DNA from: Eledone cirrhosa
Lineage: Eukaryota
DNA length: 64,000 bases
Assembly: GCA_964016885.1 (NCBI GenBank)
Contig: OZ024744.1
Span: 58,280,001 to 58,344,000, forward strand
Direction of reading: 5' to 3'
Shown: positions 1 to 64,000 of the stretch, piece after piece
Position numbering within the stretch: the stretch's first letter is position 1
Layout: each line of letters starts with the position of its first letter
The notes under the pieces: model-generated
Told to the model about the DNA's origin: nothing
The model's input: the letters and a program-made list of their open reading frames with translations, nothing else
Database searches by the model: none
Made by a program: the position numbers and the translations under genes

Positions 1-160
1 TCTCTGGAAGGTTGTTGGTGTTAAGAAAAGCACCCATCGGTAGTAATCATGTCAAATATGGAATGTATGAACAAGATAAGGTCTTACTGATCTGTCTAGT
101 CTAGGACTGTCACAAACACATCCAACTCATGCCATTGTGGAAGGTGCATGTAAAATGATT
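1..160 (+). mobile_element. Degenerate short retroposon sharing the RTE LINE 3' end
   Basis: GTTGGTGTTAAGAAAAGCACCCA...CATGCCATTGTGGAAGGTGCATGTAAAATGATTATGAT resembles the 3' UTR and (ATG)n tail of the RTE element at 45450-47420 and the copies at 7002-7330 and 8020-8290. Confidence 0.5.
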
Positions 161-479
161 ATGATAATTGAAGTAAATCTTAAAATATTTGAAAAATTGA
201 GGCAAATTTTTGAAATTGTTTTTAAAAAGTTGAGAAATAGAATAAATTTAAATAAACCATTTTTTTTTAAATTTCTAATCAATGAACATTTAATATTCAT
301 GTGTATACACTCATAAAAATAAGGGGATGTGTTTATTACCAAACCATTTTTCTTATACTTTTAATATAAGTGTTATATACTATGTTTAATGCTTGATTTA
401 ATTCATTGATTATTAGTAATTGAGCATGTAATCTAGACACCATTTAATGGGTGTCATGCTGTTTCCTTCAACAGCACAA

Positions 480-1200
480 GGAGTTGATTGCTATACATTT
501 CAAGAAAACATTATCACATACCTGACCCATTCCTCATGAACTAGAATCCTGAAGGTCACTACAAATACTAGGCCTCACCATCGATAATGATCTCTGCTAG
601 CAAATGCACATAATCATCAATATTGCAAAAACTATCGCAAAGACTGGTTTCCTCTAACCAGAAAATATTTAGTTACCAACTACTACTGACTTGTTGCATA
701 GTTAAGGTGAGACAGTGGAGTACAGTGTTGTTGCTACTTTACAGACACGTAGTGGATTACTGCTCCCACATCTGGGACATTATTACTGCTACTATACAGA
801 TACAGTGGAATACTGCTCTAACATCTTGGACTGTTGTTACTATACATGCAGACATCCTTCACCCACAATGGAATACTGATCACACATAGAGTAATGTTCC
901 TGCTGTTCATACACAATAGAATACTGCTCCCACATCTGGGATAGTGATGTTACAAAATATACAAAGAATGGAATACTATCAACCCACAGAAAGGCTATCT
1001 CCTCTCTACCATTTTTATTGTTACTATAGTGGCTTCTGTTCCATGGAGTTGGCTAGCCCTAACCCACCTCCTTCTTACCCACTTTCCTTTCTTATTTGTC
1101 TCTCCTCTTCCTCCTTGTCATCCACACTGCCCTCCAGACTGCACTATCAACTGAACCCAGTATTTCCCTGGAATTCCACCATTACTTAAGATTTTTTTTT
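480..1200 (+). mobile_element. Decayed non-LTR retrotransposon RT C-terminal fragment (CR1/L2-group-like)
   Basis: Remnant peptides KILGLTIDNDL, (E/D)YCSHIW and LYHFYCYYSGFCSMELAS..PP resemble the post-RT region of APE-type LINEs; the region is broken by stops and frameshifts. Confidence 0.45.
711..990 (+). repeat. Degenerate minisatellite, about 6 units of 40-60 bp
   Basis: Recurring core (A/G)TGGAATACTGCTCCCACATCTGGGA with units starting near 711, 749, 804, 866, 915 and 967. Confidence 0.75.
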
Positions 1201-3206
1201 TCCTTAACATCCATTGATTTGCTGGAAGAGAAGCATTAACTGTACTAATTTCATTGGTTTAGGTGGTAGTGCATGATCATGTGCACAGCTCCCTCTCTTT
1301 CTTCCCAACCAAACCAATAAAAATGAATGCGCTCGATTCCAACCCAGTCAGTTCCTATTTAAATTAAAATCTTCCAATATAAATTTTATATAAGAACTAT
1401 ATTTTAAGTTACAATCTTAATGAAATAATTAAAACTTTAGTAATACTCCCAAAATTCTTCATTAATTAATTGAAATTGTGTATTTCATTAGACACAAAAG
1501 TGTTAAGAGAAGATATCTGGAAACTTAAGTTGAAACAATGTATTTAAAGTGACACTTGAATTTTATTTTAAAAATTTCACTATAATATAAATATTGCAGG
1601 TTAAATATATAAAATCAATTCTGAACTACTACACAGCTCAAGGTCATGCATTCTAATATTGATTACAGCAATATATAGGAAATATGAATATTGTTTCCTA
1701 AACCAAAACATGTGGCTTTCGAATTGGTTCTCCTAACTTCAGTAAGAAGCAGTACATCCACATATATAAGTTAATACTTCACAAAAGCCATTGTCATATC
1801 ATTAGATAAGGCTTTGAGCATCAGTTTAACTTTGTTATATTAAGTGATTAACAGTGTATAGAGTATTCAATAGAATAATTTAGAAAAATCATATTACAAA
1901 AAAAAAAAAATCTCAAACTAAAATTGATTCTTTAGAACAATAAATGAAATAAAATTACATGAATCTACATTTTCTTTAATATCATTTCATTCCATTTCAT
2001 TTGATATTTTTCTTGTGTGCATACTTTTAAGACAAGCTAGTTCAATGTTAGAAAATTTTTCATTTAAAAGAAAGAAAAAAAACGATCTATTTTTCATAAT
2101 ATTAAATATATTTCCTAAACATTTCTGTATAACATTGAAATATTTAGGAAATGTTTTTAATCTTTTGAATTACTTGAAATAATTTATGCAAATTGTTAAA
2201 ATATTGAATATTGATACTTTCATGGTTTTCTGCCAGAACATTGCATTTTTTTTTTCACCTTTCAAAATGTTTTTTTTAATGGTTGCTTGTATTGGTCCAT
2301 TTAATGTTTTTTTGTTGTTGTTTTTTTATTTATTTTTTTTGTCTAGTATGTGATCTAAAATTATCTAAGATTTTAAAAAAAACAGCCAAAATTGTAAATC
2401 CTATCAGAATTTTTTTTATTAGACTATGTTCTTTACAGTGACTAGAAGAGAATTAATGATGATTTTTAAGTATTGGCATGGTTTAAGTTTTAGAATTAAG
2501 AGATAAATAAAAAAAAATGTTTACAAGCTTATATTTACTATTTAAACAACTTAAATTTATTGTAACATTATTAGGAATCAAATATTGATGTTACATACTG
2601 TTTGCATTTCAACTGGTTTCAAAACTACAATGTATATGTGAATAACTTAAACTTCATTCCAAATAGAAAACTTAGATATTGTAAATCAATTGTTTTTAAT
2701 GATCTTCCAGTAAATGAACAGATAATTTTATAATTAATTTTAATTTGCTTTTAAGTTTAATTTCATTCTTTGTTTTATTTATCCACTTTCCTTTTTCTAT
2801 TTTTCTGGCTCACCTTGGTATGACTCTGTGATGCCTGTTATATGATGATAATAATAAATAAATAAAAATACCAACACAGTAACTTTGCTGCTGGTAATAT
2901 AATTCTGAAAAATCCTGGCTTCAATATCTTTCTTAGCTTTGATATCTTCTAAATGTTTTCTAAATAAAAGTTATGTTTTAATTCTGCATTAGGAAGACAT
3001 TCTAGTAGGAAAATTGAAATAGATATTAGGCAGTTATTGAGGCCAGTCTTTCTGAATTGCTTTTTTTTTTTTTTTTTTTTTTTTTTTTTCTCTTCCTCTC
3101 ATGATTGGGAGTGCTGCTATTGGGTACCAACAAAGGGAAGTTTGGTTATAATAGCAACACTAACCCTAACTTTATGCTAATACAAAATCAGTTATTTGAA
3201 ATTTAT

Positions 3207-3236
3207 TCTCTTTCTCTCTCACTCTCTCTCCCTCTT

Positions 3237-3272
<36 letters not shown>

Positions 3273-3277
3273 CCTCT
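3207..3277. repeat. (CT)n microsatellite
   Basis: Directly visible interrupted CT repeat. Confidence 0.9.
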
Positions 3278-4023
3278 TTCATTTTTTTTCTCAGTTGGTT
3301 CAAATTTCCGTCTTCGATAGTCAGTCCGGGTAACGATTTGGATGTATAATAGTATAGATATTTATAGGAAAAAATAAATAAAAAAACATTAATAGATTTT
3401 ATTTAAATTAGGCTGAAAGTTCCACTCAATGGTATCTTGATAGGTATTGAAAGTCAGGTCTGGGCACCCTCATATGCATACGAAGATTGTCAACCCGGGG
3501 AAGAACCGTTGAGACATAATATGATGGCTTCTCTTCAAATTTGGCACAAAAACCAAGGTGAGCCATGAATGCATTGCTTTGATTTTTCCCATAGCCAAAT
3601 TTTTCATTTGTTCTCATTACAATATCTGTCAGGAGAATGATGTCACTTGCCAAATTTAGTCTAATTCTATTTTGTGAACGAGTGGATAAAACATGCATGT
3701 TTCAAATAACTTTAAAAAAAAAAATGGTAAAATCAAATGCATATCTATGCTTTTTGTTTGTGTCAATCTAACATTAAAGTTTCAGGTGGTTAATTCTGGT
3801 GTTCATTATTCCCATGCAAAATTATGCCTGGCTTGATTCAAAATTTGAGAATATCATTTTTTTCAAGGCATTTATGTAATGAGATTTCAGACAAACGTTT
3901 AATGCTTTATTTTAAGCCCTTGCCAAGCCTTCCTCTTTAGTGGATATTAGATTCTTTGTTTCTGAAATTGAAAGCACCATCCTATATACATTTATGACCA
4001 TTGCCTGTTGCACACTTATAATC

Positions 4024-4054
<31 letters not shown>

Positions 4055-7001
4055 CATTCAAAATTCACAGTTATTATATTCTAGATTTAGCAATTCATTT
4101 CCGTATTTACTAGTAATATTTATTTTTCATTATTATACCATCCCTTACAAAACTAAGAAGTTTGTGATTCTATGGCTACAACACAACCAGATATCAAGTT
4201 GAAAAATGAAATTCACAGCTCTCACCTGTGTATTTTACCAGGTTACATCTCATAGGTTTCTCAAGTGTTTAATGATAATTGCTCAATAACAATGCACTGC
4301 ACTGCACTGCCCTGTCCTGGAATTGAATCTGCAAGTATATGATTGTGAATCAAACACTTTAAACACTAGGCCATGTGCCTTCACTGTCAAGCCCAATTCT
4401 TATATTCCAATTCTGTATGTTCATGTTTAGATCTGTGTATAAGATGGCTGCTTGGCCATACTGGAAACAATATTGGATATATTTTTGGTGGGTTCAATTG
4501 ATCCTTTTCTAAAGGAAGGTGGGACTGAAAAAAAGTCTTAAAAATGAAAAAAATATTCTATCAGAAATGAGAAACATCTACAAAACTATGTCAAGTAAAG
4601 ATTTTATTAAATTTTGAATTTTTTTTCTCTGGATGTTATGGACAAATTCACACATCCACACAAAACATATTTAAAGTTTCAATTGAAGAATTTTGCAATA
4701 CCTTTTTCTTTTGTAATTGAAATGTTATAGTAAGTAGATGAGTAGGCATTGATTAGTTTGATTGCTTTGACTTTATACACTGTTGGCGAAAAATATACTA
4801 CTCTTAAAAAAACAAAAGAAAACTCCCCACCAATGTCTAGTTCAATTTATATTTAGAATGTTGAGAACTAGATAGATCCTGGTTCACTTTTTTGTTTGGT
4901 TTTATGTTGTTTGTGTGATCAATCACTCTAACTGGCATTTTCTTTTTACATTCAGCAACCATGACAGTTTATTAATACTTCCTTTGAATTTTTTTGAATT
5001 TTTTTCCCCTTCTGGGGTTTGATTGAAGAAGTTTATGAAATATTAACCTGAAGAAATAAACAATTCAACAGTGATGTTGAGTTTCATAATTATAGGTTCT
5101 GGATGTTCCTTTTGATCTGTTATATATTTCATCAATTGAAATTGACCGTCTAACATTTCTTTTATGTAGTCATGATGAAACCAGTATGAGATAATTAATT
5201 ACATGCAAGGAGGAGTTATTTATAAACTTTCATTTATTTAGTTATTTACAAAACAACACTTTACAGTTATTGCTAGTTATATATCATTTCCTGTTTCTGA
5301 ATCCTGGAAATTAAAACCACACACACACATACATATATATATACAGTGCAACCATTGTGTTCATCAGTTGTGATCTAGAGAATGTTAGAAAAGTAGCTTT
5401 CCCTTTGAGTTTAATCACTTTTGATGGTCATTTAAACATTTGCTGGTAAACAGGCACCTTCATTTTTCATATATGCATTTTGACATGCTCATAATCCCCA
5501 TGCATGTGCAGCTCGGTGGTTTATTATGCCACCAAATATATATGTACAAGGAGCAGCGCACATATATACCCAGACATCAGTGTAGTGTCACTAAACATTT
5601 TAATTTAATGAAGTCAAACTCAAATCTAAATGAAGTAAGTTACATATATTCACAACTGTGTATGCATGCTTGTGTTCAAATTTGTGGCTATCCTCCTGTG
5701 CATGCATGTATCTAAATTTGCTCATTGGACTCACATATGCAGGCTTACCACATGCAAATGTCTTCGCACACACAAACACTTGTTCATGTGTGCAGGTATC
5801 TTTTGATAGAATACTGATGAGATGGATATGTCTGAGTGATGTGTATACATAGATATATATGCATTTTTAGGTAAACGCATTTGTGTGCAACAGTTGTGAA
5901 CATGTATATAGCAGTTTACAGGGTAGACTCGCTAAGTAGCTTTGAATTTAAAACATTTTTATTTAAAGCATCAACTATTCTACTCAGCAGTTGGGAAAAA
6001 ATAGAGATCATTGTATATATTCCATTTCATTTAAATCTATTTGATTTGACTTTAATAAATTAAAACATTTAGTGACATGCTTAGCTGGTGACTGGATGTA
6101 AGCTGCTTTTTGGGGGGAGAGGGGGTAATTTATTGTATATTTAGTGCCATTATACAATGACAACATGCATGGGCATGCATATATGAATATTTATGCATAG
6201 GAGAGAGTGCAATGTCCATGTGAGGGCAAGTGTTGACATGACCATCAAACTGTTATTGGGTTAATAAGAGAGACTACTTTTCTGTTATAGTGTTCTCTAG
6301 ATCTACACATAGCTTGAGTCTGAAGAACTTGTTTTTTTTTTTTTTTACCACAACAATCAACATGTGTCCAAGGTGGACATAGCATAATGTACATAAGTGA
6401 TGAATACATTAGTGTCGTACTGCAAATGCAGCAGTACACATAAACACAAAAGAATTGTATTGTAAATATTGTACAAAATTTGTGCTCTCGCTCTCTCTCT
6501 CTCTCTCTCTCTGTCTGTATATATACACACACACATCTATATATGGTATATGAAATGTTTTATGTAAAATATATTATGTTGAAAGACAAAGGCCAAAGAA
6601 GTCATGGCACAGAATGGGAAGAATATCTAGAAACTGAGCCTTATGAAAACGACAGGACTGACTGGCAATATGCCATATATAAAAGGCATGTCCACCAGTA
6701 CAAGCACAGTCAAAGTAAATGTGAATGTATGGCATGAGCAAGCTGAAAATGGATCTTTGTTTGAAAGAGATCTCATGTGGTGTACAAGAGTGAAGACTGA
6801 TGGTAAGGACGTGTGTGTGTATGGATGACAGCTGTATAAAGGCATAGAGAAATCTGAGTGGGGGACTCATGCAGTTAAAATTTCATACAACTACTCCCAC
6901 TTCAACACCACTGTCATACGCCTATGACTTTATAGTTATTCCCCCTTCCCAGAGGGTTGAGAGAGCTCTTCGGTCATGTCAATGCCTTAACACCTGCCTA
7001 G

Positions 7002-7330
7002 TGCTGGTGTCACTATACAACACACACACAGTACACTCAAAATGGTTGGTGTTAGGAAGAACATTCAGCCATAGAAACCATGCCAAAAAGTGTTGTGAGG
7101 ACTCTTCTACTCTTTAGAGCTGGTGCCACAAAAAAATGTACCTAGTATATTCTGTTAGGTAATTGGTGATGGGAAGAGCATCCAACTGTAGAAACAATGC
7201 CAGAAAGGATTGAGAGTACTCATCGTGTCAAGACCACAACCTCCTCCAGTATTGGTGACATGGTAAAACGTGCCCAGTATATTCTGTAATGATTTGTGAA
7301 AAGAAGGGCATCCAGCCAAAAAAGGTTTAC
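7002..7330 (+). mobile_element. RTE-3'UTR-related retroposon fragment with internal tandem units
   Basis: Three units of GCTGGTG(C/T)CAC...CAGTA(C/T)A(C/T)TCTG...TTGGTG...GGAAG(G/A)GCATCCAGC; the same motif occurs inverted at 45565-45600 in the RTE 3' UTR. Confidence 0.55.
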
Positions 7331-7450
7331 CAAACCAAGGGTTTAGAGGAAACTTGTGTTGTCAGACATGTCAAATTACCTAGTGCTCGTGCCACGATAA
7401 AATGCTGTCAGTAGATGAAACTATGTAAACAAGATGCGTATCTCCTAGTC

Positions 7451-7616
7451 CAGGCATGTTAAATATGCGACCTTTTACAAGCACACCTGCGGCCCGCACA
7501 AAGGTTTTTACAGCGCGAGTATGTTTTATCTTTGTAATGTGTGCAATTAGTTGTCGTGTGTGGTCCCCAGGCAACACATATGTGACCCTTGGTGGACCCT
7601 CAGTTTGACATGCCTG
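7451..7616. mobile_element. hAT-type non-autonomous DNA transposon (MITE)
   Basis: TIRs CAGGCATGTTAAA / TTTGACATGCCTG (12/13 match), internal GCGGCCCG motif, imperfect 8-bp flanking duplication TCCTAGTC / CCCTAGCC. Confidence 0.7.
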
Positions 7617-10319
7617 CCCTAGCCTCTCTGGAAGGTCAGTTACCCTACCTCAATACTCAGTTGGTTAAGGCCCTTGTTAACAGGGAAAGTGGACGTTAAA
7701 TGATATGTATAAACACACACACATACATGTTTATATTGTATGTGTGTGTATATATATTGTAAAAAGCCGGGTACCGACGGCTGAGTTTTTACCGTTTCAA
7801 CAGCTCATTCAAGACTCTGGAACGAGCTGTTGAAATATCAAGCTGAGCCGTCAAGTCCTGACTCGTTATAATATAACCATAATCTACTACCCCAAGTATC
7901 GAGTACTCTGTTGAATAATGGTCTAACCAGTTTCAAACTGAATCCATCCTGATATATATATAAATATATATACATAGCGCTCTTTGATTGGGACATCAAC
8001 CTCTCTAGTGTTGGAAATGCACTCAATACATGCTATAAAGTAGTTGGTAATAGGAAGGGAATTCAACCATAGAAAACTTGCCAAAACTAAGAGTTGGGTG
8101 GACTCTCCAATAGTATCAAAAACATGACAACTCTTGTGCACTCGATAGAATGTATGACTGTACATAAGCGAGATGAAAACCCCTTGGCCTGTCTGGTAGG
8201 TCAGTAGCCCTGCTTCAATACTGACTTAGTCTATGTAAACCCTTCCAACCCTTGCTAGCAGAGAAGGTGGATGTTAAACAATGATGATATATATGCAAAT
8301 AGAATGTGTATATGCGTGTGTGTGTGTATATATATTTGTGTAGAGATATGTAAAATCCCAACCGCAGCCTTAAGCGGTTCCGGTTTGTGTGTTCAGCAAG
8401 CCTACTCCCATGATCAGTGATCTTGGTTTCAGCACCACAGTCCCCCCTTCCCCCTCTCTAGGTAATCTAACCCTTACTAGCAGAGAAAGCAGACGTTAAG
8501 ATGACGATACACACACACAATGTATAGTTCAAGATGAACAAGAATGCAATAACAGTCTTATTAGTTTCATGCATGTTGGAAATGTAGGTAAATGTTTCAA
8601 TGTATCAGATGTTAATCCTTTCATCAGGAAAGAAGAGGAGGAGGTTGTGTGGTGGGGAACTTTTTAAAGATGGGTGAAATGGGCAGGCAAGTAGTCCAGG
8701 TCTGTCATTGGTGCTGTTATGTGTGTGCAGGTATTGCATGTCTTTGGTGTTATTTTTTGTGTGTGTATATATGTCTGAATTTTGTCTATTTACATGTGTG
8801 TATGTGTACAAATGGGTCTGTACATATGTTTGTATGTCTGTCTATACCAAATGAGAAGAGAGAAATATCTCTAGCTTGTGATCAAAGGATGGGAAGAAAT
8901 GATGTGTAGTAGTCCATGCTAATTCAGAAAGTGGTGGGGCATGTGTGTAATATATAAATATATAACTTTATATATTGTCATCATTTTACATCCACTTTTC
9001 TATTTTAGTATGATTAGAGAGGGCCTTTCACGTGCAGCCTCTCTCGTTTTCTTCAAGGTTCAATGTTTTGAGATCACTTCTAAGCACTTCTATCCAGATT
9101 TTACTTAGCCTTCCTCTACTGCATTTTCCTTCTAGCATTTCCTGGTACTTCTTCACCCATATGCATCACATGTCCAAACTAGTAGAGTCTTCTCTCCTGC
9201 ACACTACATCTGATTCATCTTTTTCAATCATTCATCCACCATCTCTGTCTCGCAAAAACTTGTTCATTCATTTCATTTGCTGAGTACTGACGTTGAAGCT
9301 AAGCTTCAATCTTTTTCAGCATGATTTTTATTCAGCTATTCTCAATTTTGCTTTTATTTATTAATTTAATCACTAGGACTCCAGATTTTTTCTGAGGCCT
9401 GTTCACCTGTTGCCATGTTCGTCCCACCCTTCCACATGCATATGCCACATCCTATCGTTTTCCTGTGGGGTGCTTTTCCAACCTGTTCATGTAATATGCT
9501 CTAACTGTGGCTATTTAGAGGATTCCCCCACTAATCTCTGCCCAGCTCTTATCCCCAGGCCACATTTCAAACCTGTCCATATATATTCTCTAATGGTTAC
9601 TTATTTGACTAAAAATATTAGAATAATAATAATCAAAACCATAACCTTATTCTCTACTGGTGGCCACAAAAATAAATTAAACTGTCATTTGGGCAGATGT
9701 AGGCTCCATAAGATAGAAAAATTGTACAGAATTGATGTGAATTCTGTTAGCTGATGGGAAGGCTGCTGGGAGTAGTCTTTCAGAACAAATAAGGGAACTC
9801 TGAATTAAAACTGATGCAGGTTAGAGAGGACACTTCTGGTGACATGTTAAAATGGAAACTTCTTCAAAAAAGAAAAATAATCAACACAATATACAATATT
9901 AAATATAATTGCAAATATAGGACTAACACTAACCATGTTAGCACTGCATTAAGTAGTTTGATGCCTAGCTTAGCTGAATGCGAGAACAACATTCCCTTTC
10001 AAACACAGAGAACTGTTATCAAAAAACAACTCAGCCACCAAGGAGGTCCATCCATTGTAATGTAACTTAATTCAAGGTTGTCACCCTCAATGTGGGCCCA
10101 CTGAAAAATATTGTGTAAAATTGAGATGCTTGAGAGGAGATAAAATAGAAAGGTGCAGCAGCCAGACTCTGCACAGGCAAATATATACAAACTCTTCTTG
10201 GTAGGAAATAATAATGGAGTAGGCATTTTACTAGCTGAGAAGTAGATAGACAAATTAATTGAGGTAGTTAGAGTAAATGGCAAAATTATCAAGCTCTGAG
10301 TAGTCATAGGCAGTAGTCA

Positions 10320-10900
10320 TAACGGCAGTTATTTTCACTTATGCACCATAATCAGGGCTTAGTAAAGAAGAGAAAGACATTTCTATGAGGACTTCATGTA
10401 AATGATTTCAATAACAGATGACAGTTACCATATCCTGTTGAGTGACTTAACCCTTTAGCATTTAGATTACTATATATTTACTATTGTTTTTTGTGGTCAA
10501 GACTTTCTTACATAATTATCTCACATAATATCAAATCTACGAGATTTTGATGTTAATTATTTTGAGAACAATACCTTAACATCAGTATGAGTGGCCAAAT
10601 TCGGCCAGTTTGAACAGAAAGGGGTGAGAGAATTCTGGCAGGATATGGCTGGTTTAAATGCTAAAGGGTTAAATGGGCATGTTGGACAGCACCTAGATAG
10701 CAGTGCACAATGGCTATCAATATAGCCTGAGGAATGAAAAGGTATCAAGGTTCCTAGAATTCATTGATACAAATGAACTAACTTCAGGAAACTTGCCAAT
10801 TGCTTGATCACCTGTTGAACAGGCAAGCATACAAGCCAGTGGGATGGTTATAAATACCAAAATCTTTTCTTGTGAGAAGAATGCACCACCCTACACAAAT
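10320..10900 (+). mobile_element. Decayed RTE-type LINE endonuclease (APE) fragment
   Basis: Remnants YAP*SGLSKEEKDI and, once the MITE at 10451-10668 is removed, DLNGHVGQ (GDxNxHVG APE motif). Confidence 0.55.
10451..10668. mobile_element. piggyBac-like MITE (218 bp)
   Basis: Perfect 14-bp TIRs CCCTTTAGCATTTA / TAAATGCTAAAGGG flanked by TTAA (10447-10450 and 10669-10672); a second copy lies at 48251. Confidence 0.88.
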
Positions 10901-11009
10901 ATACTGAATATATAATATATATATATCATCATCATTGTTTAATGTCCATCTTCCACACTAGCATGGGTTAGATGGTTTTGTTCCATGTCTCACTCACACG
11001 GAAGCGTCT

Positions 11010-11050
11010 CGCTCTTTTTCTCTCTTTCTCTCTTTCTCTCTTTCTCTCTT

Positions 11051-11095
<45 letters not shown>

Positions 11096-11096
11096 T

Positions 11097-11127
<31 letters not shown>
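11010..11127. repeat. (CT)n microsatellite
   Basis: Directly visible; it explains the RERE/SLSL ORFs. Confidence 0.9.
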
Positions 11128-11895
11128 TTGAAATCACAGTGCTTCTTGTTCAACCCCATTGTGTGGCTCTTTAATCAAATGTCTTCTACCCTTCAGCTGA
11201 CCACTGCAAATATCATATTGACACTACTTTTAAAAAGCCATTGGTAATCTTGTTTATGTTTCTCATAAACAATACTTAAAATAAGATACTGTTTAGTGGC
11301 AGGAAGTTCATCCACCTGCAGAAAACCTGTCTGCAAAAGTCTGGGGAGAATTTGATTAGTAATACTCAAGGCACGTATTTAGTATATATTGACTCGTGCA
11401 TCTGTTGACCTGACACTTTAGTTTTCATCCGAACAGTGTTGTTTACAAATTATTCTTCAATTGTTTTCTTTTTCTTTTCTTTATTTAGAACTAGTTTGCC
11501 TTCTTTGCATTGCAAACTATGTTTTTAGGTTAAGAAATATGTATTAATGATTTTCTTCTCAAAGCCAAATGCTATATTGAAACATTGCAATTATAGTCAA
11601 AACTGAAAACAAATATCATTGACCTGATATTGATCTTTCTTTTGTAATCTGTTGTGCATTGATTGCCATTAATGATTTTCACTGCTTTAGTTCAACTGTG
11701 ACTATCAATTAAACTATATTAGCACAATTCAGATAATTTACTAACTTCATTTTCCTACTTTGAAAGGTGTGTCTGAATAGGTAAAATCTCTATTTTTTTA
11801 CATTTTGAATGAGCTTGAGCCCCTAAATAATAAGTGTTTGGGAGGGGATTTAAAAAGCTGAATACATAGCTTATTGTACAAAGATAGCCATCTAC

Positions 11896-12066
11896 ACTGG
11901 TGAATTGGCAGTATTGATAGAGGGTTGGACGCCATGCTTTCTAACATAGTTACGTCCCTTTACAGTCCGAGGTTAACTTTCTTTCATCCTTACGGGGTCG
12001 ATAAAATAAAGTACCAGTAATGTACTGGGTAATTGCTGGCCTTGTGCCTAAAGTAGAAACAATTAT
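11896..12066 (+). mobile_element. tRNA-derived SINE (family A)
   Basis: Head TGGTGAATTGGCAG, body CTTTCATCCTTACGGGGTCGATAAAATAAAGTACCAGT, tail GGCCTTGTGCCTAAAGTAGAAACAATTAT. Related copies lie near 12350, 13210(-), 14322, 22173, 22342, 32790, 50757(-), 50985 and 57990(-). Confidence 0.75.
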
Positions 12067-13805
12067 CTATAAAACTTGCTGGTTTACTAAATGACAAATA
12101 AAAATGTGTTCATTCATGCTTGAGTAAAACTTTTGACTTGTTTTCATCTTATAAATTTATTCTACTTTTCGGGATTTTTGCTTAGTAAATATTATTCCCT
12201 AATCATATTGTTAAATAGTTTGCGTATACAAAATTGATATACACGAGAGGTCCATAAAGTCCAATTACTCCATATGTGGTAACTCGGATTTATACATGTG
12301 CAATCACTCAAGTATTCATAACCAGGCACATAATACTTTACTGTTGTTTGGGGCAGTGGATTGGCCGAATCTGTTAAAGATCTGCAAAATAGTTTCAATA
12401 TTTAGTTACAGTCCTTTGTTTTGAATTCAAATACAGCTGTTGGCAGCTTTGCCTTTCACCTTTCTCAGATATTTAGGTACCAGTGAATTGAAAATGAAAT
12501 TCGAAATTTACAGCTTTTAACTGGCCTCCTACAATGTTGTATCTCATATTTTATGGGTGTTAATGGAAAATAACATGAAACAAAGCATCTTTCTCAAATC
12601 CAGTACTCAAACCTACAACTTTATGATAGTTTAATACCATAACTACTAGAGGCGATACTCCACTGAGTAATTAAATTTGTCAACCCTGTGGGATATGCTG
12701 TGTCTACATTAGAAATCAACATTAAGAAGACGAGCTATAAACAGTTGTATATGGGTCAATTCACCTATAGCATGAAAGATAGTAAAATGCCAAAATTATA
12801 CATAGAATGTATATTGTGCTGAAAAGTCAATGGAACATCTTCTTTGTATTGCACCTTCATGTGAAATGTCCGTATTTAAGCATACAGCTAAATAAGGCTG
12901 CATATAATTACTTGGCCATCTTCTGAACCACTCACCTAAACACCACCATTTACAAAACTCCCTTTGTAACTAGTTAAATCTGACTACTTTTATTAGTCAT
13001 TTCATAAGTGATTTCTCTATAAACCTGTGCCTAATTTATTGCAAGGTATCCTCTGCTTTCTACTGTGTCGATGTGTGTGTGTTGAAATGTTAGCTCCTTT
13101 GTATTGGTATCATGTAAAGAAATTGACGCAAAGGTTTAATTTTAGACTAGCACTTGTCCTCTCCTCTTTCTCATCAGCTTCAATGTCTTCTGATAACTTA
13201 AACATAATATAATTGTTTCTACGTTAGGCACAAGGCCAGCAATAACCCAGTGCATTACTGGTACTTTTACTTATTGACCCCGTAAATATGTTTTATAAGA
13301 ACCCCAAGTTCTGAAATTGCACATCTTCATTTTGTAAATTCTTTTAGATATATTTTCTACTCATTCAATTTGTTTTTATAAACAATTTGCACCTTAACAC
13401 ATTTGCCATTTACAAGTTGTTTAGAAAAACATTAAATTATTATAAGCAATTTTGTCTATTTAACTCTTATATTTTCACCATTCAATTTTATATTTAATGC
13501 TCGAGAAATGTATGATTTTTTTTTTTTTGATTTTTTTTTATGAAACTTGTAGTTTCATTTTATCTTAATATTCATTTTATATATAATGTTCGAATGATTT
13601 TTGATTTTTCCACTTTTATAAGCCATAAAATTAATGTTGACTCTAACAGTTGTACATTTTTAATAGTAATTTCTTCTGTAGACATTTAAAAATTGTTTGA
13701 AAGATGAATTACAAATGTTATTAGGCTGTATTTAAACCTGTCTTGCAATCAATTTATTAAAATTCTGAACAAAAATTTAAAGGAAATTATTTTTTTTTAT
13801 TACAG

Positions 13806-13946
13806 GGGAAAATGTCCATCTTAAGATATTAGTTCCTAGTGCAGCTGCTGGAGCCATTATTGGTAAAGGTGGAGAGACCATTGCACAAGTGCAGAAAGAT
13901 GCAGGAGCCAGAGTAAAGATGTCGAAAGCTAATGATCATTATCCTG
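13806..13946 (+). CDS. Nova: Nova coding exon, KH1 first half (141 nt, phase 1-1)
   Basis: TTTTTATTACAG|GG GAA AAT GTC CAT CTT AAG ... CAT TAT CCT G|GTAACT; missed by the ORF track. Confidence 0.93.
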
Positions 13947-16900
13947 GTAACTATTTTCTGTTTGTGAAGGACTAACAAATATTTAATATTGGGTTGGGAC
14001 TGTTTATAATTAACATATCAAGGAAGTAGGATAAATAAAGTGATTGTTTTTAATGATTTTGTATTAATGGAGGTGAGAGAATTTTAGATACTTGCATACT
14101 TGTGATAAATTTTCTCTATACTACATAGTTTAACATTTGAGTAATAATGATTTAAATATCATTTGGTGATCTATCAGAATACTGCATGTGAGAAATTGAA
14201 TATGTAGGCTTACATTGTAAATTTTCTGCATGACTATTTTTAGAAAATTTAAATTGAATTTTATTGCTAGTTTAACAATATCTTGTAGCATTTATTTGTA
14301 TTATTTTTTGGTTAGAATAGGGTCGCAGACTTGGCAGTATCAGTGGAGCGTCGGACAACATGCTTTGCGGCATATAGTTACGGCCCTTGTTGTTCTGAGT
14401 TCATATACCACTGAGATTTAGCTTTGCCTTTCATTCTTATGGGGTTGATAAAATAACGTTCCAGTAACTCACTGGGGTTAATTTGACTTTCTCCCTACCC
14501 TTCAAATTTCTGGCCATGTGTCAAAAGTAGAAACAATTATTTATTGATTAGAATTTTTTTTACTTCATTTCTATTGTAAATAAGCATTTTTTTTTCTACT
14601 CTTTAAAAATCATTTTGATATAAAGAATTGGAATATATTGAAGAGGCACCACATTTTGGTCATTTATTTTTATTAGATTAACAGTTTATTGTTTAAAAAA
14701 AATTTCCAGGGACATCCGAACGAGTGTGTCTTATAACTGGTTCAGTTGAAGCTGTTAGAAAAGTCCATACTTTTATTATGGAAAAAATCAGGGAAAAACC
14801 AGAACCTAACCCCAAATTAGATGAAAATAAAAGTACCTATGAACGGCACCGGCAGGTAATAATGTTAATTTTCTTTCAGATTTTACACACACACACATAC
14901 TCACATATATACACACATGCACGCACACATATATATACATGCACACATGTGTGTTTGTGTATATATATGTATAGTTTAGAAATGTATTTAAAGTAAATGA
15001 AATCTATGAAGATTTAACTTTAATTTTTCATACTTATTGTCTACATTCTTTTAATTAATTTGTGTAATTGAGAAAAGATGGGAAGAAGTGCATGAAACTG
15101 AGGAAAATATATTCTTAGTTACCAAAGCATCTTCCTATCCAATTTGATTGTGTCGAATTTTTCGGAATTTTTGATGTATATGAAAGTGGATTAATAATCT
15201 TTTAAAATTATATTTAACTATAGTTTTTGTTCAATATTTGCCTTTCCATTTTGTTAATGTTACTAAATCAGTGGTCAGAATTAGCTCTTCTACCTCCAAT
15301 TCAGGCAGCAAGAGCCCTTTGTTTAAATAGGCTGTCTGATAGGTTGCTATTTCCAAACTATAAAGTTTCTCTTACATCACCTTCTGATCTGCTCACTTTC
15401 CTTACTTTTTGTACATACTGAAATCCCAAAATAGGTTAAAAAGAAATCATTCTTACTTTCAGACAATAGATTTAGCTGCTCCAACCCAATATGACAGGCT
15501 CCAGCCCTCTGATAGTCTAGAACCATTTTTACAGGTCAGAGAGTCCTTTGAACTTTTTGAAACCGCTAAGGTCAAGTTTTGGCCTTTTTATTTACATATG
15601 GCTGGACATTTTGTTTCAGTATTCAAGGAAATTGAAATTGTATTCCAAACCATTTATTGATGGTAATAAATGTTCAAATAAATATATATTTTGATCTAGC
15701 TCTGAATGTATAGGAAGTTCTTGCTAAAGTATGTTTACTGTGGATGAGAACTCATTTTTATATATTTAGAAATGTTAAACATTACTGTATTATATAGTAC
15801 AAAATTCTTAAGGATGACTTTATTTGGAAATTAAGCATGTTATTTAAGTATACTCCTAGTTGGTTTTCACATGATGATGATCAGGTCACTGCTGCCTCCT
15901 CTTTTCAACTGCATTCAGCATGTCTGTTCAAATTAATTTAGCATTTACCTGTTTCATTCCTAAGGCTAAGATAGTTCTGCATTTTATAATAAAATAATTG
16001 TTAACCACATTTGTTTGATTTGGTCTTTGAGTAGAAATGAATTATAGCTAGCTATTATTATTATTATTTTTTTTTTTTTTTTACACCGTTTGAACATCTA
16101 TTAGTCAACTAATAGATATGAAATTGTCTTTTAGTGTGTTATACTAATGAAATATTAATTCAAATCACTCAAAAAACTTTGCTGATTATTAATTTCAACT
16201 ATAAAAAAAAACCTGTGGTTAACTAAATAAAAATAAGAATTTTATTGAAAAAAAAAGTTTCTCTTAAATATTTTAAAATGTAACAGATAATAGATAATTT
16301 TATAACAAGATTAACCATTTAAATTTGGTTTGCTACATATAAAGTCATTCATTTTGATCATAAAATCATAATTATCTAATTTGTAACTGAATCAAAATTA
16401 AAGCTATTTATATATATTTTGTTTTTGCTTGATGATCATGTTCCATATTTTGCTTTAATTTATTAACTGTTGTTTTACCAATGTTTTCAGGTGAAAATCT
16501 TAGTCCCTAATAGTACTGCAGGAATGATAATTGGTAAAGGTGGCATTTATATAAAACAAATTAAGGAGGAAAGTGGAGCGTATGTGCAGATATCTCAAAA
16601 GTCAAAAGAAACTAATTTGCCAGAACGCTGTGTAACAGTTGCAGGTGAGCTATTTTGAGATTAACTGAAAATACAATTGCAACATTGATTGAGCTTTTCC
16701 ATGTGTAATGTTTTTTTGTTTTTTTTTTGTGTGTGCATTATTGTTGTTTGAAACTGAATTTACAGTTAGTAAACAAAGATTCTCTTATACTCTTACTTTT
16801 TGTGCATGCACAATGAAGAATTTTGACGTTTTGAAGATTAAGATCTGTATTTTGTTGTAGCTTTTGACTTTTACATAGTAAAATTGATGTTTCATGTACA

Positions 16901-18598
16901 TGGATGAACTTACAGTAGTGATTGTTCATCTATAAAGTTGGATTTATTTTATTTATTTTTATGAATTGTTGCTCTTATTTTATAACCATAAGCTTATTAG
17001 GGTTGTAATTATTATGCTTTATATTGCAAGTGGTTTTTATATGATTTATCACTAGAATGTGTAAACCATTCTAAATATAGATATAAATATTTAATTAGAA
17101 GTGGATTAGCCACTAGTTTCCAAAAAAATGTTTTCTCTGATTTCAACTCATCAGCAGTATTTGTTATTATAAGATATTCCTTGTATAAGTCTTATCAAAT
17201 CGGTAACTAGTTTTAATGGTTATTTTAGCATTTTAAAAAAACATTTTAATTTGATAGTTTTTCTTTTATAATGTAACTGAAATATTAAGATTCACTATCT
17301 AAATTAAAATATTGTAAATAAAGTAGTATGCAGTTTAATAGTTTTTCTGAGGTCTTAAATTTTATTTAGTCTAAAATGTTTTTTTTCTTTCTTTTTTTTT
17401 TCTTTTTCTTTTTCTTAATATGTGTATTGCAGGTGATGTTGAGTCCAACAGAAGAGCTGTTGACATGATATTACAGAAGATAGTTGAAGATCCTCAAAGT
17501 GGAAGCTGTCCAAATATCAGTTATGCAGATTACACAGGACCAGTGGCCAGTGCTAATCCTACCGGGTCCCCTTTCGCTAACACGGACTATATACAAAACA
17601 GAAGTACAGAGATAGGATTAGCTAATAATAACTTTGGTGCTTTTGGTTTTGGTTTTAATGGAAATGCCTTTGGAAACAATATAGGAGCTAGCATGACGAA
17701 TCTGAACTTGAATGCAGCTTTAAGTGGTGGCACTAGTAATAGCATTAACAGTACGGCTTTGGATAACATAAAAATAACTCTGCGAGGAAACGGATTTTCA
17801 GATCAAGCAACCGAAGAAATAAGTACTGCCATGAACACTTTAGCTAGCTATGGTATATTAGCTAGTATGGGTTTAGGAATGGGCAGTTTGAATAATTTGG
17901 CAAACTTAGGAACTGGAAGCGGTCTAGGAACAGGACTGAATCTTAATTCATCTGGCTTGCAAGGCTCTAGCATGATGTCAAGTAGTACAACTTCAACCAC
18001 AAGTGTGAGCAGCCCTTTCTTTAACACTACAACCAGTACTAACAGTGCTGGTAGCCTTTTTGGTCCAGTTGGCAGTGGGTCATCCGGATTAGGAAGTTCT
18101 GGCTCTACTGGAGCCAACTCTAGTCTTTTCAGTAATTCCTCTCCTAGTATTGGCAACGAAAGATATGGGGGAAGTCCAATGCTTAATGATTCATTTGGCA
18201 ATGCTGCTAATTATCCCAGCAATCCTGGGTTCACTGGAACTCCAAGCATAGCTGGCGACAGGTCTCCTAATGTTAATCAAAATTCTTTTGGCCTCGGAAC
18301 TGGCATCTATTGCCCTGCTGATGACAAATCAGCCCCGGCAACTAAGCATGAGATGGAGGTTCCGGAGACAATTGTTGGAGCTATCCTGGGACCTGGCGGG
18401 AAAGGCATCGTGGAAATACAACAGCTCACGGGCACCAACATTCAGATTTCAAAAAAAGGAGTCTATGTACCTGGTACCCGTAATCGTGTTGTCACCATAA
18501 CTGGTACTCCTAACAACATTTCCAAAGCCCAGATATTTATCCAGCGGCGCCTCCAGCAAGAGGAAATGAAGAGGGCTCGTCAAGCTTCTACCCGTTAG
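13806..18598 (+). CDS. Nova: RNA-binding protein NOVA/Pasilla orthologue (three KH domains), 5'-partial, about 534 aa from four exons
   Basis: Spliced translation gives KH1 [28 protein letters not shown]2 [23 protein letters not shown], the Nova-specific [26 protein letters not shown] motif, linker motif MNTLASYG, and KH3 [34 protein letters not shown]. All introns are GT-AG with consistent phases. Confidence 0.96.
14322..14540 (+). mobile_element. tRNA-derived SINE (family A), intronic
   Basis: TTGGCAGTATC A-box-like head, GAGTTCA B-box-like motif, GCTTTGCCTTTCATTC body, GGCCATGTGTCAAAAGTAGAAACAATTAT tail. Confidence 0.75.
14710..14855 (+). CDS. Nova: Nova coding exon, KH1 second half and linker (146 nt, phase 1-0)
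   Basis: TTTCCAG|GG ACA TCC GAA CGA GTG TGT ... CAC CGG CAG|GTAATA; encodes [28 protein letters not shown]. Confidence 0.93.
16491..16644 (+). CDS. Nova: Nova coding exon, KH2 (154 nt, phase 0-1)
   Basis: TTTTCAG|GTG AAA ATC TTA ... ACA GTT GCA G|GTGAGC. Confidence 0.94.
17433..18598 (+). CDS. Nova: Nova last coding exon: KH2 end, G/S/N-rich linker, KH3, stop
   Basis: Long poly-Y tract then TTGCAG|GT GAT GTT GAG; open frame to TAG at 18596-18598. Confidence 0.93.
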
Positions 18599-18846
18599 GG
18601 TACCCTCTCCCGCCATTTCATTGCACGGAAATTCCCCCTTTTTCTTTCTATTTTTTTTTTTTTTTTTTTTTCAAAAATCCTTTCTCTTATCTCCCTCACT
18701 CTCTCACCCATTCCTCCTAATTTTTCTTTTCTTGATTTTTCCCACTTTCATTTAAACATTTTTATTTATTTTATTTTATATTTTTTTAAATCAAATTAAA
18801 CCCATCCCGAATCCTAACCATACATATTTCAAACACACACACACAC

Positions 18847-18896
<50 letters not shown>

Positions 18897-21800
18897 GCAC
18901 AAACACATACACACATGCTTACATATTCGTATATATTCACAGAAACACACAATGTTCATACATATATACATATGCATATATGTGTGTGTATTCATATACA
19001 GGTATGAGTATATATGTATTTATATATAGCACCCACACCTAGACTTTTGTGTGTTTGTGTTAATATGTATGCATGTGTGTGTGTGTATGTGTGCGTATGT
19101 GTATATATGTGTGTGTATATATATATATGTAAGTATATATACACATACATACCTACACACCCACACATATATACATATATTCAAACACACACATAATATA
19201 TATATACGCATATATAATCATTTTTTCCTCTTTCTACAGCTTGGAAATGAGGAATACAAAACGTAAATACATTGCCTCTCCAATTTCTAGATATAACAAG
19301 ATGAAAGCTAACCTTTTTTTCCATCAAATTCATTCAACATATAAATTCATTTATAAATTAAATTTCAAATGTTCTAAATGAATCCCACACAGCCTCAGAA
19401 GTGTTTAGTATCACATGCATACATACATCCATACACAATTACACACTCAAATCTTCTCAAGGTGGGGAAAATTGAAATGCCTACGAGTTTTTTTTTTTTT
19501 TTTTTTAGTGTTACGTTTTGTGTGTATATAAATGTATATATGTGTGTATGTGTTGATGTAATATTGGTATTTTCACATCTATTTTCCATGCTACCATGGT
19601 TGGGATGTTTCTGATATGGATATTTTCATGAATTCTGTGTGTGCGTGTGTGCATGCGTGTGTGTGTGTGTGTGTGTGTGTGTATTTGTTGTGTGTGTGTG
19701 TGTATATATATATGTGTGTATATATGTATATGCATACATACATACATAAATGTACACACATTTTTGATTACATTTTTGAGTTTTTATTTATATTAATTTA
19801 ATGCTTTGAAAATATTTTAAAAAAATCAAAAAATTCAAAAATTGAAAAAAATCTATTTAAAATGTTACTCTCATCATATTCATATTCTAGAAATAAGACA
19901 CATTTAATCTGGATATTCAATCATCAATGTTCTAAAATCAATTAAGAATTTTTTAAGTATTTTTTTTTTTTTTTTTTTTTTTTTTTAGTTTTTTTTTTTT
20001 TTACCCCAAATGGAAATCATATAACTTTAATGTTCAGGTCAAATTAGTTAGCTAATTGAGGCATTTATTTCTATATTTTTAAAATGTTTCTAGATTTACT
20101 TAATTTATTCAATAGATTGACATATTCTCACTACAGAAAAATCATCATCAATTTATATCTGATTGTCATAAACATGTTTTGTGGCTGAGTTAATGTATTC
20201 TGATAAATCTTACATCTTATAGTGAAAAGGTTGGCTTAATTTGATTTTCTGGTAGTTGGAAAGACAAAGTGACTATTTCTGTTATTTTCTTTTTGATTCA
20301 CAGAGGCTTCCCTGAATATTATGAAAATGGAATGTGGTATTGAAATATCTGTTGCAGTCTCTTCAAGCAGCTTTAAAAACTGTTTTATTGAACCAAAATA
20401 GAATTAACTTTTCAGTGCTTAGGTCAAAATTTGTCTTTCACTGATACTTCTCATCAAGTATCAAAATATGTAGGTTGGCCTAAGATGAAAAAGAAATCTT
20501 GAGCAAGATGGTTATACCTGATTATAACATTATACATTCATTATTGTTTTCATTTTGCAAAAAGAAAAATAACAAAAAAAGACAAAAAGAAAAAAAAAAT
20601 ATAAAGATAAAATGTAAAAAAAAAAAAAAAATCATTCTCTTTTTATTTTCCTAATATCCTATGTTTATTATATCAATGATTTATTAACTCGTATTTCAGA
20701 GCACCTATGTAATGAGAAATCAAAATCATCTTAATTCTATTAAAGCAATTTTTCACCCTATAGATTCCATAAAATCTCCACATATCTATCTCTAAAATCT
20801 ATTTATACCTATTTATATCCATGTATTTATATTGGTTATCAACCTTTTTCCTTGCATAAATAACTTCTTCTGATTTCTAAACATCTCATTATTTGATTTA
20901 TATTTTCCTAATTAAAATGTTTTAGTCTCTAAATTTCAGTTTAATTGTTATAGACTTTAATATTAAAATATATATCTTGTTGCATTGTTACAAGTGATTC
21001 AGTGATTATAGTTTTCAATAATGTTGCCCTGTTTTGTAATGTAATAGTTTCTAGTAGCTCCACACACACTCACTCTGTCTTTCTCTCTCATTGTCTCTTT
21101 CTCTCCCTCTCTCACATACACACAAAATCAATTGAAACCCATCTAATGTTTGTAATTTATTCACAGAATTCAAAATATTTAATCCAAAGTATTTTAATTC
21201 TTAAAGCTACACATTGCTTTATAGTCAGTAATTATATTCTTGTCCAATCAGAGAAACATTACTCTATAATAGTCTTGTACATGCATTAGATTTTAAAATC
21301 TATTGGAAAACATCATCATTGTAAGTATTCCCAGTAATGGTTTTATTTATTTTTTGTATAAAGCACATTTTGTGTGTGTTAGTATCTTCCTTTTAGCAAG
21401 GTATCTGATTTCACTAGGGTTTTAGGTGGATTTCTTTCTTTAGCTTAGGTTTCATAGTTAAAATCTATTATTTTCCCTGTCCCATATTTATTCTTCATTG
21501 TTAATTTTTCACAGCATTATATTTACCAATTGTATATGAAATTAGTAATAGTGAGTAATGTCAATAGATTTTATTCTTCCTTTTCATGTTACACACACAC
21601 ATACACACATATGTGTGTGTGTATGTATGTATGTATGTTTATTTGGACAATCTAATTGACAAAAAGGCATTTTTATGCACTTTTAGTTGAATTATCTATC
21701 CATAGGCGTTTTCTTCAGACTGAATCTTAATGTTATTGTTAAAAGTAGTAGTTATGAATACACTATTTTCACAGCTTTCTCATTTTGCAATCAACTTTAA

Positions 21801-22172
21801 AACTTCCATACACTGTGCAATTACTCCATGATTGTACTACTACTATATTAAAAATACTATTTTATCTTCTATACCATGACAATATTTCATTGAAAGTATA
21901 AGAATATGACATTTTTGGTTTCATTTAATAAGATGGTTTGATGTAATACACCAATACCATTCTATCAGTATATATTTTACTAGGGCTAATCATTGAACTA
22001 TCTCTAGTTACAGTTTTACATGTCAACACATTCAATTTCATTTTAAATTAGATTTTGCAAGTAAACTCTATGCAAATATGCCTTAATATTGGAAATGGTT
22101 AAGATATATAGTTCTTCTAGTCTATTATCATTATTATTATCATCATCATTATTATTTTTATTGGATTGACTA

Positions 22173-22560
22173 AAGGTGGTGAGTCAGACGAGGTGTTTTG
22201 ATGCATCTAGTTATGACCTTTTAAGTCCTGAGTTCAAATCCTGATGAGGTCAACTTTGCCTTTCATCCTTACGAGGTTATGATCAACCCCCTCCCCTCCT
22301 CAAAATTATTGGGCTTGTGTCTAAAATTAGAAATCATTATTAGGGGTGGTGAGTTGGCAGAATCACTAGTGTCAAACAGAATGCTTTGCAGCATTTAGTA
22401 ACCGTTCCTTGTGTTCTGAGTTAAAATCTTGCTGTGGTATTTTGGTCATCCTACTGGGGTCAGTGAAATAAAGTAACAATCAAGTACTGAGGTTGATATA
22501 ATGAACGTATCTTCCCATCCACTTTTGCTGGCCTTGTGCCTAAATTAGAAATCATTATCT
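22173..22560 (+). mobile_element. Two head-to-tail family A SINEs (22173-22341 and 22342-22560)
   Basis: Each has a GGTGGTGAGT head, GAGTT(C/A)AAATC B-box and CTTGTG(T/C)CTAAA(A)TTAGAAATCATTAT tail. The first follows an ATT/ATC repeat; the second starts in the first one's ATT tail. Confidence 0.8.
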
Positions 22561-22805
22561 TCATTATACAAAGCTTAGAGTTGCTTATGAAAAAAGAAAC
22601 AACCTTATGTAAAATTTTATTTTTGACGTATGATTTGAAAATATCTAAAGTGAAAGAGAAAAACAAAAACACAAAACAAAACATTTACAATACTAAACAC
22701 TTCAAAGGCAAATGATTAATTTTCCATCTATTTATTTTAAATTGCAGTATATCATTTTAATCATAGAGGCTTTGTGTTATCACCCTAAGGAATATGAATA
22801 TAATT

Positions 22806-22851
<46 letters not shown>

Positions 22852-22905
22852 ACATATATGTACACACACGAATATATATTACATATATACATTCATACAT
22901 GCATG

Positions 22906-22979
<74 letters not shown>

Positions 22980-24663
22980 TACATAGACATATACACACAT
23001 GCATATGTGTAACCCCTCTTTCATTTTTCCTACCCCTTCTTTTAAAATCTAATATATTTTTTAAATTATCATTTCATTATTTGATTATTTTGTTTTAGGG
23101 GGCATTTACAGTTCCAAGAATGGCTGCACCTTTTTCTTCCATTTTTATGGTCAGCAGAGATATCTGGAATTTTAAAGAATGATGCCTTCTGCTCATACCA
23201 ACTTAACAATGTGCCAGATATTTTTTATTACACAGCAAAAATGATGTACGTGTTTGCATTGTATATTTAAATTTTGCAATAATATAGTTATTCATGTGAT
23301 ATAATGAAAATTTTCATAAACAAGTCTCTCTGCTAACCAGAATCCAGTAGAAAGGCTTCATGACTAGTCACAAAAGTTTTACTCTGATATACTTACATTA
23401 GCACCACTTAATTGTCAAGATATGACTAATATACATCCATTTTCACTCTCCCTCTAAGTAAAACTAAACTTGATAGATTTATTAAAATGCTAACATTTTG
23501 TCATAGACTGTTAAAATTTTCCAATATTTTCTTCATATATATATACTCATACACACACACGCATATATATATATATATTATATATATGTATACACACACA
23601 CATATGTGTGTGTGTGTGTGTGTAGTTCAAAGGTGAGCAATATCTCCTCATGCTGAAAGCGGTTTGAAGCTGGCATGGTCATAACAGAAAAAGAGAAAAA
23701 GCAATTGTTAATTATTATTGAGTCTGCACATTTTGTTGATCAAACATATATTTTGATATATTGCTTTTACCATTTGTTTTACATGCCTGCTAATAGCAAC
23801 AGCTATGCTGTGAGTGCATAACGAATATTGGGAATATATTCTTCCCTGTTGACACTCATTTGATGGTTCCTTCCAATCTTTTTTATATTTCTGCGCTCAC
23901 ACTGTTCACATTTAGTTCGCATTTGCAAAATTAATTGAATTTTAATTTTAATCTGTTGAAGTGACAAATCACTTAATATAGAAAACGAATGATTCAGCTT
24001 TCACTTTATATGCATATGTAAACACGTGTATGTATATAAAGTTAGTATCATTTTTATATAGTGATTTAAGATACAAGTTGCACTTGACATATTTACTATT
24101 AGAAATTTCATTATATGCTATGTAAATGATTATATGAAATTGGAATTGTTTATTTGAATATATAGTGCAAAAATGCTGTGTTTTTGCTATGTAATTAAAA
24201 CATGTGCTCAGAAATAATAATTAAAAAAAAAAAAAAAAAAAAAAAAAAGCGGCCATTTTTTAGGAAAGCTTTGTGAATCATACATCTGTGCATGAGTTCC
24301 AAATTGTGGAAAGACAAGAAAATGGATTTTCTCTTAATGCTGCGGTGTCACCCATGTGTGTTTGTGTGACTAATCAACCAATCACTTCCAGGTGTGTCCA
24401 CTCTACTTTGCCCTCTTCTATATTCTCACAAAAGGAAAAAAAGAAAAAGAAAGTGGCATACTTACAGGGCTGTGCATCTTCGTTTTCACTAATAGTCATA
24501 CCAGAATTGGTTGCATAATGTACATTAAAACACAAGCCATTAGTCCTTGCATTGCTGTATATAAATTCACCCACAAACTCTGGCAATAGCCATCACTCTC
24601 ATGTGCCCATCTGTGACAGTGCACAGATCACACTAGGAATATATAATTTGGGCACTCATTAAA

Positions 24664-24667
<4 letters not shown>

Positions 24668-24712
<45 letters not shown>

Positions 24713-24840
24713 ATATAATATGTATATATATATATGTATATATATATATGTGTATATATATATATATATGTGTGTATATATATATACGTGTATATATATA
24801 TATATGTGTATATATATATATGTGTATATATATATATGTG

Positions 24841-24871
<31 letters not shown>

Positions 24872-24939
24872 GTGTATATATATGTGTATATATATATATA
24901 TATACATACATATATATATATATATACATATATATGTAT

Positions 24940-24970
<31 letters not shown>

Positions 24971-26261
24971 CATATATATGTATATACATACATATATATA
25001 TATATATATACATACATATATATGTATATATATACATATATATGTATATATATATATATATATGTATATACATATATATACACTATGTATGTATATATAT
25101 ATATATAAATAATGTATATATATATATATTATATATATATAAAATGTATATATATAATGTGTATATATGTGTATATATAATGTATGTGTATATATATATA
25201 ATATATGTGTATATATAATATATATGTGTATAGATAATGTATATGTATATATATATATATAATATATATGTGTATATATAATGTATATGTATATATATAA
25301 TGTGTATATATGTATGTATATATATATGTGTGTGTATATATATATGTATACATATACATATATATGTATATGTATACATATATATGTGTATACATACATA
25401 TGTATGTATATATATATATGTGTATAGATATGTATGTATATATATAATATATGTATGTATGTATATATATATAATATATGTATGTATGTATATATATAAT
25501 ATATGTATGTATATATATAATATATGTATGTATATATATATAATATATGTATGTATGTATATATGTATATGTATGTATATAATATATGTGTATGTATGTA
25601 TATATGTATATGTATATATATGTTTGTATGTATATGTATATATATGTTTGTATGTATATATATATATGTATATGTGTGTATATATGTATATGTATGTATA
25701 TGTGTATATGTATGTATATGTGTATATATATGTATATGTATGTATGTATATGTATATATATGTATGTATATATATATATATGTATGTTTGTATGTATATG
25801 TATGTATGTATGTATGTATGTATATATGTATGTATGTTTATATATATATGTTTATATGTATGTATGTGTATATGTATATGTTTATATATGTATGTGTATA
25901 TGTATATGTTTATATATATATGTTTATATATAGATGTGTTTATATATATATGTGTGTATATATATATAGATGTATATATATGTGTGTATATATATATGGA
26001 TGTATATATATAATATGTTTATATGTATGTATATATATATATAATATATATGTTTATATATAATATATATATACATATATATGTGTATGTATATAATATA
26101 TATATATATGTATGTATATATGTGTATGGGTATATATATATGTGTGTGTATATATGTAATATATATATGTGTATATATATATATATATAAATATATATAT
26201 GTATAAATATATATATGTATAAATATATATATGTATAAATATATATATGTATAAATATATG

Positions 26262-26315
<54 letters not shown>

Positions 26316-26333
26316 GTATATATATATAATATG

Positions 26334-26367
<34 letters not shown>

Positions 26368-26439
26368 ATATGTATATATATATAATATGTATATATATAT
26401 AATATGTATATATATATATGTATATATATATAATATGTA

Positions 26440-26489
<50 letters not shown>
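24668..26489. repeat. About 1.8 kb compound (TA)n/(TATG)n/(TACA)n microsatellite tract
   Basis: Directly visible; it generates all the YIYI-type ORFs. Confidence 0.97.
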
Positions 26490-26492
<3 letters not shown>

Positions 26493-27225
26493 AAGTTAAC
26501 ACACTAAAATATGACATTGCTCAGGCATTTGAGGAAAGTTAAAAGTTGTGAGGTCAGTGAAATATTATTTGTATTGATGATGATTATCATTCCGAGGTTA
26601 TAATTTTTCATTTTTCCTCTTCAGACAGATGGCTTATGTAATGTCACAATATATTTTCTAGCTGTTGAATCTACATTGAAGAAGAATCCTTTATATATAA
26701 AAAAAATGTTCATTTAAAATTTTTATTTATTTATTTATTTTTTTTTTTCCATTAGAAAAAGTCAGCTTGAGCCGAGCCGCTTACCTGTATTTCTTATCTT
26801 TCATATTAAGTTACTGTTACTGTATAATATAATTTTTTTAGGGGTTTGGGAAAAACTCTTAAGTTTATATATTTTTTCGTTTAATTTTCCTCTACTGTCC
26901 TATATATTTAAAGGCTTAAATTATTTCTTGGCTGTCATTTTTGGTTGATTAGGTTTACAAGCTTTTGGTGAATTGTGAGAGAAATCTGTGAAATGGAGAA
27001 TTGTTTTTTGTGTTTATTATTTTTTAAATGATAAATTGAGGCTATTACTTGTAGTACAGCTCCAACATAAAAAAAATTTCCTTTCATGCATGAAAGGATG
27101 TTCATGGCAATCCTTACATTCTTCCACACTTACAATACAATCATAACTATTGTGATGATATATATTTATTTAGGAATTTGTTATTCATTTTCTTCTGCAA
27201 AAATAAGATTAGTATATATATATAT

Positions 27226-27275
<50 letters not shown>

Positions 27276-27734
27276 CTAGTTTTTATTATTTTCCATCTCC
27301 TCCTCCCTGCTTCTCACTCTTTTGCTATCTCCTATTTATTCACTTTTTTCTTTTCAATTCCAGTTAAACTATTTTACTGGTTTCAGCCAGTGTGTTGTGG
27401 CCATGCTGGTTAATCTTTTAGCATCAGATTATTCTATATTTAAATGTTCCTAGCATTAGAAAGTATAACTTTCTTCTACTATACTCTTTCTAAATAATTT
27501 AGTATTTTTTGTTTTAATATTCATTTGATGTGTTTAATAATATTACTGATTGCCGACATGGCAGAATTACTAATCCCCCCCTCTCCCCCAGTTTCTTCCA
27601 AATATTTTAATGCCAAGTGCCATCTGTTTTATATGGTTTTCTTTACACATTCTTCCTTACTCCTTCCTTACCCCTTATTCTAACCAGAATGTTGAATATA
27701 TAGAAATTTATGAATCCCAGCAGGCTTTGGCTGC

Positions 27735-27827
<93 letters not shown>

Positions 27828-30299
27828 TTATTAGCATTACTGTAAGCTACCACACTAGTCTCATTGTAGTGAGTGATAGTTGAATTGAAGTACTTTCTTA
27901 CTTTAACTTGTTGTGTGTGTGTGTGTGTGTATGTATGCATATATATATATATAATATATAGTGCATGCATTTATTGTGTTCAACATTTTAAGCCATGGGA
28001 GTAATCATTCTACAATACTTTTATTTTCATTGGCCTCTTATTTTCTTTTTAAACAATTCTTTAGGAAAATCATAAGAATAGCATCTGCTTAAAAACACAA
28101 TTTTTATGCACATATCCTGTTCTCATCACTTGTGAATGTTTTTCTAAGAAAATAATGGTCACATAAACATAATCCCATGCATCTCTTATGCATGCATACA
28201 AACATACACATGCATTAGTTCATTCACTCATTCAAATGCATTTTTATATTCTAATCAAATACATAAATGCATACAGATTACACATGCATCCTTATTTTTC
28301 CTCAAACTTATACAGTTATATATACATTTGCTTATATATATAATATGTAATATATATGTAATGTATAAATCATCAACATTACTAGATTCATACATTTATC
28401 CACAGACACTCTTAACTTATAAGAGTTTATTTAACATTCTTGCAATCTCTCTGCAGGGAATATACCTACCTTAAATTTAAGGTAATCTATTGTGATATAT
28501 AGAGGCATAATGTTTAGGGCTAAAACGGGTACATGTCTACTCGGAGCCTAGCTGTTGTCCAACCAAGAATAGATTGTTCTATCAATATTTTATCTTGCAT
28601 TAACATATACATGCATATGTGTGTATACATATGCTTGTGCATGTCAGAGACACCCACATTCACAAAACAAATATTAGTTTGTGAATACATACACACACTA
28701 ATATATATATACATAAGAATATTAGAATATAATATTTCCAGACACCCAGATTTTAAAATCTTGTAACTTTAGTATTACCTGGATATCTCACATCAGTTAG
28801 TTTCCAGTAAGCATGTTGATAAATTACCATGCAATATATGTATATAGATCAAGAGCAAGGTCATAATCTGATATCCTTATCTTCAGAGCAATTTCAAGCT
28901 TCTGTGATATTGAAAGTTCTTCGGGCAGTGCGTATTTCAAGCATTTAAAGTGGTCTTATGATAATTTGACTAAAAAACAAAGAGCTTGGCTGGGCCAATA
29001 AATATTTGGTACAATTTGAAGATATGACAAGTTGCTGATTTGATTCATTTTATTATTACATCAAAGGACTTCATGTTAATCTAGTTGACTCAAGTAATAT
29101 AACATTTTCTTCTCAAGTTAAAACTGTTTTCTTATGTTGGTATTTTGCGTGAAATTGAATTGTACTAATTTAAAAAAACAAAGAATGTTTATTTCAATCT
29201 TTACTGTTATATCATATGTAAAGTTTCAAAGTTCAAAGGGTGGATAGTTTATGAGTGCTTATAAATTTGTTAGCTTGTTATTTTATTGCTAAAATGATAA
29301 TAAAATAAGACTTTACCAATGGATGTTTTTTTTTTTTTCATTTTGTTTGTACTCTTAAAACTCTCTCTCTCTCTCTCTCCTTCTCTCTTTCTCCATTCCT
29401 CTTGGTTGGACAATAGTGATTTTGGATTCTAGTGTTTGCTGGGGCTTGTGTCCTCTATTCATTGGCTGTGTCAAATACTTGTAGCCCTCTAATGGTCACT
29501 CAGGGAAAGAGCAGTCATTTGGAATAAAGTTGTAATCAATTATTGGTAGTTCCAAAGAGTTTTAGACTCAACAAATTTAACAAATTACTCACAATCATTT
29601 ATTTAAATTAAGTTACTATTACACACATTATATAACAAACAATGCAACATAGTTTAAAGCTCGTTAAATTGTTTAACGGTAATGGACATACGTTTTATAC
29701 TAGTTATGGAAAACAAATTCATTAGATTATCATAATTTTGGTAATAAGTAATATTCTTTTAACACCATCCTTAATACATAACTATATTCATTTAAAAATA
29801 TAATCAAACATTTAAATTCTCAAAATCAATTATAACTTTAATTGAAAAAAATATATATAGATTTACTTTCTAACTTATAAAATTATCTAATCAGGTGTGT
29901 GTGTGTGTATGTATATGTAAATTTTATTAGCAAGTGATTGTCCTATACCTAGATACTGTCTATTGAAGGATAGTGTCACTGATTCTGAAGATTCCTGTTT
30001 GGTGCTCAACATCTTCCTAGATGGAAACTATGAGTGTCTGGGTGGAGCACATGGAACCTGTGTGGCACCAAATTCATCCTATTAGCTATTTTCTTGTTGG
30101 CGGCAGTCCCTTTATTAGGACCCTCTTATTATTTCTAGTGGTCAGATTACCCATTTTAATTGGTTGTTTATTATTACTTAACCATGTATCCACTAACCAT
30201 CTAAAAAGTCCTTACAGCAATGATGTTTCAGTTATTTGTGTTTGTAGGCAATGCAGATGATAGACTGGGATGGATCACTTGGGTTGTTAAGGAATGCTT

Positions 30300-31252
30300 A
30301 CCCACTGTTATCTAGTTTTGATGAAAAGTGGAGGATTTTAGGGGATTTTATATCGGTTAAGAGACCAATTGGTGTGGGCTCTGTCTTGTTTACCAAGTGA
30401 TGTATCATCAGTGAAGAGCTTTATATTTTGTGCAACTAACTAGAATGACCAAGTGAACAGGCAAAAGTTTCTTGGATAGGAAGCTAAGTTCTCTATACCG
30501 ATTTCACCCAGTTTTTGCATCACTAAGATGTTCTGTATGACTATCTTAAAATAAAAGTTAGTTGCATTAAAACCATGTTAGATTTCCAGGTTATCATTCC
30601 TAGAATACTGATGTCATGAAGAGCTGAACCTTGATTGTATTATACTAATGTGGAAACTTAAAAAACATGTCAACTGCAGCAATGAGGCTGTCATCTAGTC
30701 ACTGTTGGATATTGCAGAACACCCCTAGCTCTCTTGGCTCTGTAATAGAAGTTCACCCTTTGCTATATCGATTACTTTGTGTATGATTGTACTGTTGAAT
30801 CATCCGCTTGGTGTATATCAGCATTACCTACTAATGCAACAGACATTGTTTCTGCTAAACTTAATAATATATTGATAGAGGGTTAATAAGATAAAATAAA
30901 AATACTTAGCCATTAACTAACATGAGTAACTAAATTTAATAACTGAGAGTTTAAAGGGACTCACCCCATTCATTCATTATATCCACCAAGGAAGATGTTG
31001 AGTACAAAACTGTATTGTATATGTATGCATATAATATATATTTCCTATTTCTAATTTTAAATAGGACATATATCTCTTAATAAAAAATAAATCAGGTTAT
31101 TTGGTTAAAGGAATTCACCCAAGAACTAGAAAACTCTTTTAATAATAATAATAGTAAATTACTATTTTGATTCCACTTGAGTAAAAATAATTCTTTACCT
31201 TTGATAATTATCAACAGTCTAGTTCTTGAAAGTTTTCATTAACATTTTGCTG

Positions 31253-31299
<47 letters not shown>

Positions 31300-32450
31300 C
31301 ACATTTACATTATTAATATTTATATATCTGCATGTTCACATAAATGATCGTACTATGATATATATTAAACACCTACATACACATACATTCTTTTACCAGA
31401 TCTGTAAATTGCTGATCAAAAGTTGAGTGATTATATGTATGGCTTGTCTGGTTTGATTTCTGTTTATAGTATGTATATGTTTATATATACACATACTTTT
31501 GTACTTGTTCCAGTTCATGGGCTGAGGTCATGCTGGGGCACTGCGATTGAGGAATGAGAGAGTTTAACACCACAGCCCTCGTATTTGCATTTCTTGTTAT
31601 GCTTTTTGAAACAACTATCTCCATCCTTTATAGATCTCTGATGGTGGTGGTGGTGGGGGTGACACATTAAAGAGTTGGGTGCCTTTGAACCCCAAACTAT
31701 TGCAGTATATGGTCCTTACTATAGATGTTGGGGACGGTGATTGGCATTAAGCAATGATATTCTGTTTGGGGGATGGTGTAGCTTTCAAAAGGCAGCTTTT
31801 TTCCTGGGTAAAGCCCATGCTGGGTGTCAGCAAGTCATTTTCTTCCATAATGTGTTCAATGACTTATGTAATTTTTAACATATGCTCTGTTTCCTCCTTT
31901 ATAGATTGGGCTATTATGCTTTCCTTTAATTTTCCAGGGAGTTTACCACTTATAATGAATCTTTGGAAAGATCAGACTGGATAGAATTCAAATGCTTCCT
32001 GTAGGTTACATATCTATTTTCCTTCAGACTATACATTTAATTTTATGTTATGGCCTGAGAAAGTCATTTATGTTACCTTTATATTGTGGATAAGCTCCAT
32101 GCTATTTGTAAAGCAGAGATCTAGGGTGGAGTATTAGTGGTTCCATGAACAGCATGTCTGTAGGGTCAAGCAGGAATTCTGTTTGTCTTTGTTCATATAA
32201 TGATATTCCTGAGAGAAAGTGGCCTTCAGGCTATTTGACATTGGGGAGGTTAAAGTCTCCCAGAAGTGATTAGACTTTACTCTGGTTTAGTTAGAACTAA
32301 TGTTTTTAATGGCAATCTTCAAATTTACCCTTACAATTCAATGGTCTGGTGGCCAATATGAGGAACATAGAACTATTTTGAGTTGCTTTATGTGTACTGC
32401 TAGTGTGTCTGACAGAGTTGGAGTGGACAGCAGAATTTTGGGCATGACAT
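30300..32450 (-). mobile_element. Highly decayed CR1-like LINE remnants
   Basis: Minus-strand remnants LKIVLCSSYWPP (about 32350-32385), LLGDFNLPNV (about 32240-32270) and KLFTDDT (about 30400-30422) appear in APE-to-RT order. Confidence 0.45.
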
Positions 32451-33971
32451 TGCTACTCCATGTGTGTATATATATATGTATTGTGTGTATGTAAAAAGAT
32501 ACAGATATTACTGTATAGTTAATAGTCATGTTATTTTAGATAATTTATATTCTCAGGTCCTATGGAAATATAAAAATGGTATTAGGTTGATTTAGAGAAT
32601 ATTTGCAGTGTTTTTATTCATATTATTCTGTTTGTATTACCTATCTCTGTTATTTCTCAAACTATCCAAACAGCAAGAAAGATGGGTTATAAATCTAGTC
32701 TCCTTTGTGAGACTAGAAAAGAATAAAACTAGCTTAGCACAATTTTTGATAGGGATCTGAGTCAAATATTAGCAGTCCATATAACTAGGCGCCTTCCCCC
32801 CAAAAAATTGCTCTCCTTGGGCTTAAATTAGAAACCAAACTCAAAGAAGGCTGGAGGAATCCAAAGGTTCAAGACTTAGAAAAGGATAAAAAATTGAAAC
32901 ATTTTCAGGCATGTCAAGATTCAGTATATTTTTTATTGTAGAGGACATTCTTTATTTCATTGTCTTAGAAAGGAAACTGATTGTTTTGTTGGTCTAGCAG
33001 GGAAACGGGTTAAACAATGATGAATTGACTTTCGTCTAGTAATGTATTGTTTACGCCTTTAAGTGTATAACTGGATTGGTCATTGTTTTCAGATAAATAT
33101 ATCTAGGGCCCATTACTTCAAGCTAAACATATTCTCGAAATATTTCAAGTTAGCAGTTGCTACATAAAAATATGTTCATTGATTTTATAGTGTCCCCACT
33201 GCTTAAATCAGTGAGCAATACATTATTTTGTAGTTAGTACCAGGTGGATTATTAGACCATTGAGAGCTAATGTCTTTGCTCAATATATGATGCACTATTG
33301 TTAGTAGTAGCCCAAACACCATGCCAATATAACCAGCTGTGATTCTCATAGTTCAGAACAGTGATTACAATAACTCTAGAGATTCCAATTGTTTATTATT
33401 GTTCAACTGGAGACAAAAGATAATTTCCAAAACTTTTTACTCTTTCACTTGTTCCAGCCTACAGGCTTTGGCCATGCTGAGGCTCATCTACAATAATTTC
33501 TCTTCTGCTGAGGGTGATGCTTTATTTACAACTAATGGCTTCAATGGTTTACATTCATTGCAAGAGCTAGTGAAAAAAAATTATAACGATAGGATATATA
33601 TATATACATACTAGACCCATGGTTACTAGTAGAACATGTCGACTAAAACCTAATTAAATGACCATATTGATCTCACTGATTTTTTTTCTTTCTTTTTTTT
33701 TTTCTTCTTCTTCCCCTCCACATTTGGTAAAGTTATGCCTTATGTATAGTTTCAGTTTCTAACATATTTAACATTTAAACTGTTCAGTTGTATCTGTTGC
33801 ATGCTTTTTATAAAGTTTGACTGACAGACTAACAGTATGAATCAATTGAAGCTTCCCTTTGTAAGTAGACGAAGGAAAATATTTGGTTCTGCCTTCTGGA
33901 ATATGATAGTTATTGATTGATATGAAATATTGATTTTATGATTATTGAGATGTTTCACCACTGTTTCCTAC

Positions 33972-34002
<31 letters not shown>

Positions 34003-37000
34003 GATAATCTGTGTGTATGGTTAAAATGAATACTAAATTGGTGTTTGTTTTTTTTAAATTCTTTTGTAGGGGGTAGGTTTTTTTTTTTTTCTGCAAAATT
34101 TCTAGACATTGTGATTTTGATTTCCACATGATTAGTGAGTTACAAATGCCTTTCTTAATATTCTGATATTAATTTTGTTCTGAAATTATATTTCAGTCAA
34201 CCAACTTAGGTGTGTTAAATCCTAATATGTCACTAGTTTTCTTTCTTTTTAAAGAACCCACTTTCGAGGGTGTTAAGCTTTGAAATAAATAAATAAACAG
34301 CTGAAATTTATTTTCACCATTGTTAGTTTTCATACTTTCTGAAAGTTAATGTAATATATTTAAATAGTTTTATAATGACACTGTCCTATATTGGGAGAAA
34401 TTTAGAGGAGAAATTGAATTTGGTTTATAAATTTGCAAACATTTAATTAATTTTTCCATTTTATTTTTGGTAATATATTTTAGATATGTTAAACAGACAG
34501 TCTTTGTTCATTAATCTGAGCAAAAATTATCTATCTTGTTAGGGAAATTTAAAGTAGACAAAAATGTTTTGATTATATTGATGAAAAAAATCGATTGAAA
34601 TAGTATTTCATTAAAAATATGGTCGTGAAAGGGTAGTTAGTGTTTATTTTAGGCTAATTACTACATATTTATCAAAAGAAAATTGTTTCTACTTTAGAAA
34701 GGAAAAATGGTGTTGCTTGCTTGGAAGGAAATATGTAATAGATGAAAATAAATGAAAGTTTTAATTTAGAAAGGATAAAAATATCAAACATTGGGTAATG
34801 TTAATATTTATTGCTAACTTAAACAAATAGGATATATAAATATAAAAACCTTAGACAATGTAACATTAAAGTATTGAGTATTAGGTCAGGCATTTTTAAC
34901 AATATCACCATTTTTTTCTCCAACTTTCACTAGGTAAGGATTCATAATTACAGGCTTGAGAATTTTTCAGTCATCATTTCCTTACTGATTATTGATTTCT
35001 TAGTTTATTTTTGATAATTCTAGTGAAATAATTGCACACACATATTACTAAGCATACAGCAAACCTTCATTTTCAATATTTTTTTAAAATACTTATTAAG
35101 TTCATCATAGAAAAATAACCCAGACTGTCATTTAATCCATTTTCAATTTTTCCTCTATCTCTTTTTAAAAAGTTCAAGACAGTGTATGTGATAAACTAAG
35201 GGATCACTGTCCAAATCTCTGTACACCTCAATTGTGAACTTAAGTCTATATAATGTTGCCTTTCTTTAAGTGCCTGTCCACACTAATTTTAGGCGGTATT
35301 TAAATTTAAAATCCAAGCAAAGAAAAAAAATCAAACAAAACAAACATTACAGATTATCAGAAAGAACAAAAACGTGACTTCAAAAGGATCCCATTCTATC
35401 AAGCTTCACACATGTGTGTGCGGGTATAATTTATTCTGAGAGTAACTGATGCACCTATTTAAAAAGACATCTATCTTTCATCATTGCTGTTACTACTAAC
35501 TACACTTGGTTTAAATTGACACAATGTACACTTTCAGTAAAAAGTATGTTTTTTTTTTATTTTCCATTTCGAGGTTTAATGAAATTAAACAAGTTCATTT
35601 ACAGAACAGCAGGTCTATCTAGTTGTTTGTTCATTTAGTTTTAGTTTTTTTTTTAATATATATTTCTTGCTGTAATTGTATTTAATGTAGTTAAGATTTG
35701 TTAATGGGTTTTCATTTGCAATTTTTCAGATATCCTTTGTTTACTTCAATAAGAAAAATATCTTAATCTCTCCTAAATGGTGGTAATATATACACTTATG
35801 TAACTCTTTCAACTCTGCTTTTTGTTGAAGAACATAATGGATAATTATAGTCTTTCCTCCTTCCCTCCCCACAAAAAAACAAATCAATATTAGGTTTGAT
35901 TGATTTTAAATGAAATTGAAAGTGAATCACAATTTTAACTTGTATTTCATTGTTTATTGATTATTATTTCTTTTTTCAAAGAGTTTTATCCGTCCGTTGG
36001 GATTTATTATTCATTCCCATCCCATTAAATTAGTCTATTTGATTGGTTTAAATATCCAAAATACCATGCTCATATTTGCATGTAATATAGCACAAACGTT
36101 TCTTCATATTCTTGTTAGTTGTGTATGGAACTAAGTTTAAGATCAAGCTTTTTAGAAGACATTAAGAACACATTTGTTGTATATGCATATAAAATCAGTT
36201 TAGAATTTCAAAATATCTTCATAATAGAAATATTTCTTTAAGAGAATTCATGTGAAAGTGCATCTGACTGTATCTATTTTCATTTTTCAACAAGGAATGG
36301 ATTTAAAGGAATTCTGAATATTTGCCAACCATTTAGTATGGTTTTAACAAATTCTCAGTAAACTGACTGAATAATAATGTTAGTTTTCAAAAAAATATGA
36401 TGTATTGCATTGAATTTGATATTTTGGTTCAAATAATTCAAAATGAAAACTCTTGAAGTCATATCTTTCTGATGCAAAATTCAATTTAGATAATTATTCT
36501 TAATAACCATTGCAAAAATGTTAAACATATGTAAAGTATTTATTAAGCTGTAATTAGTGGGTAAAAAGGGACTGGATACTGATTTTGTTAGTGTGGATAG
36601 GCACACAATATTAATCAAATGTAATTTTCAACCTTTCCAATCAATCTATAAATATATAAGACTATACAGAATAATATCTATCTTCTTTTACAAGGTATTG
36701 TTAAAAGTGGTTTTAAATATGAAAATAACTGTGCTGAGAAAAAAAGTTGATGGTTATCTAGTGGATTTTAATTTTTTCTTTCTCATTAGTGTGGATGTTG
36801 AACACTTCATTTTTTATTGGAGTCTAGTATGTTGGAGTATTATAATAGTGGTGAAAATAAAGTTAAATCTACTAAAAGAACAATTTGAAGGGGTTTTTTT
36901 CTAGGCATTGACTGTCTATAGCATTAGTTTAGAGCTCATAACGTGCAAGGAAAATAGATTTTAGAAAACATCTAGAAAATTATTAAAAGCTTTCCTTAAA

Positions 37001-37313
37001 TTAGTTTCTTCATATATTCATCTAAAATATTAAACATACCAGACACTTTTCTTTTTTTTTTTTTAAATCTTATTTCTTAATCAACTGATAGCAAGTTTAT
37101 GTTCATTGTATGTAGTATGATTTTTGTGACATATCTACTGCAACTTTATTTAAATATATTTAATAAGGTTTGTATTTATGAAAAATCTATGTATCTTCAA
37201 AATATTTACATTTTTGATTGTGATGATTACTTAACAATATTTCAGATACATTTTACACACACACAAAAATTAATTTTAGATAGATATTTCTATTTCTTTG
37301 TATATAATATATA

Positions 37314-37390
37314 CAGGTTGTCCCCCCAAAATTGATATATTTTGTAGTCTAATAACATAGCCAATGATGTCAATTTTTGGGGACACCCTG
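37314..37390. mobile_element. Tc1/mariner-type mini-MITE (77 bp)
   Basis: Imperfect TIRs CAGGTTGTCCCCCCAAAATTGATAT / ATGTCAATTTTTGGGGACACCCTG with TA on both sides. Confidence 0.75.
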
Positions 37391-38675
37391 TATATATATT
37401 AAAATAGCATCCTTCCTCATTTTTTTTTTATCTTTCAACTAGTTTCTCTGTACTCTGAAATAAGATTAAAATATTATTAGCTAAAAATATATTGATATAT
37501 TAAGTCTTATCTTTTTTAATTTTTTTAATTTGAACGTTTGGTTTTAACTGTTAATTGGCTTTTAATTAATTATAATTTCAATTAAATTTAGTAACTGCTA
37601 TATTTATTTAATTTCTTGTGTTTATCTTTAGTATTAGAAGCATTTTGCTGGTTTAAAACTTATGGGTTGCTGATAGAATGGAACCTTTGAACAGTTATGT
37701 TTGACATCATCCTATCCCTTTTGACGACATACATTATCTAGATGATCCATATTAACCTGACAGTGCTCTCAAATATTTCATTTTCTCCTCTTCCTATTCC
37801 CTTCCATTTTATTTATTTGTTAATTATATTTTTAGCAGACCATAATGATAGTCTGTTTATTTCTATTTGAAACTTGTACTACTCACATACTTACAGCAAC
37901 CAGAAACATTTGCAATGCTGTAAAACAGACAAAAAACAAACAAACAATTGTACATTATAAGAAACTCCCGAATAAAGTGTTCAACAGCTACATAACTGGG
38001 ATTAACTTAGTTGAAATTAAAACTTCATTTATTAACCGCTGCAAATCTCCTACATAGCAACAGAATCTCTATATTGATCATCTCCAAATATTCAGATACC
38101 TCCATTATTATTATTATGCTTTCATGTATTCCTTTCGATCAATCAAAAATTGAAGGTGTACCATATGTTTTAATAGCATTAATGAATAAAAAAAAAAGGG
38201 TTAGGTCACATTAAACAATTAAAAAAAAATTATTAAAGAATTTGTCATTGTTTTCTTTATATATATATATATATAATGTTCTTATAATTATATACTTCTT
38301 TATATATCAATATTGGTTCAAAGGCATTCCTTGATTCTACACAACAATTTTAATTTACTTACATCTATACATTTGCGAACATTCATAAAATTGGGAAGCT
38401 ACCTTGTTTAAAAATAAGCTTCAACATTTGCATGTCTAGCAATTTTTTTATTTGATGACTTATTTAACTTTCTATGAATTAGTTATTAATTCTTCCATCC
38501 AGCCATCTATCCTTTCTTAAAAAGAGTAAAACAAAATCCACCCTATCCCATCCCACCTTTTTACAGCAAAACATGAAAAGATAAAATATATATTTAACTG
38601 AGTCTATGTTATGGGTATTTGCAGCGGTTAGCTACATCATTTCAATTGTGATTTAGGTGATGTCTTGTTGATTTT

Positions 38676-38721
<46 letters not shown>

Positions 38722-41700
38722 TGATGCTGATTTTAAGGATGTTGGTCCCCAGTTGCTGTTGTTGAATCCTGATATGATCTATCATAATAATTTTAGTCAT
38801 CCATATGTGAAACAGCATCCTACCATATGTTACACTCTCAATATTTAAAAATTGTTCTCTAAGAAAAAAAAAATTACATTTCATGCTCAACTTACATTTA
38901 CCCATCTTGTGACTATTTGCAAATTTTGACTTATTAATGTTTTAAAATCATGCAATGCCTTTCTAGAATTGAGTTTGGCATTTGTTAGTAAGATTAAGTA
39001 ATTAGTAAGATATCTCTTATTAATAATATTAATAATAATAAAGAGAATTCACCAGTGATCAGTTATTATTTATACTTAAGAAGTGTTTTGGGTTTTTTTC
39101 TTCATTTTTTTTTGTTTTGTTTTGCTTTTTCAATATTAAAAGCATTTATTCAGCAATTATAAATGGACAGAATTTACATACATAATATATATATTTCAAG
39201 GTTTCATTTCATTAATTGATAGATATATATATATTTTTTAATTTTTATTAGATACTAATTTGCTTTGTAACTGAGATACAATTTCTTAAATACAATTAAT
39301 AACTGGTCCTTTTCAGTTAATCAGTTTATATATAGCCTTAGTGATATAACTTTTTCTTGGTACTAAAGTGAGAGAAAAAACAAACAAAATCTCACATTTG
39401 CGAGTGTTATTTTAAGACACTTTGCAGCAGTTAATTATCTTGAAGAAAGAGGTGAAAAAATGAAAAGTTGCCAAGATATGTATTGCCTATTTTACATTTG
39501 TTATTGCATTATTATTATATAAGTTTTGTTCTTTTATTGTTAGCAGAATGGACTCTGATGTATTCTCTTTCTAGCTATAATAGTTATGCTGAAAGATTGC
39601 TTTCATGCCAACAACATCTGGAAAATTGAAACTGGCATGTTTAATATTAAGGCACACTTGATGAGAATATGGTACTTAAAAAGAAAAACAAAAATTAACC
39701 GAGGAAAGATAGGTGAAAGGATTCCACTTTGTTTTCTTTTGGGGGACAGGGCAAATATTTTGTAGATCTATTATTAACTATTTGTGATAATTTTTAAAAG
39801 TAAATTGCTGCTATTGTGGTTCTAAATAACTTCTTACAATAATTTTGTGCTATTTTTTTTTCTATCTTTTAGTTCTTCAGTATATATATATATATATGCC
39901 ATCTTCAAATTCACCTTTCTACCTTCTTTCCTTTTTTACCTCCACAAATTAAAATTAAAAAAATTAATATTCTTTCACATTAAAAGAACTTATATATATA
40001 ATATCCTGTAGTTTTTAAATAATAGATTGAAAATTATTATATTAATTAATTAAAAACACACCCAGGTCATTTGCTGCTTGTTATTTCTCATGAATTACTT
40101 GGGAGCCTGGCAGCAATCAAAACCTTTGCAGAAAAATCTTTTCAGAGTAAACTGCACATCTTGGATATTTGCAGGTGTTTGCCACATTTTGTTTGATTTT
40201 AACAATTTTTCTTAGAAGTTGATGGGAAAAAAATTGACTAAATTTTTCAATTGAACTTTTTTTTTAAACTGTACTGTGGGCCCATTTCTATTTAGCTTTT
40301 TTTATTGATGTTATCCTTGTTTTTAATGCTGTTGTTCTTTCTTCTTTCAGTGATTTAAGAATCCTGTGCTAGATTTAACTTATTTTTGTGGCAAATATTT
40401 GTAATTTAACCTTTTTCTTAAGGAAGATAAAATAATTGATAAGTTAGTTACTCCAATTTTTAGCATAATAGAATCTGAAAGTTTGTACTCCCTCTAAAAC
40501 ATAATGTGCAGTAATACATGCACATATTGATGTGTGTGCATGTAATACACATATCCACACATACACCTTAACAAAAATAGATCACTCCATCGGGCAAATT
40601 TAAATTCCCATATGGTTTGTCCCCGATGACCAGGCAAATAGTCACTCCCCATCAAGAATTCACAAGAAGCAGATTACTGGAGTCTATATGCTTGTTACCT
40701 GAGCGACTAATCCACTCGTTCCATGAAGTTGGGTAAATCAGTGGGATTGTGAATAGATTCTCTGAGAATGCAATGATAAGTCCGCCCCCTTGCCTGTCAA
40801 AACTACAGCAGTCTTTCATAGCTGCCTGAGTATAAATGCCAAAAGCTGTAATAATCTTCTACTTGTTGATTCTTACAAAGCTTTGTTTTTTATATTCAGA
40901 TATCACCTTGTAATGTATCATTTTTGGTTATCACGTCCATGAAACTTTAAAAAAATAAAAAAATATAAATATAATAAAAGCACATCATAGTTTTGGTAAT
41001 GATATTAAACGCAACAACTTTTCTGCAAGCAGGGATGTGAACAAGATCTATGTAGAGGATCTTGAACAAGTAATGGCTTTATATATATATATAAAAAAAA
41101 AAATTATTCAGCAAAGCTTTTGGAAAGACAAAAAAACCAACAAAAACAAGCTAAAAAAAAATGATTGGACCCTACCTCTCCTTGTGATTTCTGAGAGAAG
41201 CTTAATTTTCTTTTTGGCAAAAGCCCTTATCTCCTTGGTCTTGTGGATCAGTTGTGTGGGTAACATGAATTGTCACTTTTCATCTTGAAGCAGAATTCTG
41301 GAGTCTAAAATCCATCTTGTAGTTGTAACTACTGGTCGCATGTTGGACTTACCCGGAGGGCTTTCAGTGAGGAGCCATTTGTATAGACCATCTTATTTAA
41401 AGTCATTAAAAATTTACAGCTGTTGACACCCAAGTTTTGAATTTCAAATGACAATTTTTATCTTGCTTTTGTGATGTGATTTACTCAACCATATTGTGAC
41501 ATGACCTTATTGTACAACCTTTAGGGGTAAGCAAACCTGATGTATTGTGTAATCCAGTTTGAAGTAATTGTGATTATAACCATTTTAAATCTTCCTTGCC
41601 CTTCAATCTGCTTATGTAACAATATGATGAAGATTGTGATAGCATTTTCAATAAGGTCATTTTCCTTTATGGTTCAGTAACTTATTTTTTTCTTTCTACT

Positions 41701-43214
41701 AAAATCACAAAACTTGAGTATGAACTATCTATTGATAGATTAACAATCTATTTTGTTTAGTCAACTAGACTGCTTAGAATTTTGAAAAGAAGAATCTGGA
41801 GGGATTTAGTAATATCATTTTCTCATTAAGTTTGTGTTCGGAATATAACTAAACAAATTCCTATATAAAATTAGGATGGAAGGATTTTAGATAAATATAA
41901 ACACTTTTTTTTATTGTAGAACCAGAAGCAGTTTGGTATAAACATTTTTTTTTTAAATTTACTTTCTGTATTTCTGGATAAAAGTCATCTTTCATTGCAA
42001 AAAGGCAAAAATATTACAACAGTGTTTCAAAATCATAGAAAAAAAACATGGTCTTTTCTGGATTGAAATGAAAAGTGGAATAAGTTTTACCACTAATATA
42101 GACCGGAAATTAAAGATGCTGAAGGTGTATATACATTCTTGATTATGTATGTAACATTCACTTATTCCTGAGAGGGTTGTGGAGTCCTCAAACACTCCTT
42201 CCAGTGTAAACTGTCGGAAGCAACCATCTACAACTGATCTGGCTGGATCCCCAAGCATGATCAGCCAAGCTCATGGATGTTATCCAACCATCTTGCTCTG
42301 GGTCTCGTGTGATTCTACCCTGAGACATTCTAACCACATGCCCATAGTATTGAAGCTGTGATCTCTCAATTCAGAGAAGTAGCAGCTCTACCTAGAGTGA
42401 GTCCTTGATCGCCAAGCTATGCACTCCGAGTAACGTTACTTCAAAGGAATCCCATATTGGCTGCAATTGCATAACTATTATTGTTATTCTTTTACTGGTT
42501 TCAATACAATTTACATAGTTTTTAATTCTATTGATCTCTTTTTGTCAGCCCATTATGTTTACATAGCATTAGCATAGATACGGATGCACACACATATATA
42601 TATACATTTATGATGGGCTTTTGTAGTTTCTGCGTAGCAAATTTCACTAAGGGCATTGGTCAATCTGAAAAACACGTTTGCAAAGCAAACTCCAAATCCA
42701 CACACCCTTGCTTGTGTATCAATTATATTAGAAGAGCTCAAATCGATTGATCTGTTCCTAACGATCTAAGTCTTTGCTAGATTTGTTGAAATTACTTTTT
42801 TAATACATAGTATATGGATGAAGTGTTCATGCCTTCCCACACTGTGGTTAATGTGGCAGTGTCATGATAAAAAGCACCCAGTATGTGCTGTGAAATTGTT
42901 GGCATTTTGTAAGGACACCGAGCTCAGAACCTGACAGCCCATATACTTTTGCTAGCATGGACAGTACATGCAGTCATGATAATGGTGATCATCATCCATT
43001 AATTGTTATTGCTCATTTGTATGATTCATAGTCTTGAAAGACGAAACATGAGGGTAGTTTTCTATACGTTTTAACTAGTTTGAACTAAGTCAGCTGAAAT
43101 AGATAAGGATCTTGGGATTACACCATATATATATATAACTTTAACTTTGATAGGTTTTGGCCAGTATTGGCCCAGGCCATATCTAACTTAATAGCACTAC
43201 CTGGCATATATATA

Positions 43215-43893
43215 TATCATCATCATTATCATTTTACGTCGGGTCTTATTCAGCACAGCATCTCTCCACTCGTCACGGTCCTTCATCATCTCCACCGTGA
43301 GCTTCAATGATCTGAGGTCTGTTCTCACCACCTCCGCCCATGTTTTTTGTGGTCTACCTCTACCACGTCTTCCTTCAACTGGCACTTCTTCACCCATTGG
43401 TCATCCTCCATGCGCATCACATGTCCATACCACCTCAGTCTCCTCTCTCGCACACTACATTCTATCCCTCTCAGACACAGTTTCTCTCTCAACACATTCA
43501 TGCTGGGTCGTTCACGCACATCCAACGGAGTATGCTTGCCACATTTCTCTCCAGCCGTTGCATATCCTCTGCAGTTGCTGCCCATGTCTCACTACCATGC
43601 AGCATCGCGCTCCTCACACAGGCATCATACAACCGGCCTTTCGTACACAGGGAGAAACTCTTCTTCGTCAGCAGCTCCCTAAACTTCTTCCAACCCGTCC
43701 TTATTCTAGATACTATGGCCTCGGAACACCCTCCTCCCATGCTAATCTGATTTCCTAGGTACTGGAAGCTATCCACCACTTGAAAAATGTGTCTATCAAT
43801 GCGACTTCTACTGCCTAATTTCCCTGTACATCTACTGCATACATATTTTTCCCTACCTGTGCATTTTATAGAATTTATGCCAGTTCCTGGCAT
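43215..43893 (-). mobile_element. 5'-truncated RTE LINE fragment (ORF C-terminus)
   Basis: Peptides VVDSFQYLG..KGRLYDACVRSAMLHGSETW, RERRLRWYGHVMRM and GRRGRGRPQKTW, ending in an (ATG)n tail. Confidence 0.88.
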
Positions 43894-43981
43894 ATATATA
43901 TATATATGTATATAATCATAAAGTACCTATTCAAACATTGTGGAAGACCCCCTATACATATAGATTATTTTTTATGGAGTG

Positions 43982-44054
43982 GCAGTTATTTGCAATACAA
44001 GTTTCACCTGGTAAATTATCACAACTAGGTGAAACTTGTATTGCAAATAACTGC
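43982..44054. repeat. Perfect 28-bp inverted repeat (hairpin)
   Basis: GCAGTTATTTGCAATACAAGTTTCACCT (43982-44009) and its exact reverse complement (44027-44054), separated by a 17-nt spacer. Confidence 0.92.
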
Positions 44055-45449
44055 AACTTATAGGTATATAATATCAAAGTTTGGTGGTTCTTTAGTATAA
44101 AATACTCTAAAGAAAAAAAATATGTCTACAATTAGAAAGGAGGATTTTGTTATAAAACTAAGCGTTATTGGAATATGAATTGTATTCTTCAACTGAAAGG
44201 TTAGGGGAAAAAACATGCATGTACACACACATATAAATAGATTTGTGTGGTTTAAAGGTCATGCATTCAAGACTATTATAGCTCAATAGCTTCCAGCTTG
44301 CTAAAGCAATTTTCTTTCCTTGACATTGCTCTACTACTAAACTTGCTAAATACCTGCTATGATGACTCTTCATTGTAAAAAAAACAAAAAAATAACACTT
44401 GTAATCCAGTTTAATGACCAAATATGGAATGATTTCATATAGAGGAAACTTCCTTCTACAAGCCTGCTGAATAATAATTGTGAGAAGAAAAGAACTTGCA
44501 GATGTAAAGTAGGGTGGTTCATGGTAATATTTTTGTAACTAGCATATAATACAGCAGATAAATATATTTTATTCTTTTGCTTCTTTCATTCATATTAGAC
44601 TAGCCATTTTCATTGATTATATCAATCCAAGTACTTTATTAACTCTGATACCTATATTATCAATCTCTTTTTCTTTTTTGTCGAATAGCTAAGTTACTGG
44701 ACATAAATGCACACACACACATATAACAGGCAGTTTCTGTCTAACAAATTTAACAAAGGAATTTGTCAAACCAAGGATATAGATGGTCAAGGTACCACTT
44801 AGTGGGATTGAATCTGAAACTACATGGTTGCAAATCAATCTTCTTAACCATGCAGCCATAATGACACTGCACCAACCTACATATATTCTTAAAGTGCACC
44901 TAGTACACTCTGTAAAGTGTTAGTGTTGGTGTCACAAAACTTGGTCAGTGCACAGCTTAAAGTGGGAGTATTAGTGCCGTGAAAAATGTACCCATTACAT
45001 GCTGTAAAATCGCTGATGTTAGGAAGGGCATGAGCCAGAAAAAACTCTGCCAAAACAGAACACGAAGAAGACATGTTCTGACCTGTCAAAGCCTCACAAC
45101 ATGGTGATTCATCCAACCCATACCAGTATGGAAGTAGATATAAAATATAGTTTATTGTTGATTTGTTAGTTTTGATTAATTTTAGCTAGATTCTTCTGTC
45201 TATTTTTTTTCCTGTCACTGTTGTACGCTATGCCACTGAATCATGAAAATATTATTCAGGTTTAATGGAGAGTGTGGGGTTCCATATCTCTTAATGAAGC
45301 ATATTTGATGTTTCATTAAACAAATGATTTTATCTTATTGATCTGTTGAAAGACCACTACTTATTTAATCAATCGTTTTTTTTTTTTGTTAAAGCACTAA
45401 GTTATGGTATATAAACAAACAGCCAATCTAAACACACACACAAATATAT

Positions 45450-47420
45450 CATCATTATCATTTAACGTCTATCTTCCACGTGAGCATGGGTTTAGACGGG
45501 AATTGTCCCACTTGAGGCCAGATTGGACGTCTCGCTCGTATAGGACTGTCTGGCAGGTTTTCTAAGGCTGGATGCCCTTCCTAACACCAACCACCTTTAC
45601 AGTGTGGACTTGGAGGTTTTTACCGTGTTACCTACACGGCCACATTAAAGCGTGGATTGTATTTTTTTGTCGTGACACCTACACGACCTCATTTATTTAG
45701 GACTGGATGTTGTGGTACCAACATAACTTTACTGAGAAAGGGGTGGTAGTGGGATGTGGGTGTATATTTGATTAAGAGGTGCCTACTGACTAGGTTTCAC
45801 TTTGTACTTAGGCAAGGCGGGTCTTCTGTATTACTGCGTAGCGCCAAAGATCTTGGTCCAGTGACATTGTGTTAGAGAGGTGTAAGTGTGTAAGGTCGGA
45901 ATTTATCAAATCGTCCCAGGTTTTTCTGGGTCTGCCTACTCCGTAACTTCTGACAATTTTGATCGCCCTGCACTTTTTTATACAGCTGTCTTTCATGCAC
46001 ATCACGCGACCATACCAACATAGTCTTCTCTCGAGTAAACAGCATCTGATCCCTCTTATACCTAATTTCTCACTTCATTTATGCTTTGCTGTTCACGTAT
46101 ATTACTATTACACATCCATCGGAGCATGCATGCCTCGTTCCTCTCCAGTCTGCACAGATCCTCTGCACACAATGCCCATATCTCACTGCCATGTAACTTA
46201 GCGGTTCGTATACAAGCATCATACAGTCTGCCTTTCGTTTTTAGAGAGAAACCTTTAGCGGCCAATAGTGGTATAAGCTATCTGAACTTTTTCCATCCCG
46301 TTCTGACTCTGGTTACTGTACTTTCTGAGCACCCTCCACCACTGCTGATTTTGACACCCAGGTAACGGAAGGTGTCCACTATTTCTATAGAGCCATCTGG
46401 GCAATAGGATCTAGTATCCTGTGGGCACTTGCTACTTATTGCACCTGAGCACCGGCCACATATAAAATCTATGTTCTTAGCTTACCTATGATCCCACTAC
46501 ATCTTTTATGCACCCATACTTTGCATTTGGGACATAAAATGGAATTTCTGCTTACTCCTTTCCTACACACTAAGCATGGCCATTTCCCAGAGGGGACCTG
46601 TGCCCTATTTTCCTTCCTACATACTAGAACTTTAGTCTTAGGCAAGTTATATTTAAGGCCTTTTGATTCTAGGCCATGCTTCCATGTTTGGAATTTCTTC
46701 TCTAGTTCATCCATCGATTCAGCTATGAGCGTTAGATCATCTGGATAGAGAAGTTCCCATGGGCAGCTGGTCTTGAACTCCTCTGTTATAGCCTGAAGGG
46801 CAATAATAAATAGGAGGGGGCTAAGGACAGCCCTGATGAACACCAACTTTTACACTAAATTCTTTACTATATTCGTTGTTAATTCTAACCTTGTTGACTG
46901 TTTCTTTATACATGGCTTGTATAGCTCTCACAAGTTATTCATCAACCCCTAGTTTTCTAATGGCGCGGGGGACTCTGTCAAATGCTTTCTCCAAGTCAAC
47001 AAAAGCTAAGTATAGAGGTTTACTTTTAGCTAGGTACTTCTCCTGTGGTTGTCGTACAAGGAAAAGGGTGTCTGTGGTACTTTTACCTGACACAAACCCG
47101 AACTGCATTTCATCTAGATCAATTTGCTCTGATTAGTTGCACTAAACCCTTTTCTGTGACCTTCATGACCTGGTCAATTAATTTAATGCCTCTATAGTTT
47201 CTCCTTTACCCTTGTAGCAGTTAAGGATGATGCTGATACCCCGTTCTGCATGACTTGGTTTACTATCCGGGTGACCATATGTGTCCCACCGTTCCGGATG
47301 CTTTCTGCATGTCTTCATATCTTTGATTGCCTTACTTATTATACTACCTTCAACTTGCACTGCTGGTCCCTCTATTGGATCGATGTGGAGCAGACTATCT
47401 TTTTCCCATTTATTCATTTA
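45450..47420 (-). mobile_element. RTE-clade LINE, 5'-truncated and frameshifted (RT, C-terminus, 3' UTR)
   Basis: QFGFVSGKSTTD, AFVDLEKAFDRVP, LSPLLFIIALQAITEEFKTSCPWELLYPDDL, DTFRYLG, KGRLYDACIR..LHGSEIW and GRPRKTW; the 3' end reads ...GACGTTAAATGATAATGATG. Confidence 0.9.
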
Positions 47421-48250
47421 CTTGTTTACTCAACTAAGGTACCCCAGAGTGGGAGTGAACATAAAACCACATGGTTGTGAAACAAACTCCTAAACGGCAT
47501 GACCATGTATTGTTATTTCTAAGGATAACACTTAAGCTGAAGCTACAAAAATATTAGAGCATCTTACTGTGGAAGTTGTTCTCTTGCTAGGGCTGAAGTC
47601 AGTAGAATAAGTAACAGGGGTTTCATTAGTTCAATTATCACCACCCGACTCTTTTATGATAAGAAAAATAGAGATGTATTTGTGATCTGTAATTGTAATT
47701 CTTCCTAGTTAAGGTAAAAGGATGAAAATGTGGTCTCAAAGTGATCAAATAAAAAGAATAGCAGCATAAAAAGGTTAAAGTATGCCCCAGCATGGCCACA
47801 GTCTCATGACTGAAACTGAATAAAAAGAATCTGTTGAAAATGCTAAAGAAATTCAAAACATAAGTTCATATGACTGACCATGACCATCCAATCATTTTGA
47901 TTTTTCATTCATATTTTTGGATTATGTTCAATGTGTTCCTTTGTCTAAGACGGTTGAGTGCAGGTGCGACTTGCGACTGCTGTTTGTGGCAAGTTGAATA
48001 ACTTTGCAGTGACTTTATCATTGACTACACTAGTGGTCTGCAAATTGACAAAATATGTGCCCCTCATTTTCAATATCAGTGAATTTCTTCACCTCCATTA
48101 ATGATAAAACAAAATAGGGCTATAAATATAATAGAATTATGGCTAATAATAAGCCATTTTGTCAACAAAATGGAAGCATTGACTCTGTATACAGGTCTAC
48201 CTGGTTCCCTCCCTCTCTTTCTCTTCTAACTATAGAACAAATTAATTTAA

Positions 48251-48434
48251 CCCTTTAGCATTTACATTACTCTATATTTACTACTGTATTTTCATGGTAA
48301 ACACTTTATTTCACATATCAAATCTATGAGATTTTGGTATTATTTATTTTGAGAACAATACCTTAACATTGGTATGCGCAGCTAGTTTGAACGGAAAGAG
48401 GTGAGAGAATTCTGGCCAGATATAGCCGGTTTAA
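48251..48434. mobile_element. Second, right-truncated copy of the piggyBac-like MITE
   Basis: TTAA|CCCTTTAGCATTTA start and a body colinear with 10451-10655; the right TIR is lost. Confidence 0.8.
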
Positions 48435-49194
48435 TAGATTAGACTATTCTATGGTATTAGGTTGACCAATGCCTTGTGAGTGGAATAATGTAGTCAGAAA
48501 CTTTGGAAATTTATCATATATATCATCCTCATCACTGTTTTACGTCCACTTTTCCACACTAGTATGGGTTAGATGAGTTATCCTGTTGTGGGCAATGCTA
48601 GGTCAAGTGATCATGTCTTGCTCATACAGAATTGATTTGGGCTTGGTTTCTACAGCTCGATGCCCTTTCTGATGCCAACCTTATTTAGAGTAAGTGCTGG
48701 GTGTCATGACACCTACACAACCACTTTACAGGGTGGACTGGGTGCCTTTTGTCGTGATACCTACACAACCACTTCACAGTGTGGACTGGTGCTTTTTGTT
48801 GTGACACACAACCACTTTACAGTGTGGGCTCAGCGCTATATATATATATATATATATATATTGTTCATGTCTCATGGTTTAGCAGTTCTAGAAAAAGAGA
48901 TTGATAAAATAAGTATCAGACTTTGCAAAGTAAATTCTGTAATTGATATAATTGACTAAAACCCTTTCACGTCAGTGCCCCAGCATGGCTGAAGTCTAAT
49001 AGGCTTCTAGTTAAAGAGTGTAGCAATTTGCTCTCTTTTTAGTCCTCATGTGACTTTTCCTTTAGCAGCACCAGACTAATTGACAATGAAGATTGATTAA
49101 TTTTTTATGAAAAGTTGGAACGATGTCAAAATATCTGAACAGCTATTTGTTCCAGGGTTTTACATAATGATTTTGTTGTTTTTTAACCATAGGT

Positions 49195-49470
49195 ATGGGC
49201 ACAGTCTGTGGTTAAGGAGTTCACATTGCAACCACATGGTTTCTGGTTCAGTCCTACTATGTGGTTTCTTGGGCAAGTGTCTTCTGTTATAGCCTCAAAT
49301 GGACCAATATCTTTTGATTGAAATTTAATAGTCAAACTGTAGAAGCCTATTGTATATATTTATATGCGTCCATGTCTACATTTATGTTTATGTCTGTGTT
49401 GTAACTTAGCTGTTTGACAAAAAGAAACTGATAAATTAAGTTTCAGATTTGGAAAAAACTAAGTAATGAG
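49195..49470 (+). mobile_element. tRNA-derived SINE (second family)
   Basis: GTGGTTAAG..CAACCACATGGTTTCTGGTTCAGTCC..CTTGGGCAAGTGTCTTCT head. Related pieces lie near 42480-42700(-), 44570-44860(-), 47775-47830 and 48860-49000. Confidence 0.65.
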
Positions 49471-49959
49471 GGTTGATATGTAAAATTGTACTGAATTGTT
49501 CTAAGAGAGGCAAAGAGTGTCTATTGAATTTACCCTAATACATTACTAGTAAATATTTTATCAATACTCCCCTCTCATCCCTACATCCACAGATCAATTA
49601 AGGGTAATGACAATACTGCCAAAATTTGAACCAAGGATTATGAGAACTGAAATCAATACAAAGCTGTGAGAATATTTGGGTTTCAAAATCCTATGAGCAA
49701 TGTTGTGTGGTAAACAAGTTCGCTTCAAAACTACATGGTTTGGGCTTGAGTTCAGTCTCACAGTGAAGAGCCAAAGGAAAGCTGCAAAAGTAGTTAACAT
49801 GCAGTACTGACATCAAGAAATCATATGGACAAGGAGAAGATCACATAGAAACCAGCCCAGTATTCAGAGTTGCTAACATAGTCTGCAATATAGACAACAG
49901 TAAAATAGACAAGACTCACTGATTCATTACTCAAATCAAAACATGCTTCCCTGTTAATT

Positions 49960-50250
49960 ACACAATATCACAGACATGCTTCAATAATAAGTACTCAATA
50001 TCACAGACATACAGCCTTACTGAGTACACAGTACCACAGAATACACCCATATCAAGTACACAGTATAACAGACATACTCTCCAGTACAGTACACTGTCTG
50101 TATAACATACTCTCCAATAGAGTATAACAGACATACTCTCCAGTACAGTATACTGTATAACAAACATACTCTCCAGTAGAGTACAACTTACATACTCTCC
50201 AGTACAGTACACAGTACAACAGATATACTCTCTATTACAGCACACGGTAT
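49960..50250. repeat. Minisatellite with core CATACTCTCCAGTA(C/G)AGTA
   Basis: At least six clear units with alternating long (about 33 bp) and short (about 25 bp) spacing. Confidence 0.8.
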
Positions 50251-51120
50251 AACAATTACTGTGAGGGTTTCAGGGAGTGAGAATTTGTTTCTTCTTCTGT
50301 GGCAAATCTCATCTCCAGTGTATGAAATTATTTTGGTACCTTCCAACTTCCTAGTTTTTAATCCCATAATACCACACGTTACGGTCTGATGGATCGTATG
50401 TTAAATAGTTTTGTTAGGGGAGTTAAGGTCGACCAATATGGCCGTCTCTTTCCACCAGCCCTCTTGTTTGTTTTACTTCTTCAGAATAGGAGATCTTCAA
50501 AAAAGAAGTTTTTCTTGGCACTAGCAAAAGATTTGGCAGTGGTGGCATTAATTGCTGGTTTTCTGGCTGACCTGTTGTTGTAGCTGTTTCGATTGCTATT
50601 GTCTTTTCCCATTTTATCGCTGTTATTTTTGCTTGTGTTGTTTTCATTTTTATTGTTGTTGTTGCTGCTGCTGCTGTTGTTGTCATTGATGTTATTCTTG
50701 TCTGATGTGTTTCCAATATTGTTTTGTGTTTAAAACCATATTATTTAAAATGATTGGTTCTATTTTTGGCACAAGGCCAGCAATTATATCAGTACATTAC
50801 TGGTACTTTATGTTATCGACCCCATGGTTTTGTTTTTGCTTTTGAGGCCATCCCCATTATAGAGACGCTGTCCCCCTCACCTTTCGCTTCCGTTGGTCTG
50901 AACGACGCTCTCTCTCTCTCTCATATTTGTGACTCCCATATATCAAACACCCTACATAATATGAATTTCTATGTATTCAAGTCAATGGATTGGCAGAATA
51001 GTTAGAATGTTGTACAAAGTGCCCACCAGTGTATGTTCCGAGTTTAAATCCCCCTCTGAGCAATGTTGCCTTTCATTTTTCCAGGTTCGATAAAATACAA
51101 TAGCTTTGATTTACCTTATA

Positions 51121-52132
51121 CTAGCAGCAGTACCCAGCGTTGCTTGGGTAGGTAAAATAATATCTGTTTTGATGAAAAGGTGTTGATCTTAGCGACTGCT
51201 TCTCGATGACTCATCTATGGCCACACACAGGCCATGCGGGGGAGGGTGGTGATGCCCTCTATCACTGAGAAACGCGGGAGACTGACGAAGGGGCATGCTG
51301 GGGGGAGGGAGGTAATGGCCTCTAACACTAAGCCAACTTTCCTCACACTACTTGATTGGAAACCGATGAATTCTCTAATACACAACTAAAAGCTCAGACG
51401 ACGTCAGTGGCCATCGTTTTGCCTTGACCATCTATAAGATGTGCAATGATAGGTTCTATCGTAGTATAAAAGTTGAACCCCAAAAATTGATTTAAGTGTA
51501 AGGTGGGGGCCAAAGTTTCGAATTTGAAAGAAATCGGTTGAAAAATGTGGGAGATAGAGCCGAAAAGGCGAAAAGGTGGTGTTTTGGAATATTTAAGCGG
51601 CTGCCACGCCGTTCCCGAACAAAAAATCCAAAATGTAAAGCCACTTTAATACGTGAAATAATCAGATCTAGCGTAGTGTAAAATTTGAACAAAGTAGGTT
51701 GATTAATGTGGGCGCTAGAGCCGAAAAAGTGGAAATTTGAGTCTAAAAGTGGTATTTTTGAATATTTAAGCGGTTGCCACGCCGTCCCTGAACAACAAAT
51801 GCAAAATATAAAGCCATTACAGGATATGCAATGATAAATTCTATTTTGCTTTAAAATTTGAACGAAATCGGTGGCAAAATGTGGGAGCTAGAACCAAAAA
51901 TCTTATTTTTCGATACCTAAAAAATGGTGATCCCCCTATCGATTTTTATCTGTAGAATGACCCAGGAATAAAAAAAAAAACCCAAAACGATACGCTGATA
52001 TATGGAAAACACTCCCCGATGACTAATCTATGAGCCTGTAAAGTTTCATGAAAATCGGTCGTAAGATGTAGGCTAGGCCCCTATAGGTAATATACAGACA
52101 GACACACATACTTAATTTTATATATATACGGA
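51121..52132 (-). mobile_element. Non-autonomous Helitron (about 1.0 kb)
   Basis: On the minus strand: host A|TC start at 52132, (TGTC)n near the 5' end, subterminal hairpin TACCCAAGCAACGCTGGGTA (51131-51150), CTAG|T end at 51121, no TSD, internal tandem repeats of about 160-185 bp. Confidence 0.85.
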
Positions 52133-52881
52133 TTGCAATCAAGACACGTACACACACACAATATCCTCCAAACTCACCCCATGCATACGTTCTCTTCAAA
52201 AGTAGATCCCATTAAAACGTATAAAGTGGTTAAAGTCTGCCCCAAAGGCATAGCTTCAAACAAGCTCTCTCTCTCTCTCTCAGAGTACAATAACAGACAG
52301 TCTATGAGGAACGGGAAGAGATGATTTGTTAGTAAAGCCGTAAACGTGAGAAAGAGAAAAGGAGAAATATATAGCAAGAGAGATGGGGGTGAGGGATAGA
52401 GATAGATAAATCGATAGAGAGAGAATGGTAGATAGATAAATTTATTTATTTATTCTTTATATACAGATCGATAGATAGATATGTTTCTTTATAGACAGAT
52501 AGTTAAAAAAGTTTTACCGAGTGTTAGCAATTCGACCAACCATATTTTAAGGGAGGCAACTCTTGTGTTATTAAATGTCAGTCGCTGGAACTATAGTTTT
52601 ATTTTACTGTTCGCTTCTCGGCCTTTTGACGACAATTGTAATATGTTATTAACACTAACTACAAAAATATAAATAAATACAAATAAATAAATAAAACAAT
52701 AATAATAATAATAATTGTTTCATTTATTAGCCATAAGGACCAACATATAGGGGACAATCCAATAGGCGGGGACAGTGGTGGTTTGCACAACATCGAGTAA
52801 AAAATAGGAAAACAATAACAATAAACAAGGAAAATACAACAATGAAAATTCCCCAATAGGGGGTAACAACCCAGGGTTGAT

Positions 52882-55800
52882 TCAGGTACCCTCCAATCCT
52901 GAACCACTCGACGCTTCGAGGGCACCCGGGAAGGGCACCCCTCTCCTCCTCACACGGGCCATTCTCATCACATTCATCCACCTTTCAGCAAATGTACTGA
53001 GGAGTAGCACTTCTCTCTCAACCCTCACCTTCCTTTCCAAGTGAAACTTGAAAAGGTTGATGAGGAATTGGCCTAAGAGAAAAGTGTCTGTCTTTAGTCC
53101 TTTCAACCTCGTCCACCATACAACCTCTTTCGCTACTGCCACCAGACAAGAAAATTGCCTGCCCTTCCTGGCCAAAAGAAGACGGCGGGTCATTCTTCAC
53201 TATGGACTCGGCCGATAGCCGGATCCGTTCTACACGCGACAACAGCTGTTCGACATAACTCCACAAGTCAATAATGCACGGACACTGGACGAGTGCGTGC
53301 AGAACGGTTTTGTCGCTCTGCGTGCATCTCGGGCAGGTCCGTCTCACAGCACTTCCGTGCCTGTAGAGTTTATCTCGAACCAGCAGTCCCCCCCCCCCCC
53401 CCCCGCCGGTAGCACTGCCAAGCGAGGGTTTTTTTTGGAAGTTATCCATCGTTCGCGGCTCGAAAGTCCTCCGGAAAAGACTGGTCAGTTCGACTTCGTC
53501 GACGCCCAGAGCTTCACCACTAATCCTCTATAGAACTCGAGAGCGGAAGTTGCACTGACCGCCTTGCCCAGCTAGTAGAGGGCAGTGAGTGCCTGGCATC
53601 ATTCCAGATGCCAGTCACCCAGTCTCGGTCTCTTCTTGACCCAGGACTGCAGCTCAGTCAAAGACACGAGCTGCGGAAAGGCCCGTCTGACAAATGGCGA
53701 CCACACAATTTCACCGTTTAGGCAGAATATCTGGAGATGCCGCAGCTCAGCGCATCATTAGCCACGGCATGCCCAGCCCTCTGAGTAGAAGGTTCTGGCA
53801 GCAGATGGACCGTCTATCAAGCGCCCAACGACGCTGTTTGACGGCATGGACTTGCCTCTCCAGGTGCCGAGCTGCAAGCCCACCTACTTTACCGGGCTGA
53901 GTTTCGCTCCCGCCAACCTTTAATATTCCTCCAATAAGTTGCCGACCACCTCGATTTCCGAGGTATCCGACACCATCACGGTGATGTCGTCCGTATAAGC
54001 CGACACAGCTTCTCCGCGTCCCGGTTCGAGCGGGATGCACTGCAACAGCTCCAGCTTCCGCAGTAAAGGTTCGAGAGTCAATAATTACAGAAGGGAGGAG
54101 AGAGGGCACCCTTGACGGACCGATCAGGAGATCTGAAACGGTTCCGAGAGGTGGCCATTAAATTTGACCACCGAGCAAATGCCGCTGTGCAGTGCAGCGA
54201 TCCAGCTTCTGAAGATGGGGCCGAAGCCAGCCGCCTTGAGGACAGCCTCCAGGTATCGATGGTCGACCCTATCGAATGCTTTCGATTGATCTAAATTGAT
54301 CAGAGCCCCACCGAAGCTAGGCTTATATCCTACCCTCTCTACTATGTATCGCATGAGGTGGAGGTTGTCGTGTATGGACCTGGTCGGGATTGCGCAAGTT
54401 TGCGCCTCCCCAACCAAATCCTCGATGACAAGTGCCAATCTTTTCGCTAACACCTTGGCCAAAGTCTTGAACTCTGTGTTGAGCAGAGTTATGGGCCTGA
54501 AGTTATGTAATGTGTCCTTCTTGTTCTCGTCTTTCCTTATCAGCGTCACTACGCCCCGACTCACAGAACTGGGACTATTTCCGTTCTTCTGCCAGTTGCA
54601 GTAGAGCTCTTCGGGGAGCTCGTAGGGAAGACCATCCAAACCGGGTGACTTGCGCCTCGTGCAGCCAACAAGGGCATCCTGAATTTCGGCTGAAGTTATA
54701 GGCCTTTCGCAGCGCTCAACGTCAGCTGTCGAGAGTTGCAGCAAACCGTCAAGGAAGGGACTGAAGTCCGCCACCGTCTCTGACCCGCCAATTCCCCCGA
54801 ACAACCGAAAGGCCTCATACATTCCCCGAAATGTCTCACACATCCGCCTGGAATCGCTCAGTTCGTATCCGTCTTTGTCCCTGAAAGACCAAATTGTGGT
54901 TTTATTACCACGCTGCGCCTCTGCCACGTGGGCCCATCGAACAGCTTTGGTTCCCTCGTTTCTCCGAGCACGCGCCTTAGCTCTGACAATGCAACCTTCG
55001 TGTTTCGATTTGAAGAAATGGTCTAATGCCATTCTCGCCACTCGTCTGTTGCAATGCCACTACAAATAGCTTCGTCTAACTTAGCTGCCAGCTCCCCGTC
55101 TTTCTATTTTTCTCTAACGCTATTTCTTTGCTAAACCCTATCGAAGTTACTCTAATCTCTTTTTTGAGAGCCATCCAGCATTTGTTGTTGACGCCCCCCC
55201 CCCCTTTCCTGTCAACTTTTGCCTAACTAAATTGTTGACCCGGTCCCTGTAAGCCTTACGTACCGGAAACGACATGTTCAGCTTCCAGTAACCAGGTCCT
55301 AACCTATGCGTCTTATCTAGGTCGACGATACAGATCACAAAATTGTGATGTGAATAGGCGAGCGTTTTAAAACGTGGACAGCCTATACTATTTTTATATA
55401 TTTTCCTAATGAATATCCTGTCTATATACGATCTAGATGACCCTATGCGGTTGGTCCAGGACCACACTGGTACATTAAAGAAATCTAGTCGGTATCTGTC
55501 TGACAGTTGGAACTGGCTGATCAAGTACTTAAGGCTTTTGCACCCCCCGCTCCTATCGGCTAATCCCACACAATCCCAGCATGCGTCTAAGATGCCGTTC
55601 CAGTCCCCCGCTAACAGTAAAGGGCAAGACGTACCCAGAAAGGCTTCCAGGCGTCTAAAGAAGTCCGGCCGTCCGACCCCGGTAGGGGGTAGGCGGCCAC
55701 CAATCTAAAGGCACCACCTTCGCTATTGTTCACGTCCAAAACCACCAACTTACCGCCCTGGTCTCGGAAGATCAACCTTACCTCGAGATCCAGGCCTTTT

Positions 55801-56005
55801 CTAAACAGCACTGCCACCCCACTTCTCATTCCTGGCCGACTAACAGATGCGAAGATCTGATAGTCGTCGAAAATGGTGTCTAGTGCACGCCTATCGGAAA
55901 TTCTGGTCTCACTGACGGCAATTACGTCCATTTCTAGAGACCTGAGGTCGTTGAGCAGGTGACCCTGCCTCGAACATTTAAATTTCCTACTCTTAATATG
56001 GCCAT
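52882..56005 (-). pseudogene. Tx1-type ORF2 (APE endonuclease + reverse transcriptase), frameshifted and partly deleted
   Basis: MAILRVGNLNVRG, DVIAVSET, GDWN, YIDRIFI, KSPGLDGLPYE, NFRPITLLNTEFK, DQSKAFDRVDH, RQGCPLS, AYTDDIT, CPRC..HALVQC. Confidence 0.9.
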
Positions 56006-56036
56006 GTTGGCAGGCTAAAAGAGAGGAAATGTTTAC

Positions 56037-57425
56037 TTAACTCCAGGGGTCTTGTGAAGGTCGTATGGTTCGACTTCCATAGTTGGTAGAGTTTCTTTTG
56101 GGAACACCCTTAAAAGTCTGGATCTGGGTTTTACGTTCGGGGTCCACGTCCCGAGGAAAGCTGTCTCGAATTCCTTTGTAGGAATCGAGTGATATTCGCA
56201 CCAGAAACAAATCTTTTGGCACGCGAAATGTGCTCGATTTAAAAATCTCCCCCTCTGTTTGGATTTCTTTACTTCGTGCTATGAAGGTCATCAATTCCTT
56301 GTTGGCCTTTCTGACAAGCACGAAGTTTTGTATGTTTTGTTGATGTGATTTTATTTGTTTACGTGACTGTGGTGGTGGTGTTGTTTCGGTTGTGTCTGTG
56401 TTTGTTGTGAGTGCGGTGTCTGTGGTTTCAGATGTTTGTGTGTGTATTTGTTCTTGCGTCTATTTAGGTTGTTTACGTTTAGGGGATTCTGGTGTTGGTG
56501 ATGGTGTTGGTGTGTTGATGTTGGTGATGCTGGGGAGATGTTTGCGTGGGTGGTGCCTGCTGGAGTTTTTTTCTTGTGTTTTCTGTTTTGTATTTGGGCG
56601 GATTTTGGTTTTCCCTCATGTTCACTACTGGAAAATGAGGGTCTGTGTCTGTAAGTATGCCTGTGTTTATGTTTTTATGTACGTGTGTATTGGGGGGGGG
56701 GGGATTTGAACAGCTTTCCTCGTTTCTCCCCTGGGTGGTCAATGCTGGTGGTGTTTCCATTGGTGTTGTTGCTGTGATTTTGCCGGTGCTGGTGTTGATG
56801 GTAGTCCTCGCCCGACGTCGGCAACAGTGGAGCCTTTCGACCCCTTGCACCTTTCAGAAGTTGCGAGCAGAAGACTCGCAAATGGGTTGTTTCTCCGCAA
56901 ACGAAACAATACGGCCTTTTTCCCCCAGTCGTTATATGTACCCCGTTCTGGAGTCGGATGTGGTCCAGGATTGTTTTTACATTCTCGGACCTGGTCTGGA
57001 GAAGTATCTCCAGGGCAACCCCAGACCAGTCCTCCCTAGTAGTCCTTGTGACCTCTATCGGGACTGTATCCGTCCTCTCAACAATCACATCCCAGGAGCC
57101 ACAACATGTCAAGTCTGGTGGAATCCTGGGAACCCGGAGACGAGCTGTTCGTTTTCCCATGTGGAAGGGGTACATTAGCACCTTGCTGGTTTTGACGGGG
57201 TCATTGGATGTTTCATAGCGAGGCCGTATCTTCTTCCCATCGCTATGTACTCGGTGTCATCCTTGATGCACCTGAACTTCCAGGCCTGGGCCAACATTTC
57301 ACCTTTATTCGCGAGGTCTATGCTCAAGCATGGCCTCTTGCTCGCTGCTGCCGCAGCGAAAGTGTTCTTGTTGGTAATGTTCTTAATGCTGTTGGTGGTG
57401 TTGGTGTTGGTATTGGTGTTGGTGT

Positions 57426-57459
<34 letters not shown>

Positions 57460-57740
57460 GTCGTTGTTGTTGTTGTCATTGTTGGTGTTGTTGCTGCTGT
57501 CGTTGTTGCTGGTGTTATTGGTGTTGTCATTTTTCTTAATATTTGTATTTTCGATGTTGTGGTCGTTGTTGTTGGTGTTCTCATTATTGTTGGTGTAGTT
57601 GTTATTGTTTGTGTTGCTGTTGGCGATACTGCCTAATGTGGTGTTGATGTTCATATTTGCTGTGGGAGGGACAGCGTTATTCGCCTCAACGTTTAAACTG
57701 CTGTCAGACGAAGTAGGGGGGGGGGGGCTGTCTCCGCCAT
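56037..57740 (-). pseudogene. Tx1-type ORF1 (gag-like), frameshifted
   Basis: ATG at 57740, Asn/Thr-rich N-terminus, NTFAAAAASKR motif, CFVCGETTHLRVFC zinc knuckle, stop at 56037 just upstream of ORF2. Confidence 0.75.
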
Positions 57741-57952
57741 TTTTCTTTTTTTTTCAAAAAAATTATATTTTGTTTTAAACCTAGTTCAAATATTTAGGCC
57801 AAAAGGCCCAAATATTGTAGTTTCCCCTTTCACGGGGCAAAGTCCAATAGCTTATGTGCCTTTCACGAGAACAAACATTTACAAAAAATGATTTATGACA
57901 AGTAAAGAGACTTACGGAAGCGAGCAAATGACGTCTGATCACACCAATAACC

Positions 57953-57989
<37 letters not shown>

Positions 57990-57991
<2 letters not shown>

Positions 57992-58085
57992 TGTTTCTAC
58001 GTTAGACACAAGGCCAGCAATTATCCAGTGTATTACTGGTACTTTATTTTATCGACCCCGTAAGGCTGAAAGGCAAAGTTAACCT
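57990..58085 (-). mobile_element. 5'-truncated family A SINE between LINE copies 1 and 2
   Basis: The reverse complement matches 11975-12066; it is flanked by (TAA)n on both sides. Confidence 0.8.
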
Positions 58086-58112
58086 TAATAATAATAATAA
58101 TAATAATAATAA

Positions 58113-59986
58113 GACGGGGCCGAAGCCAGCCGCCTTGAGGACAACCTCCAGATACCAATGGTCGACCCTATCGAATGCTTTCGATTGATCTAAATTGATC
58201 AGAGCCCCACCGAAGCCAGGTTTACACCCTACTCTCTCTATGATGTATCGCATTAGGTGCAGGTTGTCGTCTATGGACCTGGTTGGGATTGCGCAAGTTT
58301 GCGCCTCCCCAACCAAATCCCCTACGACAAGCGCCAACCTCTTCGCTAACACCCTGGCCAAAATCTTAAACTCTGTGTTGAGCAGAGTTATGGGCCTGAA
58401 ATTGTCTAATGTGTCCCTCTTGTTCTCGTCTTTCCTTATCAGCGTCACTACGCCCCGGCTCACAGAACTGGGAATACTCCCGTTTTGCTGCCAGTTGCAG
58501 TATGTTTATTTATTTATGTATATTTTTTTTTTGGGGGGGGGGGGGGGGGGGAATTTGACAGCTTTCCTCGTTTCCCCCCTGGGTGGTCAATATTGGTGGT
58601 GGTCTTTCTATTGGTGTTGTTGTTGGTGGTTTTACCGGTGCTGGTGTTGGTTGTGGTCCTCGCCCTGGCGTCGGCAGCAGTAGAGCCTTTCGATCCCTCG
58701 CCTCTTTCAGCAGTTGAGGGCAGAAGGCTCGCAAATGGGTTTTTTCCTCACAAGCAAAACACTGCGGCTTTTGCCTTCGGTCGTAATGTGAATGACCATC
58801 CCATTCTGAAGGCGGATGTGGTCCGGGATTGTCTTCACATTCTCGGGCCTGATCTGGAGAAGGATCTCCAGGTCAACCCCAGACTAGTCCTCTCTGGCCG
58901 TTCTGGTCACTTCTATCGGGACCGTATCCGTCCCCTCCATAATCACACATCCCAGAAGCCACCACATGTCAAGTCCTGGTGGGATTCTGGGAATGCGGAG
59001 ACGGGCCGTTCTTTTTCCCATGTGGGAGGGGTACATTATGACCTTGCTGGTTTTGCAAGGAGTCATAGCGAGGGCTTCTGACTCGAACAACACCGAAATG
59101 GTGCCGTACTGTCTGCCCCTCTCTATGTATTCGGTGTCTTCTCTGATGCACCTCATCGCGACTTCGACATCTGCTTGTGGGATTAAAGCTGCCCTTTTGG
59201 TTTGTGCTGAGATGCATCTATAATGCACCGTCTGCGCTCCACTGCCTCAATAACTTCTACCGGGACAGTTAAGTTGGCCCAGGTTTGCTCTTGCTTGATG
59301 AGCTTCCATGCCTGGGCCAACTTTTCATCTTTGTTTGAGAGGTCCATGTTGAAGCATGGCCTCTTTTTTGCTGCTGCCGCAGCGAAAGTGTTCTTCTTGT
59401 TTTTGTTGGGGGTGTTGTTGTTGTTGTCGTTGTCGTTGTTCTTGTTGGTGTTGTTGTTATCACTGTCGCTGTTATCATTGTTGTCTTTGTTGCCACCGTT
59501 GTTCTCGGTGCAGTTGGTATTGTTGCTGTTGGTGTTGTCGCTATTTGTTTTCATGTTAGTGGTGTTGATATTGTTGTTGCATTTGTCATTTTTTTTTGTT
59601 ATCTGTATTTTCGTTGTCGCTGTTACTGTCATTTTTTTCAAAATTAGAATTCTCATTGGTGTCTTTGTTTACATTGTTTGTGGTGGTGTTTGTGTTATCA
59701 ATTTGTGTTAATTTCGCTGTAGCGCTCCTCTCAACTTCTACGTCGTTGTCGCACGACAGCAGACATATCGCTGAGGGGCGTGGCTCAGCCATGTTTTTTT
59801 TTTTTTTTCCTCCGTAAATTTTTAAAATGTAAAAAAAGTTCAAATATTTGGGCCAAAAGGCCATTCACAGGGCAAAGTCTAAGGGCTTATATCCCTTACA
59901 CAACAAGAAATATTTAACAACAAATAATTTTAACAGGCAAATAAAGCGACTTACTGGGAGCGAGCAAAATACGTCCGATTAGACCA
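58113..59986 (-). mobile_element. Tx1-type LINE copy 2: 5' UTR + ORF1 fused by internal deletion to an RT fragment
   Basis: 5' UTR and ORF1 are colinear with copy 1 (ATG at 59792, NTFAAAAAKKR); 58113-58500 closely matches the copy 1 RT segment 54215-54602. Confidence 0.88.
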
Positions 59987-60009
59987 ATAATAATAATAAT
60001 AATAATAAT

Positions 60010-60611
60010 GGTTTCTTTATTGGCAACAAGGGCTAACATGAAGAAAAACATTACAGACGGCACAGAACGGTACAGGACGATACAAAGTGGGTTTTGGCCA
60101 TGTAAAAAAGGTTATAACAAGATAGAAATATCAAAAAAATTCAAACAACAAAAAATTCCCCAATAGGGGAGAAACTTCCGAGGGTCACTCGTGGCGAAAA
60201 CCACACAAAAGACCACGGCCACCCTGACCACCAGGGCAAGCGCCCTCTCTCAGTTTTCCCACTCCTCAGTAAACAGGCATGCGCCTGTTTACTGAGCGGG
60301 TCCGTTCACTCGGACCAGACTCGCTACATTCACCCACCTTTCAACAAACTTACTAGAAGACAGCACTTGCCTCTCCACCCTGATTTTCCTCTTCAAGTGA
60401 AACTTGAAAAAGTTAATCAGGGATTCGCCGAAAAGGAAAGTCTCTGTCTTTAACCCTTTCAACCTTGTCCGCCACACAATCTCTTTCGCCATGGCCACCA
60501 GGCAGATGAAAACCGCCTGCCCTTCCTCCTCTTTAAAGGGGGATGGCGGGGCTATCTGCACAATGGACTCAGTCGATAATCGGATCCGTCCTACACGCGA
60601 CAGCAGCTGTT
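60010..60611 (-). mobile_element. Tx1-type LINE copy 3, 3' end
   Basis: QLLSRVGRIRLS..LINFFKFHLKRKIRVER is homologous to the copy 1 ORF2 C-terminus; AATAAA then an (ATT)n tail at about 59987-60009. Confidence 0.85.
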
Positions 60612-63187
60612 TTTCTTTTTCGTTTTTTTTTTTTTTTTTTTTTTTTTTTGTGACAACCGGAGCTGTAAGACCCGCCATACATCTCCGGAAGTTACTTCTC
60701 ATAGTGGGTGATGTCGAGTCGAACCCTGGCCCATCCTGCGCGGGATGTTCCAGGATGATCTGACAAGACTTCGTGCCCATTTCCGGCTCGACTTGCCGAC
60801 ATATCTTCCATAGGATCTGCAGCGGTCTGACTCGAATACAGAAAAAGAGTCCTCAAGGCTTCGTGTGTGGCTTCAGTCGGGGGAATAATGTCGTGCCTAC
60901 CATCCGTCCTGCAGCGATCTCCATTCGCCGATGACAAATCTGCCATGCGAGAATTCGTCAGACAACACCCCACTCTTTTGCTCTACATGTCCTAACACTG
61001 CCCATAAACGGTGTACGGGCTTTTCGAGGTATATACTAAACCCCTCTTGGCAATGTTCATCTTGTACAAATACATCTCCCCCCCCCCCCTCACACACTAA
61101 CATACCAACCAACACCACACTTACAGACACAACACCTGCACAAACACAACTAGACTGTACAAATCCCACCCACACACAACCACACATTTTACAGACTACA
61201 TACCGAACAGCTCTCCCAGCAAAACAGTGACGCACTTTTAAATACCCATGTACATACAACCCTATTAGACCGCCCCCCTCACCTCCAAACACAAACATTG
61301 CCATCTCCCATGTACATAATACCCAAACCCAATCCGCGACGTTAGCCATTTCCAACACTATCGGTCAAGTCCCCACCCTTACCCATGTAAATAAATCCTG
61401 TCCTACCTGTACAAAAACCCTTAGACACCCTAAAACCCCCCTAATATGTAAATATTGTAGCCGCGCCTTCCACCTCAAATGTGCGCCAGAGACAAGATCA
61501 ACGCTCGACCGTCTTCGCCAACTAAGTGAATGGATTTGTGTCACATGTCAACAAAATTCCCTAGCTCGACCTCCTACTACTGTCCCACAGCCTTTAAACC
61601 GATCTAAACCACCGAGAAATACCATTCGTCAACTACAGATTCTTCAATGAAATGCAGACTTCCTACCGACCAAGATTACAGAATTGAAGCAGTTCATCAC
61701 CTCCCAGTGTTGATTCAAGAAACGAAACTTGGACTAGAAGACCCGACACCGCATATAAATGGTTATGACTCCCTCAGACAAGATCGACCGGGTAGCGGCA
61801 CAAAATACCATAGAGGTGGTGGCCTGCTGATCTATATACGCCAAGGTATCCAATATACCGCTGGAAGAAGGCGGATCTTCGTCAAATCTACACTGTTGTA
61901 CAACGAAGCATCGCAGAATATGCGGCCCCTGCGTGGACACCCTGGTTGTCTGCCACCAACATCGGCAAGCTCCAAAGAGTACAACTAGACGTGGCCCGAG
62001 CCATCACTGGCCAAGTCAGAACCACGCCGACCGACACTGTGCTAGCAGAATCCCAGTTACCTACGCTCTCTTCCAGATTCTCAACATTTGCACTGCTTAA
62101 AGCTGATCACTGGGCAAACCTACCAAAGACGGACGAACGGCACAAAGTTTTTAATACCAGCTGCCCAAAAAGGCTAAAAAAGACAGACTGGAGAGGCACC
62201 TAATCCCAGGACCTGGCCCGACTACATCTTATCCCCCCGACACCCCTACCCAAAGACCCAGAACCTCCCTCATACATGTAATCTACACCAATACCTCAAA
62301 GTCCCAAAACGCAAACCAACAACTGACGTCAGCCTGAGACACCATATCAACCCTCGCCCAGTCAGATGTTCAAATCTACACCGATGGGTCTACAAAAGAA
62401 GGTACTACCGATGGCGGAGCTGCTAGTATGGTCATTATGAAAGATGGTGAGGTCGTCCAGGAGTGGCGTACAGCAACAGGCGCTAGAACTAGCTCCTTTC
62501 ACTTAGAAAAAGCTACGCTTAGAGAAGCCATCCACTGGTTACAAACCAATGACGCAAAATGGACTTCGGCGACCATCATCTGCGACTGTAAATCTCTAGT
62601 TGAGGCAATCGACAACTCTGCCCCCAAAGATCCCACTATAACAGAACTCCAGGCAGCAGTTAACCTCGGAGAAGACAAAAACCTAACTGTTGTATGGGTC
62701 CCTGGTCACTGTAATCTACAAGGGAATGAACTAGCAGACAAACTCGCAAAGCAGGGCTCCTCACTTCCACAACCTAACACCCCTGCTGACCATGCCACGA
62801 GACAAGCTCTCATCAAAAGGGAGTGTAGACCAGCACCCTTCACCCACGAGAGAACTATCCAAACCTTCAGCAAACCGCCGGACGAGAGAGTCGAAAACGC
62901 TATAGACAAGGCTGATCTCACCCACCTTATCCGCTTCAGAAGTGGGCACCATCCAGCACTTGGCAGGTGGCAGCTACTGACTGACAAATGTGAAGACAGC
63001 CCTTGCAGACTCTGCGGTGAAGAGGAGGAGGAATCTGAACACTTCTGGCTACGATGCCCTGCATTGGCGATCGAGAGATACCAACACCAACTTGGCACAT
63101 TCTTAGAGGACTTAGTTCGTCTCCCAGTCGCATCTCTAGCGCTTCTGAGGAGGATCTTCAGGCGCCTGAGGTGAATCAACAACAACA
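60612..63187 (+). mobile_element. Ingi/I-group non-LTR retrotransposon, internally deleted (2A peptide, PHD fingers, APE remnant, RNase H, C-terminal Cys motif)
   Basis: GDVESNPGP; three C4HC3-like fingers; LIQETKL..DR..GGGLLIYIR (APE); EYAAPAW..KLQRVQ..ARAITG; RNase H; CRLC..HFWLRC; (CAA)n tail; 12-bp TSD ACAGCAGCTGTT at 60600-60611 and 63188-63199. Confidence 0.85.
62370..63174 (+). pseudogene. RNase H and C-terminal region of the Ingi-like element ORF
   Basis: IYTDGS..HLEKA..ICDCKS..WVPGHCNLQGNELADKLAK retains the four acidic catalytic positions; upstream parts of the ORF are disrupted. Confidence 0.85.
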
Positions 63188-64000
63188 ACAGCAGCTGTTC
63201 GACATAGCTCCACAAGTCAGCAATCCTATGGGCACGTCGGGCGGGACCTGGGTCACTTTGACCCTCACACTTTTCTGCCCGCAGTAGGAGGGCACCAAGA
63301 ATATCTCCTCACTCTTTAGGGTTTCCAAAGCGTGAGACTTCGCCTCTGGGGGGGGGGGGGGGAGTACGTCTACTGTGGCGTATTTTTTGCCTCGGGTGAT
63401 GTGGGTTTTGCGCGCCCAGACGCACCCCAAGGCCTTTTGGATTTGAGCCTCAGTGGCTCTTTCCACCCGATGTGACATTTTGCTTACGGTGCGGTAAGTC
63501 ACCGTGCGCAGCTGCTGGCCTTTGAAGAAATCGGGTGGAGGTTTCAGGGAGACTCTATTTTCGTTTCTTGTCACCATGGCTCTTGCGACTGCCATCTCCT
63601 CCCCCGTGACTAGCACTGTCTTTATATTTCGGTCCACACCTGCGAAAGAAGTGGCCCATTTTTCAGCGGCACCATTATTGCTGCCGCTACGGCTGTTACT
63701 GGTCTTGCTATTGGTGCTGTTGCTGTTGCTACAAACGGTGTTGTTGGTGTTGTTGCTGTTATCACTGTTGTAGTTGGTTGTGTTTTTGGTGCCACCGTTG
63801 TTCTTGTTTTCGGTGAAATTTGTATTGTTGCTGTTGGTGTTGTCGTTGTTTATTTTCTTGTTATTGGTGTTAATATCGTCGTTGCATTTGTTGTCATTTT
63901 TTTCTGTTGTCTGTATTTTGGTTGTCGTTGTTATTGTTGTAGATGGTGTGGTAATGTTTTCAAAATTAGTGTTCTCAGTGTTGTTGTCTTTGTTCACGTT
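63188..64000 (-). mobile_element. Tx1-type LINE copy 3, upstream part (ORF1 joined to the ORF2 tail), running off the window
   Basis: 63188-63224 continues the ORF2 C-terminal sequence interrupted at 60611. Beyond that lies an N-rich ORF1 (..GKKYATVDV..PSYCGQKSVRVKVTQVPPD) homologous to ORF1 of copies 1 and 2. Confidence 0.8.

What the first reader, a model, noticed from the sequence alone, without database searches (positions are those of the whole stretch)
15463..15534. Candidate 72-nt cassette exon between KH1 and KH2, same position and length as the autoregulated vertebrate NOVA1 exon 4
Seen: TTCTTACTTTCAG|ACAATAGAT...TTTTTACAG|GTCAGA gives a 72-nt, phase 0-0, stop-free exon ([24 protein letters not shown]) in the phase-0 intron 14856-16490. 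Established, recalled from memory: vertebrate NOVA1 has a 72-nt, 24-aa autoregulated exon at this junction (TLPSSPTTTKSSPSDPMTTSRANQ). Both peptides start with T, contain PT and PSD and end with Q. Inference: a deeply conserved or convergent linker-tuning exon. Similarity is weak and few YCAYs are nearby, so coincidence is possible.
Basis: partly seen in the sequence, partly recalled or inferred. Interest (0 to 1): 0.75.

Follow-up and report, generated by a model that had tools for sequence, protein, structure and literature searches.

The report
Octopus Nova's optional linker exon
The octopus gene for the splicing regulator Nova has a real 72-base exon that is spliced in between its first two RNA-binding domains, at the spot where mouse Nova1 also carries an insert; it likely arose independently of the mammalian exon, and self-regulation by Nova is untested and has little support in the nearby sequence.

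Summary
The exon is real. Contigs of 2 of 3 putative RNA runs join 14855 to 15463, and 3 of 3 join 15534 to 16491 (close relatives, not the window's own species). Nine of ten RefSeq Octopus sinensis isoforms carry the 24 residues; one skips them. Exon and flanks (15345-15680) show 1 listed substitution against a relative's DNA, versus 26 in the 355 nt upstream.

Homology to mammalian NOVA1 exon 4 is unlikely. The host intron is ancestral. Among 213 scored protostome linkers only O. sinensis has the insert, 92 have 1-5-residue extensions there, and an octopus paralog adds 25 unrelated codons. Ciona Nova and mouse Nova2 lack an insert. True vertebrate NOVA1 orthologues and squid were not sampled. 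YCAY motifs near the exon are at chance level.

Verdict: an already annotated cassette exon, most likely a convergent gain at an insertion-tolerant junction, lengthening a flexible linker from 20 to 44 residues. This scan reported the same exon earlier in another genome, with the same reading (e1-8821198).

The parts
15463..15534 (+). 72-nt in-frame cassette exon of octopus Nova, 24 aa in the KH1-KH2 linker
   Evidence: both junctions in contigs; 9 of 10 O. sinensis RefSeq isoforms
14710..14855 (+). Upstream exon: end of KH1 and the short linker, ending ...ERHRQ
   Evidence: loose ends before 15460 in X4 and X14 match its 3' end
16491..16644 (+). Downstream exon: start of KH2 ([10 protein letters not shown]...)
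   Evidence: loose ends behind 15536 in X4, X11, X14 match its 5' end
13806..13946 (+). Exon with the first part of KH1
17433..18598 (+). Last coding exon: end of KH2, long linker, KH3, stop
15345..15680 (+). Highly conserved block: 118 nt of intron, the exon, 146 nt of intron; likely holds splicing control elements
   Evidence: 1 listed substitution against DNA run X22, versus 26 in 14990-15344 and 8 to 14 in 15681-16030; no special fold, z 0.31
15367..15462 (+). CU-rich stretch and short pyrimidine tract before the 3' splice site; 3 scattered YCAYs
   Evidence: regulatory role inferred
15535..15540 (+). 5' splice site GTCAGA, with C at +3 where the neighbouring exons have A or G
   Evidence: use shown
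16315..16369 (+). Cluster of 5 YCAYs about 120-175 nt before the KH2 exon; the only Nova-type cluster in this intron, function untested
   Evidence: one of 8 such clusters in window 1-21500, conservation not examined

Best explanation
This is a real 72-base exon of octopus Nova that is spliced in or left out between KH1 and KH2, and it likely arose within cephalopods, independently of mammalian NOVA1 exon 4, in an ancient intron at a junction that tolerates extra residues. Shown: both inclusion junctions exist in RNA-derived contigs of close relatives; RefSeq holds included and skipped isoforms; the intron position is shared with arthropod-like, worm-like and fish loci; exon and flanks are far more conserved than the rest of the intron. 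Predicted: inclusion lengthens the unstructured KH1-KH2 linker from 20 to 44 residues without touching either fold. Inferred: this loosens the spacing of KH1 and KH2 and so changes which arrangements of YCAY motifs, or which partner proteins, the two domains can engage. Inferred: inclusion is controlled by splicing factors that bind the conserved 336-nt block around a weak 5' splice site; a CU-binding factor is a better guess from the motifs than Nova acting next to the exon.
For: Junctions: X4 and X14 join 14855 to 15463; X4, X11 and X14 join 15534 to 16491; three studies, three organism labels; DNA run X22 spans the stretch unspliced. Isoforms: 9 of 10 O. sinensis RefSeq proteins include, X4 skips. 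Constraint: Poisson P 1e-7 if the 6 unlisted X22 differences lie downstream, 0.009 if all lie in the block; block edges chosen after seeing the data. Independence: insert only in O. sinensis among 213 scored protostome linkers, 57 unscored; no similar exon in 14 complete non-octopus introns and 2 partial ones, and 6 of the 14 are 88 nt or shorter; Ciona Nova and mouse Nova2 have no insert; the best match of the peptide to 231 other linkers is matched or beaten by 65% of shuffles. Tolerant junction: 92 of 213 linkers have 1-5-residue extensions, a paralog adds 25 codons at the 3' splice site, and linkers range from 2 to 131 residues among 84 scored representatives. Linker position and low confidence in the model: residues 91-127 pLDDT under 50. 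Recurrent gain of neural exons in the same coding region is described as common in bilaterians (10.64898/2026.09.05.749416, section 10).
Against: No skip junction was seen directly: the laid stretch did not hold both flanking exons, so skipping rests on gene models (P0002, P0055, P0060). No RNA of the window's own species label was laid. All 223 vertebrate proteins retrieved start KH2 as NOVA2 does, so true NOVA1 orthologues were not tested. The mammalian exon's sequence was not obtained. No squid, cuttlefish or Nautilus orthologue covering the junction was found, so the exon's age is open. Equal length (if the recall is right) is a coincidence that independence must absorb. Absence from protein models is weaker than absence from genomes, and only a few genomic introns were mollusc-like, all partial. 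Low pLDDT is expected anyway because one row of 36 has the insert. Tissue pattern, regulator and effect on RNA binding are untested.
Confidence: 0.78

Rival explanations
1. Deep homology: the exon and mammalian NOVA1 exon 4 descend from one exon in the bilaterian ancestor, kept in cephalopods and NOVA1 and lost elsewhere.
Against: Needs many separate losses: other molluscs, other protostomes, Ciona, NOVA2-type genes and two octopus paralogs lack it. The junction is an ancestral intron, the only place a whole exon can enter this linker.
Confidence: 0.06
2. Convergent autoregulation: the exon arose independently, but octopus Nova also controls it, through the scattered YCAYs before the exon or the cluster at 16315-16369.
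For: A 5-YCAY cluster lies in the downstream intron; distal clusters can act (PMC3737533, section 16); Nova has recruited non-orthologous exons of orthologous genes in mouse and fly (PMC8379844 passages); the flanks are under strong constraint. Compatible with the best explanation.
Against: 5 YCAYs in the block against 6.2 expected; at most 2 in any 45-nt window within 200 nt of the exon, below the 3-in-45 minimum in PMC3737533. Mammalian exon 4 has many YCAYs in the exon and the next intron (PMC5343574 passage). Equal clusters occur 8 times in 21.5 kb.
Confidence: 0.22
3. Splicing noise: a weakly used cryptic exon with no function.
For: Weak 5' splice site; 31% of shuffled introns hold some in-frame candidate; in X11 only a depth-7 contig with the upstream intron retained was laid; O. 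vulgaris and Argonauta models skip it.
Against: Spliced contigs at depth 97 and 231 against 4 and 10 for intronic contigs in the same runs (contig depth is a poor measure of expression); 1 change in 72 nt and near-invariant flanks; GC 0.43 like the coding exons, against 0.25-0.29 for the intron.
Confidence: 0.05
4. The flanks are conserved because they form double-stranded RNA for A-to-I editing, which is common in coleoids (recalled), not for splicing control.
For: Constraint reaches more than 100 nt into the intron on both sides.
Against: The block folds no better than shuffles, z 0.31; none of the 25 longest inverted repeats listed for 13700-16700 (of 39) has an arm longer than 17 nt touching the block; no A>G difference in the exon in any of the three RNA contig sets (contigs drop rare variants).
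Confidence: 0.08

Closest known systems
Mammalian NOVA1 exon 4 (Dredge et al. 2005, not held; seen only through passages of PMC4191425, PMC5343574 and section 16 of PMC3737533)
   Different: No meaningful peptide likeness by eye; not Ser/Thr-rich; no YCAY cluster in or next to the exon; no connecting lineage found; autoregulation is shown in mammals and untested here.
RefSeq Octopus sinensis Nova-1 isoforms X1-X3, X5-X10 (e.g. XP_029648569.1) versus X4 (XP_029648571.1)
   Same: The same exon, 23 of 24 residues identical, already annotated as included or skipped.
   Different: The window has Tyr where O. sinensis and all four laid runs have Phe (A>T at 15491).
Type I convergent alternative exons (10.64898/2026.09.05.749416, section 10 read; ExOrthist PMC8379844, passages)
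   Same: Different exons gained independently in the same coding region of orthologous genes.
   Different: Those sets are defined by tissue-specific inclusion, not measured here; the preprint's main text does not mention Nova.
Short extensions at the same junction in other protostome Nova/Pasilla proteins
   Same: Variable extra residues between linker and KH2, present in some isoforms and absent in others.
   Different: 1-5 residues; in three gastropod-like transcripts the extension begins with the intron's GT, so it is a shifted 5' splice site, not a cassette.

Membership tests
Nova/Pasilla KH protein gene | Three KH domains with closest relatives among Nova/Pasilla proteins | tested here: met
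   best solved match Nova-1 KH1/2 (2ann), E 8e-56
Cassette exon | Both inclusion junctions present in RNA | tested here: met
   upstream junction in 2 of 3, downstream in 3 of 3 putative RNA runs of close relatives
Cassette exon | Skip junction present in RNA | tested here: inconclusive
   Only from gene models (RefSeq X4, O. vulgaris, Argonauta); the laid stretch could not show a skip joint
Regulated alternative exon | Conserved flanking intron sequence | tested here: met
   one DNA run and partial RNA contigs, block edges post hoc
Regulated alternative exon | Tissue- or stage-dependent inclusion | not testable with these tools
   Runs are contigs without tissue labels
Orthologue of mammalian NOVA1 exon 4 | Same intron position and phase | tested here: met
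Orthologue of mammalian NOVA1 exon 4 | Sequence similarity above chance | tested here: inconclusive
Orthologue of mammalian NOVA1 exon 4 | Presence in connecting lineages | tested here: not met
   Absent from other protostome protein models, scanned introns, Ciona and NOVA2-type genes; shark, lamprey, amphioxus and Nautilus not sampled
Nova-regulated exon | At least 3 YCAYs in about 45 nt in or beside the exon | tested here: not met
   at most 2 within 200 nt; criterion from PMC3737533 section 16
Nova-regulated exon | Inclusion responds to Nova level | not testable with these tools
   Needs knockdown, minigene or CLIP

The most novel reading that the evidence does not exclude
Octopuses and mammals, two lineages that built large brains separately, each evolved a 24-residue optional exon at the same spot of their Nova gene, and in both Nova tunes its own KH1-KH2 linker by controlling that exon; in octopus it would act through the distal YCAY cluster before the KH2 exon.
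Probability: 0.2. Interest if true: 0.68.

Novelty: new member of a known kind. Interest (0 to 1): 0.38.

Why it matters
The exon itself is already in RefSeq for O. sinensis, so its existence is not new. The parallel with mammalian NOVA1 exon 4 was not found in print in my searches (subscription papers, bioRxiv supplements and scanned figures were not seen). It gives a clean test case for whether a master neural splicing factor acquires the same kind of isoform switch twice. If Nova controls the exon, it is convergent autoregulation in a cephalopod; if not, it shows that equal position and length can arise from an insertion-tolerant junction, a caution for exon-orthology calls.

Tried and rejected
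No holder listed is on record as RNA; this blank was not used as evidence. A region search with the insert and its flanks (P0126 residues 99-140) found 3 candidates and none at E 10 or below; it sees cluster representatives of 314-1000 aa only and missed even the O. sinensis isoforms, so it is uninformative. The Atlas search gave only generic KH clusters under 0.9. Attempts to obtain true vertebrate NOVA1 failed: a fish query returned 223 NOVA2-type proteins; 9 of 221 scored had 7-35-residue inserts that mostly look like intron sequence and do not resemble the cassette. Dredge 2005, Teplova 2011 and a third PMC id were not held; the mouse Nova1 sequence in a supplement is cut two residues into the insert. 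An 18-nt match between the cassette's acceptor and the intron of the C4 paralog was rejected: 63% of shuffles score as well. Origin by duplication of nearby gene sequence: no match better than 12-14 nt. Repeat origin: one match in G000 (the tool warns that this does not prove rarity). The Tyr/Phe difference is not A-to-I editing: it is A>T and is also in the DNA run. Rows dropped: 57 of 270 proteins unscored; of 22 intron rows, 2 were misplacements and 6 near-duplicates were not scanned; the L051 range began 60 nt inside the exon (true intron 372 nt) but covered the intron. A look-up of earlier findings by sequence returned nothing. No complex prediction was run, as no binding claim is made.

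Full report
Observation. The stretch 15463-15534 is 72 nt, has an AG after a short pyrimidine tract before it and GTCAGA after it, and reads [24 protein letters not shown] without a stop. It sits in a gene whose last exon is 99% identical to Nova of Octopus sinensis and O. bimaculoides. The exons seen are 13806-13946, 14710-14855, the cassette, 16491-16644 and 17433-18598; joined, they give an open reading that differs from O. sinensis isoform X1 at 5 of 558 residues. The cassette is the only in-frame 45-120-nt candidate in its intron under fixed rules; 31% of 300 shuffled introns contain some candidate and 1.3% one of 72 nt. The region has one match in G000.

It is spliced. Four runs were laid on 14990-16040. 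In X4 and X14, contigs match 15460-15536 and continue on the left with the end of exon 14710-14855 and on the right with the start of exon 16491. In X11 one low-depth contig keeps the upstream intron and is joined to 16491. The DNA run X22 spans the stretch unspliced. The three putative RNA runs come from three studies and three organism labels, none the label of the best DNA holders, so the junctions are shown in close relatives. Their RNA status is the tool's guess, but joints across genomic introns point to RNA, and G000 shows no processed copy of this exon. Independently, 9 of 10 RefSeq O. sinensis isoforms carry the insert and isoform X4 lacks it. The O. vulgaris and Argonauta models lack it; the three O. 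bimaculoides models are broken in this region. A skip junction was not seen directly, because the laid stretch did not hold both flanking exons.

It is under constraint. Against X22, 26 substitutions are listed in 14990-15344, one in 15345-15680 (A>T at 15491, Tyr to Phe, shared by all four runs and O. sinensis) and 8 in 15681-16030; six more X22 differences are not listed. If those lie downstream the Poisson P for the block is 1e-7; if all lie inside it, 0.009; the edges were chosen after seeing the data. The tallies by kind for X14 and X4, which together cover the block, are fully accounted for by listed rows, which favours the first case. The block does not fold better than shuffles. Conserved flanks are typical of regulated alternative exons (own knowledge).

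Relation to mammalian NOVA1 exon 4. Nova1 causes exclusion of its own exon 4 (PMC4191425, passages), and exon 4 with its downstream intron holds many YCAYs (PMC5343574, passages). The primary paper was not held. A mouse Nova1 construct in supplement 18 of PMC12445529 continues with other residues after the linker end that aligns with octopus ERHRQ, whereas mouse Nova2 and three Ciona Nova constructs go straight into KH2. The position match is therefore real. By eye that peptide shares 3 of 24 positions with the octopus one and has 12 Ser/Thr against 4. The final Gln follows from the CAG at the end of a phase-0 exon.

Why the position match is weak evidence. The phase-0 intron before KH2 recurs in 20 of 59 metagenome loci that look arthropod-, worm- and fish-like (kinship inferred from sequence), so a new exon in this linker has one place to go. 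None of 14 complete introns and 2 partial ones holds a similar exon; one unrelated 87-nt candidate scored 13 against 123 for self, and 6 introns are too short for a 72-nt exon. Of 213 scored protostome proteins, which include RefSeq isoform sets of abalone, limpet, scallop, clam, oyster, Aplysia, other snails, chiton, spider and locust, 9 have the 24-residue insert (all O. sinensis), 92 have 1-5 extra residues and 112 have none; 57 could not be scored. In G000 an intronless paralog on C1 has the short linker, and a paralog on C4 adds 25 Ser/Thr-rich codons at the 3' splice site of the same intron, with no likeness to the cassette. Lengthening by about two dozen residues has thus happened more than once at this junction. 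Limits: all 223 vertebrate proteins retrieved are NOVA2-type at the KH2 start and do not test NOVA1, and no squid, cuttlefish or Nautilus orthologue covered the junction.

How it likely works. A model of the included isoform places the insert (residues 109-132) in an unstructured linker between intact KH1 and KH2 folds (low confidence there is expected, as 1 of 36 rows has the insert). Inclusion lengthens the linker from 20 to 44 residues. I infer that this loosens the spacing of the two domains and so alters target or partner choice; this is untested. The weak 5' splice site and the conserved block suggest control by splicing factors. Nova itself is not favoured near the exon: 5 YCAYs in the block against 6.2 expected and at most 2 per 45 nt within 200 nt, below the minimum of 3 given in PMC3737533 (section 16). 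A 5-YCAY cluster at 16315-16369 keeps distal autoregulation possible, but 8 such clusters occur in 21.5 kb and its conservation was not examined.

Novelty. The exon is already annotated. Independent gain of exons in the same coding region of orthologous genes is a described and common pattern (10.64898/2026.09.05.749416, section 10; PMC8379844, passages). Searches for a cephalopod Nova exon listed nothing relevant by title and abstract start; supplements of preprints and scanned figures were not seen. Verdict: real cassette exon, likely convergent with NOVA1 exon 4, autoregulation unproven; new member of a known kind; interest 0.38.

Noticed in passing
window 3444-3557 (+): A 114-nt exon upstream of KH1 is present in some O. 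sinensis RefSeq isoforms and absent from others. It is followed by 5 YCAYs in 3563-3646 and a TGCATG near 3694, a better candidate for Nova/Rbfox control of the Nova gene than the linker exon.
   Followed up: partly
window 15620-15662 (+): Inside the conserved block, a possible 43-nt frameshifting exon (ttttgtttcag before, gtaata after) that would act as a poison exon; no junction seen.
   Followed up: no
window 15505 and 15570/15571 (+): An internal in-frame 3' splice site (30-nt short form) and a possible second in-frame 5' splice site 36 nt downstream of the exon; neither seen in contigs.
   Followed up: partly
L063 1129-2796 (G000:C1): Intronless Nova paralog in one 559-codon open frame, likely a retrocopy with the short linker; close relatives exist in O. 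vulgaris, Argonauta and cuttlefish proteins, so it likely predates the octopus-cuttlefish split.
   Followed up: partly
L062 632-1500 (G000:C4): Third Nova paralog: KH1 in one exon, a 794-nt intron, and a 75-nt Ser/Thr-rich 5' extension of the KH2 exon.
   Followed up: partly
(fish proteins): All 223 retrieved vertebrate proteins, including fish proteins named Nova-1, start KH2 like mammalian NOVA2; fish 'nova1' may be a NOVA2-type duplicate. Not tested by tree or synteny.
   Followed up: no
window about 43000-63500: Fragments of LINE-like retroelements (endonuclease, reverse transcriptase and RNase H-like frames, with stops) on both strands, recognised by eye; a 1.8-kb TA array at 24668-26489.
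   Followed up: no
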